Source: the human T2T-CHM13v2.0 reference genome, Homo sapiens. Taken from it: a stretch of 64,000 bases of DNA. The notes beneath the pieces are model-generated. The model was given only the letters and a program-made list of their open reading frames with translations. It had not been told where the DNA came from and did no database searches. The stretch lies in the NCBI RefSeq assembly GCF_009914755.1, contig NC_060925.1; one strand, given 5' to 3'. Numbering within the stretch: the first letter of the stretch is position 1; each line of letters opens with the position of its first letter. Both the position numbers and the translations under genes were made by a program. Below, piece after piece: positions 1 to 64,000 of this stretch.

Positions 1-155
1 CATCTTAACTATAACCTCATGAGAGACCCCAAGCCAAAACCATCCAGCTAAGCTGTTACCAGATTCTTGACCTACAACAACTGTGTGAGATAATAAACAT
101 CTATTGATGTTTGAAACTGCTGAGGTTTAGGGTAATTTGTGATGCAGCAATGTAA
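1..155 (+). mobile_element. MLT1-type (ERVL-MaLR) LTR 3' end
   Basis: gagagacccc..cagctaagctg..gattcttgacc..gagataataaa..ggtaatttgtgatgcagcaat is a typical MLT1 terminus. Confidence 0.75.
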
Positions 156-164
156 TCACAGTAA

Positions 165-950
165 TAACTGTTTATTTAAAATCTATGGGTCATGTACTTT
201 ACTACGTTAGCCACTTTACATACATCACATCTAATCTTCACAAAACTCTAAGAAGTATTATTACTATCTTGCTTTTTTATAAACGGTAAAATGGAAGTAA
301 GGCACTGAAAACTTAATAGGCCTTCCTAAGGCCAAACTGAAAGCAGAAGAGAGAGGATTCGAACATATAACATATGTATGTACTACAAATCAATTACAAT
401 GACAAAATTGATCGTTTTTTCCTTTATCCTTCAGATTCCCATGAGGTCTGTCTACCTCATGGCTGGGCTAGGTTGACTATAATTGCACTGCTTCAGGTCA
501 CAGCACATTACACTGGCCTACAAGAGATATTCCCTGATGCCCCATAAGTGTAGAGACAGACTTATGCTGCTGCAGACCTTCAGCCTGTGGATTTAGACCT
601 CCATCCCTGAACCAATGAGAACCAGCATCCTCCCAGCTAAAGTTAGATGAGCTCTTATCTCCTCTCAAACCTCATTGTGCAGAAGGCCTAGTGTTATCAA
701 CAGAGCTCCTGTTCATAGCCTCTAACATGCATTACATTTACATGTTAATAATAAAGTCCTAGGGGATTTATTGTCATGATTACCTCACTTAATCTTTATT
801 TCATCCCTATGAAATAGGTGCCACCATTCATATTTGATGAAAAACTAAGCCCCAAGGCAGTTTAACATCTTTCATAAGGACAGGGAGCTAAGAAGTGGCA
901 GAATCAAGATAGGAACCCAGGTCTACCTGGTTCCTAATCTTTTACTCCAT
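165..950 (-). mobile_element. Two degraded MIR elements (~165-365 and ~780-950)
   Basis: MIR core in reverse: atctaatcttcacaa..; ccctatgaaataggt..gatgaaaaaactaagccc..agtggcagaatcaagataggaacccagg. Confidence 0.65.
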
Positions 951-1399
951 GATCTTGATTCATAAATAAGGCTGGCATCCTGCTCCATATCTGTTAATCA
1001 TAGCTCCTAGACTCTGTGGTCTGCTCTCCCCAGGGCTTGCTGCCTGCTCCCAAGATCCTTGGTCACTGGTATGGGTCTGGCTTTAATCAGAAAAGCCCTC
1101 CTTAGGTCCAAGATATTACAACCACCTGATGATAAGTCCCTTCACTGCCCAGAGATTCTAGCTGTGGAGCCTCTAGTAGCCTTAATTTTTTGGATACAAG
1201 GAGTGAAGCAGAACAGATCCATGTTTGTTCTGCTCTCAGGCTTTATAATTCATATACTTGGCTTAAAATGGCCACAGAGATAGTCACTGCAAAATTTCAA
1301 TATTGCAAAATTTGGGCCATTTTCAAGTAATGCCAGGCCCCAGTTTATCCCCCAATTTCAGGGGTGGTATTTATGAGCCACCTCTCAGCCAATCGGCAC

Positions 1400-1773
1400 A
1401 ACAGACTTTCCTGGACATATATACTTGTTCAAAGATGGGTTCATTATGACTCAATCACAGAATGAGAAGTGATAAAAAATTCTGCTAGGACTTCTGAGTG
1501 AGTCTCTTGTTTTTCCTAGGAGTAGAATTTGGGAGAATGTAAAGTCTGCAGCTGCTACAGCCATCGTGAGACCACATGTGGCCTGAGAATGGTGTTAATA
1601 CTGAGAAAGTTGAGTTAAGAGAAGGAGAAAAACAGATTGGGTCCTTTGAGCCCTGTATCAAGATGCACAAGATGTCAGATTTATTTGTGGATTATTCATT
1701 TACAAGAACCAATGAGTTCTCTATTTTTGCTTAAGCTAATTTAGGCTTGGACTGAAGAATCCTACTTATATAG
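1400..1773 (+). mobile_element. Old MLT1 (J/K-like) LTR fragment
   Basis: tttgagccctgtatcaag..accaatgagttctctatttttgcttaagctaatttagg..gaatcctacttatata. Confidence 0.55.
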
Positions 1774-2229
1774 TCCCTGTGCCTTAATTTAATTTAGCTT
1801 TTGTGTCTTGAATTCAAGTTCCTCTAGGCCTGAGGCCTGCCTTCAGCCTAATAGTGAAGGTCTTAACCAGCTCTTTCCTGACCTGATCTCCCTCATGATG
1901 ATCAGCTATGGTGCCTTGCGATGCCCTACCTTCCCAGAACTCAGTCCATTCAACTGGATGTTCCAAAATGGGACACCTGATCCCTTCCCAGTGATCAATC
2001 CCTTCACTGGAGCCCTGGAATAACGGCATCTTTCATAGATTTCTCAGGACAAATACCTTAGGAACATACTAATTAGTTTGTCTCTCAGAGACCACAAGCA
2101 CATGTATGCTTCTCCCTGCCTTTATGCATTTCTCAAATTCTGAAGTTTCTTTATTCAGATTTAACTAATCGTCCGAGTAACACCAATGTGATGTTTTTTG
2201 TTGTTGACCTGAGAGATGGAGTTTTTTGG

Positions 2230-3170
2230 GGGATGGAGGTGGGAGTATTAATTGGTACAATCTTTCCGGAAAATGAGTTGGCAATAAAGCCCAATAATTC
2301 CTTAAACATATTAATGGTCTTTGACCCAAAAATTCCATTTCTAAAATATCCAGTAAAAAACTAATATAAAAAAGTAAAAAGCTTTTTGCACAAATAAATT
2401 TATGGTAGAGTTATTTATAAGGGCAAAACATCTAGAAATAACATAATGCACAACAATAGAACTTTTTTTTTTGCAAATAAGGCTACAGATAAAAATTGGA
2501 ACATACTAGAGACTTTAAGAATAAATATACTTTTAAAATGCTCATAGATCTGGTAATTCCATCCCTAGTAATCTATTTTAGGATAATAAACCAAAATATA
2601 GACAAAAACATACATGCAGAGGTTGAGAAATTATTCATAAGGTAGAGAAACAAGAATCAAGTTAAATATCCAACATTATTGACATGGGAAAATATTTCTG
2701 CTGTAATATTAAGTGAAAAATCAATAGAAAATTTTATATTCTATATGATCTCAACTATGTAAAACAAAATTATACATGCAGAGAAAAAAAGCAAAGAAGT
2801 AAATGTGCTAAAATATTAAATAGTCATTGCCTCTGGGAGATAACTGATATTTTCATCATTATAAATTTTCTGTGTTTCTCAAAATTTGTACAATGAGCAT
2901 GTGCAATTTTTTAATAGAGAAAGTGATGATAAAAAGATGGTGTGTAAACTACATAGCAACATGGAGATTGTTTATGAAATAATGTTAAGTGAAAAAAGAT
3001 GTATATAAAACTTACTGTGATTGCAATTATGTAAATATGTTTCTGCATATAGACAAGAACTAAAAGGGAAAATGTAAAAATAGAATTCGATTTTGTATTG
3101 TGCTAAGGTTGTGGGATTAGGAGTAATTTATTTTTCTTCTCTAAAGATGATTTTAAAGCTGTTTTAATGA
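2230..3170 (+). mobile_element. Old L1ME-type 3' end fragments
   Basis: A-rich L1M 3' UTR motifs (ttgacccaaaaattccatttcta, aatattaagtgaaaaa, tttgtacaatgagcatg). Confidence 0.6.
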
Positions 3171-3684
3171 TGTGTATGCAGTTTTTGAAACAGCCCCTCG
3201 GCTGTTAGACCACTATACTGCTAGACTGGCTCTGCAGGTCTCATATTGGCTCTGAAAATGGCCATAAGGCAGTATCTAGTTTGGCCTCTCTTGTTCCCTT
3301 AGTCTCAGAAGGGCTGAGTTCAAATCATAGGAGACTTTAATTAGAGAAAAAGCCCAGAGTTGTCACGTACTGGGAAGCAGGATCAGTCCATCACCATCTA
3401 AAATAGGTATTGCTTTAACAAGGTTAAGAGGGGATAAAGAACTTTGTGAATATTTGCAGTACGGAATAAACCTAGCTGTGATTTTTTTCTGGAAGTTTCT
3501 ATCATATTTTAGGAAATCAATTGTATCTTCAGAATACAGCCTCATTAGTGAAAAAAACCCAGTGACTATCATGTCCCTGACATTCTAGGCTTTCTTTATG
3601 CCTAGAAAAGTGGGTCAGCTTGAATTCTGTCTGGGGAAGAGGACTGAAAGGGATAATATCACAGATGAAGTGATATTTCTATGC

Positions 3685-3915
3685 AGCAGTGAAAAAGACA
3701 AAGGATTTAGAATCCGATTTAGATTTGAATCCTGATTCCATTACTTATTAATTGTGTTCACGTGGACAGTTCATATAATCTCATAGCAGCTTGTTTTGCT
3801 TCTCTGCAAAACAGGAAAGATAACTGCCTTATGGTATAACAGGGAGATTTATGTGGAAAATATATATAAAGGGCTTAACCTAGCTCTGACTCTGAGTAGA
3901 CATTCCTAAATGCTT
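3685..3915 (+). mobile_element. MIR
   Basis: tttgaatcctgattccattacttattaattgtgt..ctctgcaaaacaggaaagataa. Confidence 0.65.
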
Positions 3916-3949
3916 TTCCTTTAGTTTACTCCACCAAATATCTATAACA

Positions 3950-5573
3950 ATTTGACAAGATGGACAACATAATTCCATGAAGATAGAATAGTCTTCTCAA
4001 CAAATAGTTCTGTGAAAACTGGATGGCCACATGCAAAAGAGTAAAGTTAGACTCCTACCTTACATAATATAAACACATTAACTCAAAATGGATCTAATAC
4101 CTAAATTTAAGAGATAAAGCTATAAAATTCTTAGAAGAGAGCATAGGTATGGGCCGGGTGCGGTGGCTCGTGCCTGTAATCCCAGCATTTGGGAGGCTGA
4201 GGCAGGCAGATCACAAGGTCAGGAGATCGAGAACATCCTGGCTAACACAGTGAAACCCCATCTCTGCTAAAAATACAAAAAATTAGCCGGGTGTGGTGGC
4301 AGGCGCCTGCAGTCCCAGCTACTCAGGAGGCTGAGGCAGGAGAATGGTGTGAACCCGGAAGGTGGAGCTTTCAGTGAGCCAAGATCGCACCGCTGCACTC
4401 CAGCCTGGGTGACAAAGTGAGACTCTGTCTAAAAAAAAAAGAGAAGAGAGCATAGGAGTACATTTTGAACCTTGGGTTAAACAGTGGTTTCTTAGATATG
4501 ATATAAAAATCATAAACAGCAAAAGGAAAAATGGATAAACTTCATCAGAATTAAACTTTTTGCTTCAAAGAACAACAATAAAGAAGTGAAAAGACAGCAC
4601 ATAAAAATGTAAGAAAATATTTACAAATCATACATCTGATAAAATAGTATCCAGAATATATATTCTGAAAACCTCTTAAATGCAATAAAAAGACAAATAT
4701 AGTCCAATCAAAAATGGGTAAAGGCAAATAATTAGAATAGACATTTCTCCATAGAAGTAATACAAAGGGCCCATAAGCACATGAAAATACATTTGTTATC
4801 ATTAGACATCAGAAAAAATGCAAATCAAAGCCACAATGAGATACCACTTTACACCCATTAGGATGTTTGTAATAAAAAGATAGATAATAACAAGTGTCAG
4901 AGAGGATGTGGAGAAACTGGAACTGTCCTCCACTGATGATGGGAATATAAAAGGTGCAATGATTTTGTCAAGCAGTTTGGCAGTTTCTCAAAATCTTTAT
5001 TGTAAAGTTTACCATATGACTAGCAATTCCATTCCTAGGTACATATGCAAGATAATTAAAAACATCTGTCCACACAAAAACTTTTGTGCAAATGTTCATA
5101 GCAGATTATTCGTAAAATCCCCAAATGGAAACATCCCAAATGTCCAATAACAGATGAATGAAAAAATAAATTGTGGTGTATCTAATGTAATACTATTTGG
5201 CAAGAAAAAGGAATGAAGTATGCTGATACATGCTACAACATGGGTGAACCTTGAAAACACTGTGGTAAGTGAAAAAAGCCAGTCACAATAGGCCATATAT
5301 GGTATGATTTGATTTATATAAAATGTCCACAATAGGCAAATCCATAGAGACAGAAAGTTATAACAGTGGTTGCCAGGGGTCAGGAAAAGGAGAAATTGAG
5401 AATGACTGCCAGTCGGTATGGAGTTTATGTTTGGGGTGATGGCAGTGTTCTGGAACTAGGTAGTGGTAATGGTTGCACAACTGTGTAAATATGCTGAAAA
5501 CCACTAAATTATCACTTTAATGAGGATTTTATGGCATGTGAATTATATCTCAATAAAGCTGTTATTAAAAAAA
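3950..5573 (+). mobile_element. L1MB-type 3' segment (ORF2 end and 3' UTR), interrupted by AluY
   Basis: gtcttctcaacaaatag..aatgcaaatcaaagccacaatgagataccac..tatctcaataaagctgttattaaaaaa. Confidence 0.9.
4152..4441 (+). mobile_element. AluY
   Basis: Full dimer with Y-type diagnostics (ctggctaacac, gaatggtgtgaacc). TSD agaagagagcatagg at 4133-4147 and 4442-4456. Confidence 0.95.
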
Positions 5574-5659
5574 GGTATGACCAGCACTTTTAACTTGGTG
5601 GGAATATAAAAATCTTTCTAAAAGTATGATAAAGTATATTAGTCATTGAAAAATATTCA

Positions 5660-6480
5660 TGTCATCCTCATTGCAGTGCACTTCCCTATGGGAAGATTGC
5701 ACATATCTACCCATTTGAATTTATGGTCATATGACCATAAATTCAAATCCTTGCTTTGATCAAGGATATTTAGGCAGAAGTGACGCCTTCTAAGAGTTTT
5801 TAAGGGGAGAGTCGTGGCTCCTCATCCCTCCCTTTTCCCTCTGTCACAATGACTAACATGGCAAATGCTAGGCCTCCCCACAATCCAACCTATTTTCCCA
5901 GCTTATTATTTCTGGATGTGTTGAATAACTTCCAACTGGCAACACCTGCAAATCCATCCCGAAGGTTTTCTCTGACCCATTGGAATCTGGTCATTGCATA
6001 CATTGAGCAGATCAGAAGTGTCAGGGAATCAACACCTCCACCCTCTCTCCTGCTCCTTTGTCCCTGAGAAGTATAACTATGTAGCTTATTTTCCACACTG
6101 GTTCCATGGGCTCTCCAGTGGGATTAAGTCCCAGTTGCCCTCTGTGGTAGCTTGCTTGATAATGAATCTTTCTCGGCTTTTTTTCTTTTCCTGTCTCACT
6201 TCCTCACTCCTCTACCAATGTCTCTGGGATCACCTCCAATTTGCACTAAAGTCTTTGTGTAAAGGTCTGCTTCTTAGTGAACCCCAACTAAGACACCCAG
6301 TGATATTACAAATAGAGGATGACTGTTCTGCCTGGCTGCTAGAACACAAAAGATACAAAGCATAACTGGCTGCAGTCCAAAAGGGACATGTACCAAGAGT
6401 GAATAAGCCTTTGCTTTTTAAGCTTTTGCAATTTGATGTAATTGTTACTTCAGTGTCACAACTAGTGAATGATGTATACC
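5660..6480 (+). mobile_element. Old MLT1 LTR split by an LTR16-like ERVL LTR (~5880-6296)
   Basis: MLT1 motif ggtcatatgac..ttgctttgatcaa..ggcagaagtgac. LTR16-like end ggtctgcttcttagtgaaccccaactaagaca at 6296. Confidence 0.65.
5713..5748. repeat. Perfect 36-bp palindrome with no spacer
   Basis: atttgaatttatggtcat|atgaccataaattcaaat; the two 18-nt arms are exact reverse complements. Confidence 0.98.
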
Positions 6481-8309
6481 TCTCCTCAGTAATTCTTATT
6501 CTAGGAATTTTTCCTAAAGAAATAGTTAGAGATATAGACCAAAATTTTTATATAAGAATGCTCACCGTGGTGTTATTTGTAATGAAATAATTGGAGACAA
6601 CAACAGTAATAATATACAACAATAGGGGAATTAAAAATAGAATAGAATGCTTTTTAGCCATATAAGATTCCCTCTTAGAGAATATTAAATAATATTGGAA
6701 GATGTTCACACTACATTCGAATAACAATAGTTTATATGGTATCATTCAAATTTCATTTTAAAAATTATATCTACAACTGTGTATACATGGACAAAAAATA
6801 AGTCTCTCTCCTCAGTCTGCTGGTAAGGATTTTACCTGGACAGGAAAAGAATACGGTACTTCCTCATATTGCCTCCCTTCTACTGACGAGGTTATAGGAA
6901 AATCAACTTTCTAAAAAGTAAAGAAGAAACTATAGTTGAACTTCTGGGCCAAACGACTAAATAAGTTCATATTTCAATAAGCCCATTTATTCCCATCAAA
7001 TAGTAATATTGGATAATATGTGAAAAAAGAAATGAAACTATATTGTTGGGCTCCATTGTGGGAGACATCACCACAAAGCTCAAATGTACAGAAATGCAAA
7101 AGGGTAAGTGGTTCTGGGGCTACTGGCTAGCTGAAATCTGAATGTAGAAGAAGACAGTAGCAGTTGGACGTCTGCCTCCTATGGGATAAGGGAGACTAAA
7201 AGTACACTACAGGAGATGGGAATCAGAGATAAGCTTCTGCTTAGAGCAAGGACCTTGGGTGGGGCTCTCCTGTCATGAAAGGAGCCTAGAAAAAAAGGCT
7301 GCTGCATAACTTTTGGGAGATAGCTCTCATCCATTGTAGGTATAGAGAGGTGAGGAATATAGACTCAGGAACCAGATGCAATGGTTCTGTTAACTTTTTG
7401 TCATTGAATCTGCAATATACTCAATATTCCCCAGGTCCTATACTGAAGATGTGGGTAGAGGCAACTGCAAAAACCATCACACAGGGAGATGTGAACACAG
7501 TGGGAGTTTGAGGGGTGAGAAAAGAGAAAACCAGAAAATTTCCTTCTCAAAGTGATCTTACAAATTAAAATTTCAAAACACATGAAGAAATCGAATGCTA
7601 AAAATGATACTAAACAAAATCAACAATTGGAACTTGAATTTCCTCCAGATGAAACTTATTTTATGGAACAAAGATTTTAAAATAAGCATATTGAGGATGT
7701 TCAAAGAAACAAATGAAGACATTAAAACTGAACAAGAAATTATGAAACAGAACAGGCAGAAATAAAACAAGAACAGGTGGGTATGAATAAAATTAGAAAT
7801 CTTGGAAATGAAAAAACATAGTCATTGAAATATTGAAAGAGACAGAAAAAAATCTAGACTAGACATGGTCAAAAGTGAATTTATAAATGCAAGTTACTTG
7901 TGAGGAATTCAAAATCAGTGCAGTAAGACAAAAATAATAAAAGTTATGAAAAATCAATTAAGAACCATGGAGGGCTGCTTAATAGCATCTAGCATTTGTC
8001 CAATAGAAATTGTTGAAGAGAGTCAAAGGAATAAAGGATAAAAGCAATATTTGAAGAGTTAATTTGCCAATAATTTCCCTAAATTAAAGAAAGACATAGA
8101 ATCTTAAGTGAAAAGTATACTCAGAGTATCAAGCAGGATAAATAAAAATAAATTCACATCTAGACCCAACAAAGTGAAAAGGCAAAACATTCAGATTAAA
8201 AAATAATATTGAAACCTGCCCAAGAAAAAAATAGGTTACCAAAACAATTATATGATGGCAGACTTCTCATCAGCAACTATGGATCCCAGAAGACAATGAA
8301 AAAATAGGC

Positions 8310-9417
<1,108 letters not shown>

Positions 9418-11980
9418 TCACTACACATATACATCACTACTGCATTTTGGTTACATCACTATCCCCAAAATGTACTGCTGTTTTGCATGCTTTTAAGCTT
9501 ATATAAATGGTATTATACTCCAAACAAAGAAAAAATCCTTAAAGTTCAAAGGAACATCCTCCTCAAACTCAAATTTATACCCAGCCAAGTTATCATTCCA
9601 GACAGAAGTCAAAACAAGAATATATACAGATTAAGAGGGTTACCATGGACTCTCACTAAAATAGCTATTAAAGAATGCACTTTGGTAAGGTAATATAGGA
9701 AAGGCTTGATATACAATAAACAAAAGAATGCAAAAATTCATAAACTATGTAGGAAAAGTCAATGAGCTAATAATAATAATACATTGTTTTCCTTTTTCCA
9801 AAAAGTTTAACTTAGTCTAAACAAGAATAACTAGGTGACAGTGTTCAATAGGTGGTTAAAGCATGTAAGGCCTTTATGTGGCTGAAAGAATGCTAGAAAG
9901 TCGCAATAACTGTAGACTTTGTTGTAAGAAAATGTATAGCTAAGTACATACCCACATATAACCAGTTAAGGTTAGAAATAAAATAGATAGCATCCAAATC
10001 CACAGAGAATGCAATAAAAAAGGTAACATATAAAAATGTTTAAAAGGCAGAAAAGAAATAAAGTGAATGATAAACAGAAAACACAAATATGGTGGTAGAA
10101 ATATGTCTAAATATATTAGTTATTATAATAAATGAAAATACATTAAATTCACCTGTCACAATATAAGGATTATTATACTGTATTTTAAAAATTTAATTGT
10201 TGCTTTCAAAAGATAAGCATGAAAGGCAAAGGTCCAAGGGTATTTCCCCATAAATTATTAAGATGATATGAAAATTAGAATTTATTATAAATAAGACAAT
10301 GTTGAATCGATGCAGAATTAAGCGTGGTAGGCCAATGCAATAGTATCGAGAAGAAAATAGATTTTGTATATAGTAAAACTGATAGATGACAGATGTGTAA
10401 TTACTAATGGGTAGAAATATAGACTAGTGGTTTATGGTGCTGAGACAATGGGTTATCCATACACACACAAAAAAATAAATTCCTATTTCATATACAAAGA
10501 TCAGTCCTAAATGAGACAAGTAAAGACCCAAGTGTGACACAAAACTTGAGAAATTTTAGAAGTAAATACAGGAGAATACGATATTTAGATAGGGAGGATT
10601 TCTTAAATAAGTCACAAAAGTAAAGCCTATAAAACAAGAGATCGATAAATTCAACTACATAAAAAAATTTTTTAAAACCTCGCATATATCAAAACACATC
10701 ATGGAAAAAATTTAAAAATACAAGCCATAGTCTGGGAGAAGATGTTTGCAATGTATATAAGTGACACAGTACTGATATTCAGAACAATAAACTCCTAAAA
10801 ATCAATAAAAAGAGACAACCCAATAGAATACAGATAAAGGATATGAAAAATCAATTCACAGAAGAAACCAAAGTGGACAATAAAGATATAAAAAGATGCC
10901 CTATCTCATTAGTAATTAGGGAAACATATATTATAACAGCAATAAGATACCATTTCATGTTCATCATGACAACTGGCAAAATTTATAAGTCTGACAATTT
11001 CAAGTGTTAAGGCTGCAGAGGAATGAAAACTCTTACATTCTGCTATTGGAAGAGTAAATATGTTCAATTACTTTGGAAAACAATTGGTCATTATGTAGTT
11101 AATTTGAAGATGCATATAATTAATAAATCATTTTCCCTAGAGAAATTCTCATACTCATACATAAAGAGACATGCACAAAAATGCTCTAAGCAGCATTACT
11201 TGCAATTGCAAGTGGCTATAAATAACCTAAATTCTGATCAATACAATGGATAAATTGTAATTCAATCATATATGGAATATCTAACAGCAATTAAAATAAA
11301 TGAAGCAGAGCTATGTGTTTCAATATAAGTGAATCTCTACAATATAATCATGAGTAGGGAAAAAGTCATAGAATGACATTGATAGTGTGATACCACAGGA
11401 ATTTGTAAAGCAATACCAGTTACATTTTTTGATACAAAGATAAGGAAAAACATTGAATTCATGACAGTGCTTACCTGTAGGGTGAAGGGACAAAGATGTA
11501 TTAGGAAGGAGTATAGAATAGTCTCAGTTACATTTATAATTTTCGTCCAAAAATAGGTGACTCTGGCATATAAGACACATTTTGATATGACAAAGCCAAG
11601 GGGTTGGCATGGGGGCAATAAATGGCTGTTCATTATATCGCTACTCTTTTCTGCATATTTGAAATTATTCACAATAAACAAAATAAGACTTTAAAGAAGG
11701 TATCAAGCAGATTAAGGCTTTCAAATTCCTGATCAGCATTTCAGAAGGCTCCCAGTCTATGACTGGCCACATCACACTGCAGTTCTGTTGTTGAAGATGG
11801 TCTGGGGAGGAGTTCAGACAAGCCAGTACCTCCTACTGGCAGAGCAAGAAAGGTAGCAAGTTGATTCCTAGCTGCTGCAGCTCCTGGTGAGATGTAGAAT
11901 GGGGGTGAATTTGATAGCACAAGATAGTGAATGAAAGTCCTTTTGACATGGAATAGAGTCATCCAGATAATAGCATGATC

Positions 11981-12193
11981 CAATGGTGCTTCCTAACCTT
12001 TCTAAGTCATGGCACACATTGATAATATTTGTCTGACACATTGGAGTGGAAGCTACCACCTAGGGGGCTTCAGTTGCGCTAGGTCCTACCTGTGTCCCTG
12101 AGAGCTGAGTGAATCGGTATCTCACAATATCACACAAGTATAGCCCATTTGCAATACACCAGTGTGCCACAATACATCTTTTGGGATGCCCTG
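11981..12193 (+). mobile_element. hAT-Charlie MITE, MER117-like
   Basis: cctaacctttctaagtcatggcacacattgataatatttg..caccagtgtgccac..ttgggatgccctg. Confidence 0.7.
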
Positions 12194-13901
12194 GCTCAGA
12201 ATTTATTCTTTTCACATCTAAGAGGAGGGATAATAATGAACCACTCAAAACTCCGGCAGTGCTGATTTTTTTTTCAATCCCAAAGCTGTCTAAATGGACT
12301 GTACTAAAGAGTCACAACTACTTTGCTTGAATTTGTGAAGTAGTAATTAGGAGCAGAAAGAGGTTGTACAAAAGAAATGCACTTAACAGAGCCTGAAGAT
12401 TTCCCCCTAAAGCAACTGAAGACAGATCAACAACTCTCTCCAATTCATACTTAGCTATCATATCAGGGTGTGACCTGATAAACTCAGATGTGGAAGCAGG
12501 CAATGTGGACAGTGTATTGTGGAGTAGAACAGGATGCAATTAAAAGCAATTAAACTGTATCGGACATAGATAATCCCTCACCACCACCTTAGGAGGAATT
12601 GGTAGGTCATACAAGTGAGCCACTCTAGTCATGTCAGCCCAGGATTTGGAATTTCTATATATGTTAATCATATATATGTTAAATGTAGATCATTCTATGG
12701 AATAGAGTAAACTTTTTTTGAACTAATTCTATCTTTATTCTTCAGAAGTCTCAAGCTCAAAGAGTTCTATCAGGTATAGAACTATAGTAAGGTCACCCAA
12801 ACTAGTGGCTGCACCTTACAGTTGCAGTCACTTTTTTATACCCTAGTTATGTAGACCAGATAATTGCTAGGATAGTGACTACAGAGGGCAATATCTCAGT
12901 CTCTTTGAAAGTGAGGCACTGGCCCATGGATACAGCATGGTAGGCTTTGTGGAGGGAAGGGCTGACAGAGTTCAGCCATGCTGGTTACTAATATATTGAA
13001 ACATATCCAAATGTATTGGTAATTAGTCATCCCCTGAGACCCACAAACCTGCCGTATGACCACTGTGCCACACTAGCTCTTCCTCCAGAACCCCAACTCC
13101 CCACAGTCCAGTAACCAAAGTGTTAATGCCTAGCATAGCAGATGGCTGTTAAATATTTTGAATATCACCCATGGATGAAGATAACCACCACATCAACTCT
13201 CAAATGCTCACTAACCCTGCTGGCACCATCATCCCCATGATCATAAGACAGAACAGTACCTCTTTTTGTCCAACTTTGCCTTAAGTTTCCAAACCAGAGT
13301 AAAATACCTCTCTGAAAGAATTAAACTGCTCAGCCTCTTCTAGGCCAGATGTCAGCTATAGAGGGGAAAAAAGACCTTTTAATCCCATGGTCATGGTCAC
13401 AGCTTTTTGGGTGGACCTGACCTTCCCTTAAAAGTGAGAGACAAAAGTTATCTTGACCCTCTACACAGCCAACCAAATCTGCTCACTTTCCCAGACTGGC
13501 CCAATCTTATGAGCCATCCTCCCTTCATTCTATGGCACCTTCCAAGCAGATTCTCCATTCCACATGATTCTAAAACTTATTTCTCAGGGACTGGGAGACT
13601 TCCTTGACACGTGGGTCCAATGAGTGATTTGGAGAGAACTTGACCCTAGAATATGCAGCAACATCCAGAGTATCAGCCCTGCCACCCATAGTCAAGAGGA
13701 GGCAGCACAGGGCTGGCAGGGAGAAAATAAACTGCCTGTGGAGCAGAGGGTAGGGGAGGAGACGAATCATTCATGGTGCAAGAGTTCTGCCGTTCATTCA
13801 GGGAGCCAAAAGAGAAGGGCAAGAATTGCATTTGGATAGGCAACAAGGCATCATTCAAGAAATAAGGGAAAAGCAAAGGCAGAAGGGCCACGCCTACTCA
13901 C

Positions 13902-13941
13902 CAGGGCTGGTTATCGTCAGGAGGTCAAGCTTTCGTTGTTG
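13902..13941 (-). CDS. AGBL4: Internal 40-nt coding exon of AGBL4 (cytosolic carboxypeptidase 6), probably exon 6
   Basis: Minus strand reads gtgttttcttttgcag|CAACAACGAAAGCTTGACCTCCTGACGATAACCAGCCCTG|gtgagt. It has a strong acceptor and donor and translates in phase 0 to QQRKLDLLTITSP+1 nt, matching the remembered AGBL4 sequence ...SVQQRKLDLLTITSPDNLREG... The exon number is from memory. Confidence 0.93.
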
Positions 13942-16529
13942 CTGCAAAAGAAAACACACTGTGAGGGCACTGATTTGAGCCAGAGCCAAAATTGTGCTTA
14001 GCAGGTCGGGGCGGACAAGCAAAGAGGATGTTGGGACATACTGCAGGGTAAATCATACGGAATGTGGTACTCACTTCCAATTCTGCAGAGAGGGTTTGTA
14101 CCCTAGAGACAAAGGGGGATGGATGGGCTTTTTGTTTGTCTTTGGAAGCGTAGGTGGTTAGAGCTTAGAGGTCTCTCAGACAAATTATACCATACTTATG
14201 GAAAATGAGGCCCTGAGCAGAATGTGGCTCACCTAGAGCCACAGAGAAGGTCCCTTTCCAGTTTCCCAGTCATGGGCTCATTCTTCTGTACCAGATAGCT
14301 TTAGATTTCCCTTTGCTTATACTGGCTGCACTGGTTGAGTGTCCGATATATTGGCAATGCTCTTTGCCTTGAGTGCCTGTTGTACTGCCACCCTCCAGAT
14401 ACTTCTTTTTAACCAAGATATTTCTAGATTGGTTTCATTCTTAAGTCTGCTCATAATACTATAACAATTTCAATTAGTGATGACCAACCATTCCTTTTCT
14501 AACTGAATCCTTATCCTTTTTTACCACACAATATTCACACAGAATAATATTTGTCTAGCACACTAGGCTATAGGGATGAGGCAGCTTATGTTTGGAAGCA
14601 ACTGGCCTTGGATACCCCAAAGCCTGAGGTGATCAATATCTCAAAAGGCCTGTTCCCTATTACAGCACAGCTACTGTCCTAGACTGGATGCCATGAAAAC
14701 CTGAGGGTAGAGAAGTGGGTACAGGAGGCTGCAGTTGGTGAAGTGGTGAGCAGCCCTTCTAAAGACTTGAGTCAGGGTTCCTTAAGTCCCAGTCCTCCTG
14801 CTGACCTCTTTCTCTTTCCTACACTTGATTTTCCCTAAATAGTATTGGAAATCTCTGTTTCTGTTTTCTTAAAAGAGGTCCAAACAAATTCCATTTTGAG
14901 AGTCATTGCTCTAGATTACAAATTGCAGGAGCTTTCAATCACCTAGTATTTTGTGCAGTGGAGGCCTTGCTATATTTTACCTCCCCTGCATTTCCCTCTT
15001 TATCTTGCCTCTATCCAAGAATGGCTTCCTAAAATTCTGCTTAAGCAGAAAGGGGAAGGCAGAAACATTTTAAAATACTAACTGTGGTCAGGCACAGTAC
15101 TAAGTACTTTGATGTATCAATTTTTTTCATACTCCTGGCAATTGTACAGGAGAGAAGGACATGATATTTAGAGGGGAGAAACTGTCTGTCCAAGACATCT
15201 TCATTAAATGGCAGGGTCAGGATTAAAATTTAGTCAGTTCTGATTCTGACTCTAGAGTCCAAAATATGGCAATGAATATAAATAATCTAGCATGATGCCT
15301 GGTACTTAAAAGGTTCTCAATAAAAAGATCTATGCAGTATTGATGTTGTTATTATTACAGAACATCTGATCCTTGGTTTATGTAAGATGGCTCTTACTTT
15401 TTCATGAATTTTACTTATTTAAAGTTCAGAGATTTGACCTGCCACGCGGGCAGGGACCCCCTAAATGTCCCCACCAATTGTATAAACTGCTTCTGTTTCA
15501 TCTTCTTTCTTGGTAGAGAACCCACTACTTTTTTTGGTTAGACAGGTCTACTTTGAGCAAGGTTAAAAGCTGCTTCCTGATGACACAATCACTGTTTCTA
15601 GCTACTTCAGTCCATGACAATAGTTTGGAGAGCTGATGAAGATCTGTGTTGTCTTCTCTCCAGTCTAAATATTCCCAGGTCCTTTGTCCTTTACTCATAA
15701 GACCTGGTCTCAAATCTCCCTCTCCTCAGGGTCACCCTCCTTCTTCATTAACTTTGATCTGTTTCAGTCAAAATCTCTGTAAGATTTCTCTACCCCTTGC
15801 TTCAATGACTTCTCATGTACCTAAAAGGAGGTCCAGATCCCTCCAGTGCCTTCTCAAACACACATACCTGTTTTCCTGCCAACTCATAATTCATTCCAGT
15901 TGACACTTTCAAGCAAACAATGCAACTCTAAGATGTCACTAATCTACACAGTAAGAACATATCCTAGCACTGATATGAAACACCCACCCACGCATGTGGG
16001 CTAGAAGGAACGCTGGAGCCAGACCTTCTTCCTTCCCTAACACGGAACCAGGCCAGTGGGACATCTGGCTTAAGCTGCCTTTGCCAAGGTCAGCCTATGT
16101 GGCTTGGCACTTTCTTCATACATAAGGGAAGAATCCATCCTGTCCTTTTTTCATACACTTGACTTTGTGATGATCACAGTTGGTGAAGATGGCCTATTTG
16201 TCTGAAATGTATTTTTTTCTAATTAAGAACTATTGCTAAACGGCAACTCTGTGCCTAGGATTCTTTAAAGAAAAAAGGGAAGAAAAGCTGACAGAGTCAG
16301 ACAGGCCTGGGCTTGTGTCCTGGCTTTCTGTCTCTGGCCTCAAACTTGGCAACTCTAAAATGAGCAAGTGAGACTGAAATGCCATCAGTGACTGGGAGCC
16401 AAACGCAACCAGGTAGTGTGCTTACAGGCTCCCTCTTCTGGTGTAGAACTCCCTGAGAACCTGTAGCCAGCACACTGGGGGCTCAAAGGACAGAGTCAGA
16501 TTTTAAAAGGGACCACATTTTCAACTATC

Positions 16530-17180
16530 CTCTCACATTTTAATTTTCTGTGCATGTATCAGTCTTTCTCACTAGATGAGGAGCATCTTAAGGGCCTAGA
16601 ACACCTATTATTAATTTTAGTAAAATCAGTACATGTCACAGAGTACCCCTCAGTAAGTATTGGCTGAACTCAACTGAACTAGTCCCCAAATCCACAGACA
16701 TTATCCTTTCAAACCTCCATGCCTTTGCTTATGCTATCATCTCTGTCTACCCTCTTGAAATCTTCCTGAAGATTTCAACCTTCCTGAAGATTTCAACCAT
16801 GGAAACCTCAAGATTTCCATGAAGTCTTCTTTGAACACCACCTCCCAAACCTAACCACTTTATCTCCCTTCCTCAGAACAGAATTTCACACTTTGTTCTT
16901 CCAATGCATCTTGCAAAGCCTATCTCACTAGGATCCTCAAGTAGGATCCTAGTGAGAAAGACAATGAAGACAGTATCATGTACTGTCTTCCTTGTCTGTC
17001 TTTGTCATGTACTGTCTTTCTCACTAGGAGAAAGTATCATGTACCGTCTTCATTGTCTGCCTTTCTCACTGATCCTACTTGAGGACAGGGCTATGTCATT
17101 TCACCTCTGTGTCCCCAGTTCCCAGAACAAAGGTCTGGAAGGAATGTTTGATGTCATCTAGCTCAAATAAATGTTTCAAC
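16530..17180 (+). mobile_element. L2 3' end fragments carrying nested inverted repeats
   Basis: ttgaggacagggctatgtc..ctctgtgtccccag..aataaatgttt. Confidence 0.65.
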
Positions 17181-17503
17181 TATGCTGTTATGCCTCTGCA
17201 ATGACCCTGTTGATTAGGAATTAATCAGCATGGAGAGTAAACATGCTCTTTCTTTTCCAAGACTTTTCCCCTGCTACATCTTTGGGGTTCTTTGCCTTTA
17301 AGATTTTGCTCCTGCCATGTCTGTAGCCAGGAATACTGTCAATCCATCTCCTCTGGGAGGGTTTCCCTTCTTTACTGTTGCCCAGAGGATTACTATCTCT
17401 CCCCACTCCTACAGCTCCTACTGTCTGTACCACCTCTGTGGTGATAAATTAACACTAACCTGGTGATAAGCCCCTTTAACCTACCGATCACTGACATATG
17501 TGT

Positions 17504-17517
17504 GCACCACCTAGTGG
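17504..17517 (-). promoter_or_regulatory. CTCF-like motif
   Basis: Minus strand CCACTAGGTGGTGC, a close match to the CTCF core CCASYAGRKGGCRS. Binding is not shown. Confidence 0.5.
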
Positions 17518-18063
17518 CACAAGCAGATATGCGTAGGCTGTTGTTTTAACCTCTAGCTCTTAAAACAGGATTACAAAACCTGCATGTTCTAGGTGCAAAC
17601 GAAAACAAAAGTGTATGTTCCAGAATGACTCTGCAACAATTTTTAGCTAAGAAACTGGAATATTTAAATAATTCCCTCAAAGTCATTCAAAAATAAAAGG
17701 ACTGAAATGAAGTGAAAATTTTCCTTACTAGTCTACCAGGCACAATCATTTGAGATTGCCAATGAAAACTATGTGGCATTTGTAAAAATAGAGCACATGG
17801 TTTATAGAATTTGACCAATAATGTACAATCAGCCATATACAGAGAGGGGCATGTTGGACATAAAGAATTACCAAATTATTATAATTGGTTGCCAACTGAG
17901 AGAGATAAGAGCCTTTAATATGGATGGTAGGATAGGGAGGAAATGAAGCCAGTAAGGTAGGTGGCAGGTTTAATAGGCAGACAGGGCCTGATGACTCTTG
18001 AACCACTTTCTGACCAAAAGCTACAGTCTAAGGAAGGCAGAGCCTTCACATGTGTAGTAGTGG

Positions 18064-18064
<1 letters not shown>

Positions 18065-18108
<44 letters not shown>
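18065..18108. repeat. (TG)22 microsatellite
   Basis: Read directly from the sequence. Confidence 0.97.
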
Positions 18109-18112
<4 letters not shown>

Positions 18113-19729
18113 TGTGTGTATGTGCGTTTGGGGTCGGGGAGAGGACATTCATCTCAGACAAAGAAGTTCCACATTTGGATGGAGGAGAATGCATCCAAGT
18201 GTGCCTGTGTGGGATTCTATGGACTACTGAAGGAATGTGGGTATGCCAGCGTTGGATCAATCAGGAGTAGATATGTGGACTCCTGGCTGTGTATGACCCC
18301 TGCATCCAGCCTTCCCTGATAAACATGGTGCCCCATGGACATTCAGAGGAAACCAATTTCTTTGCTTAACCACTGTGTGGTGAATGCTGAGTATGACCTC
18401 ATAAGGACAATGGAGGGTGGGGATTCTAAGGTCAGCAGGAGTAACCTCTGAATTGGGTATCCAGGGATTGCCAGAGTGTCTATAGTGGATGCTTGAGGAA
18501 TTGTCCACCAGCACCCTTGCTCCAGGAATTATCCATTATTCCCCCATGCATCGAGTGAATGCTGTTATATTAGTACCATGTCACCCCACCTCTAGTCACA
18601 GTGGACTTCTCCAAAGGTAGAAGTCCTAAAAGCTGGGCTAATTAGACACCTTACTCAAGAACTTTGGACCTTTTCTGGATTCAATTATTCTCTCTGAAAA
18701 CTATAGTTGTCCTAAGTTAAAGAACCTATCTTTAAAATTTTCATAATTATGAAAATCACACATGCTGATTTTTGTCATTTTCCAAATTTCCAGAAAATTC
18801 AGAGTAAAAGTAGAAAAATTGCTTTGAGTCAACTGCAACCAAGAACTGGGAATATTTCCAGAAAATTCAGAGTAAAAGTGAAAAGTAATGAAATCCTACC
18901 ACTGAAAGAGAACCATAGTTAATATTTTGGTGTATTTTCTTATCATCTTTCTCACTATGTGTATATATTTAATGATATTGTATTTATATATAATAAATGA
19001 AGTACAAGTCTAATCCTGTGCAACATTATGTTCATATAATTTTTCATCCCAGGCTGCATCTTTGTTTTGAAGTAGGAGAGTGTAAGTCACATATATTTAT
19101 GGTCATAGCTAATACATTTGATCTTACAACTGTGATTTTGTTTCTAATCTTTTTCTTTTCAGGGAAGGTAGCATTAATCAACAAGATACCAGTAGGATAA
19201 ACACTTGCTTATTTTGTCACAAGGAGCCAGTTTGAAAAGCCCAGCTACTGCAGCCTACCAATATAGATAAAGGCTTCTGAATCTGGGAGACTCTTCAGGC
19301 AATATTCAACTTAGAAGATACTCTTTTATTTTTTCATATCTGAAGCCCCTATGATTGCAGTTACAGAAAGCATTAAAAACAAACAAAACAAACAAACAAA
19401 CAAACAAACAACCAAGAAAGCATTCTGAAGAGTGCTGGATTCAAAATCAGACAGACAAAGGTGAATTCTGATTCTATAACCTCTGAGCTCTGTTATCCTA
19501 GGCAAGTTATTTAAGCTAGCTGGCAATGAGGTACTCAGCCATAAAAAGAGTGTACGCCAACCCCCAGGGGCCTAACAGGAAGGCGAAGCAAAGAGAAAAA
19601 GGAAGAATCACTCTAAACGGGGGAGCAACAGGCAGAGTGGGGGAATGCACTGGTTGAATACTAGGATTTCCGAGTGCTGGCTACATCTCTGTGTCACCTC
19701 AGGCTGAGCCTTTGGGCTTCTCACTATCT

Positions 19730-20345
19730 GGTACCTAGCCCTTTACTATGGCCTCTTAAAGCTCTCCCAGTTTCTAGTTTTCTTTCCTACAGGTCATCCT
19801 CCACACTGCAGCTGGAGTGAGCTTTCTAGAATGCACATCTTAAAACTCATCAGGATTCCTATAAGACAAAATCTTAGCCTTAGGTGGCTTTTGGAGGACT
19901 TCTATAACCTGGCTTTTGCCTTCCATCTCTTGTCCTCTCAGACTCTGAGCTCTAGCTATGATCAACCACTTCTGGTTGCCAAATTTGCCGTGCTTTCGTC
20001 ATTTGCCTTTGCACATGTTGTTCCCTCTAATTGGAACAACAACCCCATACCCAAACTAGTGAGGAACTGTCTAACTAATTCCTGCTTGTTATTTGGCTCT
20101 TAACTCACGCTACCTCTGCTGTAAAGCGTTGCTTAACTTGCCAAGGCTGTGCTAGATCTGGTCCTTCCCCTGTCCTTCCCCATCAGAGCACCATCACATT
20201 GTATTTCCGTGACCTCCTCACTCCTCCATCCTCTCTAGTGGTTGTGTGAGTTTCCTGAAGGCAGGCGCTGTGCCCTCTTTATTTCTCTCCTCTCAGGGAC
20301 TAGCCTAGCACCTGACCAACAGATAATGCTCAATTCAGATTTGGT
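19730..20345 (+). mobile_element. L2
   Basis: catcctccacactgcagctggagtgagctttcta..gcctttgcacatgttgttccctct..gtgagtttcctgaaggcagg. Confidence 0.75.
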
Positions 20346-21258
20346 GATTCCTTGCTCCCAGGATGGCAACTAAACAGGGTCCCACTGAATTAGTCACCAA
20401 AAGAGGTCTTTAGTTTTACCCCTTGTCTTCCAATAGGCACACATCAACATACCCATACAAAACTCATGCACTACCCCCATAATTTTTGTGAAAACTCTAT
20501 TTCTGTCTTGGGGACCCAGGAATTGGGCCACAGAGAATTTGGCCTTCTTCATCTTGATGGGTAGTTACGAGTCTATGGTTAAAAATTCACTTTTCGTTTT
20601 GGTCACGACTGCATTGCAATTACCTCCCAGAATGAGAAGGGACGTGTTGTTCTGGGAGCTCAGTGGCTGGTTTGATGTGTGGGGTTCTGCGTGGTAGAAG
20701 AGAATAGTCACTGATTATGTGTTCTGTTTTGCTTTCTGTGTTTCGTGCAAGATAGCTATTTGGGGAAAAGTCAGTCTTTCACAGCATAGACTGGAGATGA
20801 TTTAAATAAGAACACCAGTAATCCCCAGGCATTCTCCTGTCACTCCAGAAGCCAGCCATCGGGGGAGGACTTGGGGATCAACACTCTCCAGAAACAGGCG
20901 CCACAGGGGCATAAGCACACATTTGGCTTCAGGGCTCAAGCCCTTTCCTTTCCTGTAACCCCTCCCTTCTCTGCTCAGTTCATTCCCTCCCCCAGCCATA
21001 GTCACTTTCTAGGCATCTAGGGATCCCATGCCCTGCTCCCTGCCCTATCCCCAAGTGTAGCCTGCTTCCTGGATATATTTTATGTGGGACAGGCCTCTCT
21101 CCAAACTCACTGCTTCTAATCTCTCTTACTCCAATCTAGCCTCTTCACTGGCTATAGGACTGATCATTCTAAAATTAAATTTGCTCTTTTCTTTGAATAA
21201 TTTAATGATTCCCATTGCATTTTTGGGAAGACTAGATTTCTTAGTTTGGCATTCAAGG

Positions 21259-21534
21259 AGGGTGCCAAAAATCTCCACGAGTTGTATGTGTTATTTGAAA
21301 AAATAGTTTTTACATTATAATATTTACATCCAAATATTACATACTTGGAAAACAAACCAAAAATACCTATTATTTTCAGAACCAAGTTTCAGACAATAAA
21401 GTGGGGCCTGTAATTATGTCAGTCAGTGTGATATGTAGCAGACTGATTCTCATCTGGCTGGAGGAAGGAGTGGGGAGGGGCCAGTTTCCTCTGTGAGGAA
21501 AGAGAGCAGAGATCATCGAAATTTGGGAAACACT
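21259..21534 (-). mobile_element. hAT-Charlie MITE, MER112-like
   Basis: Terminal tttgggaaacacta; the body matches the remembered MER112 consensus in reverse. Confidence 0.6.
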
Positions 21535-24500
21535 ATCTCAAGGCCCTGAGCTCATGCCCACCCCCAAGCCTTCTATATGCAAGACCATTCTGTGCACCAC
21601 CACCTTACCTGCTTCCAACCTTGGCTCCTGCCCTTGACAAGATCTTCTTTCTACCTCTCCTTTTGCTGAACAACTGATGGGCAGCATGGCTTTCCCAGAT
21701 AACACCTTGCCTCAACTCCATGACTCTCCATTTATTTATTTGTTAATTCAACAAATACCAATGAAGCATTTGCTATGTATGTGCCAGGCATCTTGCTGGG
21801 GATAGAGTGAGAAAGACACAGCCCCTGCCCTCAAAGAGCTAGCTAGACAGATAGAAGACAGATATGTCAAGCAAATAATCACACAATATGAATTTATTTT
21901 AATTGTGGTAAGTGCTCCCAAGAAAAATATGGGAAAAGGTATTCTGATGGGGGTTCAAAGTATCCCTCAAGCTTTACCTTGGTCCACTGACTGATATCTG
22001 GATGCCATACCCGATCACCTCTCAACCTCACTGCCTTCAGGGGAAACATGAACAGTGGCTGAGGCTCACCCTCCCTTTCCAGGACCTACCCTCATCAGAA
22101 TAATAAAAAATGCTTTAGCATGTTACTCAGAGAGAGAGTAGATAAGCGTGGACATCACTCAAAGCTGAAATAAAATTCCACAACTAGGGGTTATAATCCA
22201 GTGGGAAGCAGAGTGGGGTAGCAAACAAAACCTCAGCTGCACATGTGAGATTGCTTCAATATATTTTGCAGAGTAGTTTCTGCTCCTGTAACTCTCTTTT
22301 ATTGGAAAATTCAGGCATGCAAGTGTCTTTCATCCCCAGGGCAACTTAAAGGAGCATCTTGGTTCAGCCTCTGGCGGCCGGCACAAAAGCAGGGCAAGTG
22401 GAAATAGAGAGGAGCATATAAAACTGCAAAGACAATTTGCAAGTAGAATTAATAGCTGCTGTGGCTGAAGCAGCTGCCATTTGCTGAGCACTTTGTATGT
22501 GCCAATCTTCACAACAGCCGTTTGAGGCAGGTATTGTTGCCCTTTTTTACAAATGAAGAAACTTGCTCAAGGTCACAGCTGCTAAGTGGAAAAACCTACA
22601 CTCAAACCCATACTGATTGCCTCTGAAGCCTACGCTCCATTAGTCGTGACAGCAGTTAGTTGTGAGGGATGAGGGAAAAATCTTGGCTTATTCGCAGGTT
22701 TATAGGCAGAAAAGCAGCATGAATTGCTGTGGGTGACACCACACACCTGGAGCAGCCTCTGCACAAGGGAGTGAAAGAAGCTACAACTCAAGTGTGATCT
22801 TTTGTACTTTTCCTCCATAGGGTTCACAATTTGAAATTCTCTATTAACTTGTGTTTATATTTGATTAATGCTATTCTCATTACATTCTAAGCTCCATGGC
22901 AAAAGGACAGTGTTTAAGTCTCCTGGCAGTGTGGGCTCTGTCTAGATATGTGTTAGGCGAGTGAATACAGAAACCTCGATCAAGTTCCTAAAGAGGACTG
23001 GATAAACAGCTGAAACCCTTACTCCTGCTGGAGAGAAATGAAACATGCCTCATCCTAAAATCTTACACAGTCAGATGGGGGTTGTGCTAGAGGATTTCAC
23101 TTTCCTTTGCTCTGGAGGAAAGACCCAGGCATCAAGAGGCAGCGAGAGGAAGGCCGTTCCAGTCATGAGTCAGAAGATTACATGCTAGGGCAGTAATTCT
23201 CTGCTCTAGCCCTAAAAGGTCATGTGGGGACCTGCAAGAAGAGACTGGTATTTCAAGTGACAGTAGGTTGTGCTCAAAGCTGACAAATGCCCACCCAGTG
23301 CACCCATGGGCCCCACAGCATCTAGGCAGTGATTACCTAACATGTCTCATGTTACAGTTAGGTGCTTACATATTGGTCTACCTCTTCTCTCTTCATGTGC
23401 CACCCTCTGCCTTCTCTTCCAACATGAGGACCTGAATATTTTTCATATATTGATAGTTTTTTAATACCTGTTCCCTGATAGGGCTTTGAGAAGTTTGTTG
23501 CAGATGTGATGTTTTAGCTTATTGACAGAGCAAGTTTCATGATTATAAATTATTTTGATATGTTTTTAATAAGTCACATTTCTTTTTGTGGAATCAAACT
23601 TTAGAATTAAGATGTGCCTTTAAGGACTTCAAATGATACTTCAGTGCTATGATTACTCTTCATTATTAAGGAAGTTAAGATGCAGCATGCATGATGCTAT
23701 CCCAAATCACACACTGCTGGGATGTCAGAGCAAGGGTCTTTGGAGATCCACTAGCCCAACTATTTTAAAGAAAAGTAAACTGAGGCCACAGAAGGAAAGG
23801 GATCTGCTCAAAATCACCTGCCATATTGTTCTGTACTGTTTACTTGTTTCTCTCCTTCAGTAGGGTGGACGAAGCAGATTTATGTCTATAATCCAGTGCC
23901 TAGAAAAGAACAAATGCCCATAAAAACTTGTCAAAGAAAGCAAGGTAGTGGGGTGTAAGTAGAGGAAGGGGAAATATTTAGTTCGTAATTAGTTCTGGAT
24001 TCCAAAGTTATGCTATTTATTTGATTCAAGCTGTTTTAACTGAAGATTTACCAAGAGGGCCTCGTTTTAGACATGGTAATTAACGTAGATATAATAAAAG
24101 GAAAGAAACCTAGGTTAGCGATGAGGCCCTAGCTACCTTCTGTCTCCAAGAATGGGTCTGTTATGCTTGACATAGTCTTAAGACTATCAGGAAATCTCTC
24201 TGAAACACCACATTCTGTTTCTTTACATATTTGATTATTTATAATATACTAATTCCAAAAAAAGAATTTGAAGATCTTACAATAAAAGAAATGCAACAAA
24301 ATAAAAATAATGCAATTAAAGACATGGAGAAAAAAATAAGGATAGGCAAAATTAGATGATACTAGGTGCAAGGTCATGACTCACAATTCATATCCTTAGT
24401 GTCCTTAGGAAGGATATGCTGAGGCCTTTAGGGTGGTAGGACTTGCCCCAGTTCATGTAGTGAAATACCAGCAGACTGAACTCCCCTGTGTTGTTTGAAT

Positions 24501-26674
24501 AAGGATTAGGAGCACAGAGATAGGTGAAATATGGCAGCAGGGAGAGCAATGGTGCCAGAATAAGATGCCCCAGCTCTGGGCCATAGATCAGAGCAAAAAA
24601 CAGACAACTGGACAAGTCCTAGCTTACACATTCACCAGCACTAAAGCCCTTGAACAAATGACTTCATCTCTCTCTCATTTTCGCATCTCTAAAATGAGGA
24701 CTAAATGGAATATAAACTGGAATATAACTTCACTCAGAAGTTTCATATTACAAGAAATATTACTATAGTAATAGGATACAATACAAAATTTTCTTTTTAA
24801 AGATAAAACATTAAAGGATGAAAGCTTCAGATTTTTTGAGAGTATCAAGGTCAGTCTCTAGTTGGGTGGAAGAGTTTGGAGGCTGTGACTTTTAAAAAGA
24901 TCCTATCATACTCAAGTAAGTGTTCAATAACATCTTTTTTGGTTCCCATTCTCCTTCAGACTCAGCAATTGTACAAAGTAGCTCACAGCAGCTCCACATA
25001 GAACTGTGGTATAGACTGAATGAAATGGATCAGGAACACTTAGAAGCCAGGAGCTGTGTTTTCTGGCCCCAGCTTTGCCACTAACTTGGTGTAGGAATCA
25101 ACAATTCACCTTCTCTGAACTTACCTCTGCCATACACTGTCTAAGTGACCATGAACAAGTCAGTTAAATACTTTGAAATGGGTTTAACAAAACTCGCCTA
25201 CGAGTAGAGCAGTTAGCTAAGTGCTTGGAATTTTTAATTCCAAGACCCCTTGTTTGGAAAGTCTTCCCTCCTGTCTTTCTTTATATATGACTCAGCACCT
25301 TGTATTACCCTTGGCCACAGACATTATCACTGTATATTACAGTGATCTGTCTGAGTCATCTGACTGTGAGCTTTTACCAGCAAGGACACTGTGATTCAGA
25401 TCGGTATCTCCAGCTCCTACCACTGTACTTGGCACATAGCAGGCTCTCAGTCATGTTTGCTGAATTGCACGATATTGTGGAGTTCCTGTGAAAAATATCA
25501 TGACATTCAAAATAAAAGTCTGGCACTGAAAGTGATGCAACATTAATCTGTATTCCTGCCCAGCCGGAGTAATGCCTCTTCACGATGTCAGAGTTATATA
25601 TACTCCAGGAAGTAAAAGTGCCAGGCCATAAAAGTCTATTTTCTGCATTTGACTGTCTCTCAAGGAAGCTCCATTCCACGCTGATTGACCAAGACTTTCT
25701 ACAAAAAATTGCCAGCTTGATTATGAGGAAAGAATCCAGATCTAATTGTTCTTTGTAAGCCCGGGACAGAAGGTATTGTTGCTTGAAAAATGGAACTGTC
25801 TAAATTAATTTTCCTGAAACAAACATCTTTGCCAAATAAAAGCAATGCATAATAACAACCCATAATTAAAAGCAAAATGATACCTTTTGTTACATGGAGA
25901 AAGCAAATGTGTTCAGTATAAAAAAAAAAAAAAGACAAAAATGTTATTTTCTTGGATTTCCAGGGACACATCTTGAAGTCTGTTGAGAGGGGTCAGTGTG
26001 TGTGTGTGTGTGTGTGCACGAGTGTGCACACAAGCATGCTTGCTTGTGTTTAGAAGTAGCACGCAATGAAAAAGATGTCTCTTTCTTTCCTTTCTTTGTT
26101 ACTGAAAAAGAAGTTTTGAAAAACAAGCATTGTTTATCTCTGATTTCTCAACAATGCAGCCAGAATATTCTAAAATTCCCTTACACTTTGTATAGACAAG
26201 AATTAGAAAAGTGAGGGAAATTCATATTTATTGAACTGCTTTTATTTTCCCTTGCCTAACTTTCCTAACATATTTTAATTTATTTCAATTTTTTGACATA
26301 TATATACATTTGTAAATTGATAAATGCTTTCATAAAAAGCTCATTAAGATATAAAAAATTTTAGTGAACATCTACTATGCAAATAATGCTTTATTTATGT
26401 TAACTTATCTTATCCTCACAACATATCTGTACCATAATGCAGGTATTTAACTCCATTTTAGAGATAAGGAAACTGAAGCTCAAAGAAGTTAATTAAATTG
26501 CCCAAGTCGTACAGATAGTAAGTGATGGAGCTCAGATTAAAACTGAGCTTTTGATTCTGAAGCCTATGCCCTTAAAAATACTTTGATCATAGTATACAGT
26601 ATTACTAAATAATTCTACCAATGATATCAAAATAAAAAATGAAAAATACATATAAAATCTCAACATCTCAATAT

Positions 26675-27445
26675 TTTCTTTTTTACATTTTTAAAAAATG
26701 TTCATAGGTTATTGGGGGAACAGGTGGTATTTGGTTACATGAGTAAGTTCTTTGGCGGTAATTTGTGAGATTTTGGTGCACCCACCACCTGAGCAGTATA
26801 CACTGAACTCTGTTTGTAGTCTTTTATCCCTTATCCCCTTCCCACCATTTCCCCCTGACTCTCCAAAGTCCATTGTGTCATTGTTATCCCTTAGCATCCT
26901 TATAGCTTAGCTACCACTTATGAGTGAGAACATGTGATGTTTGGTTTTTCATTCCTGAGTTACTTCACTCAGAATAATAGTCTCCAATCTTATCCAGGTC
27001 ACTGCGAATGCCATTAATTCATTCCTTTTTAAGGCTGAGTAGTATTCCATCATACATATATATACCAGTTTCTTTATCCACTCATTAATTGATGGTCATT
27101 TGGGTTGGTGCCTCATTTTTGCAATTGCGAATTGTGCTGCTGTAAACATACATGTGCAATTATCTTTTTCATATAATGACTTCTTTTCCTCTAGGTAGAT
27201 ACCCAGTAGTGGGATTGCTGATTCAAATGGTAGATCTACCTTTACATCTTTAAGGAATGTCCACACTGTTTTCCACAGTGGTTGTACTAGTTTACATTCC
27301 CACTAGCAGGGTAGAAGTGCTCCCTGTTCACTGCATCCATGCCAACACCTATTATTTTTTTATTTTCTGATTATGGCCATTCTTGCAGGAGTAAGGTGGT
27401 ATCACATTGTGGTTTTGATTTGCATTTCCATGATCATTAGTGACC
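26675..27445 (-). mobile_element. L1PB1-like 3' end
   Basis: gggaacaggtggtatttggttacatgagtaagttcttt..gagattttggtgcacccacc. Confidence 0.85.
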
Positions 27446-28690
27446 AACAGCTAGTCTCACTTTTTTCCATGCTTTTTTCTAGCCATTGTCTAAGTATCTG
27501 TGTTTGTGATGCATAGGTAATAATTACATATTAAAAACAAAGATATAATCATGGCATTAATATGATGTTGTGACTTGGTGTATTCTGTTATTTTTAGTTT
27601 ATATAATAAGAATTTTTCCAATACTGTTACATAGTCATAGTGAATGTTATTTTAATTACTTTATAATGTTCCTTTTATGGAAAGAGCATAGTTTACTTAA
27701 ATTTTAATATAAGACATTTAGACTGTTATTATTTTGTTATTATAAATGACATCACATAAAACATCTTCCTGAATATAGTTTTTTCCTTCATTTGGGTAAC
27801 ATAGGTAAGATGAATACCCATGAGTGAAATTCCTGGGTCTAAAAGTGTGTACCTTTTTATTACTCTTTGTTCATATTGCCACATTGATTTCCAGTAGGAT
27901 CACTCCAGTTTACACTTCCATGAATAATGTGTGAGATAAAGATTTTACTTTAGCCTTGCCAGCATGTGGGATTACAACTGAAATTTTTTTTGTGATTACA
28001 ATAGGTATCATATGGTATTGAACTGTTGTTTTAATTCCTTTTTTAAAAGATGATTTAGTGGGTTTGAAGTTTTTCATTATCTTGTTAATTCATTATAGCT
28101 CACATAGTGAAAACTGACTTTTCACGTGTATCTGTCGGGCATTAAGATTTTGGCTCTGTTTGCATTTTAAACTCTCAGGGGATAACCACCTCTTTTGTTC
28201 TCAGTTCACCAACTTTAGTAGCACTGGGAATATCCACTTGGGCCTGAATTGGCACCAAATGAAATGTTTTCCCTAAATAACAAGGCCCCTTTCAAAGTTT
28301 CCCGTCAAAGATGGATTCTAGCTAAAGTTGGAAATACACATCTAGATAGCGTTAATATAGCTCCACCAGAGTTTAAGGATTCTCTGATCTCCCCCCCTCC
28401 ACTTTTTATCCTCCCTGAGAATCAATAATGTCACTTCTCACGAGGCATGACAAGCTTTGCTCATCAAAGACACTGATTGGGCCACCGTGCAAGAGCTGTG
28501 CCTCTTTCCAATGGTTCCTCTGGATCCCTTAATTCCTAGATGCTGGAGAGGATAGAAGGGTCCCAGGACCTACTCTACTTAGGAAGAGATACTCTTCTCA
28601 CCCTCAGAGAAAGCTAGGTAAGATCCCCCATGAGGCTTTGAGAAAAGAGAGCCACATTGGCTTTGCCTCATGTTCAAAAGGAGTTCTCCT

Positions 28691-28775
28691 GGCTGGGCAT
28701 GGTGGTTTATGCCTGTAACCCCAGTGCTTTGGGAGGCTGAGGTGGGAGGATTGCTTGAGGTCAGGAGTTTGAGAT
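28691..28775 (+). mobile_element. Truncated Alu left monomer (FLAM/AluJ-like)
   Basis: ggctgggcatggtgg..ggaggattgcttgagg..ggagtttgaga, followed by an abrupt break. Confidence 0.85.
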
Positions 28776-29062
28776 TTTGCCTCTGAAGTCTGGAATTCCT
28801 GGGCAAGAGTCTAGCTTTGGTGCCCTTGGGCAGGGGCATATACTACCAGTCTTTATAGTCTCAGGTAGTCATATACTACTCAGTCTTTATGTCATGTGAA
28901 AACAGACTAATACACTACCTAATGTGATCATGCTGCCCCTGTCTGTCTGTACAGCCTCCAAGCTTGCCACCACTCCCCTGTGAGTCAAAGTTCCTGATTA
29001 GGCAGGCTGATCTTCTTTATTCCTCAATATACAGTGCTTTCCTATTTCCTCCATGTCTTCTT

Positions 29063-30063
29063 TTAAAACAAATTTCATTTACTTTTTATTTAAAATATTT
29101 TTCCCTCAGCTTTACTAAGGTATAATTGACAAATAAAAATTGTATATATTTACAGTGTATAATATGTTTTAATACACTCATGTTGTTAAATGATATGATA
29201 TGTAGTGTGTTAGTCCATTCTCACATGGCTATAAAGAACTACCTGAGATATATTAAGAATATATCTTGAATGTCCTTACCACAAAAAAAGTAAGTATGTG
29301 AGAGACAGATATGATAAACTAAGCTATTATCATATCTCTCACATATTATTTTTTGTGGTGAGAACACTCACGATATATTCTCTAAGCAATTTTCAAGTAA
29401 AATTATTGTCACCATGCTGTACAAAGGTTCTCCAGAACTTATCCCTCCTGTCTAACTGAAAATTTGTACCCTATGACCAACATGTTCCTGTCCCCAACCC
29501 CCATCCCCAGCCTCTGGCAACTACTGTTCTGCTCTCTGTTTCTATTAGCTCAACTTTTTTAGATTCCACATATAAATGAGATCATATAGTACTTGTATTT
29601 CTGTGCCTGGCTTATTTCACTTAGATTAATGTCCTTCAGGTTTATCTATGCTGTCACAAAAGACAGGAGTTCCTTCTTTTTAAAGACTGAATAGTATTTC
29701 ATTGTGTATATATACCACAATTTTTTATCCATTCATCTGCTGATGGACACTTAGGTTGATTACATATCTCAGCTATTGTGAATAATGCTGCAATAAATAT
29801 GAAAGTTCAGATTTTTCTTCAACATACAGATTTCATTTTCTTTGGGTATACACCCAGAAATGGAATTGCTGGGTCATATGGTAGTTCTATTTTTAATTTT
29901 TTGAGAAACCTCCATACTGTTTTCTATAATGGCTGTGCCAACTTGCATTCCTACCAACAGTGTACAAGGGTTTCCTTTCCTCCACATCCTCACCAATACT
30001 CATTATCTTTTGTCTTTGTGCTAATAGCCATTCTAACAGGTGTTAGGTGATGTCTCATTGTGG
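29063..30063 (-). mobile_element. L1MA-type 3' end, 5'-truncated, with intact TSD
   Basis: L1MA 3' UTR. Perfect 16-bp TSD tcctccatgtcttctt at 29047-29062 and 30064-30079. Confidence 0.9.
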
Positions 30064-31818
30064 TCCTCCATGTCTTCTTACATGTTGATCCCTTTGCCTG
30101 CTACATCCTTCCTTGCCTAGCTACCTCCCACTCCTTTTTCAAATCTTAGTGACACAAGATTACTCATTTATAGACTGAAGTAATTATGAGGTGCCAAAAT
30201 TATCAGATGATACAACGTTACTTCTATCTGTAAGCTTTCTTTGACTCTCCGTCCCCACTGCGGATTGGTTTAGATGCCATTTTTTACCGTGCTTGCATTT
30301 CTCCCTAACATAGTACTTTTGCTATCATTCTATAATTATCTGTTTATTTCCTCACTGGACTGTGAGATCCTTGAAGGTGAGAACTGTGTCCCATTCACCA
30401 CTGTAGCCCCACCATCGAATCATAGTGCACAGCACAGAGTAGATGCCCAATAATACACTTCGATAAATTAATAAAGGAGCAGAATCAAAATAGTCTACAG
30501 AGTTGGTAAATAGCTGGTGGCTTAAGAAGTCAGGGTTTTCTAAATTGTCCTTTATTGTAGCTACTTAGAGTTGCTGGGTATTCCAGTCCAGCATTCCTTG
30601 GATGACTGCTGGAATAAACAATAAAAAGAGGGTCTATAAAAAACAAACAAACAAACAAACAAAAAACAAAGAGGAAGTCATTATTTATAGTTGATTAAGC
30701 TTTTGTTTTCCCAGCTACAGTCCCTCAGAGGGCCTTCCTGCTCCTAGCCTGCTACTCTACAAGCATTCTATAAAGGACAAAGTATGGGCTTTGCAATTAC
30801 ATCTTGGTTTGACTCATGGCTCTGCCTTTTTCTGGCTCTAGCTTTTCAGCAGCCCCTATTGAATAAATGCCTATTGTTTTTCAGGCACCTGTTATTGGTA
30901 CTTTATGTATCTTAGCTCAAATCTGTAAGTATTTTTTACAAACCTGAATTGTAGGCATTACCATTCTCACACAGGTGAGGAAACTGAAGCTCTAAGAGTT
31001 ACAATTTGTTTTTGTTTGTTTGTTTTTTTGTTTTGTTTTGTTTTGTTTTTAGGTGGCATAAGCTAAAAAGTACCAGACCAAGGATTCAAACCCAAGTCTC
31101 ACTGGTTCGAGAGCCTGGACTTTTTTTTTTTTCCTATATTGCACTTCTAAGTTTCTCATAGTTATGAGCCCACAGTAGGTGATCACAAAATGTTATGAAT
31201 TATTTGCATTCTTCTTATGAAGAATTACAGTTTCTCTGAGTCAAATCTTTTCTTCCCTGAGCCAGCTCCTATATGTGGGCAGATGGAAGACAGTGACAAT
31301 TGTCCATTGCTTCCTTGAATATTGCATTTGTATCATGTTCACAAATACATTTACACAGATGTGTCTGTGGATAAAGATGGAGCAGACAAGACATGCTTTT
31401 CTTCATCTGCATATTATATCCCTAAATATGTCAATATTTTTTCTCTGCAAGTAGAGTACCACATTGGATCCTCCTTGTCTCTGTTTCAGTGGTTTTATAA
31501 TTACTTAGACAAGCAAGAATTCAGCAGCTGGCTCCCTACAGAGAAAGAACACTGGCTCCAGTGCTCCAGTACTTATACCAGTTGAAAGAAGAAAGAGCCC
31601 CTCATGCTGAGATGGATGATTGAGAGAAAAAGAGAGAAAGAGAAAGAAAGAAAGAAAGAGAGCAAGAATGAGAACCTGAGAATGACAAAGAGAGAGAGGC
31701 AGATTTAAAAAAAAAAAAAAGGTAAAAAAGCAACAGGGGAAAAGAAAGGGAGAATAAGACCCAGCTTTCTAAGACTTACTTGACTGGGTGCTGGAAGGCC
31801 CCTGGAGATCATCTAGTC

Positions 31819-32144
31819 CAGGGGTGGCAAACTGCACACTAGCCAAATCTGGTCTGTTTCCTGTTTTGTTTAGCTCACAGCTAAATATGATTTATATATT
31901 TTTAAATGATTCAAAACAGACAAGAAAATAATATTTTGTGACATGTGGAAATTATGTGAAATTCCAACTGCAATGTCCATAAATATTTATTGGGACACAG
32001 TTACACTCATTCATTCATATACCATCTATGCCCACTTTTGTACCACAAAGGTGGAGGTGAGTAGTTGTGGCAGAGATTGTTTGACCTGCAAAGTTTAAAA
32101 TATTTACTCTATTGCCCTATAAGAAAAAGTTTGCTGATCTACTA
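31819..32144 (+). mobile_element. MER58B-like hAT-Charlie MITE
   Basis: caggggtggcaaact...aaaagtttgctgatctacta. 8-bp TSD atctagtc at 31811-31818 and 32145-32152. Confidence 0.88.
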
Positions 32145-32241
32145 ATCTAGTCCAAACTTTAGACCCAACAGCCAACTTGAAGGCAGAGGTTATATGCATG
32201 TTTAAATCGATATTCCTGTTGCCCAGGACAGGGTCTAACAC

Positions 32242-33012
32242 CAAGACCGGCCACATAATTTATGGGGCTCTGTGCAAAATGAAAATGCAGAGTTCCTTTT
32301 TCAAAAAGCAGAAAAAAATGGCATTAGAGGTACTAAAATATAAAGCCTTTCCCTTTCTTCTGCTGTTTCTCTTGACCTATCATGGCATTTTTAATCTCTT
32401 ATTTAATGTTGTGCTCTCTTGGGTATAGGGGTAGTTGCAAAGTGAGTGCAGACCATCATGGGTGCCTAGAGGCTCCCCACTGAGATAAGATGCATAAGTG
32501 CACAGGGCCCACTGGCTGCTGGTTATACCACCATCTTGGCTTCTGCCAGCAAGAAAGACAGAGAAGTCCAGGCAGACATCTCCCATTTCCATGGGTTGGC
32601 TTCCCCAATCTACTGTAGATGGCAACCCCAAATGGTATTGCAACCATCACACTGGGATGAACTACATACCTGGATGAGAGTGGACAACTGCTGAGTTCCT
32701 CATGCAGAAGCCTCTGCCAGGACCCACGAGCTCCCTTTCCCTTTTCTCCCCAAGATGGAACCCACTCTGCCACTTCCATCTTGGGGAGAGAGAGGTCAGG
32801 TGGGGCTCAGGACACCAGCAGGTGAGGAAGTAGGTGGCTAAGAGCCCTGCCTGAGGAGGTGGGGAGTTGGTAGAATGTGGAACTGTGCATGTGCTGAGAC
32901 TCCAGAGAGTTTTAAGACAGTGACCACAGACCATTAAATTCTAAAGGCAGGGTCTTTCTGAGTGGGGGTCCCGTTCCACTGCACAGGTTGTGCATGTAGA
33001 AAGCTGGTCCTG
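32242..33012 (-). mobile_element. MER45B/C-like hAT-Tip100 element
   Basis: caagaccggccacataatttatggggctctgtgcaaaatgaaaatgc...aagctggtcctg. Degenerate 8-bp TSD tctaacac/cctagcac. Confidence 0.75.
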
Positions 33013-33203
33013 CCTAGCACACACTAGAGGCTGAAGTGCTGTTGTATTAAGGATGTTTTTGGCTGAGACAATATGCCATGGTGAAAAAGTACCTGGATAT
33101 CCAGCTCTACCACTTCCTGACCCAGAGCTGATTGTTTTGTCACTGTAAAACATGTATTTCTTTAAGTGTTCAAGTGTAATAAAAGGGAATAACAATGCTC
33201 TAA

Positions 33204-33575
<372 letters not shown>

Positions 33576-35295
33576 ACGGTCAGCCACAAATTCTTATTGG
33601 CTCCACCATATTAGCTTCCAGTCTCATTCCCTGATTCCCAAGACATTCAGAGAGGTTTCAGGATGATGAGGTCAACAGATAAGTGTGAGAAGCCAAAAGG
33701 GTGCTGTGGGATCCCATGGAGGAAAGCAGTGAAGTCTAACTGGGGGCATCTTGACAAATTTCCTAAAGAGAAGGACTTAGGACTGTTTCTTATAGGGTGG
33801 CTGGATTTCTCAAGGTGGAGAAAGGGGAAAGAGGGCTTGTGGGCCCTGGCAGAATCTTCTGTGTGAGCAAAGACCCAGAGATAGGGAATCACGTGTGCAT
33901 CTGCAGTGTGGTGAATATTCCAGTATGACGAGGGCATAGAGGAAAAAGATGACGTCTAGGAGGTGGTCTTGCTAAGGGCATACTCTAGAGTTTTCTATGC
34001 CCTACTTAGGAGTTTGACTTTTATTTCTGAGACAACTAAAACCCACTAAAGGGCACAGTGATGGAGAAGGAGGCCTTACTGATGTGTGCCCTTGGCCATG
34101 TCAGAAGCTGTAGACAGTGAGAATAGGCTCAGTGCAGTTTATTCCCACCGAAGAGGCAAGCACATGACAGGTAAGAGGGAACTAATGTTTGGAGGCAGTC
34201 TACCATGGCCCAGGGCTGTGTGAGGTATTTTTGTTCCTAGCACAACAACCCCATGGGAGAAGCATTATAAACCCCCTTTTATAGGGGGGAATTGAGGCTC
34301 AGAGAGAATAGACGTCCCTCTGAAGATCACACAGCTAGCAATGAGGCAGAGTCAGTATTTTGCCTTGGGTCTACCTAACACCCTTGGCCTAAACTCTTAC
34401 TGATGTCCTACTTTGCTTTTCAAGATCCAAGCAAGCAGGCCAAAGCCACACATTTCCCAGGAGACAAGCCACAGGCCTTGTCAAAAGTCTCCTGATCCTC
34501 TAGGTAGAAATGACCACTACATTTTGGCCCTATTTTTGTTGAAATCACCAGTATCTGTAACTGTGTGCTCTTTGAGGACCTATCTCCTCTCTGTGTTCCT
34601 AGAATCTGGCAAAGGGCCTGGCACAGGGTAGATGATCAGTCTCTGTTTGTAGAATGAATGAGCAAATTAATGATCAGACTGGGATTTTTCTAATTCCTCT
34701 TGGAGTTCATGGCCCTCTTAATTGGAAGCCAAAGCCAAAAGCAACCCTTGCAGTTTTCAGAAAGAGGCATGCTGAGGCTGAGGGCTGTGAGGATGACACA
34801 CAGTTCTAGCATCAGAACCAAATTTACAGCAAATAGTTCCCATAAACAGCACAAGCAACTCAGTTAGGCTAATTTATGTTCACACCAGGGCTGTCCTGGC
34901 CCCCAAAGCCCAGAGCTCTTTACAATTCCAAAATGATTAAAAGCATCATACAAACCCATATTTTCCATTTTTATTAAAAGCACTAAGGCGGGCAGTGCTT
35001 TCTGCATGTCAATGGGGAGCTACTTTCTGACCCAGGGAGAAAAGCCAAGGCAGAATCTGCACATCCAGCTCTGGGTATCCTTCTGCCTCAAAACCGCACT
35101 ATCCTTCTGTCCGTTAGAGGAGTTCTGCCCCTTTCACCCACTTCCTCTGCGCCATAGCCTGCCCCACCCAAGCCCACCTTTGCTCAAACTATGTTCAGTT
35201 AGAGGCACAACCCTACTTAAGGTCTTTAAAGACTTTACTGTCCAAGCTTCTTAACCTGACATCCAAGGAAGGCCTTTCCCAGAATGGTGCAAACT

Positions 35296-35462
35296 GCCTG
35301 CTTCCCCTACACCTTCTGCCATGATTGATTGCAAGTTTCCTGAGGACTCTGCAGCCATGCCTCCTGTACAGCTTATGGAATCGTGAATCCATTAACCTTA
35401 TTTTCATTATAAATACCAGGGTCAGTTAGTTCTTTATAGCAATGTGAGAACAGGCTAATACA
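35296..35462 (+). mobile_element. MST/THE1-type LTR 3' part inside an L2
   Basis: ttctgccatgattg..aagtttcctgagg..ttctttatagcaatgtgagaacaggctaataca. Confidence 0.85.
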
Positions 35463-36711
35463 GTATGCTTCTGCATTTTGGAATACAAGCTCAATGCAGG
35501 TAGGGAGTTGTGTATGCTTTGTTCCTTAGTCTATCCCCAGAACCCAAATGGTGCCTGGCGCATAGTAGGCATCGAATAAATATCTATGAAAATAATAAAA
35601 TTACATTTGTTTTTATAACAACAGAGGCATCTGCACCTTTGTTTGGTCGCCTTTCTTTTAAAGAATTTGGTCTCAGCCTCAGGGCAACACTCCCAATGCA
35701 GGCAGAAAGCCTAGTTTATTTCCAGACCCTCCAACTTTCAACAAAGAAGCTAAAGGAGCCAAAAAGAAGGATCCACATGTAAAGTTCATGCCATCAGGAA
35801 TCTTAGAAATGTGAGCTGTCAACCTTAGGCTCATAGCAAGAAGGTAGTGCTTGGGAAAGACCCACAGCACAAAGAAAAGCATTCTTTAAATGTAAACACT
35901 TTTAACATCACTACCAATGCCCTGCCCCTCCAAGGCACAATGACTGTGTTCAGTGTCACAGAAAGGAAAACACACATTAGCCAGATGGCAGGTTTCGGAC
36001 GCACGCCTGTGACATTATCTCTAATCATATACAGTCTATTTAATATCCGCTTTTTTGTGGGCTTCACAACTTATAATTATTGCCAGCAGGAAGAAAGCAA
36101 AAAAAAGGTAGGGAAATGTTGGAAGGGAGGGGTATAGACAGGAGGAAGAATTCTGATAGCAATAAACTGAGTGAGAAAGATAGGCCAGAGCTTATTAGAA
36201 AATATTAGAAACTATATTTGGATTAAAACTAAGAAAAATAAATTGTACATAAGCTATGAGACTGTGCAAGTCAGGAAGATCTTATAAGGCTTTCGGACTG
36301 TCTCATTACACTGTGTGTCTATGACACTGGAAGGGAGTTAGTGGGAAGTTATGAAATGTGTCAGATTTAGGGTCCAGACTAAGTATTTCATAAATCTATA
36401 CAGGACATGGAAAGGCCTCCAAGGTTAACAGCTGAACTCCTTCATTCTATAAAACAAAGGAAGGACCTGCAGGGCAAGGACTCAAATCTAGGCTTCCAGA
36501 TTCAGAGCACAGTTGAATCCCCTATAGTAGGCAACTGTAACCAGAGGCCCTTTCTCATGTCAATTACCCAGGGTCTTGAATTGGGAGGAATTTCCTCCGA
36601 GTTTGGGACTGGGACGGGGAGGATGGCAGAGAACTTCTGAGAACAACATGAGGCTAAAATGGGAAACTCTTCTGGATCCAGTGATCCTAACACTCAAGAT
36701 CACAGCCTGCT

Positions 36712-36714
<3 letters not shown>

Positions 36715-36747
<33 letters not shown>
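36715..36747. repeat. (GT)16 microsatellite
   Basis: Read directly from the sequence. Confidence 0.95.
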
Positions 36748-36748
<1 letters not shown>

Positions 36749-38682
36749 ATTTAGCAGGTGTGTACCTATGGTATACAGGTATTTGCCTATTGACAGAGCT
36801 GGGTTGTAACACTGGAACACAGGGCTAGAAGCAGAATCACCCACAGACAGGCAGGTTTCACTCCTGCTTTCCTTCCCACCAGTGCCTTGGCCTCCTTTCA
36901 CCCTGTCTCTCACGCAGGTTTACCCATACCTCAAGACTACCAAGGAGGTCCCCCTCTCCATACCCAGAATACCTATGGTAGAGATGCAGTGGTTTAGCCT
37001 CCAAGCTTCAACTTGTGTCATCTCTCAGAACTCTCTTTGCTACTTGTAAAACCTTTATCTGAGTCTTAGCTTTCACATGTGTAAAAATTCCTACCTTTGC
37101 AGGATTGTGGTGAGGATTAAATATTATATTACTTTAAAGGGTACTAGTACAGTCAGATAATTTATTGGAGTAAGAATCTATGTATATATTCTTGCATTTT
37201 TCCTTTCTCTCTTGCTCCAAGCAATAGCTAGGCTACTAGTCTTTGTTTCCCCTAGGGGTTTCTGAAGGAGAGGCAGTCAGAAGCTCCTTGGAGTCAGTGA
37301 TATTCTTGTGTTTTTGTGATGTCCAATGTCCACTGAAGAGACTGTGGATTGTGGATGTCCTTGAGGGGAAAAGAAGGAGCCAGGAAGAATGGATTTTGGG
37401 TGAAGATGCTGGGGGTTATTTCCCAAATAGAGAAGGGAATGAAGGTTGGTAAGTCTGTTACCCGTACTCTATTCTGTGGCAGCATCCCAGGGTGAGCTCA
37501 GGTTGGTATTTCATGGATACTTGCAGTCTGGCAGATTCATCAAAGATCGTTATGCCCATAGTAATGAATGAACGCAGAAGTGCAGGAACATGAGGGTGAA
37601 GGAAATGGTCGTGTTGGTGAGAACTGATCGGAACCAATAATCAATAATCAGAGAGACAGAGATACTACCCCAAATGCTTCTGATACTTTGATGCTGCATA
37701 AGATCCTGGGATCGTGGCGAAGTGTAGTGTTGGGGAGCCACAGAAATGGCAGAGACTCAATTTACTGATCAGTCCAGTAGGATGTGGGCTACAAATTTAA
37801 TTTAAATGCTTTTAACTAAAAAGAAATACATTTCTTACATTACTGAGTTTGTAGAACAAGATTCATACCCATTACAGTAGCCTGCCATGAAGAAATGCTC
37901 CCTAATAGGCAGATATCATTATTATTAATTAAGTCACTAAATGTTTTTGAGTAAATAAAAATCATAGTGTGGATCAGGTCACAGGAGTCAGTAAAGGTCT
38001 AGGAATCAGGTCAAGACTTTTTAGCTTGTGCTAAAAAGCATAAGCAAAGAATCAGAAAAAAGCTGAACTCAAGGAACAGAAACAACAGAGTCAAAAATGA
38101 CAAGAACCCAGTCCCAAATACCCTCTTCCAAAAACTTTCACTAAGCACGTATTTTGGACCAGGCACTAGATGCTGGAGTCATAATGATAAATCAAACCTG
38201 GTCCCTGGCATCAAGAAGCCCCCAGTCTGATGGAGGGCACATAAAGAGACCACTTCAGTTTAAAACGCTTGTTGCTATCTTAGGAACCTCTTACCAAAGG
38301 CCGGCTTCCTGTTTCAGCTCTACTGCCTTTTGTCTTCTGCCCAGAGATTTGCTTTCAAATAAGATAAGAGTTCAGGCACATAGGCATGGCTAATTAAGAC
38401 AACTCACTGGTCAGGCAGAAAATTTGGTGGCTGGAAGAAAGCATTTCCTAGTACAGGCACTACATGGGAACTTCACTCTACTCCCAGCTGAGTATGAGGA
38501 TTTCCCTGCCCATGGAGCTCATACAACCATTAAATGGCAGAACTAGGCCTTTAGCTAGGATGGTCAGACACCCAACCCTGAACTTTTTTCATTAAACCAT
38601 GCTGTCTCCAGAAATGACCCTAGGAATTAATAGCTTATGTTCTAATAAGGGGAAGAGCAGAAATAAAAATGAGAATACACAT

Positions 38683-39708
38683 TGTATTTATTTCCTAGGG
38701 CTGCCATAACAAATTACTACAAACTAGGTGACTTAAAACAATAGAAATTTATTTTATTACAGCTCTAGAGTCTAGAAGTCTAAAATTAAAGTGCAGAGAG
38801 TGCAGAGGCATGCTCTCTCCAAAAGTTCTAAGGAGTAATCTCAGAGGCAATAATTTTGCCTCTTCCAGCTTCTGGTGGTTGCTGGCAGTCTTTGGAGCTC
38901 CTTGGTTTGTGGCAGCATTATTCCCATCTCTGCTTCTGTTGTCACATGGCATTCTCTCTGACTGTCTGTGTCCTTGTGTCTTCACATTGCCTTCTTTTAA
39001 AGACACAAGTCACTGAATTTAGGGCCAACCCGAATCCAGTGTAATCACATGTTCACTTGATTGCATCTGCAAAGACCTTTTCTCTTTTTTCTTTTTTTTA
39101 ATTTAGAAAGTTTATTTTGCCAAGGTTGAGGACACATGCCTAGGACACATGCCTGTAACACAGCCACAGGGGGTCCTGATGACATGTGCCCAAGGTGGTC
39201 AGAGCACAGCTTGGTTTTATACATTTTAGGGAGATGATAAACATCAATCAACATATGTAAAATGAACATTGGTTCCGTCTGAAAAGGCAGGACAACTCGA
39301 AGTAAAAGCGGGGCAACACTTGAAGCGGGGAGGGGGCTTCAGGGCACAGGTAGGTGAGAGACAAACAGTTGCATTCTTTTGAGTTTCTGATTAGCCTTTC
39401 CAAAGCAGGCAATTAGATACACATTTATCTCAGTGAGCAGAGGGATGACTTTGAATAGAATGGGAGGCAGGTTTGCCCTAAGCAGTTCCCAGCTTGAATT
39501 TTCCCTTTTGCTTAGTGATTTGGGGGCCCAGGATATTTTCCTCTAACCATTCCCCGCCTTTTCTTTTTTAAAATCTTTTGGAGAAAGCATTTTAAAAGAA
39601 AATGAGTTTCTGGTTAGACCATCTTTCTAAATAAGGTCACATACACAGGTACCAGGGGTTCAGACTTTAATATATCTTTCAGGGGAATACAGTTAGACTC
39701 AGAATACA
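38683..39708 (-). mobile_element. MLT1B/C-like LTR split by a MER4A-type insertion
   Basis: tgtatttatttcctagggctgccataacaaattactacaaact...tctgcaaagacc//tttctaaataaggtcacatacacaggtaccagggg. Confidence 0.85.
39084..39615 (-). mobile_element. MER4A-type ERV1 copy: short internal piece, PPT, U3-R, poly(A); no U5
   Basis: MER4A-like body; AATAAA at 39116-39111 followed 11 nt later by an A tract; PPT at 39550-39569; flanking agaccttttct / agaccatctttct. Confidence 0.8.
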
Positions 39709-39971
39709 CCCCTTCAAAATACACACACCTGCATATACACAGACAGAAAGGAGAAACCTTCTGGAGTGCACTTATCTACTGTACACTGCTGAATATCCAT
39801 GAGAACACCCCTACAAAAATCGAAGTATACACTAAATAAACACATACTTGCCTGACAGCTGGGGCTGCTCAGCTGACTTTAGACCTGCCTGTACCAATGG
39901 GTGGTTTGGACCATGACAGAGGAGCTGGAGGTAGAGGAGAGAATCTACCAACCTAAAATGTACCCAGTCCC

Positions 39972-40682
<711 letters not shown>

Positions 40683-43600
40683 ATCATCTAATTGTATAAT
40701 GAGGAAACCAAGGAGCAAGAGGAGAAGGAACCTGCTTAAGCTTTCATCATGTACTGGCCACCAGAGTCGCAAATGTTGGCCAACATCAGGAGGCTGGTTT
40801 GAGGAAAAAATACTTCCGTAGCTTTTGAAAGTATTAGTCGACTTCAAAATGTGCAAACCCTTTGACCCAGTAATTCTACTGTTAGGAAATTAGCTTAATG
40901 GTTAATTAGCTGAAATGATGAAGATTTAGCTATAAGGAAGTTTATCAAAGCACATTAAGAAAGACAATAGTTACATAAACTGAAATTTACTTTATGTCAG
41001 ACATTGTCCTAGGTGCTTTGCATACATTCTCATTAAATCCTCAAAACAACCTTTCATCTAAGATGAAAAAACTGATACTCAGGTTAATTAATTTTCTCAA
41101 GTACACACAGTTAATAATGTTAAGAACTTGGGTTGGAATCCACATCTATTTGATTCTAAAACATCTCTTATACCATACCTTCTGTATAAAGTCAGAAAGT
41201 CATCTTCAGGGGCCCCAAATGGAAATGCTAATGATTGGGAATTGGTTAAATACATTATGTGCATTAATACAATAAAATACAATAAGCCATTATATAAGCA
41301 CTCTCCTCCAGGGTCACTTGTCACATGTCATGTTGTAGGTTAATATCTGATGATGTAGTATATAGTAAAAAAAAAAGGTTGATTATACATGTAACTTAGT
41401 GTGTGACATGTAGATACATTTACTGGTTAGAGTGGGTAGATAAATAAATATGAAAACATGAATCTCCATTATTTCTGGATAGGATTACAGGCAAATTTTA
41501 AGTTTGATTTTTAATATTTATAATTTGCTACAATGAACAAAGGATGAATTTAATGAGAAGAAAAAAAGAATTTATATTTCAAAACAAAGAGGTTTCCAGT
41601 ACGTAGGGAGACAGGATTTCCTAAAAAGATATTTCTAAGACAGCATCTTTAGTTTGAATTTATGCTTCATCATATTAGCCTTTACCTCTCCAGACAAAGT
41701 TCATCCACCTATTTGGTAAGTCAAATTGGCAGTGTTTCACTAGTTAAAAGGGTTAATTTCCTTGGACTTAGCAGACGTACCTGGGCAGTTAACGCTGCTA
41801 AGGCACCTGAGTATCAGAGGGATTTTAGGGCATGTTCCCTCTGTTCTGTGGTTAGAGGAATCTAATAATATCCCACCATTTCTTTTTCTTCTTCCTTCTC
41901 CTGAAAATGCAGCAGGTAAAGTTCCTGATTGAATTCCATCTTGATTTCATTAAATATTCATAAAGGCCAATTAGAAGAGGAGAGAAAGAGCCCCCTTCTA
42001 TCATCCTGTCAGAGGTCGGCTTGTTGACCGTCAGGCATGGGCCAGCCAGTGGTCAACATGGCCATGATCTTCCTGCACTTTCCTCTGGGGTCACTTCTCA
42101 CCATCCCAGCAAGGGACCCAGGACTGGCAGGAAATGAGAGGCAGAGGCCTGGCAAGGAGAGACAGCTTATAATTCTGACAGCAAGGTGCTTAGCATGTAG
42201 AATGCAAAATGCAAATGCTGGGAAACATCCTCAATCATTTCTGGAATGGAAATCTTTCCCTAATGAGCGATGACGATGGCAGAGAGCTGATTGCACTGAA
42301 GAAAAACTGCTTAAAATTCATAATCAATCAAGCGAGTTGATTTTAGTCTTTTGTAACCAAGCTATCCCATTCTAGCTTCCTTTATTGGCCAACTGGAGCT
42401 TATCACTCCCTACCTTGTTCCCTTCATCTAGCTCAGATGGTAGGTCCCACTGGAGACCCTGAAAGAGACTCGAGCATATCAGGAAGGTAGACTGGTAGGA
42501 CTCAGAAGAGCGCATCCATTCTGATCATTTAATTTTACAGTTGGGGTGTGGAGGATAAGAGAAGGCAAAGGACTTGACAATGTTACATAGGCAGTGGCAG
42601 TGCAACTAGCTTTCTGTCTGCAAGCCATTGAAGAATGCTATGAAAGAAAATGTACCAAAAGTCTAGAGTTCTACATTTGGGACCGGTTTTACTATGTGAT
42701 ACTGGAACAAAGCTGTGTAGTATTGGAACTAAGTGTTTATGCTATTTGCAGGTTGCCATTCAAAAATGGCGATGGCAATAATAATGCCTTTCTCCCTACT
42801 TCACAGGGTTCTTGTGACACTCACATAATAAAAAAGGATATAAAAGTGCTTTGAAAATGGCAAAGCACCCTGCTATTATTAAACATCTCCTTTCATTTTC
42901 CAGGCCCCTAGGTACTCCCCCTCTAAATCATATTCCACACAGGTATCTGCAAGTTCTTTTTAAAACTCCGATCTCACCTTGCCATTTCCCTGTTTAACTC
43001 CTCTCACATTGTCCTTTGGACAAAGTCTAAGCTCTAAGTCTGGCATTGAGGAACCTTCACCATTTTGGGAATTTGTCTTCTCTTCTCGAGCTTCAGTTTC
43101 CTGTTCATAAAACAAGAAAACTAATACCTACCTGAGAAGGCTGCTGTGATTAGAATTCACATCTACAAAGTGATCAGAATGGCTTCTGGCACATCATAGC
43201 TGGCCTATGTAGCTTAATTATAATCTTACTAAGTTTCACAACAATTCTGGAAGATGGCTACAGAAGAAGCAACTTCCACTCTGATTTTACAAGACACGAG
43301 AAGCCCAGAGAGGTGAAGACATTTAATAATGGCTGCACAGCCAGAACTCAGACCTGAGATTTCACTCTTGGGCTTTTGGCTCATGGAGGCAGGGGATGCA
43401 ATGGGGAGTAGGTAGGAGGAGAAGCAGGTGTGGTGCTACCTCAGGCTGCCAGCATGAAATGATTCTTTTCTGAGATACCTCTGCCTAGTCCAAAAGGTAG
43501 AGAATATAATTTTCCTTTCTTTCTTTTTTTTTTACTAGTACAAATAAAAGGATTTATTTTGAAGCAAACTAATACTTGAAAAAAAGCAGCTTTAATTAGA

Positions 43601-43774
43601 CAATGATACAAAAGTACGTATTCTTTTTGGGACTAGTTCTGAATGAGACTTTTGGGGTCTTCAAGGGTTTCACAGGCTAAGTGCACTTGTTATTTCAGAT
43701 TTCTAATTTGCCTTTTAAATGGCAGATTTATCCCTAGTACAACTTTTACGCTTATTAACATTGATGCCATTTGT

Positions 43775-45547
<1,773 letters not shown>

Positions 45548-45619
45548 ATGCCCTTTGTGTTTGATCCACAAAAAGGGAGAGACATCCAGAGCTGAAGAGT
45601 TTTCCCTGAGAATTTTGTC

Positions 45620-45989
45620 AAGAGCGTCGCTCTCCAGGTACACGCCCCCCGTCAAAGGCGGCTCTAAGGTCCTCTCACGAGGGAGCGCCCGTGGTACCTC
45701 CTTACTCTCAGCTATCTGTCTCTCCCCGACCCCAGAGTGATTGCGCTGCTTCCTCCAGAGGGCGGGAACCTTGGACGTGGCGGGGCTGGGTCAGCCACGT
45801 CGCTGGGCCTGAGGCGCTCGGCTCAGCCTCCCTGCAGGCTGGCCTTCCGCACCGTCGTGATGCCCCCGACAGGCCCCACACCTGCCCAGGTAGAACGGCG
45901 CCAGCCCGAGTGACGCCTGGCGTGTAGCCGTGGGCAGGCGGCTCAGTGCCGCGGGGCGGGCGGGCGCCACACCTGTGCGGGCGAGGGCC
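45620..45989. promoter_or_regulatory. Intragenic CpG island with GC boxes, a CTCF-like motif (45752-45765) and paired GACGTGGC elements
   Basis: About 35 CpGs in ~370 bp by hand count, in an otherwise CpG-depleted window; ggggcgggcgggcg at ~45953-45966. Confidence 0.85.
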
Positions 45990-47094
45990 TATAATTTTAT
46001 TTTCTAACATGATCACAAGGCCATAGGTTCTAGGCCTGTCCAACTTCTCTTGCCTCATTTCAAACTAGTGGAAAATGAAATGAAGCAAAGGATGGTTATC
46101 TTATGCTAAACAGTTGCTTGAATAAAAAAGGAAAAATGAAATTCTCAAACAATAAGTTAATAGTTTTTTTTTTTTTTCTCAGCTTCTCCTCTAAGCCGCA
46201 TTTCCAGGCAGCAAAGAGAAATTGAGTGGAAATGCATAAATTGTTGCAAACAAATGTCTCATTCAAGAGAGATTTTCTCAAGATACCAGGCTCCATATGA
46301 GGTAGCTGGGTGAGTCTTTGGATGGGAGTAGAGAAACCTGGATCTGGCCTCACTTGGCTTAATCTTTTCTTTCCTGTTCTTCTTATGCATCAACTCAGGC
46401 CTGCTACAAGTCCTAGATCCACACTGATATGAAACAAAATGACGAGCATTCCAAAAATTCAACTTTATTCTTTCATTCATTTAACAAATATTTATTGAGC
46501 ATCTACTATGTCCCAAGCTCTTTGCTAGGTGGAATACAAAGTTAAGAAAACAGACACAGATTCTGCCTTCATCTAGCATTTACAGTTTATTATGGGAAGA
46601 AAGACTTTTTAAAATAATCAAATATTCATGTATATGATTTCACCCTTTAATAAGTATCATGAAGAAATAAATATTGGGAGCTAGGAAATATTTAACAGGA
46701 ATATCTGATATAATTAGGGGCTGGGGTGGGGTCAGAAAAGATTTCCATGAGGAGGAAACATTTGAGCTGAGGGGCATTTGGAGTTATGAAGGCAAAGGGA
46801 TGTGAGTGGGGTGGGGTTGGAGTGCTCCAGTCAGAGAGGACAGCTTGTATTAAGGCTCTGAGGTAAAAGGGAGCAATGGCATATTCAAGGAATTGAGAGA
46901 CCAGAGTGTCTGGAGTATAGAGATGGGGACCAAGAAAGATGAGGCTAGAGAGGAGAGAAGGGTGCAGACCCCACACAGCCTTCTAGGCCAGGGAATATAA
47001 GCTGGGAAACAAATTATTCTAAGCATGAGAGAAGCCATTAAAGAATTTTTAAAAGAGGATGGGCATGATCAGATTTGTATTGCAAAAAATCCAC

Positions 47095-49040
47095 TAAATC
47101 CTAGCAGGCTTTGTTATAAAAATGTCATACTAATTCTGAAATTCATATGAAAATGCAAAGGACCTAGAATACCCAAAATAACTTTGAGAAAGAACAAAGT
47201 TGATGTACTGACACTACCTGATTTAAAGACTTATTATAAACCTACAGTAATCAAGACAGTGTGGTTTGGTTTTAGCATAATTAGATCCATAAAACAGAAC
47301 AGAGTCCAGAAATAGACCCACACATATATAGACAACCAGTTTTCAACAAAGATTTGAAAGCAATTCAGTGGAGAAAAAAACAGTTTTTTCAACAAATGGA
47401 ACTGAAACAATTGGTTATCCATATGGGGGAAAATAAGAATTTTGATCCATACCTCACACCACATATGTAAATTCATTCAAAATGGCACATAGTCCTAAAT
47501 GTAAAACCTGAAACTCTAAAATTCTGGAAGAAAACATAGGAGAAGACCTTCATAACCTTAGATTAGGGAAAGATTTCTTAGAGACAACACCAAAAGCATG
47601 ATCCATAAAAGAGCAAATTGATCAAAATTTCAAAACTTCTAATTGAAAGAACTGTTAAGAGAATTAAAAGACAAACCATAGATTAGGAGAAAATATTTGC
47701 AAATAATATATCTGATAAAGGGCTTGAATCTAGAATATGTATATAAAAACTCTAAAATGAAATAATAAAAAAGCAACCTAATTTTAGTAAAAGCGGGCAA
47801 AAGATCTGAACAGATGCTTTACTGAAGGAGATGTATAGATGGTAAATAAGCACATAAGAAAGGCTCAATATCATTAGTCATTAGGAAAATGCAAATTAAA
47901 ACCACAATGAGATATCACTAGACAACTATTAGAATGGATAAAATTAAGACTGCCCATACCAAGTGTTGGTAAGGAATGAAGGAACTGGAATTGTCATACA
48001 CTACTGTTGGGAATATAAAATAGCACAGCCACCTTGGAATGAAGTTTGGCAATATCTTAAAATATTATATGTAAACTATCATATGATCCAGACATTCCAC
48101 TCCTGGGTATTTTTCCAAGAGAAATTAAAGTATATGTCCTTGCAAAAAGTTGTATATGGGTGTTAAAAGTAGCTTTATTCATAATAGTCAAAACCTGGAG
48201 AAAATTCAAATGTGCACCAATTCGAACCTGGAAATAAGCAAATTGTGGTATATCTATACAATAAAATACTACTCGACAATAAAAACGAATGACCCACTGA
48301 TGCACACAACATGGATGAATCTCAGAATGATTATTCTGAGTAAAAGAAGCCTGACAAAAAGCATACATATTGTATAATTCCATTTTTATAAAATTTTAGA
48401 AAATGCTGTATAATTCTGTTTATGTAAAATCTAGAAAATGCAAACTATAGTGACAGAAAGAAGAGCTTGTGGTTATGTGGGGATGAGTGGGAATAGGGGA
48501 GGGAGTGAGAAGAAGAGATTACATAGGGGCACAAGGAAAAGTTTGAGGGTGGTATATTGTTTATAATTTGATTGTGGTAATAGTGTATTGATCCATTTTT
48601 ATGCTGCTGATAAAGACACACCTGAGACTGGGCAATTTACAAAAGAAAGAAGTTTGTTGGGCTTACAGTTCCACATGGCTGGGGAGGCCTCACAATCATG
48701 GCGGAAGGTGAAGGGCACGTCTTACATGGCAGCAGACAAGAGACGAGAGCTTGTGCAGGGAAACTCCCCATTATATAATCATCAGATCTCATGAGACTTG
48801 TTCACTATCATGAGAACAGCACAGGAAAGACCTGCCCCCATAATTCAATTACCTCCCACCAGGTCCCTCCCACAACACTTGGAAATTCAAGCTGAGATTT
48901 GGGTGGGGACACAGCCAAACCATATCAGATAGTTTCTTCAGTGTATACATATGCCAAAATGTATCAAATTGTACAGTTTAAATATGTGCATTTTATTGTA
49001 TATTAATTATATCTCAACTAATTTTTTTAAAATAAAAAAC
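47095..49040 (+). mobile_element. L1MB/MC-type 3' segment
   Basis: aattcatatgaaatgcaaaggacctagaata..ccagaaatagacccacacatatat..aattatatctcaac. Confidence 0.88.
48584..48927 (-). mobile_element. THE1B-like solo LTR
   Basis: tgtatt..gctgctgataaagaca..cctgagactggg...ggggacacagccaaaccatatca. TSD aatag/gatag. Confidence 0.93.
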
Positions 49041-50725
49041 CATAAACTAGATGTTATGAGGAAAATGAATAGGGACTATATGGTGGTAGTGGGAGGGAAG
49101 GCACAAGTGAGTTTACAATGAACAGTTAGAAGACTATAATAAAAGTCCAGGAGTCTGATGTTGATAATCTAGAAGAGAAGAAAAGCAGTGGAGATGCTGA
49201 GAAGTAGAAGGATCCAAAGTATTTAGTGGTTAAGAAGGAAAGAACTGGTGGTGGATTGGAAAGAGAGGAGTGCAGTGGTGACGAGTGAGGGCTAAAGGAT
49301 GAAATCTAGATTTTTGGACTGCCTACTCTGTGCCATAGTGAAATTTATTCAGTATTCAAGGAATACAGAAGGAAGCCCTCATCTCCTTTTTCACATTCAT
49401 CCCCTCCATATCCCCATTATCACATCCCTGGTTTAGATGGTATCATCTTTTGCTTGCATTGGTACAAAGCTTCTTCCCTAATCTTCTCATCTCTAGATTT
49501 GCCTTTGGCAATTGAACCTTACACTAGAGACTGCAGTAAACTTCCTAAATGCCCTGTCTGGCCATTTCACTCTCATGCTAAATTCCTTCCCATAACTCCC
49601 CATTGCCCTCAGGATGATGTTCAAGATCCTTAGCCTGGCACTTGTGAGGCCTTCTAAGACTTGGCCCCTCTCATCTTCTGCAGTCCTCTGGCTCTGCCTG
49701 CCAACACCTGGACTTAGCTCCAGATATAATGAATTGCTTGTAGCTTCTTGGATCTTCTCACCTCCTTGCCTGTGCATAAATTGATTTCATTTGCCCCAAA
49801 CTTGCTTCTTATAATGTCATCCGGTGCTCAAGGCTTAGTTTGTGCTCTTTCAGCATTTTGTGGATCCTTTTATCAGAGCAAATATTTCTCTAATTGGAAT
49901 TTGTCTGCAACTCTGATTTGGTCTCTGTTCTTGGACCTTTTTCTCTTTCATCTCTATACAGATCTCCTTTAATCTCGCCTCCAAGTCTGGTAATCTGTTT
50001 GTTTCTCCTGGAACCCTCCCAGAATCTGAGTCCTATCCAGATTAAGTGAGGTTCAAGTGCAGAGTCGGTGCCTGAGGGATATCTGTGGAAGGCATGACAG
50101 CCTCAGCTTTGAGCCTCAGGCTTTGCTTCCTATGTGTAATGTTGACAGTTCTAATCAGCTATTTGCTTGTAGACTTGGCCTGACTCCCCAGTCCCTGGGA
50201 TCTGCCTATCCACTGAGAGCTCCCTACTTTATCTTGTAGATTACTGGCTCAGCTCAATGGGAGACTCTTAACAGGATTTGGACACCAGGTGATGGCTTCA
50301 GTGATGTTGTCAGGGTTTGGTCTCTTGTTCAGCACTTCTCCTACCACTAGAGGCATGCACTGGACACTCCTTGTCTTTCATGCCTCACCTAGTGCCAGAG
50401 TTCCTTCCTTCCTCACACATTGTTTGACTCTATGGAGTCAAACCTGTGCTAGGCATTGGGGAGATAAAGACAGGTGAGATATAGTCACTGGCCTCAGGTA
50501 GCTCCAAATGTGTCACCAAACAAGTTGTTCCCACCTCCTTGCCTGTGTGTAAATTCTCATTCCCTGATTCTTGGTTTCCCCATCTGTAAAATAATGTTTA
50601 AGGTGCTTTTTCCTTTAATAACCTCATGCTTCTGAGATTAGGATGGAGCAAGTGACAGGAAGGTGAAGAAGAGTAAACTGTAGATGAAGAAAAGCTAAAC
50701 ACCTGAAAGAAAACCTGCAGCATTA

Positions 50726-51049
<324 letters not shown>

Positions 51050-51249
51050 TTACTGCTTGGCTAATTAGTTAACTTATCTATGAAAGAAACAACTATGGTT
51101 GTGCTGAAACATGCACGGCCATGGGTTGCTGTCATTGCTCAAAGTCTAGTGTTTGTATTTAAAGCATGGACTATAAAGCGAGTAGCATGTCAAATGTTTA
51201 TTTGACAGTTTAAGACAAGTTTCTGAGATGCATGGCCTGTGTCTTCAGA

Positions 51250-51500
51250 AGGCAGTTTAGAGTAAAGGTTAAGAATAAAGTTTCAGAGCTGTCTGTCTCT
51301 ATTCAAATACGAGCTCAACAAATTCTTGGTTGTGTAAACTTGAGCTAATAACCATGCCTTTCTGTGCCTCTGTTTCCTCATATGTAAAATGGGGATATAA
51401 TAAAAACCTACCTCTGGAGTGATTGTGAGGATTAAATAAGTTAATAAACATTAGCATGAGGTCAGTGCTCAATAATTATTGAACAATATTAGCAATAATT
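51250..51500 (+). mobile_element. MIR
   Basis: tctgtgcctctgtttcctcatatgtaaaatggggata..gtgaggattaaataagttaata. Confidence 0.8.
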
Positions 51501-54500
51501 ATTTTTATCTAAAAAGATCTAAGACCAATTTTGATTTCCCAAAGAAGAAACATGTAATTACCAACATAGAAAAACTTCAATGCAAGAATTATGAACAAAC
51601 CTAACATTCATGTGTTGCTGCTTCCATTGGCTCATGCTTCTTCCCAGTGTCATAAGGCGAGACGCTGTACACAGTCTGCAGTTGCAAGGCTCACGACACT
51701 CTCCAATAATAAATGTGATCATGTTCCCTGGAGGATTTTCTGTTTCAAAATTATAATTACAATCCAATGGCTTAATTTAATTAGATCCTTCAATCTACCT
51801 AAAAAGCTGGTGCAGAATAGAATAGGAAATTATGAGCCTGGGTAACTAACGAGGAATCTTTAGGAGGTGGAATCATAAATTGTGGGTTACTCATTGGATG
51901 CAAAGCCCTGTCCTTTTCAAGGGCCCTCAACCTTCAGAATCTTTCAGTCCTACCAGCCCCTCTATGAAAGACACTTACAACAAGAGGGAAGCAAAAAGCA
52001 CAGTTTCCAAGAAGTTTATTTGTATGCTTGCAGGCCTTCTAATTTTACATTTACCACTTATGGTAAAAATTTAGGGACATAAATATTGCAACAATGTTTG
52101 GTAACAAATGTACTGCAATGTCTTCAAAACATAGTCAAAAAAGTAATGTAGAAATCATTGAGAATAAATACTAATTTGAATGCAACCCAAAACACAGTTA
52201 TAATAAACAATGGAAGAATTAAAAAGATAATCAATGTTTCTCATATAGAAGGTTTCTGAAATTAAAAGAAGTTTAACAGCTCTCATTTATTTGAGAACTT
52301 CCTGTTCTTAGCACTTCATAGAAATTTTATTCTCTCAATAACCCTTTGAAGTAAGTGTTAGTGTTATCTCCTTTTTACAGATGGGAAAACTAAGGCATAG
52401 AATGATTAGGTAATTTGCCTACACTGACTCTAGTGACTGTGTGTAAAGTTCAGGCCCACCTAGACTTGCTATGTCACATAGGTGATGAATGTACCTTTGG
52501 TTGAGATCCACCATTCTAAGTATTATCCCCAAATCAGACATGGCAATACTACCACAGCAACAATTACCCAGGCCCTCTAGCTTTCACTGACTGACAATGC
52601 CTAGTAGTATTCATCCATTTATTTGAAAAATACTGATTGACCACTTCCAATGTGCCAGACTCTTACAGGAACTAGGAATATAATGATGAATAAAAGTGAC
52701 AAAAATTCCTTCCCCCCATGGAGCTTACTTTTAAATGAAGGAAACAGACAATAACTAAAATGAGTAAAATTTATAGGATTTTAAGGTAGTGCTAAGTGTC
52801 ACGAAGCAAATCAAAAAGGGAAGAAAGATATAATGGGTGTTCAGGTATTAACTTAAAATTTTAGATAGGGAAGGTAAGGGAAATCTCACCAAGAATGTGA
52901 CATGAAAAACCAAAGAGGGGAGGGAACCATGAAGATAAGAGGTATGTTAATATTAAACAATAAACTTAATCTTCCTGTTCACCCATGAAAACAAACATAG
53001 CATGTTATTTTACCTAGAAAATAAAACTCCTCTTGGAGAGAGATAAATCATGTACTGATTTTGACTGTGTGCCAGGCATCATGCTAGGCACTGTGGAGTA
53101 TGCAGAGACAAAAGACAGAGTCCCTGCCTTTAGCAAGCTTGGGTTACTGGGGAGAAAAGTATGTGAGGGATGGCTGTCTTATAAAGTATGTGAGGGAGGG
53201 GCAGTAAGTTTTAAAACAGAGGAATAAACAATTCTACAGAGGAAATGGTTACGACAAATTGGAAAGGGATTAGGGGTGAGGGAGGTAGACTTTGGAGCTG
53301 AGATGGGCCCCCAGGTCAGAGGAACAAATGGAACAGCATATTCAGAGTTGGGGGCCTGGAAAACAGAGAAATGCTGGTAATGACATTGTATGCAGATGGA
53401 GCGAGGGGAGCTAGGGAAGATTTGTGAGAAAGGTAAAAGGAGGTAAAAATTTATCTAATTTGGTTATTTCCTGTCATGAAAACAAAGAAATAAAATGATT
53501 TGCATTAATTGGCTTATGTGATTAGGCAGCTTAATACAATATAGAATCATTTTAAATCTGCAGAGGAATGATGTGAGCTATAAATAAGTAAATAAGTACA
53601 TTGTACAATAGATGACTGAAGAAGATACGTTTCCTTCTGTGGTCACAAAAAACCACTTCACTGTCTGTACATCTGAGCTGAGTTTACATCAACTGTGAAA
53701 AACAGCCAGGCCTGCAGAGGTATGGAATATGGTCTTGAGGTAAGATGACAAGAACTGGTGACATCTGGGATGCCACTTAAACTTTCTGTATCTTGCTTCC
53801 CTCACTGGACAATGTGGGAGATCTTTACACTGCCTGCTTTTTAGGGCTGTGTAGTTTCAATGTGGTCTTGGATATGAAAAGCATTTTGCGAGCTTTAAAG
53901 CACTGAGTTAGCACCCACACGCAACTTTGCCTTATTGAATTTAAGTGAAAAATTTTAAGTGAGAATTAGAGATTGGAGGGAATCTTTCTCCTTCTTATGT
54001 TAGCCATGTGGATTTGGGAAAATCTTAGAACCTCTGTTTTCTCATCTAGAAGATGGAGTCTAATAATAACTAACAAGATAGTAATAAAGTTTGAATAAAA
54101 TAATGTAGCTGTCATACTATGTTGCTGAATAAATGAGCACTTCTGTTCAAGCACTCTAAAGGTCCACGTGTTTCTCAAAAGCAGGAGAGTGGGCATAATC
54201 TATGACCATAGTTTATTATTATAATCTATAAGTGTTCCATTCTGGAGCAAGCCAGGGGGGAAAGGCCTGGTGGTAAGACACCCTGAAGCCTTATATCAAG
54301 CAGCCTGAGGGAAGCTCTAGCCTACGCAATTCATCATTCCATAGCCTGGAGGTCCTCACCCTGAAATGATTCACATCTGCAATCTTTTGGGGTCCCTGAC
54401 CCTTATTCAGGTCAGCTCAAATAACTTTTGCTGGGTACATGCTGTTTCAGTCATAATATAGGTGCTAAGATATAGACAAGGTTAAAATTCAGAGGGGGCT

Positions 54501-57500
54501 CATGATATAGTTGGGGATGCACTGTGATAAATGCATGGTGCTGAGGACCCTGATGAGAGCTGCATACTCCATCCTGAGGAATCCTGGAAGAGAGCTCAGA
54601 AGGGTAGAAACAGTGCCATATCTTGGAGTATGAGTTTGCCAGGCCAAGAAAAGGAGGGTAAAGAGAGAATTATTTGAGCAGAAGTATGGAGTGTTAAAAG
54701 AACAGTATGTGAGTGTGTGTGTGTAGTGGTATCTTGAGAAGGCTAGGTTAGGGAATGTTGACTTTCAAAATTTTCTTGTGATACTTTCAAGCTCCTTCTT
54801 TCTGCTTCCTCCAAAGTTTTTGCAGTTCTCTCTTCTAAGAGGCACTCCTAAGACTCCCTGTTCCTTTTGGGAAGACAGTAATTTGGTCCTGACCTTGTAA
54901 GAGAACAGCTCTCAACCAAACTGTGCTTCTCTCCTCCAGGCCCCAGCTGACATCTTGTAATTATGCCAAATCCCAGTCACTTCACAAAGGGTCAACTCAC
55001 TCTCACAGGGTCATCCTGATTCATGGCAAACTCTTTAAAGTAGTGAACAAAGTTGCCTTTTCAAAAAATTCGGGGAAAAAAAAAGATACAACCAATACAG
55101 CATCTTTTCTTCTTTTCTTCATGCTATCTCATGCCAAGACTCTAATTTTATAGGCAAGTTGTGAATCTCTGTGAAAATAAAGTAAATTCCCTATAAGTGA
55201 GGTCTTATGGATTTATTGCAATGGCATTTTTAAGTACACAAATGTCTTGTTTATTCCAAATTATCTATGGGTTTATGGAAGTAAGAATATTTTAGTATAC
55301 TGAGCACTAGCAACAACATGCCAGGCAATGAGCTGGTGCCTCTATTTATGTTATCTGATTTAATTCTCACATCACCCCATGAATTAGAAGTGTTTTTTTC
55401 CATTGAACAGTGGAGAAAACTGAAGCTTAGGAAGGTTATTTTTCCATTCTACTGCTAGAAAAGGGAGGGCTGGTAATGAAACCCAGGTTCATTACTCCAG
55501 AGCCTATGTTCCCACAGAGCCTTAGTCTTTCACATATGTAGTTTCTAACAACTCAGCAAATTCCAAAGCTTTCTCATCATTTTTGGTATTTTGAATGTAA
55601 TCTTTTAAAGTTATATCACATCCTCTTTTATGTTCCTATATAGGCAAAGCAGAACATAAATCAACCTTGCCTTTTTTTTTTTCAGGACTAGTTTTTGCAT
55701 CTACTCTGAACACCCTCCAAACACTATGCTGTTGCCTTGTTTGGTTAGCTTTTAAATGATCATTGGATTTAGCATGCACTTATATTACTAGCAGTATAGC
55801 AGATTTGCCTCTTGCAAATCCTTCCAGTCCCTTTACATTTGCTGCTTACAAATTGTGTTAGGCTACTAAATAAAATAGCTATGCTTATTTGAGTATGCCC
55901 AAAACAAGGTATCATAGGGTTGAAGATAGTTGGGAGTGTCCAGAATATGTGAAGAGTGTCATTATTTTAATGCATATGTTTGTAATGATAGTTAAAAATA
56001 AGTTAACATGACATAGGAAATGTCATGCTGGTCACGGTTCTGTCTGCTTTCATTTCAGTACTCAATAAGGAATTTACTCTTCCTATTGAAAGGATTAAAG
56101 GCAAACTCTCCTCCCATCTGTACCTCCATAGCTAAGGCAGAAGCCATTAGATACAGCATGTTCAGATTAGAGAGAGAGATGTTGGCTTTAAACTCAGAGG
56201 GAGAAATGATTTCCACTGATTCATAAGCAATGGCCATTTTGCAGAACCTACAGGAGGAATGCAAAACCTCTTCAGACACACCATTGTTGAAGACTGCAAT
56301 TAGAGTGAATTTGGAGCAAGCCCATAAGCAGGGACTAAATTTTTTCCTCAAGTAATAACAAGACTCCTATTACTAGGATGTGATATATCAGTATCAACTT
56401 GCTCGGGAAAAAAACAGTGAGCACATGAAAGACAGGAAGATGTCAAAGCATCTGCAATGCAGTAGAAAGAGAAATACGTACGAAACATACAGAACACATA
56501 CCATTCTTTTAGTACATGTAACCACAAGTTTCCGTCAATTTCTTATTGAGAAGGAATTGAAAGCATATATAGAACTCCAGTGAATGCCTTGAAATATACT
56601 ATATTTATGTTTATGTTTCCTATACATAATTTCTATAGTTAGTTCTCATTCCATGTGGTGCATTCCTTCTCACTAAATCCTCTTGCTTTTCCATAAATCC
56701 TGATTTTCAGACTCTCTCTCAGTATTGTGACAAAGATTTGGACTTAATGGACTCTATCTAACTATTGCAGTCAAATTTTTATTTCCTAGAATGGGCCAAA
56801 GGAAGTAAACAGACCCAATTAGAAAGAACTTCCTTAATGAATCTGAATTTTGTCTCAATGTATAATACAATAAACAGGGACCTTGTGACACATACCAAGA
56901 AGACTTTAGTTTTCTGGATTCCACACAGATGAGGCTGACTGAAAGGCAACCCTGACTATATTAAGCAGGTAAGTAGGTGCTCAGTGAATATCACTGTTCT
57001 CACTTGACGTGAAATGCGACTGAACCATAATTTCCAAGAGTAGTTGAAATTCACTGAACATTATTATTGATCAGGACTCTCTAAAATAATCTTCCTAAAA
57101 TAATTTAAAGCCATTTTTAGTTGAGGCAATAGGATGCTGGTGTTCTCATTGAAGACTTTTGGTGTGGTAGATTCACTAACAGTTATTTTGAGATGCTCCT
57201 TAGCTCCTTAAAAGAAGAAAGTCTTTCCACATCACCCAGATGCAGAAAAATATGCAGGCCCCCCAAGAGCTTAAGAAAAACATTCATTAAGACAGACTGT
57301 CAAAACAGTCAGCTCGCAACCAAATTTAGGAACTTCACAAACAAGGCATGGGGTGACAGAAGCAAGAGAAAGAATGACAGTTCTGACAGGCTTTTTTTTC
57401 TTTTCCCTTCAGTAAACTGCCCGTGGGTGCCCCTGACCACTGGTTTCAGTGTTGAGGCATCCCCGAGGGAAAGACATTCAGGGTAGAAGAGGTGGCCGTA

Positions 57501-58078
57501 ATTGCTGCTTGTCATTAATATTTTTACCAAATGGATTTCTCCATATGGCAGTTCCTTTCTGTCATGGGTTATTTATAATCCTTCCAATCTTTACCACCAA
57601 AGCTAATCTATACCACATTAGTAAAAACATTCCTAGGCCATTGAGTTGAGTTCCCTTATTTTATTTCCAGGAGGCAGGGCTATTAAAGTGAAGGCTGAAT
57701 AAGCACAGACCTGCATGTGGCTTTGTTGGCTAATATCAAATAGGATTCTTGGATGTTTCTGGACAGAACTGGTTTTTTGATCAGTTTTGTGTGACCCTTT
57801 AAAAAAGAATGGAGCCTGTTTCTGATCCCATCAAGCTCATTCATCTTTCATTTGAACTTACTTCTGAAAATTCTATTCTCCCATTTATTGTCTCATTTAG
57901 TATTGATGAGCTCCTGCTTTATGTCAGGTCCTGTGCTAGGCACTGGGACTGAAAGAAGAATAGGACATACTTCCTGCTTATGAGGATTCCTAGCTCCTCC
58001 ACTAGCTAGCAGGTGATCTTGTTTAAGAGACTTCATCTCTCTGTCTTCTTGTCTATAAATTAGAAATCATAAGGACCT

Positions 58079-58461
<383 letters not shown>

Positions 58462-58913
58462 TTATAAGCACTCATATATGGTAGTTACTGTCATCCAAAT
58501 TATTATAGTTCATATTATTAGCAATGGCTGGCTCCAGTGCTACCTTCTTTGAAATATTTTCACCAATTTTGCCAGTTAAAAGTAATTTCTCCTTTTCCTT
58601 TCCTTAGGGTTCTACAGCATATTGGACCCTGAGTTACTACTTATTTTATTCATCTTCTGTTATAAATAATTGCATTATTTTTATAATTGCATCTTCTGTT
58701 ATAAACAATTTCGATAAACTGTGAACTGCTTGAGGGCAGAGATCATTTCTCATTTCCCTCTATTTAATATTAATTCACTCATTCACTCATTCATTCATGT
58801 AAAGAGCATATACTGAGCATCTGTGATATGCCAGACACTATGCTAGCCACGGAAAATATAGGGAACAATCATAATAAAACCATGGTCTAGTTCTCGCTAT
58901 CATGTTTAGTGGT

Positions 58914-59547
58914 TGTAGGGTAAACACACCTGACAGCAACAATGTAAGCATACCCTTAGATTTATCCTGTATAGCATCGGTACCTGAATATGTGTTCCAT
59001 GCTAGGGAATCCAGGAGTGGCCAGCCTGGAGATTTGTTGCTTATCTATGACAAACATCTGAACCACCAGCTCATCCCATTGAGCACAAGCCATACAGAGG
59101 ATTGAGGAGTTGGTTTGGGGTTAAATGAAGGTTGCCAGTTGAAGATTGCTAGAGGGAGAGTGTTAAGCAAAAATGCTGTTTGCAGGCAGTTATGGTTTTC
59201 CTGCCCAGGACGTTGCCATTGGGTTATGTTGTCCAGACCACTGCCACTGGGCTGTAGGAAGGCAGATATGATGTTGTTCAGCCTGCTGCCACTGGACTGT
59301 ATGTAAGGTGGATATGTTGTCCAGCCCACTGCCAATGGACTGTATGCAAGGCAGATATCTGGTCCAGCTCACTGCCATTGCACCATTTCTGTACATAAGG
59401 TGGTTTCCTGTCCAGCCACTGGGCTCTCTCCCCTGTATGTAAGCCCCTAATGAAACCTCATGTCTTGTTTGCTAGCTTTGGGTCTCTTCTTTGGCCTCTT
59501 CAACCTAGTGCCTTCCCTATTGAGGTTACTAGGAGCTTGGCACAACA
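58914..59547 (+). mobile_element. LTR47-like solo LTR with an internal tandem array
   Basis: tgtagggtaaacacacctgacagcaac..aagcatacccttaga...ggcacaaca. TSD gtggt/gttgt. Confidence 0.8.
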
Positions 59548-60090
59548 GTTGTGGAGACAGATAAACAGCCTGACCAGCCTATGAAAGGAGTAGGAATAGG
59601 GGTCTATTAGAATAAACGTAAGGGATAATAAACTCAGACCATAAGAGTCAGTGAAAGTGTCCTAAAGGAAGTAGCATATAAACTTAATTCTGAGGGTCAA
59701 GTAGGAGACAGCTAGGATAGGGTGAAAGGGGCAAGGAAAATATTTCTGACAAAGGAAAGATCCAGAGGGAAAAGAAAGCAAGATGCATTCAAATAACTAT
59801 GAAGTTTTATATCACTACAGGAAGAAATGTAAAGAGGAGAGGAGTGAGATGAGTTGAAGATGTAGGAAACACTGGATCATGCAAGACCTTGGAAGCCACG
59901 TTAAAAAGAATATGGGAAGTCACCAGAGGGTTTTAAGCAGGGGAGTGACATGATGGTCATCTAAACTAGAGTGGTGGAGAGGTAATGGGGGAAAGGACAT
60001 TTTTGGAAGATCAGAATCAATACAAGTGAGTGATTGAGTCCTGTTGCTGTTGAGGATGGGGGAGTGAGAGGAGTCATAGATAGCTTAAGG

Positions 60091-60601
60091 CAGAAGTCCC
60101 CAAATCCCAGTTCTGTGTCCTGTTAGGAACTGGGATGCACAGCAGGAGGTGAGCGGCGGGCTAGAGAGCAAAGCTTCATCTGTATTTACAGCCCCTCCTC
60201 ATCACTCACATTACCATCTGATCTCCACCTCCTGTCAGATCAACAGCAGCCTTAGATTCTCATAGGAGCGTGAACCCTATTGTGAACTGCACATGTGAAG
60301 GATCTAGGTTGTGGGCTCCTTATGAGAATCTAATGCCTGATGATCTGTTACTGCCTCCCATCACCCCCAGATGGGACTGTTTTAGTTGCAGGAAAACAAG
60401 CTCAGGGCTCCCACTAATTATTATGGTAAGTTGTATACTTATTTCATTACATGTTACAAAGTAATATTAATAGAAATAAAGTGCACAAAAAATGTAATGT
60501 GCTTGAAACATCCCAAAACCATCCCTCGCCCTGACCTAGTCTGTGGAAAAGTTGTCTTCCACAAAACTGGTCTCTGGTGCCAGAGAGGTTGGGGACTGCT
60601 G
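60091..60601 (+). mobile_element. MER1A hAT-Charlie element
   Basis: cctgttaggaactgg..ttagattctcataggagcgtgaaccctattgtgaactgc..ggttggggactgctg. Perfect 8-bp TSD gcttaagg. Confidence 0.93.
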
Positions 60602-62325
60602 GCTTAAGGGTTTCTGGATCCAAGTAGATTGTCATGGGATTTTCATACCCGTGGAAGAAGGGTTGGTTTCGAATCTGGGGAAAGATAATGAGTCCTGTTT
60701 TAAAACACATTTCAGGTGCCTGAGATATCACAGTGGAGATATCAAGTGGGAAGTTGGAGGAAAGATTGGGAGTTCAAGAAAAAACAAAGTAGCAAAGCAC
60801 AGATTTGAGTGTCTGCTGCAGAGAAATGATAATTGAAGCCACGAGAGGGGATCAGATCATACAAGAAGGCTGTGGAGAACGAGAAGAGAAGGCAGCCTAG
60901 GACGGAACCCTGAAGAATTCTAAGATTTGAACATTAGATAAGAATTGCTAACAAAACTGACTGGAAGGGTGTGGTGGAGGAGATAGAAGGGCACTCAGCA
61001 GAATGCTATGTCACAGTAGCCTATGGAAAATAGTGTTTCCAGATGAAGAGGATGGTCAGCAGTGTCATTAAAAAAACAGAACAGCATTTGCTGACCTTGA
61101 CCAGAGAAGCTTCTGTAAAGTTGAGTGGGGCAGATGCCAATCTGTAAAGGATTGAGGAATTAGTGTGAAATGAGGGAGTGGAGGTAGCAAATATAGTAAA
61201 TTCTTTTAAATAACTTTGTGAAAGAAAAGTCAGCAAACCTAGAGGGGACATGGGGTTAAGAAAGTTATTTTTTGTTTTATTTTAATATGGAAGAGACTTT
61301 ACCAAAGCTGATGTGAAGGCAGTTCTCCTTCATAACACAGGCATGTAGTTAATACTATGTTTATAAAATGTTCTTTTGTTCATTCTCTCATGTCCTAGAA
61401 GCCTTGTGAGTTGGGTGGAAGAAGGACTGTTAACCAGTTTTTTAGTTGATGTTGTTAAATAGATGAGGAAAGTCAAGCACTAAAAAGAGAGACTTTGCCT
61501 GCACTCACCCAGTAGGTTAGTGCAGAGGCAAGACAAGTGTAGTGCCCAACACTGTCTGACACATAAGGAAGAGGAAGAGGAAGAGTTCAGGGTTTCTCAG
61601 AAAATGTCAGACTTTGAGCCAAGAACTTTCATATATCTCAGTATTTCTCTACCCAGGCTGCACATTACAATCACCTGCAAAGATTTAAAAAATATCAAAG
61701 ATCTGACCCCACACTAAACCAATTAAATCAGTCTTACACTGGAAGTCCAAATTCCTCTGTAAAGCAGACTGATTCGTCCGTGAGGAAATCTCTATCGTGT
61801 TATTTTTCTGTTTTACTTATTTGTTATTTATTATTACCTGGAGTATGAAAAAGAAACATTTTAGCATGACATTCAAGACTTTGTACTAACCTCTTCAGCT
61901 TCATCTCTTCTAATCCTCACATTCCTGAAGATACTACCCATTCTCCCCACATTTCAGCCTCCATAAATCTTTTGTTGCATTTGGAACATGCTATGGCTTT
62001 TTGTACCACTATGCCTTGGTACATGCTGTTCACCTTTTCTGTTGCTGGTGAAGTCCTAGTCATCCTTCAAGGCCAGCTCAAATGCCACTGTCTTTGGGAA
62101 ATTTTTGGTCTTCTTGACTATACAGGGACAGTTAATTACATAGTTATTTGTACTTTTGGAACATTGTCCCCACTCCTGTAGCACAGAAAAGTATTTTCCT
62201 ATTTGTTTATATCTCCCATCTCCAGCCTGTGCTAGCTTTGAGCCCAGGGACTGTCTTGGTCACTGTGATATCACCAATATGTGGCATAATGCTTGGCACT
62301 TGTTAGTGCTCAATAAACACTAAAA

Positions 62326-62495
62326 AACGTGGTTCTCATAGTGTGTTCCCTTGGTCAGCGGAATCAGCATCACCTGGGAACTTGTTAGAAACGTAAGTTC
62401 TTAGGCTAATCCCAGATCTACTGAATTAAAAATACTGGGAGTGGGGTCTAGCTCTCCAGGTGATTCTGACGCATACTCAAGTTTGTGAACTGCTG
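62326..62495 (+). mobile_element. MER5A
   Basis: gtggttctcatagtgtg..cagcatcacctgggaacttgttagaaa..ccaggtgattctgacgca..aagtttgtgaactgctg. Confidence 0.88.
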
Positions 62496-63278
62496 TACTA
62501 AAGGATAGAAGGAATCAAAGAGGATTTCTCTGTGAGAAACAAGAGGGAAGGTCTCCCAGGGAAGGAAGCCTTTGGATTGGGCCTGATAGGGGTAAGATTT
62601 AGATACTAAGAAATAAAAGAAATAAAATAAAAAAAATTAAATTTTTCTCTCTGAAAGAGAAAAATGTAAGAACAAAGCAAGGAGATACAGAAGTATAGTG
62701 CATGGTCAGGCAATGCTGTTGGGCCTAGCTGCCTTGAGCCTAGAGAGAGTGGAAGAAAGTAAAGGAAGATCAGTTTGTTAATCAGCAGCTTCTCTCACTG
62801 GCCCATAAGTTCTTCCACAACAGGAACTGTGTTTGTTTTAGCCATATATCCTGATATCTGGCCCAGGGCAAGGGCTTAGTGAATGTTTGATGAATGATTG
62901 ACTGAAGGCAGCTTGACTGAAGAAGAATGTCAGAGAAATAGACGTTCTGCGAGATCAGCCATATCATGCAACTGTTCCTGAAAAGGAAAGTACAGGGAAA
63001 ATGGTTCCCCTGCAGTTAGAGCATAAACTTTCCCATCTGGCTCCATCTAGTGTCCTAATGGGCAGATTTCTGATCTAGGACATCTCTAGCCACAGAGGAA
63101 ACATGCTCTACTCACTTTGTTATGCTGCAGGCACAGGGAGGAGAGGGAGGCGGGGCAACTGGGGTACTCAGGCCCTGTGCTTACTCCACAGCTTCAGATT
63201 GAAAACAACTTTAGGTCTGAGATTTCTTGATATTTCTAATTTGCTTATTTCAGTTAAATTTCCTGTAGTTCCGTTTTT

Positions 63279-63309
63279 TGTGTGTGTGTGACACACACAC
63301 ACACACACA
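63279..63309. repeat. Compound (TG)6-(AC)9 microsatellite, self-complementary
   Basis: Read directly from the sequence. Confidence 0.95.
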
Positions 63310-63466
63310 GATACCTTTCTTGCATTTGATGTTTCCTTGTTCAAAAAAACCTGTGACTGATGAGAGACAAGCCTTGCTGATGCCAAATTCCAAAGGCTGT
63401 GCACTCAGAATCTTGAATTTCCATATCAGGGCATTTGTGACAGGTTTTGGTCATGTTCTGTAACCT

Positions 63467-63480
63467 CCACCAGGGGGTAT
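63467..63480 (+). promoter_or_regulatory. CTCF-like motif
   Basis: CCACCAGGGGGTAT matches the CTCF core except at the 3' end. Binding is not shown. Confidence 0.4.
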
Positions 63481-64000
63481 CCCAGACTCTAGCAAAGTAG
63501 CATGAAGCCTAGGACTTGGGAAGGGGTCGTTTTTCTTTAAGGGTGATTAATAAATTATTGTCAATGCCTTTGATAAGGATTGAATGAGTGCTATTCTAAG
63601 GAAATAATCAGAGATGCAAAGAAAAGAGGTTGGTAAGAAATACAGTGACTGATATGTTGACTTGTAGAATTAGCAGCAATTTAAATTTAAATTCTATTTG
63701 TATAAATTTTCTATAATGAATGTTTATATTTAAAATATGAAATTACATTAAGAATTCAGCAGTAGCAGAAAAAGAAGGAAAATGTTAGGAGATGAAGAGA
63801 GGGATATTAGTCATTTTGGGGAGATGCAATCAAGTAGAAAATATGTAGTTCTAGTAGTTTGGGAAAACGTATTTTGCCAATATTACCCAGTATAATCCAG
63901 GACCTGTTCTTATTGCTGACCAAGAGGTCACATATTTGATGTTTTAATGAACTATTTTTTAAAGGATTAATTTATTTAAAATTATTATTTATAAAATACA

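What the first reader, a model, noticed from the sequence alone, without database searches (positions are those of the whole stretch)
43505..46005. The window's only CpG island appears to have arrived as part of a 2.47-kb retrotransposed RNA
Seen: a 16-bp direct repeat (43505-43520 and 45990-46005, 14/16 identical) brackets one unit. On the minus strand it reads GC-rich island (45989-45620), short linker, truncated L1MA (45547-43775), ~240 nt of unique sequence, AATAAA, 19 nt, poly(A). The island stops abruptly at the right-hand repeat, and the target reads TTCT/AA. Established: TSD, poly(A) and a TT/AA-type nick are the hallmarks of L1 target-primed reverse transcription. Inference: a CGI-initiated non-coding transcript, or an RT template-switch chimera, was retrocopied into the AGBL4 intron in the host sense orientation, importing promoter sequence. 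A repeat masker would split it into L1, Alu and an orphan CGI and miss the single event.
Basis: partly seen in the sequence, partly recalled or inferred. Interest (0 to 1): 0.85.

Follow-up and report, generated by a model that had tools for sequence, protein, structure and literature searches.

The report
Retrocopy of the RAB33B divergent lncRNA
The CpG-rich block in this AGBL4 intron is the first exon of a spliced non-coding RNA from the RAB33B promoter on chromosome 4, copied here through RNA by the L1 machinery; this is an ordinary processed pseudogene, unusual only in having a non-coding parent.

Summary
The 16-bp repeat is 14 of 16 identical and has no third copy in 64 kb. On the minus strand it brackets a GC-rich block, an L1 fragment, a unique tail, AATAAA, a 19-nt spacer and a poly(A) remnant.

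The source locus was found in the same assembly, on contig 4 (chromosome 4). Window 45988-45625 matches C4:142773684-142773336. Window 45624-43534 matches C4:142733674-142731580 in one collinear piece, including the L1 fragment and the Alu with its own target duplication. The 39.7 kb between the two chr4 blocks starts with GT and ends with AG and is missing from the window.

So this is a processed retrocopy of a spliced, polyadenylated two-exon RNA. That RNA starts in the CpG island shared head-to-head with RAB33B. Published RAB33B-AS1 primers map to the same strand of that island.

The template-switch alternative is rejected. The Alu was in the parent RNA and is not a later insertion. Only about a quarter of the parental island was imported, its transcribed flank, and nothing shows that it acts as a promoter here. 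CpG retention fits a young age, roughly 15-25 My on recalled rates. The empty site in other primates could not be tested.

The parts
43505..43520 (.). Target-site duplication, the copy next to the poly(A) end (TATAATTTTCCTTTCT).
   Evidence: 14 of 16 identical to 45990-46005, with no third copy in the window at up to 2 mismatches.
43521..43533 (-). Poly(A) remnant, reading A10 G AA on the minus strand. It is untemplated.
   Evidence: homology to chr4 stops here, and the chr4 parent continues with TTATAAGAG instead of A's.
43534..43774 (-). Unique 3' end of parental exon 2, with AATAAA at 43558-43553 and 19 nt between the hexamer and the A-run.
   Evidence: 94% identity to C4:142731579-142731830; 225 of 240 aligned positions identical. 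Today's chr4 copy reads AATTAA at the hexamer.
43775..44546 (-). L1 fragment covering the ORF2 C-terminus and 3' UTR. It is part of parental exon 2.
Evidence: matches ORF2p residues 1156-1221, E 8e-24; 745 of 772 aligned positions identical to chr4.
44547..44867 (-). Alu in sense orientation with its own flanking duplication (TGCCCACTTTTTT at 44547 and 44854). It was inherited from the parent RNA.
   Evidence: Rfam Metazoa_SRP matches on the minus strand; repeat families D2 and D12; the Alu and both flanking copies are present at the same place in chr4, 264 of 284 aligned positions identical.
44868..45547 (-). L1 fragment, ORF2 part upstream of the Alu. It is part of parental exon 2.
Evidence: matches ORF2p residues 942-1007, E 3e-16; 650 of 678 aligned positions identical to chr4.
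45548..45624 (-).
   Evidence: 97% identity to C4:142733600-142733675; 74 of 74 aligned positions identical; at chr4 the exon is preceded by a pyrimidine tract and AG.
45625..45988 (-). Parental exon 1, which is the CpG-rich block.
   Evidence: matches C4:142773684-142773336, 317 of 350 aligned positions identical plus a 14-bp indel; at chr4 the exon is followed by GTAAGG. GC 0.70, CpG o/e 0.77.
45989..45989 (-). One extra G at the 5' end of the copy, where chr4 has C.
   Evidence: That it is a cap-derived untemplated G is an inference from recalled literature. It could equally be a substitution.
45990..46005 (.). Target-site duplication, the copy next to the 5' end of the retrocopy (TATAATTTTATTTTCT), followed by AA.

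Best explanation
Window 43505-46005 is a single L1-mediated processed retrocopy on the minus strand. Its template was a spliced, polyadenylated, two-exon RNA of about 2.46 kb from chromosome 4. That RNA starts in the CpG island shared head-to-head with RAB33B and is most likely an isoform of the lncRNA named RAB33B-AS1.

Exon 1 (365 nt) lies inside the island. Exon 2 (2.09 kb) carries an old 5'-truncated L1 fragment, an Alu inserted into that L1, and the poly(A) signal.

The mechanism is inferred from the classical model, recalled. L1 endonuclease nicked the + strand at TTCT/AA. The T-rich 3' end primed on the RNA's poly(A). The cDNA was copied to, or very near, the RNA's 5' end. Second-strand nicking 16 bp away produced the duplication.

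The CpG island in the AGBL4 intron is therefore exon sequence that has not yet decayed. Nothing here shows it is a working regulatory element.
For: Shown by tools:
- The unique parts of the unit each have exactly one other match in the 3.1-Gb assembly, and all of these lie at one chr4 locus in the same order and strand.
- The chr4 gap of 39,661 bp begins with GTAAGG and ends with a pyrimidine tract plus AG. The window joins the two exons exactly at these sites.
- Homology is confined to window 43533-45988. The window's A-run replaces unrelated chr4 sequence, and the sequence upstream of the chr4 match is absent from the window.
- A 16-bp duplication, 14 of 16 identical, sits exactly at both ends of the homology and has no other copy in the window.
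- AATAAA lies 19 nt before the A-run.
- The ORF 163 bp from the chr4 5' end, on the opposite strand, matches Rab-33B at E 4e-39.
- The RAB33B-AS1 qPCR primers printed in PMC11652561 (passages read) map to the same strand of the same island, at L002 1403-1421 and 1234-1253.
Against: - The empty site in other primates could not be examined, because no primate genome is held.
- The published RAB33B-AS1 primers lie in what is intron for the retrocopied isoform. The parent isoform is therefore inferred and was not seen in an annotation.
- The present chr4 copy reads AATTAA where the retrocopy has AATAAA. Use of that poly(A) site today is not assured.
- The target TTCT/AA departs by one base from the recalled TTTT/AA consensus.
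Confidence: 0.95

Rival explanations
1. The unit is a template-switch chimera. L1 reverse transcriptase started on an L1 or 3'-transduced RNA and jumped to an unrelated GC-rich RNA, as in U6/L1 chimeric retrogenes.
For: The unit reads as a GC-rich block followed by a 5'-truncated L1 and a poly(A). This layout is what suggested the idea.
Against: The GC-rich block, the 77-nt unique stretch, the L1 fragment with the same truncation point, the Alu and the unique tail are all collinear at one chr4 locus. The only discontinuity is a canonical GT-AG intron. Rfam finds no small RNA in the GC-rich block: all 5 matches at E up to 1 lie in 44179-44852.
Confidence: 0.01
2. The unit arose by DNA-level duplication from chr4 followed by a 39.7-kb deletion, with the flanking repeat being a chance match in AT-rich DNA.
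For: Short direct repeats are common locally: 19 families in 3 kb.
Against: The supposed deletion would have to hit GT and AG exactly. The 3' end would have to stop 19 nt after AATAAA and gain an A-run. The 16-mer has no other copy in 64 kb at up to 2 mismatches, where 0.17 are expected.
Confidence: 0.01
3. Same origin, but the imported island is functional. It has stayed unmethylated in the germ line and works as an orphan or bidirectional promoter inside the AGBL4 intron.
For: - The copy keeps 35 CpG at o/e 0.77.
- Of the CpGs still present in chr4, the retrocopy lost 10 of 35 in exon 1 against 7 of 12 in exon 2, Fisher p 0.087. Its exon-1 loss does not differ from that of the parental island, 7 of 32, p 0.58.
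- 3 of the window's 6 GGGCGG boxes lie in the block.
- Retrotransposed core promoters are documented (PMC2386082, abstract read; PMC4772013, passages read: about 3% of expressed retrocopies).
Against: - The p of 0.087 rests on 12 CpGs.
- A loss of 29% is about what recalled CpG decay rates give for fully methylated DNA at this age.
- Non-CpG divergence is higher in exon 1 (17 of 267) than in exon 2 (71 of 2029), p 0.027, so there is no sign of constraint.
- Nothing upstream of the parental RNA's 5' end was copied.
- RefSeq lists no transcript or functional element at 43505-46005 (hub table).
Confidence: 0.12

Closest known systems
L1-mediated processed pseudogenes (retrocopies) of spliced RNA polymerase II transcripts
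   Same: Intron removed at GT-AG, untemplated poly(A) after AATAAA, a 16-bp target-site duplication, a T-rich nick site, and homology limited to the transcribed region.
   Different: The parent is a non-coding divergent transcript, not an mRNA. Protein-based pseudogene pipelines would not find it, and RefSeq lists nothing here (hub table). Most of its length is itself repeat, L1 plus Alu.
Retrotransposed promoters (Okamura and Nakai 2008, PMC2386082, abstract read; Carelli et al. 2016, PMC4772013, passages read)
   Same: Part of a CpG-island promoter region was transcribed, reverse transcribed and integrated elsewhere.
   Different: In those cases promoter activity at the new site was shown with TSS data. 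Here only the sequence transfer is shown, 349 of 1460 bp of the parental island.
Processed pseudogenes whose parents carry a sense Alu in the 3' part of the RNA (Farre et al. 2016, PMC5199112, abstract read)
   Same: The parent RNA holds a sense-oriented Alu in its terminal exon. That paper reports such Alus as over-represented among parents of processed pseudogenes.
   Different: The paper concerns 3' UTRs of protein-coding genes. Whether the Alu helped in this case was not tested.
U6/L1-type chimeric retrogenes and L1 3' transduction
   Same: An L1 piece sits inside a unit with a poly(A) tail and target duplication.
   Different: The L1 piece is a passive passenger inside a host exon. There is no junction between RNAs from different loci.

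Membership tests
L1-mediated processed retrocopy | Collinear with a parent locus, with introns missing at canonical splice sites. | tested here: met
   one 39,661-bp GT...AG intron is absent and the junction is exact.
L1-mediated processed retrocopy | Untemplated poly(A) at the 3' end, downstream of a poly(A) signal. | tested here: met
   AATAAA, 19 nt, then A10GAA. The parent continues with TTATAAGAG.
L1-mediated processed retrocopy | Target-site duplication flanking exactly the copied segment. | tested here: met
   16 bp, 14 of 16 identical, abutting the homology limits 43533 and 45988-45989. There is no other copy in 64 kb.
L1-mediated processed retrocopy | L1 endonuclease-type nick site (TTTT/AA-like; the consensus is recalled). 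| tested here: met
   TTCT/AA on the strand that primes on the poly(A). It departs from the recalled consensus by one base.
L1-mediated processed retrocopy | Empty site with a single copy of the duplicated 16-mer in species that diverged before the insertion. | not testable with these tools
   No primate or other mammalian genome apart from the window's own assembly is held.
CpG island (Gardiner-Garden and Frommer criteria, recalled: at least 200 bp, GC at least 0.5, o/e at least 0.6) | Length, GC content and CpG o/e. | tested here: met
   370 bp, GC 0.70, o/e 0.77.
CpG island (Takai and Jones criteria, recalled: at least 500 bp, GC at least 0.55, o/e at least 0.65) | Length of at least 500 bp. 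| tested here: not met
   the GC-rich block is 370 bp, or 442 bp when the 72 bp at 45548-45619, which hold no CpG, are included.
Template-switch chimeric retrogene (U6/L1 type) | 5' and 3' parts derive from RNAs of different loci, joined without a splice junction. | tested here: not met
   all parts come from one locus, and the single junction is a GT-AG splice.
Retrotransposed functional promoter | Transcription start sites and an unmethylated state at the copied sequence. | not testable with these tools
   No CAGE, methylation or chromatin data are held. RefSeq lists no transcript here (hub table).
RAB33B-AS1 (parent gene identity) | Same strand and same promoter island as the named lncRNA. 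| tested here: met
   the published primers map to L002 1403-1421(-) and 1234-1253(+), 80-267 bp beyond the exon-1 donor on the same strand. The annotated exon structure of RAB33B-AS1 was not seen.

The most novel reading that the evidence does not exclude
The retrocopied flank of the RAB33B/RAB33B-AS1 bidirectional island may have stayed unmethylated and may fire as an ape-specific orphan promoter inside the AGBL4 intron. This could happen in either direction.

In the sense direction it would re-create a copy of the parent lncRNA, ending at the imported AATAAA. In the antisense direction, the three GGGCGG boxes on the + strand are followed by the TATAA of the target-site duplication at 45990.

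The copy would also preserve an ancestral isoform whose poly(A) hexamer is now AATTAA at the parent locus.
Probability: 0.12. Interest if true: 0.45.

Novelty: new member of a known kind. Interest (0 to 1): 0.25.

Why it matters
It explains an orphan CpG island in a 1.5-Mb gene as a by-product of retrotransposition and not as an ancestral regulatory element. That matters when methylation or promoter signals in AGBL4 are interpreted.

It also shows that annotation misses retrocopies of non-coding RNAs. RefSeq lists nothing here, and a repeat masker sees only L1, Alu and unexplained GC-rich DNA.

The case gives a dated natural experiment. One quarter of a bidirectional CpG-island promoter was moved into an intron, so its methylation state and activity can be compared with the parent. 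Beyond that, the mechanism is textbook.

Tried and rejected
- Rfam at E up to 1 over 43300-46300 gave 5 matches, all within 44179-44852 and none in the GC-rich block, so the block is not a known small RNA.
- Pfam on 5 translated L1 pieces gave 0 meaningful families, only one chance Histone_H2A_C match at E 0.24. The PDB sequence search then identified L1 ORF2p.
- Phrase searches for lncRNA retrocopies found 5 papers, none about retrocopies of lncRNAs, and then 0 papers. I therefore cannot say from these searches how often such copies have been described. The searches were narrow, and subscription journals are not held.
- One search call failed because a term was too long. It was reworded.
- The CpG-decay test for germ-line protection of the copied island is inconclusive (p 0.087).
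- Alu subfamily: by eye it looks like an AluS type.
- L1 subfamily (L1MA) was not tested.
Full report
**Observation**

TATAATTTTCCTTTCT at 43505-43520 and TATAATTTTATTTTCT at 45990-46005 are 14 of 16 identical. Short direct repeats are common in this AT-rich DNA, with 19 families in 3 kb. This 16-mer, however, has no third match in the 64-kb window on either strand at up to 2 mismatches. Shuffles expect 0.17 matches, and 0 of 100 shuffles reach 2.

The left copy is followed by T's at 43521-43533, which read A10GAA on the minus strand. On the minus strand AATAAA lies at 43558-43553, with 19 nt between it and the A-run. The right copy directly abuts the GC-rich block.

The block at 45620-45989 has GC 0.70, 35 CpG and o/e 0.77, against o/e 0.15 for the window as a whole. 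Of the 21 200-bp windows that pass GC at least 0.55 and o/e at least 0.6, 18 lie here. The other 3 lie in stretches masked as repeats (hub table).

**The source locus**

The assembly that holds the window can be searched.

- The 442 nt at 45989-45548 (minus strand) have two other matches in 3.1 Gb, both on contig 4. Query 2-365 matches C4:142773684-142773336 at 87% identity. Query 365-442 matches C4:142733675-142733600 at 97%.
- The 3' unique part has one other match, C4:142731830-142731579, at 94%.
- The left flank of the insertion has no second copy.
- BLAST of the whole unit against the fetched chr4 loci shows that window 45625-43533 is collinear with C4:142733675-142731579 in one piece. 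This piece includes the L1 fragment and the Alu.
- In a 6.5-kb stretch of the window, homology to the parental locus is confined to 43533-45988. The only other hits are repeat-to-repeat matches.

**Splicing and 3' end**

On the chr4 minus strand the first block ends ...GAGAGCAACG and is followed by GTAAGG. The second block is preceded by CTTCTTCCCCTTTCTCTTCTAG. The window reads GAGAGCGACG directly joined to CTCTTGAC, so a 39,661-bp GT-AG intron is precisely absent.

At the 3' end the window's A-run replaces chr4's TTATAAGAG. Upstream of the 5' end, chr4 and the window share nothing. The first base of the copy (45989) is G where chr4 has C. This may be the cap-derived extra G known from full-length retrocopies (recalled), or it may be a substitution.

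The direction of copying is unambiguous. Chr4 has the intron and no poly(A). The window has the poly(A) and the duplication.

**What the parent is**

The chr4 5' block lies inside a 1460-bp CpG island (L002 981-2440, 125 CpG, o/e 0.82). An ORF starts 163 bp from the copy's 5' end on the opposite strand. Its first 83 residues match Rab-33B chains at E 4e-39, against 7e-14 for the next Rab. The parent RNA is therefore the divergent partner of RAB33B.

The symbol RAB33B-AS1 occurs in 2 papers of the library. The qPCR primers printed in one of them (PMC11652561, passages read) each map once to L002, at 1403-1421 (minus) and 1234-1253 (plus), and to none of the other 5 loci. That places them on the same strand and in the same island, 80-267 bp beyond the exon-1 donor. 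For the retrocopied isoform this is intron.

I conclude that the parent is RAB33B-AS1 or an isoform that starts with it. I did not see its annotated exon structure.

**The repeats inside**

Two translated pieces of the minus strand match human L1 ORF2p, at residues 942-1007 (E 3e-16) and 1156-1221 (E 8e-24). Pfam had nothing for them. Two Rfam SRP-type matches on the minus strand mark the Alu.

The Alu and both copies of its own flanking duplication (TGCCCACTTTTTT) are present at the same position in chr4. The Alu was therefore already in the parental exon and is not a later insertion into the copy. The L1 piece is likewise a passenger. This excludes a template-switch chimera and an L1 3' transduction.

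**Age**

The table gives the divergence between the copy and the parent.

| Region | Positions differing | K2P |
|---|---|---|
| Exon 2, all sites | 91 of 2077 | 0.045 |
| Exon 2, non-CpG sites | 71 of 2029 | 0.036 |
| Exon 1, all sites | 33 of 350, plus a 14-bp indel | 0.102 |
| Exon 1, non-CpG sites | 17 of 267 | 0.067 |

With recalled hominoid rates of 1.0-1.2e-9 per site per year, this gives 15-23 My. Scaled to a recalled human-macaque divergence of about 6.4%, it gives about 20 My. I read this as an insertion on the ape stem, with wide error. No other primate genome is held, so the empty-site test was not run.

**Is the island more than a fossil?**

CpG loss was counted conditionally: among CpGs that one copy still has, how many has the other copy lost?

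| Lineage | Exon 1 lost | Exon 2 lost | Fisher p |
|---|---|---|---|
| Retrocopy | 10 of 35 | 7 of 12 | 0.087 |
| chr4 parent | 7 of 32 | 12 of 17 | 0.0017 |

The two exon-1 losses do not differ from each other (p 0.58).

This leans toward some protection of the copied island, but it rests on 12 CpGs. A 29% loss is also about what recalled CpG decay rates predict for methylated DNA of this age. Non-CpG divergence is higher in exon 1 than in exon 2 (p 0.027), so there is no sign of constraint.

The copy holds 349 of the 1460 bp of the parental island and nothing upstream of the RNA's 5' end. It does carry 3 of the window's 6 GGGCGG boxes. RefSeq lists no transcript or element here (hub table). 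Promoter import is thus possible, and it has precedent (PMC2386082, abstract read; PMC4772013, passages read: about 3% of expressed retrocopies inherited a parental promoter). It is not shown here.

**Verdict**

The object is a textbook processed retrocopy whose parent happens to be a divergent lncRNA made largely of repeats. It is a new, apparently unannotated member of a known kind, of modest interest. The one open question worth a look is the epigenetic state of the transplanted quarter of a bidirectional island.

Noticed in passing
window 43553-43558 and C4:142731600-142731610 (L005): The retrocopy keeps AATAAA, while the present chr4 parent reads AATTAA at the aligned hexamer. The parent may have lost the signal that made the retrocopied isoform, or the copy may have gained it. 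This was not polarised.
   Followed up: partly
window 45625-45988 versus 43534-45624: Non-CpG divergence from the parent is nearly twice as high in the GC-rich exon 1 (17 of 267) as in exon 2 (71 of 2029), Fisher p 0.027. A 14-bp indel also lies in exon 1. The cause is unknown.
   Followed up: partly
L002 1234-1421 (C4:142773069-142773256): The published RAB33B-AS1 qPCR amplicon lies in the intron of the isoform that was retrocopied, and neither primer matches the window loci. That assay therefore does not cross-amplify the chr1 copy, and it measures a different or unspliced isoform.
   Followed up: yes
window 47789-47906: A weak match (74% over 121 nt) to a stretch of the chr4 parental exon 2 (L003 385-503, the same stretch as L005 2406-2524), outside the retrocopy. 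It is probably another old L1 fragment.
   Followed up: no
window 46700-46900 and 48400-48600: Strong positive GC skew, 0.57 and 0.66 in 200-bp windows, just right of the insertion. These G-rich stretches were not examined.
   Followed up: no
window 33381-33600 and 58121-58320: These are the only other 200-bp windows that pass the loose CpG-island thresholds. Both lie in stretches masked as repeats (hub table) and are probably young Alus.
   Followed up: no

What the first reader, a model, noticed from the sequence alone, without database searches (positions are those of the whole stretch)
45548..45989. Imported island resembles the RAB33B promoter/5' region; candidate retrocopy of its divergent (antisense) transcript
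Seen: plus-strand gggcgggaaccttggacgtggcggggctgggtcag...gctggccttccgc...ggcgccagcccgagtgacgcctggcgtgt...gccacacctgtgcgggc, with GC content rising toward 45989. Recall, unverified: this matches my memory of the sequence just upstream of the RAB33B start codon on 4q31. Inference: the poly(A) puts the retrocopied RNA on the minus strand, so the donor would be the upstream-antisense RNA of that promoter rather than the mRNA. That is an unusual donor class, because it copies the mRNA's upstream promoter elements, which ordinary retrocopies leave behind.
Basis: inference. Interest (0 to 1): 0.7.

Follow-up and report, generated by a model that had tools for sequence, protein, structure and literature searches.

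The report
Retrocopy of RAB33B's antisense lncRNA
This GC-rich patch in an AGBL4 intron is the front end of a 2.5-kb reverse-transcribed copy of a spliced non-coding RNA that starts just upstream of the RAB33B gene on chromosome 4 and runs away from it; it is a genomic fossil with no shown function.

Summary
Window 45548-45989 matches only one other locus in this genome, on contig C4, in two pieces 39.7 kb apart. The first piece lies 163-511 bp upstream of an ATG whose exon matches Rab-33B. The pieces are joined exactly where a GT...AG intron, read on the minus strand, was removed. So the donor was a spliced RNA antisense to RAB33B.

The element is larger than reported. The adjoining L1 fragment and its embedded Alu are also contiguous at the C4 source (94.5% over 2,110 columns), so they were part of the donor's second exon. 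The whole retrocopy is 43514-45989 on the minus strand. It ends in a non-templated A-rich tail 19 nt after an AATAAA. It is flanked by a 9-bp target-site duplication, TATAATTTT, at a TTTT/AT site.

This is a standard L1-mediated processed retrocopy, roughly 15-30 million years old, of a divergent lncRNA, probably an isoform of RAB33B-AS1.

The copied 365 bp still has CpG-island composition. Promoter activity at the new site is not shown.

The parts
43505..43513 (.). Target-site duplication, left copy (TATAATTTT)
   Evidence: Identical 9-mer at 45990-45998. The chance of this, allowing +-3 offsets at each end, is about 1e-3.
43514..43533 (-). Poly(A) tail of the retrocopy. It reads CCTTTCTTTCTTTTTTTTTT on the plus strand, which is an A-rich run with a few G on the minus strand.
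   Evidence: It is not templated at the source: C4 continues with unrelated, non-A-rich sequence at this point.
43534..43790 (-). Copy of the 3' unique end of donor exon 2. It contains an AATAAA 19 nt before the tail.
   Evidence: Only two places in the genome match: this one and C4:142731582-142731830 at 94%.
43791..44553 (-). Copy of the 3' portion of the old L1 that lies inside donor exon 2 (left boundary approximate)
   Evidence: The translation of 44091-44309 (minus) matches LINE-1 ORF2 protein residues 1156-1221 at E 8e-24. The stretch is contiguous with the C4 source.
44554..44853 (-). Copy of the Alu that had inserted into that L1 at the source, in sense orientation on the minus strand
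   Evidence: Rfam Metazoa_SRP matches on the minus strand at 44570-44716 and 44738-44852. The same Alu sits at the same place in L003 and within the 94.5% alignment.
44854..45547 (-). Copy of the 5' portion of the same L1 fragment (ORF2 region)
   Evidence: The translation of 45045-45269 (minus) matches LINE-1 ORF2 protein residues 942-1007 at E 3e-16. The first look gave 13,667 candidates in the genome. The C4 source copy is 94% identical, against 82% or less for the other 38 scored copies.
45548..45624 (-). Copy of the first 77 nt of donor exon 2 (non-L1)
   Evidence: 97% identity to C4:142733600-142733675. MAFFT gives 76 of 76 aligned bases identical plus one 2-base indel. At the source it is preceded by a pyrimidine tract and AG.
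45625..45988 (-). Copy of donor exon 1, which is the plus-strand image of RAB33B upstream DNA from -511 to -163. It is CpG-rich.
   Evidence: 87% by BLAST, and 316 of 348 aligned bases by MAFFT, to C4:142773336-142773684. At the source it is followed by GTAAGG on the minus strand. The first 365 bases of the retrocopy in RNA sense (window 45988-45624: this part plus one base of exon 2) hold 35 CpG, with GC 0.71 and o/e 0.77.
45989..45989 (-). One extra base (G on the minus strand) between the 5' TSD and the first templated base. It may derive from the RNA cap.
   Evidence: The source has C on the minus strand at this position. Untemplated G at this junction has been described and attributed to cap reverse transcription (passages of PMC3287187). 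A plain substitution is equally possible.
45990..45998 (.). Target-site duplication, right copy (TATAATTTT)

Best explanation
Window 43514-45989 (minus strand) is a single L1-mediated processed retrocopy, a non-coding retropseudogene. Its donor was a capped, spliced, polyadenylated two-exon lncRNA transcribed divergently from the RAB33B promoter on contig C4.

The donor RNA started 163 bp upstream of the RAB33B ATG and ran away from the gene. It spliced a 349-nt first exon across a 39,661-bp intron to a roughly 2.1-kb terminal exon. That exon consists of 77 nt of unique sequence, an old L1 ORF2/3' fragment with a sense Alu inside it, and about 250 nt of unique sequence ending at an AATAAA site.

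L1 endonuclease and reverse transcriptase acted in trans (inferred). They nicked a TTTT/AT site in an AGBL4 intron, primed on the poly(A) tail and copied the RNA to its 5' end. This left a 9-bp target-site duplication.

The insertion dates to roughly 15-30 million years ago (inferred from divergence, using recalled rates). The insert most likely has no function. It is a fossil that records an old isoform of the RAB33B antisense RNA. It also deposited a 365-bp CpG-island-like piece of the RAB33B upstream region in an AT-rich intron.
For: Shown by calls:
- The 442-bp island matches only C4:142773336-142773684 (E 3e-125) and C4:142733600-142733675 (E 1e-27), both in the same orientation.
- The join in the window (exon 1 last base 45625, exon 2 first base 45624) coincides with a GT (GTAAGG) after exon 1 and a pyrimidine tract plus AG before exon 2. 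Both signals are read on the C4 minus strand.
- Window 43533-45625 aligns as one block to contiguous C4 sequence, 94.5% over 2,110 columns, L1 and Alu included.
- The L1 part is 94% identical to the C4 copy, against 82% or less for the other 38 scored L1 copies.
- Homology stops at an A-rich tail that is absent from the source, 19 nt after an AATAAA.
- Identical TATAATTTT 9-mers flank the insert, and the pre-insertion site reads TTTT/AT.
- At the 5' end, homology stops at L002 position 1849, with unrelated flank beyond it.
- The neighbouring plus-strand exon at L002 2012-2260 is RAB33B.
- Published RAB33B-AS1 qPCR primers map to L002 1403-1421 (minus) and 1234-1253 (plus), next to exon 1.
- K2P distance at non-CpG sites of exon 2 is 0.036 +- 0.004.
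Against: - Nothing contradicts the retrocopy model.
- The RAB33B-AS1 amplicon in print lies in what is the intron of the retrocopied isoform. The annotated gene and the fossil isoform therefore differ, and I could not see any annotation of C4.
- qPCR primers do not prove strand.
- At the source, the hexamer is now AATTAA rather than AATAAA. Either the source site has since mutated, or the retrocopy gained the hexamer later.
- The age rests on recalled substitution rates and has no outgroup. Exon 1 diverges about twice as fast as exon 2 at non-CpG sites (0.068 +- 0.015 against 0.036 +- 0.004).
- That L1 proteins did the copying is inferred from the hallmarks, not shown.
Confidence: 0.95

Rival explanations
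1. Template-switch chimera. L1 reverse transcriptase began on an L1 RNA and jumped to an unrelated cellular RNA, as in U6-L1 chimeric retrocopies. This would fuse the GC-rich RNA 5' part to a 5'-truncated L1.
For: The layout on the minus strand looks exactly like such a chimera when the window is read alone: non-L1 sequence, then a 5'-truncated L1, then poly(A). The L1 edge is sharp at about 45547.
Against: The same 77-nt, L1, Alu, L1 and unique-tail arrangement is contiguous at the C4 source. The L1 here is 94% identical to that particular copy, against 82% or less to other copies. The tail follows about 250 nt of unique non-L1 sequence rather than the L1 3' end.
Confidence: 0.01
2. DNA-level duplication or transposition of C4 sequence to chr1, with no RNA intermediate.
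For: Long, high-identity paralogy between two chromosomes.
Against: 39,661 bp are missing exactly between GT and AG. There is a non-templated A-rich tail after an AATAAA, a 9-bp TSD and a TTTT/AT target.
Confidence: 0.01
3. Same origin, but with a present-day function. The imported piece of the RAB33B bidirectional promoter has stayed an unmethylated orphan CpG island. It acts as a promoter or enhancer inside AGBL4, or its sense-oriented AATAAA affects AGBL4 transcripts.
For: - The first 365 bases of the retrocopy (copied exon 1 plus one base) keep 35 CpG, GC 0.71 and o/e 0.77. These are the same values as the native source.
- Of the CpGs still present at the source, 24 of 34 are kept in the copy's exon 1. 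Only 5 of 12 are kept in the copy's exon 2 (p = 0.09). Against exon 2 of both lineages pooled, 10 of 29, the difference gives p = 0.006.
- The insert is in the same orientation as AGBL4 (hub annotation).
Against: - The RefSeq table for the window lists no gene, transcript or functional element here (hub annotation).
- The within-copy contrast is not significant (p = 0.09).
- The pooled control mixes lineages and sequence contexts.
- From recall, CpG decay is known to be slower in GC-rich DNA even when it is methylated.
- The 162 bp next to the RAB33B ATG, where the sense start site may lie, were not copied.
- No expression or methylation data could be consulted.
Confidence: 0.1

Closest known systems
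L1-mediated processed pseudogenes (retrocopies) of mRNAs
   Same: Intron loss at the exact exon junction, a poly(A) tail at the transcript's own 3' end, a short target-site duplication, a TTTT/A-type target and a different chromosome.
   Different: The donor is a non-coding, promoter-divergent antisense RNA. No RAB33B mRNA retrocopy was found with the 5'UTR and exon 1 probe: of 2 matches, one is the probe itself and one is a 70-nt, 81% match on C11. Most of the copied RNA is itself repeat-derived (L1 and Alu).
'Non-coding retropseudogene / non-coding retrogene' category of lncRNA evolution
   Same: [quoted passage not shown] Carelli et al. state that their screen could not retrieve noncoding retrogenes (passage of PMC4772013).
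   Different: This is a concrete, fully delimited example from a bidirectional CpG-island promoter. Whether it is the functional or the non-functional kind was not tested.
Retrocopies that inherit a parental promoter (Carelli et al. 2016, PMC4772013)
   Same: Parental promoter-region DNA travels inside the retrocopied RNA. That paper puts such inheritance at about 3% of expressed retrocopies, through transcripts that start upstream of an alternative promoter (passages).
   Different: Here the promoter-region DNA is carried by the antisense partner. It therefore arrives as the upstream flank of the sense gene, inverted relative to the retrocopied RNA. The sense gene body is absent, and no expression from it is shown.
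L1 chimeric retrocopies by template switching, and L1 5' transduction (named from recall, no call)
   Same: Superficially the same order: foreign sequence, 5'-truncated L1, poly(A).
   Different: The foreign part and the L1 are contiguous in the donor exon at C4. The L1 is a passenger within the RNA, not the mobilised element.
PROMPTs / upstream antisense RNAs (properties from recall)
   Same: The RNA starts next to a CpG-island promoter and runs away from the gene. Its inferred start is 163 bp upstream of the RAB33B ATG.
   Different: The donor was spliced across 39.7 kb and polyadenylated at a hexamer site, giving a mature RNA of about 2.45 kb. That makes it a stable divergent lncRNA, not a short unspliced exosome target.

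Membership tests
L1-mediated processed retrocopy | Introns of the source are precisely absent | tested here: met
   39,661 bp between a GT and an AG on the C4 minus strand are missing at window 45625/45624.
L1-mediated processed retrocopy | A 3' poly(A) tail not encoded at the source, placed after a polyadenylation signal | tested here: met
   A 20-nt A-rich tail at 43514-43533, 19 nt after an AATAAA. The source continues with unrelated sequence. The source hexamer today reads AATTAA.
L1-mediated processed retrocopy | Flanking target-site duplication and a T-rich/A endonuclease target | tested here: met
   TATAATTTT at 43505-43513 and 45990-45998. The pre-insertion site reads TTTT/AT. The consensus TTTT/AA is recalled.
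L1-mediated processed retrocopy | Homology ends at the transcript's 5' end, with no DNA from upstream of the donor's own start site | tested here: met
   Homology stops at L002 position 1849. The next window bases are one extra G (minus strand) and then the TSD.
Template-switch L1 chimera | The two joined parts come from separate RNAs and are not contiguous in any genomic source | tested here: not met
   They are contiguous at C4.
RAB33B-AS1 (the named lncRNA) | Transcript antisense to RAB33B from the shared promoter, overlapping the annotated exons | tested here: inconclusive
   The published qPCR primers map to L002 1234-1253 and 1403-1421. That is 80-267 nt past the donor site of the fossil isoform, in its intron. 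No annotation of C4 was available, so it is open whether the fossil isoform, or its exon 2, is annotated.
CpG island (composition criteria, recalled: at least 200 bp, GC at least 0.5, o/e at least 0.6) | Length, GC fraction and CpG observed/expected | tested here: met
   365 bp, GC 0.707, o/e 0.769, 35 CpG.
CpG island (functional sense) | Unmethylated in the germline, with H3K4me3 or bound by CXXC proteins | not testable with these tools
   The evidence is only indirect. CpG retention is 24 of 34 in the copy's exon 1, against 5 of 12 in the same copy's exon 2 (p = 0.09).
Retrocopy with an inherited active promoter | A transcription start site used at the new locus lies within the inherited sequence | not testable with these tools
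   No expression data were available. The hub annotation lists no transcript or element at 43514-45989.
PROMPT / short upstream antisense RNA | Short, unspliced, unstable | tested here: not met
   The donor was spliced and about 2.45 kb long, ending at a hexamer site. Its stability cannot be tested here.

The most novel reading that the evidence does not exclude
Retroposition of a promoter-divergent antisense lncRNA moved a working piece of a bidirectional CpG-island promoter to a new chromosome. In this reading, the imported 365 bp have stayed hypomethylated for about 20 million years on their own sequence alone. They act as an orphan CpG-island promoter or enhancer in the AGBL4 intron. If so, antisense-RNA retrocopies would be a general route for dispersing the upstream promoter DNA that mRNA retrocopies leave behind.
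Probability: 0.08. Interest if true: 0.6.

Novelty: new member of a known kind. Interest (0 to 1): 0.3.

Why it matters
Mechanistically this is a textbook L1-driven retrocopy, so it changes no concept. It has three modest uses.

1. It is a dated fossil of a lncRNA isoform. It fixes the start site, one splice junction and the poly(A) site of a RAB33B antisense transcript as they were roughly 15-30 million years ago. It also shows that the hexamer differs at the source today.

2. It is a clean example of a class that retrocopy screens built on protein-coding parents cannot retrieve (PMC4772013 says so of noncoding retrogenes). Repeat masking would also break it into 'L1 + Alu + unexplained GC island'.

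3. It is a natural experiment. A 365-bp fragment of a CpG-island promoter was dropped into AT-rich intronic DNA and still shows CpG-island composition. Public methylome and CAGE data could test whether it is unmethylated.

Tried and rejected
- Rfam scan of 44300-46400 at E up to 1 gave 4 matches, all inside the Alu (SRP-like and two Alu-derived miRNA families). None falls in the GC-rich part, so it is not a copy of a known structured RNA.
- Pfam scan of five translated L1 pieces gave 0 families. The L1 identity was obtained from solved LINE-1 ORF2 protein chains and from copy number.
- The template-switch chimera and L1 5' transduction models were considered first from the layout. They were rejected once L003 showed the same L1 and Alu joined to exon 2.
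- I looked for a RAB33B mRNA retrocopy, whose 5' end would have marked the sense start site, and found none.
- I looked for other copies of the 501 bases just past the donor site and found only the probe itself.
- Literature phrase searches for lncRNA retrocopies found 0 papers and 2 off-topic papers.
- 'Retrocopy' combined with 'upstream antisense' found 94 papers holding at least 3 of 4 terms. None of the 12 listed contains 'upstream antisense'. These are phrase searches of an open-access library, not proof of absence.
- A small ATG frame of 25 codons at 45585-45508 (minus) was dismissed. The source differs by a 2-base indel right after the ATG.

Full report
**1. The observation**

GC content climbs from 0.50 to 0.72 across 45500-45999, then drops to 0.34 immediately after 45999.

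Left of 45548 the sequence is the reverse complement of an L1 ORF2 region. A probe spanning the edge was matched by 38 L1 copies elsewhere in the genome. In 36 of them the match starts at probe positions 92-99 (window 45542-45549). In the other 2 it starts at position 79 (window 45562).

**2. Where the island comes from**

The window's own genome (3.1 Gb, 24 contigs) could be searched. The 442 bases, given as the minus strand, have three matches:
- the window itself;
- C4:142773336-142773684, at 87% identity, covering query positions 2-365, E 3e-125;
- C4:142733600-142733675, at 97% identity, covering query positions 365-442, E 1e-27.

The two C4 matches are in the same orientation and 39.7 kb apart.

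The first C4 piece is L002 positions 1501-1849. An ATG-initiated frame starts at L002 2012 on the opposite (plus) strand. Its first 83 residues find Rab-33B as the five best solved-structure sequences (E 4e-39 to 4e-30). The next best is Rab-43 at 7e-14.

So the island is the image of RAB33B upstream DNA from -511 to -163 relative to the ATG. The band 4q31 itself was not checked by any tool.

**3. It was copied through a spliced antisense RNA**

In the window the two C4 pieces abut: exon 1 ends at base 45625 and exon 2 begins at base 45624. At C4, read on the minus strand, exon 1 is followed by GTAAGG. Exon 2 is preceded by a pyrimidine tract and AG. The alignment across the join is exact.

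One technical note: my joined source carried one base too many, the G of the acceptor AG. It appears as a one-column gap.

The missing stretch is C4:142733675-142773335, which is 39,661 bp. A canonical intron removed on the minus strand fixes both the RNA intermediate and its direction, which is antisense to RAB33B.

**4. The element is 2.5 kb, and the L1 and Alu belong to it**

From the window alone, the layout suggested a template-switch chimera: GC-rich part, then 5'-truncated L1, then A-rich end, all on the minus strand. That model is wrong, for four reasons.
- L003 shows the same 77 nt, the same L1 fragment and the same Alu at the same position, all contiguous at C4.
- With the adjoining 4 kb added, window 43533-45625 aligns in one block to C4:142731579-142733675 at 94.5% over 2,110 columns.
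- The L1 stretch 44900-45547 is 94% identical to that C4 copy, against 82% or less for the other 38 scored copies. The first look gave 13,667 candidates.
- The last 257 bases (43534-43790) are single-copy apart from the C4 source, which is 94% identical.

L1 identity rests on two translated pieces. They match LINE-1 ORF2 protein residues 942-1007 (E 3e-16) and 1156-1221 (E 8e-24). Pfam gave nothing for five such pieces. Alu identity rests on minus-strand SRP-like Rfam matches.

The donor's terminal exon was therefore mostly repeat-derived, and the repeats were passengers in the RNA.

**5. Ends of the insert**

At the 3' end (minus strand), homology stops after …GTACTAGT. The window then has an A-rich tail (43514-43533), while C4 continues with unrelated sequence. 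An AATAAA lies 19 nt upstream of the tail in the window. The source reads AATTAA there today.

At the 5' end, homology stops at window 45988, which is L002 1849. One extra base follows: G on the minus strand, where the source has C. [quoted passage not shown] A substitution is an equally simple reading.

The insert is flanked by identical TATAATTTT 9-mers at 43505-43513 and 45990-45998. The chance of this, allowing offsets at either end, is about 1e-3. The restored target reads TTTT/AT, close to the L1 endonuclease preference TTTT/AA (recalled).

All defining features of an L1-mediated processed retrocopy are met.

**6. The donor gene**

A lncRNA called RAB33B-AS1 occurs in 2 papers of the library. 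In both I saw only the matching passages.
- One gives qPCR primers (PMC11652561). They map uniquely among my loci to L002 1403-1421 (minus) and 1234-1253 (plus). This is 80-267 nt beyond the donor site, inside the intron of the fossil isoform.
- The other only lists the gene in an expression table (PMC9868882).

This supports an antisense transcript at this promoter. It also indicates that the assayed form reads through the donor that the retrocopied isoform used. Primers do not prove strand, and I could see no annotation for C4.

No retrocopy of the RAB33B mRNA 5' part exists in this genome. Of the 2 matches, one is the probe itself and one is a 70-nt, 81% match on C11.

**7. Age**

| Region | Aligned bases identical | Gap columns |
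|---|---|---|
| Exon 1 | 316 of 348 | 16 |
| Exon 2 | 1,988 of 2,079 | 30 |

These counts are from the MAFFT alignment.

| Sites | K2P distance |
|---|---|
| Exon 2, non-CpG sites (2,030 sites) | 0.036 +- 0.004 |
| Exon 1, non-CpG sites (266 sites) | 0.068 +- 0.015 |
| All sites | 0.053 |

With recalled primate rates of 0.8-1.2e-9 per site per year, the age is 15-22 million years from exon 2 non-CpG sites and 22-33 million years from all sites. I report roughly 15-30 million years.

There is no outgroup, and I have no explanation for the higher rate in exon 1. The embedded Alu looks like AluY by recalled diagnostic bases. That would fit this age, but I give it little weight.

**8. The imported promoter fragment**

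The first 365 bases of the retrocopy in RNA sense (the copied exon 1 plus one base of exon 2) have 35 CpG, GC 0.707 and o/e 0.769. The 349-bp source has 35 CpG, GC 0.722 and o/e 0.769.

CpG retention:

| Comparison | Exon 1 | Exon 2 | Fisher p |
|---|---|---|---|
| CpGs present at the source that are kept in the copy | 24 of 34 | 5 of 12 | 0.09 |
| CpGs present in the copy that are kept at the source | 24 of 34 | 5 of 17 | 0.007 |

Against exon 2 of both lineages pooled (10 of 29), the copy's exon 1 retention gives p = 0.006.

This suggests that the copied fragment has decayed as slowly as the native island. It remains only a suggestion, for three reasons:
- the within-copy test is not significant;
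- the pooled control mixes lineages and contexts;
- GC-rich DNA loses CpG more slowly in any case (recalled).

The copy lacks the 162 bp between the antisense start and the RAB33B ATG, where the sense start site may lie. The hub's RefSeq table shows no transcript or element at this place. I therefore take the insert to be non-functional (about 0.9). An active orphan CpG island stays as the novel reading (about 0.08-0.1).

**9. Comparison with what is known**

Carelli et al. report that about 3% of expressed retrocopies inherited a parental promoter, through transcripts starting upstream of an alternative promoter. They state that their analysis could not retrieve noncoding retrogenes (passages of PMC4772013).

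Farre et al. report that Alus embedded in 3'UTRs are over-represented in parents of processed pseudogenes, especially lowly expressed ones (abstract of PMC5199112). The donor here carried a sense Alu in its terminal exon. That fits their idea but does not test it.

Phrase searches for lncRNA retrocopies, and for retrocopies of upstream antisense RNAs, found nothing on point. This is a limited open-access search.

**10. Verdict**

- Observation: confirmed.
- Interpretation: supported, with three corrections. The retrocopy is 2,476 bp. The donor was a spliced two-exon lncRNA carrying an L1 and an Alu. Promoter function is not shown.
- Kind: a new, cleanly delimited member of a known kind, not a new mechanism.
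- Interest: 0.3.

Noticed in passing
window 43558-43563 (minus strand), against C4 near 142731600: The polyadenylation hexamer is AATAAA in the retrocopy but AATTAA at the source today. The source site may have been lost after the retroposition. The direction of change is unknown without an outgroup.
   Followed up: partly
window 45625-45988 against 43534-45624: Non-CpG divergence from the source is about twice as high in the copied exon 1 (K2P 0.068 +- 0.015) as in exon 2 (0.036 +- 0.004). I have no explanation for this.
   Followed up: no
window about 45798-45811: A 14-base stretch is present in the retrocopy but absent from the C4 source. It lies between similar short repeats (CAGCGCC / CAGCGAC). 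It is either a slippage deletion at the source or a duplication in the copy.
   Followed up: no
window 44545-44560 and 44853-44866: The embedded Alu has its own target-site duplication within the L1 (TGCCCAC followed by a T run). It is present at the same position in L003, so it inserted at C4 before the retroposition.
   Followed up: partly
window 45585-45508 (minus strand): A 25-codon ATG frame spans the junction of exon 2 unique sequence and L1. The source has a 2-base indel directly after the ATG, so the frame is not shared.
   Followed up: yes
G000:C11:107935702-107935771: A 70-nt, 81% match to the RAB33B first coding exon, presumably an exon of a paralogous Rab gene.
   Followed up: no
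L002 1234-1421 (C4:142773069-142773256): The published RAB33B-AS1 qPCR amplicon lies in the intron of the fossil isoform. So present-day RAB33B-AS1, as assayed, reads through the donor site that the retrocopied RNA used.
   Followed up: partly
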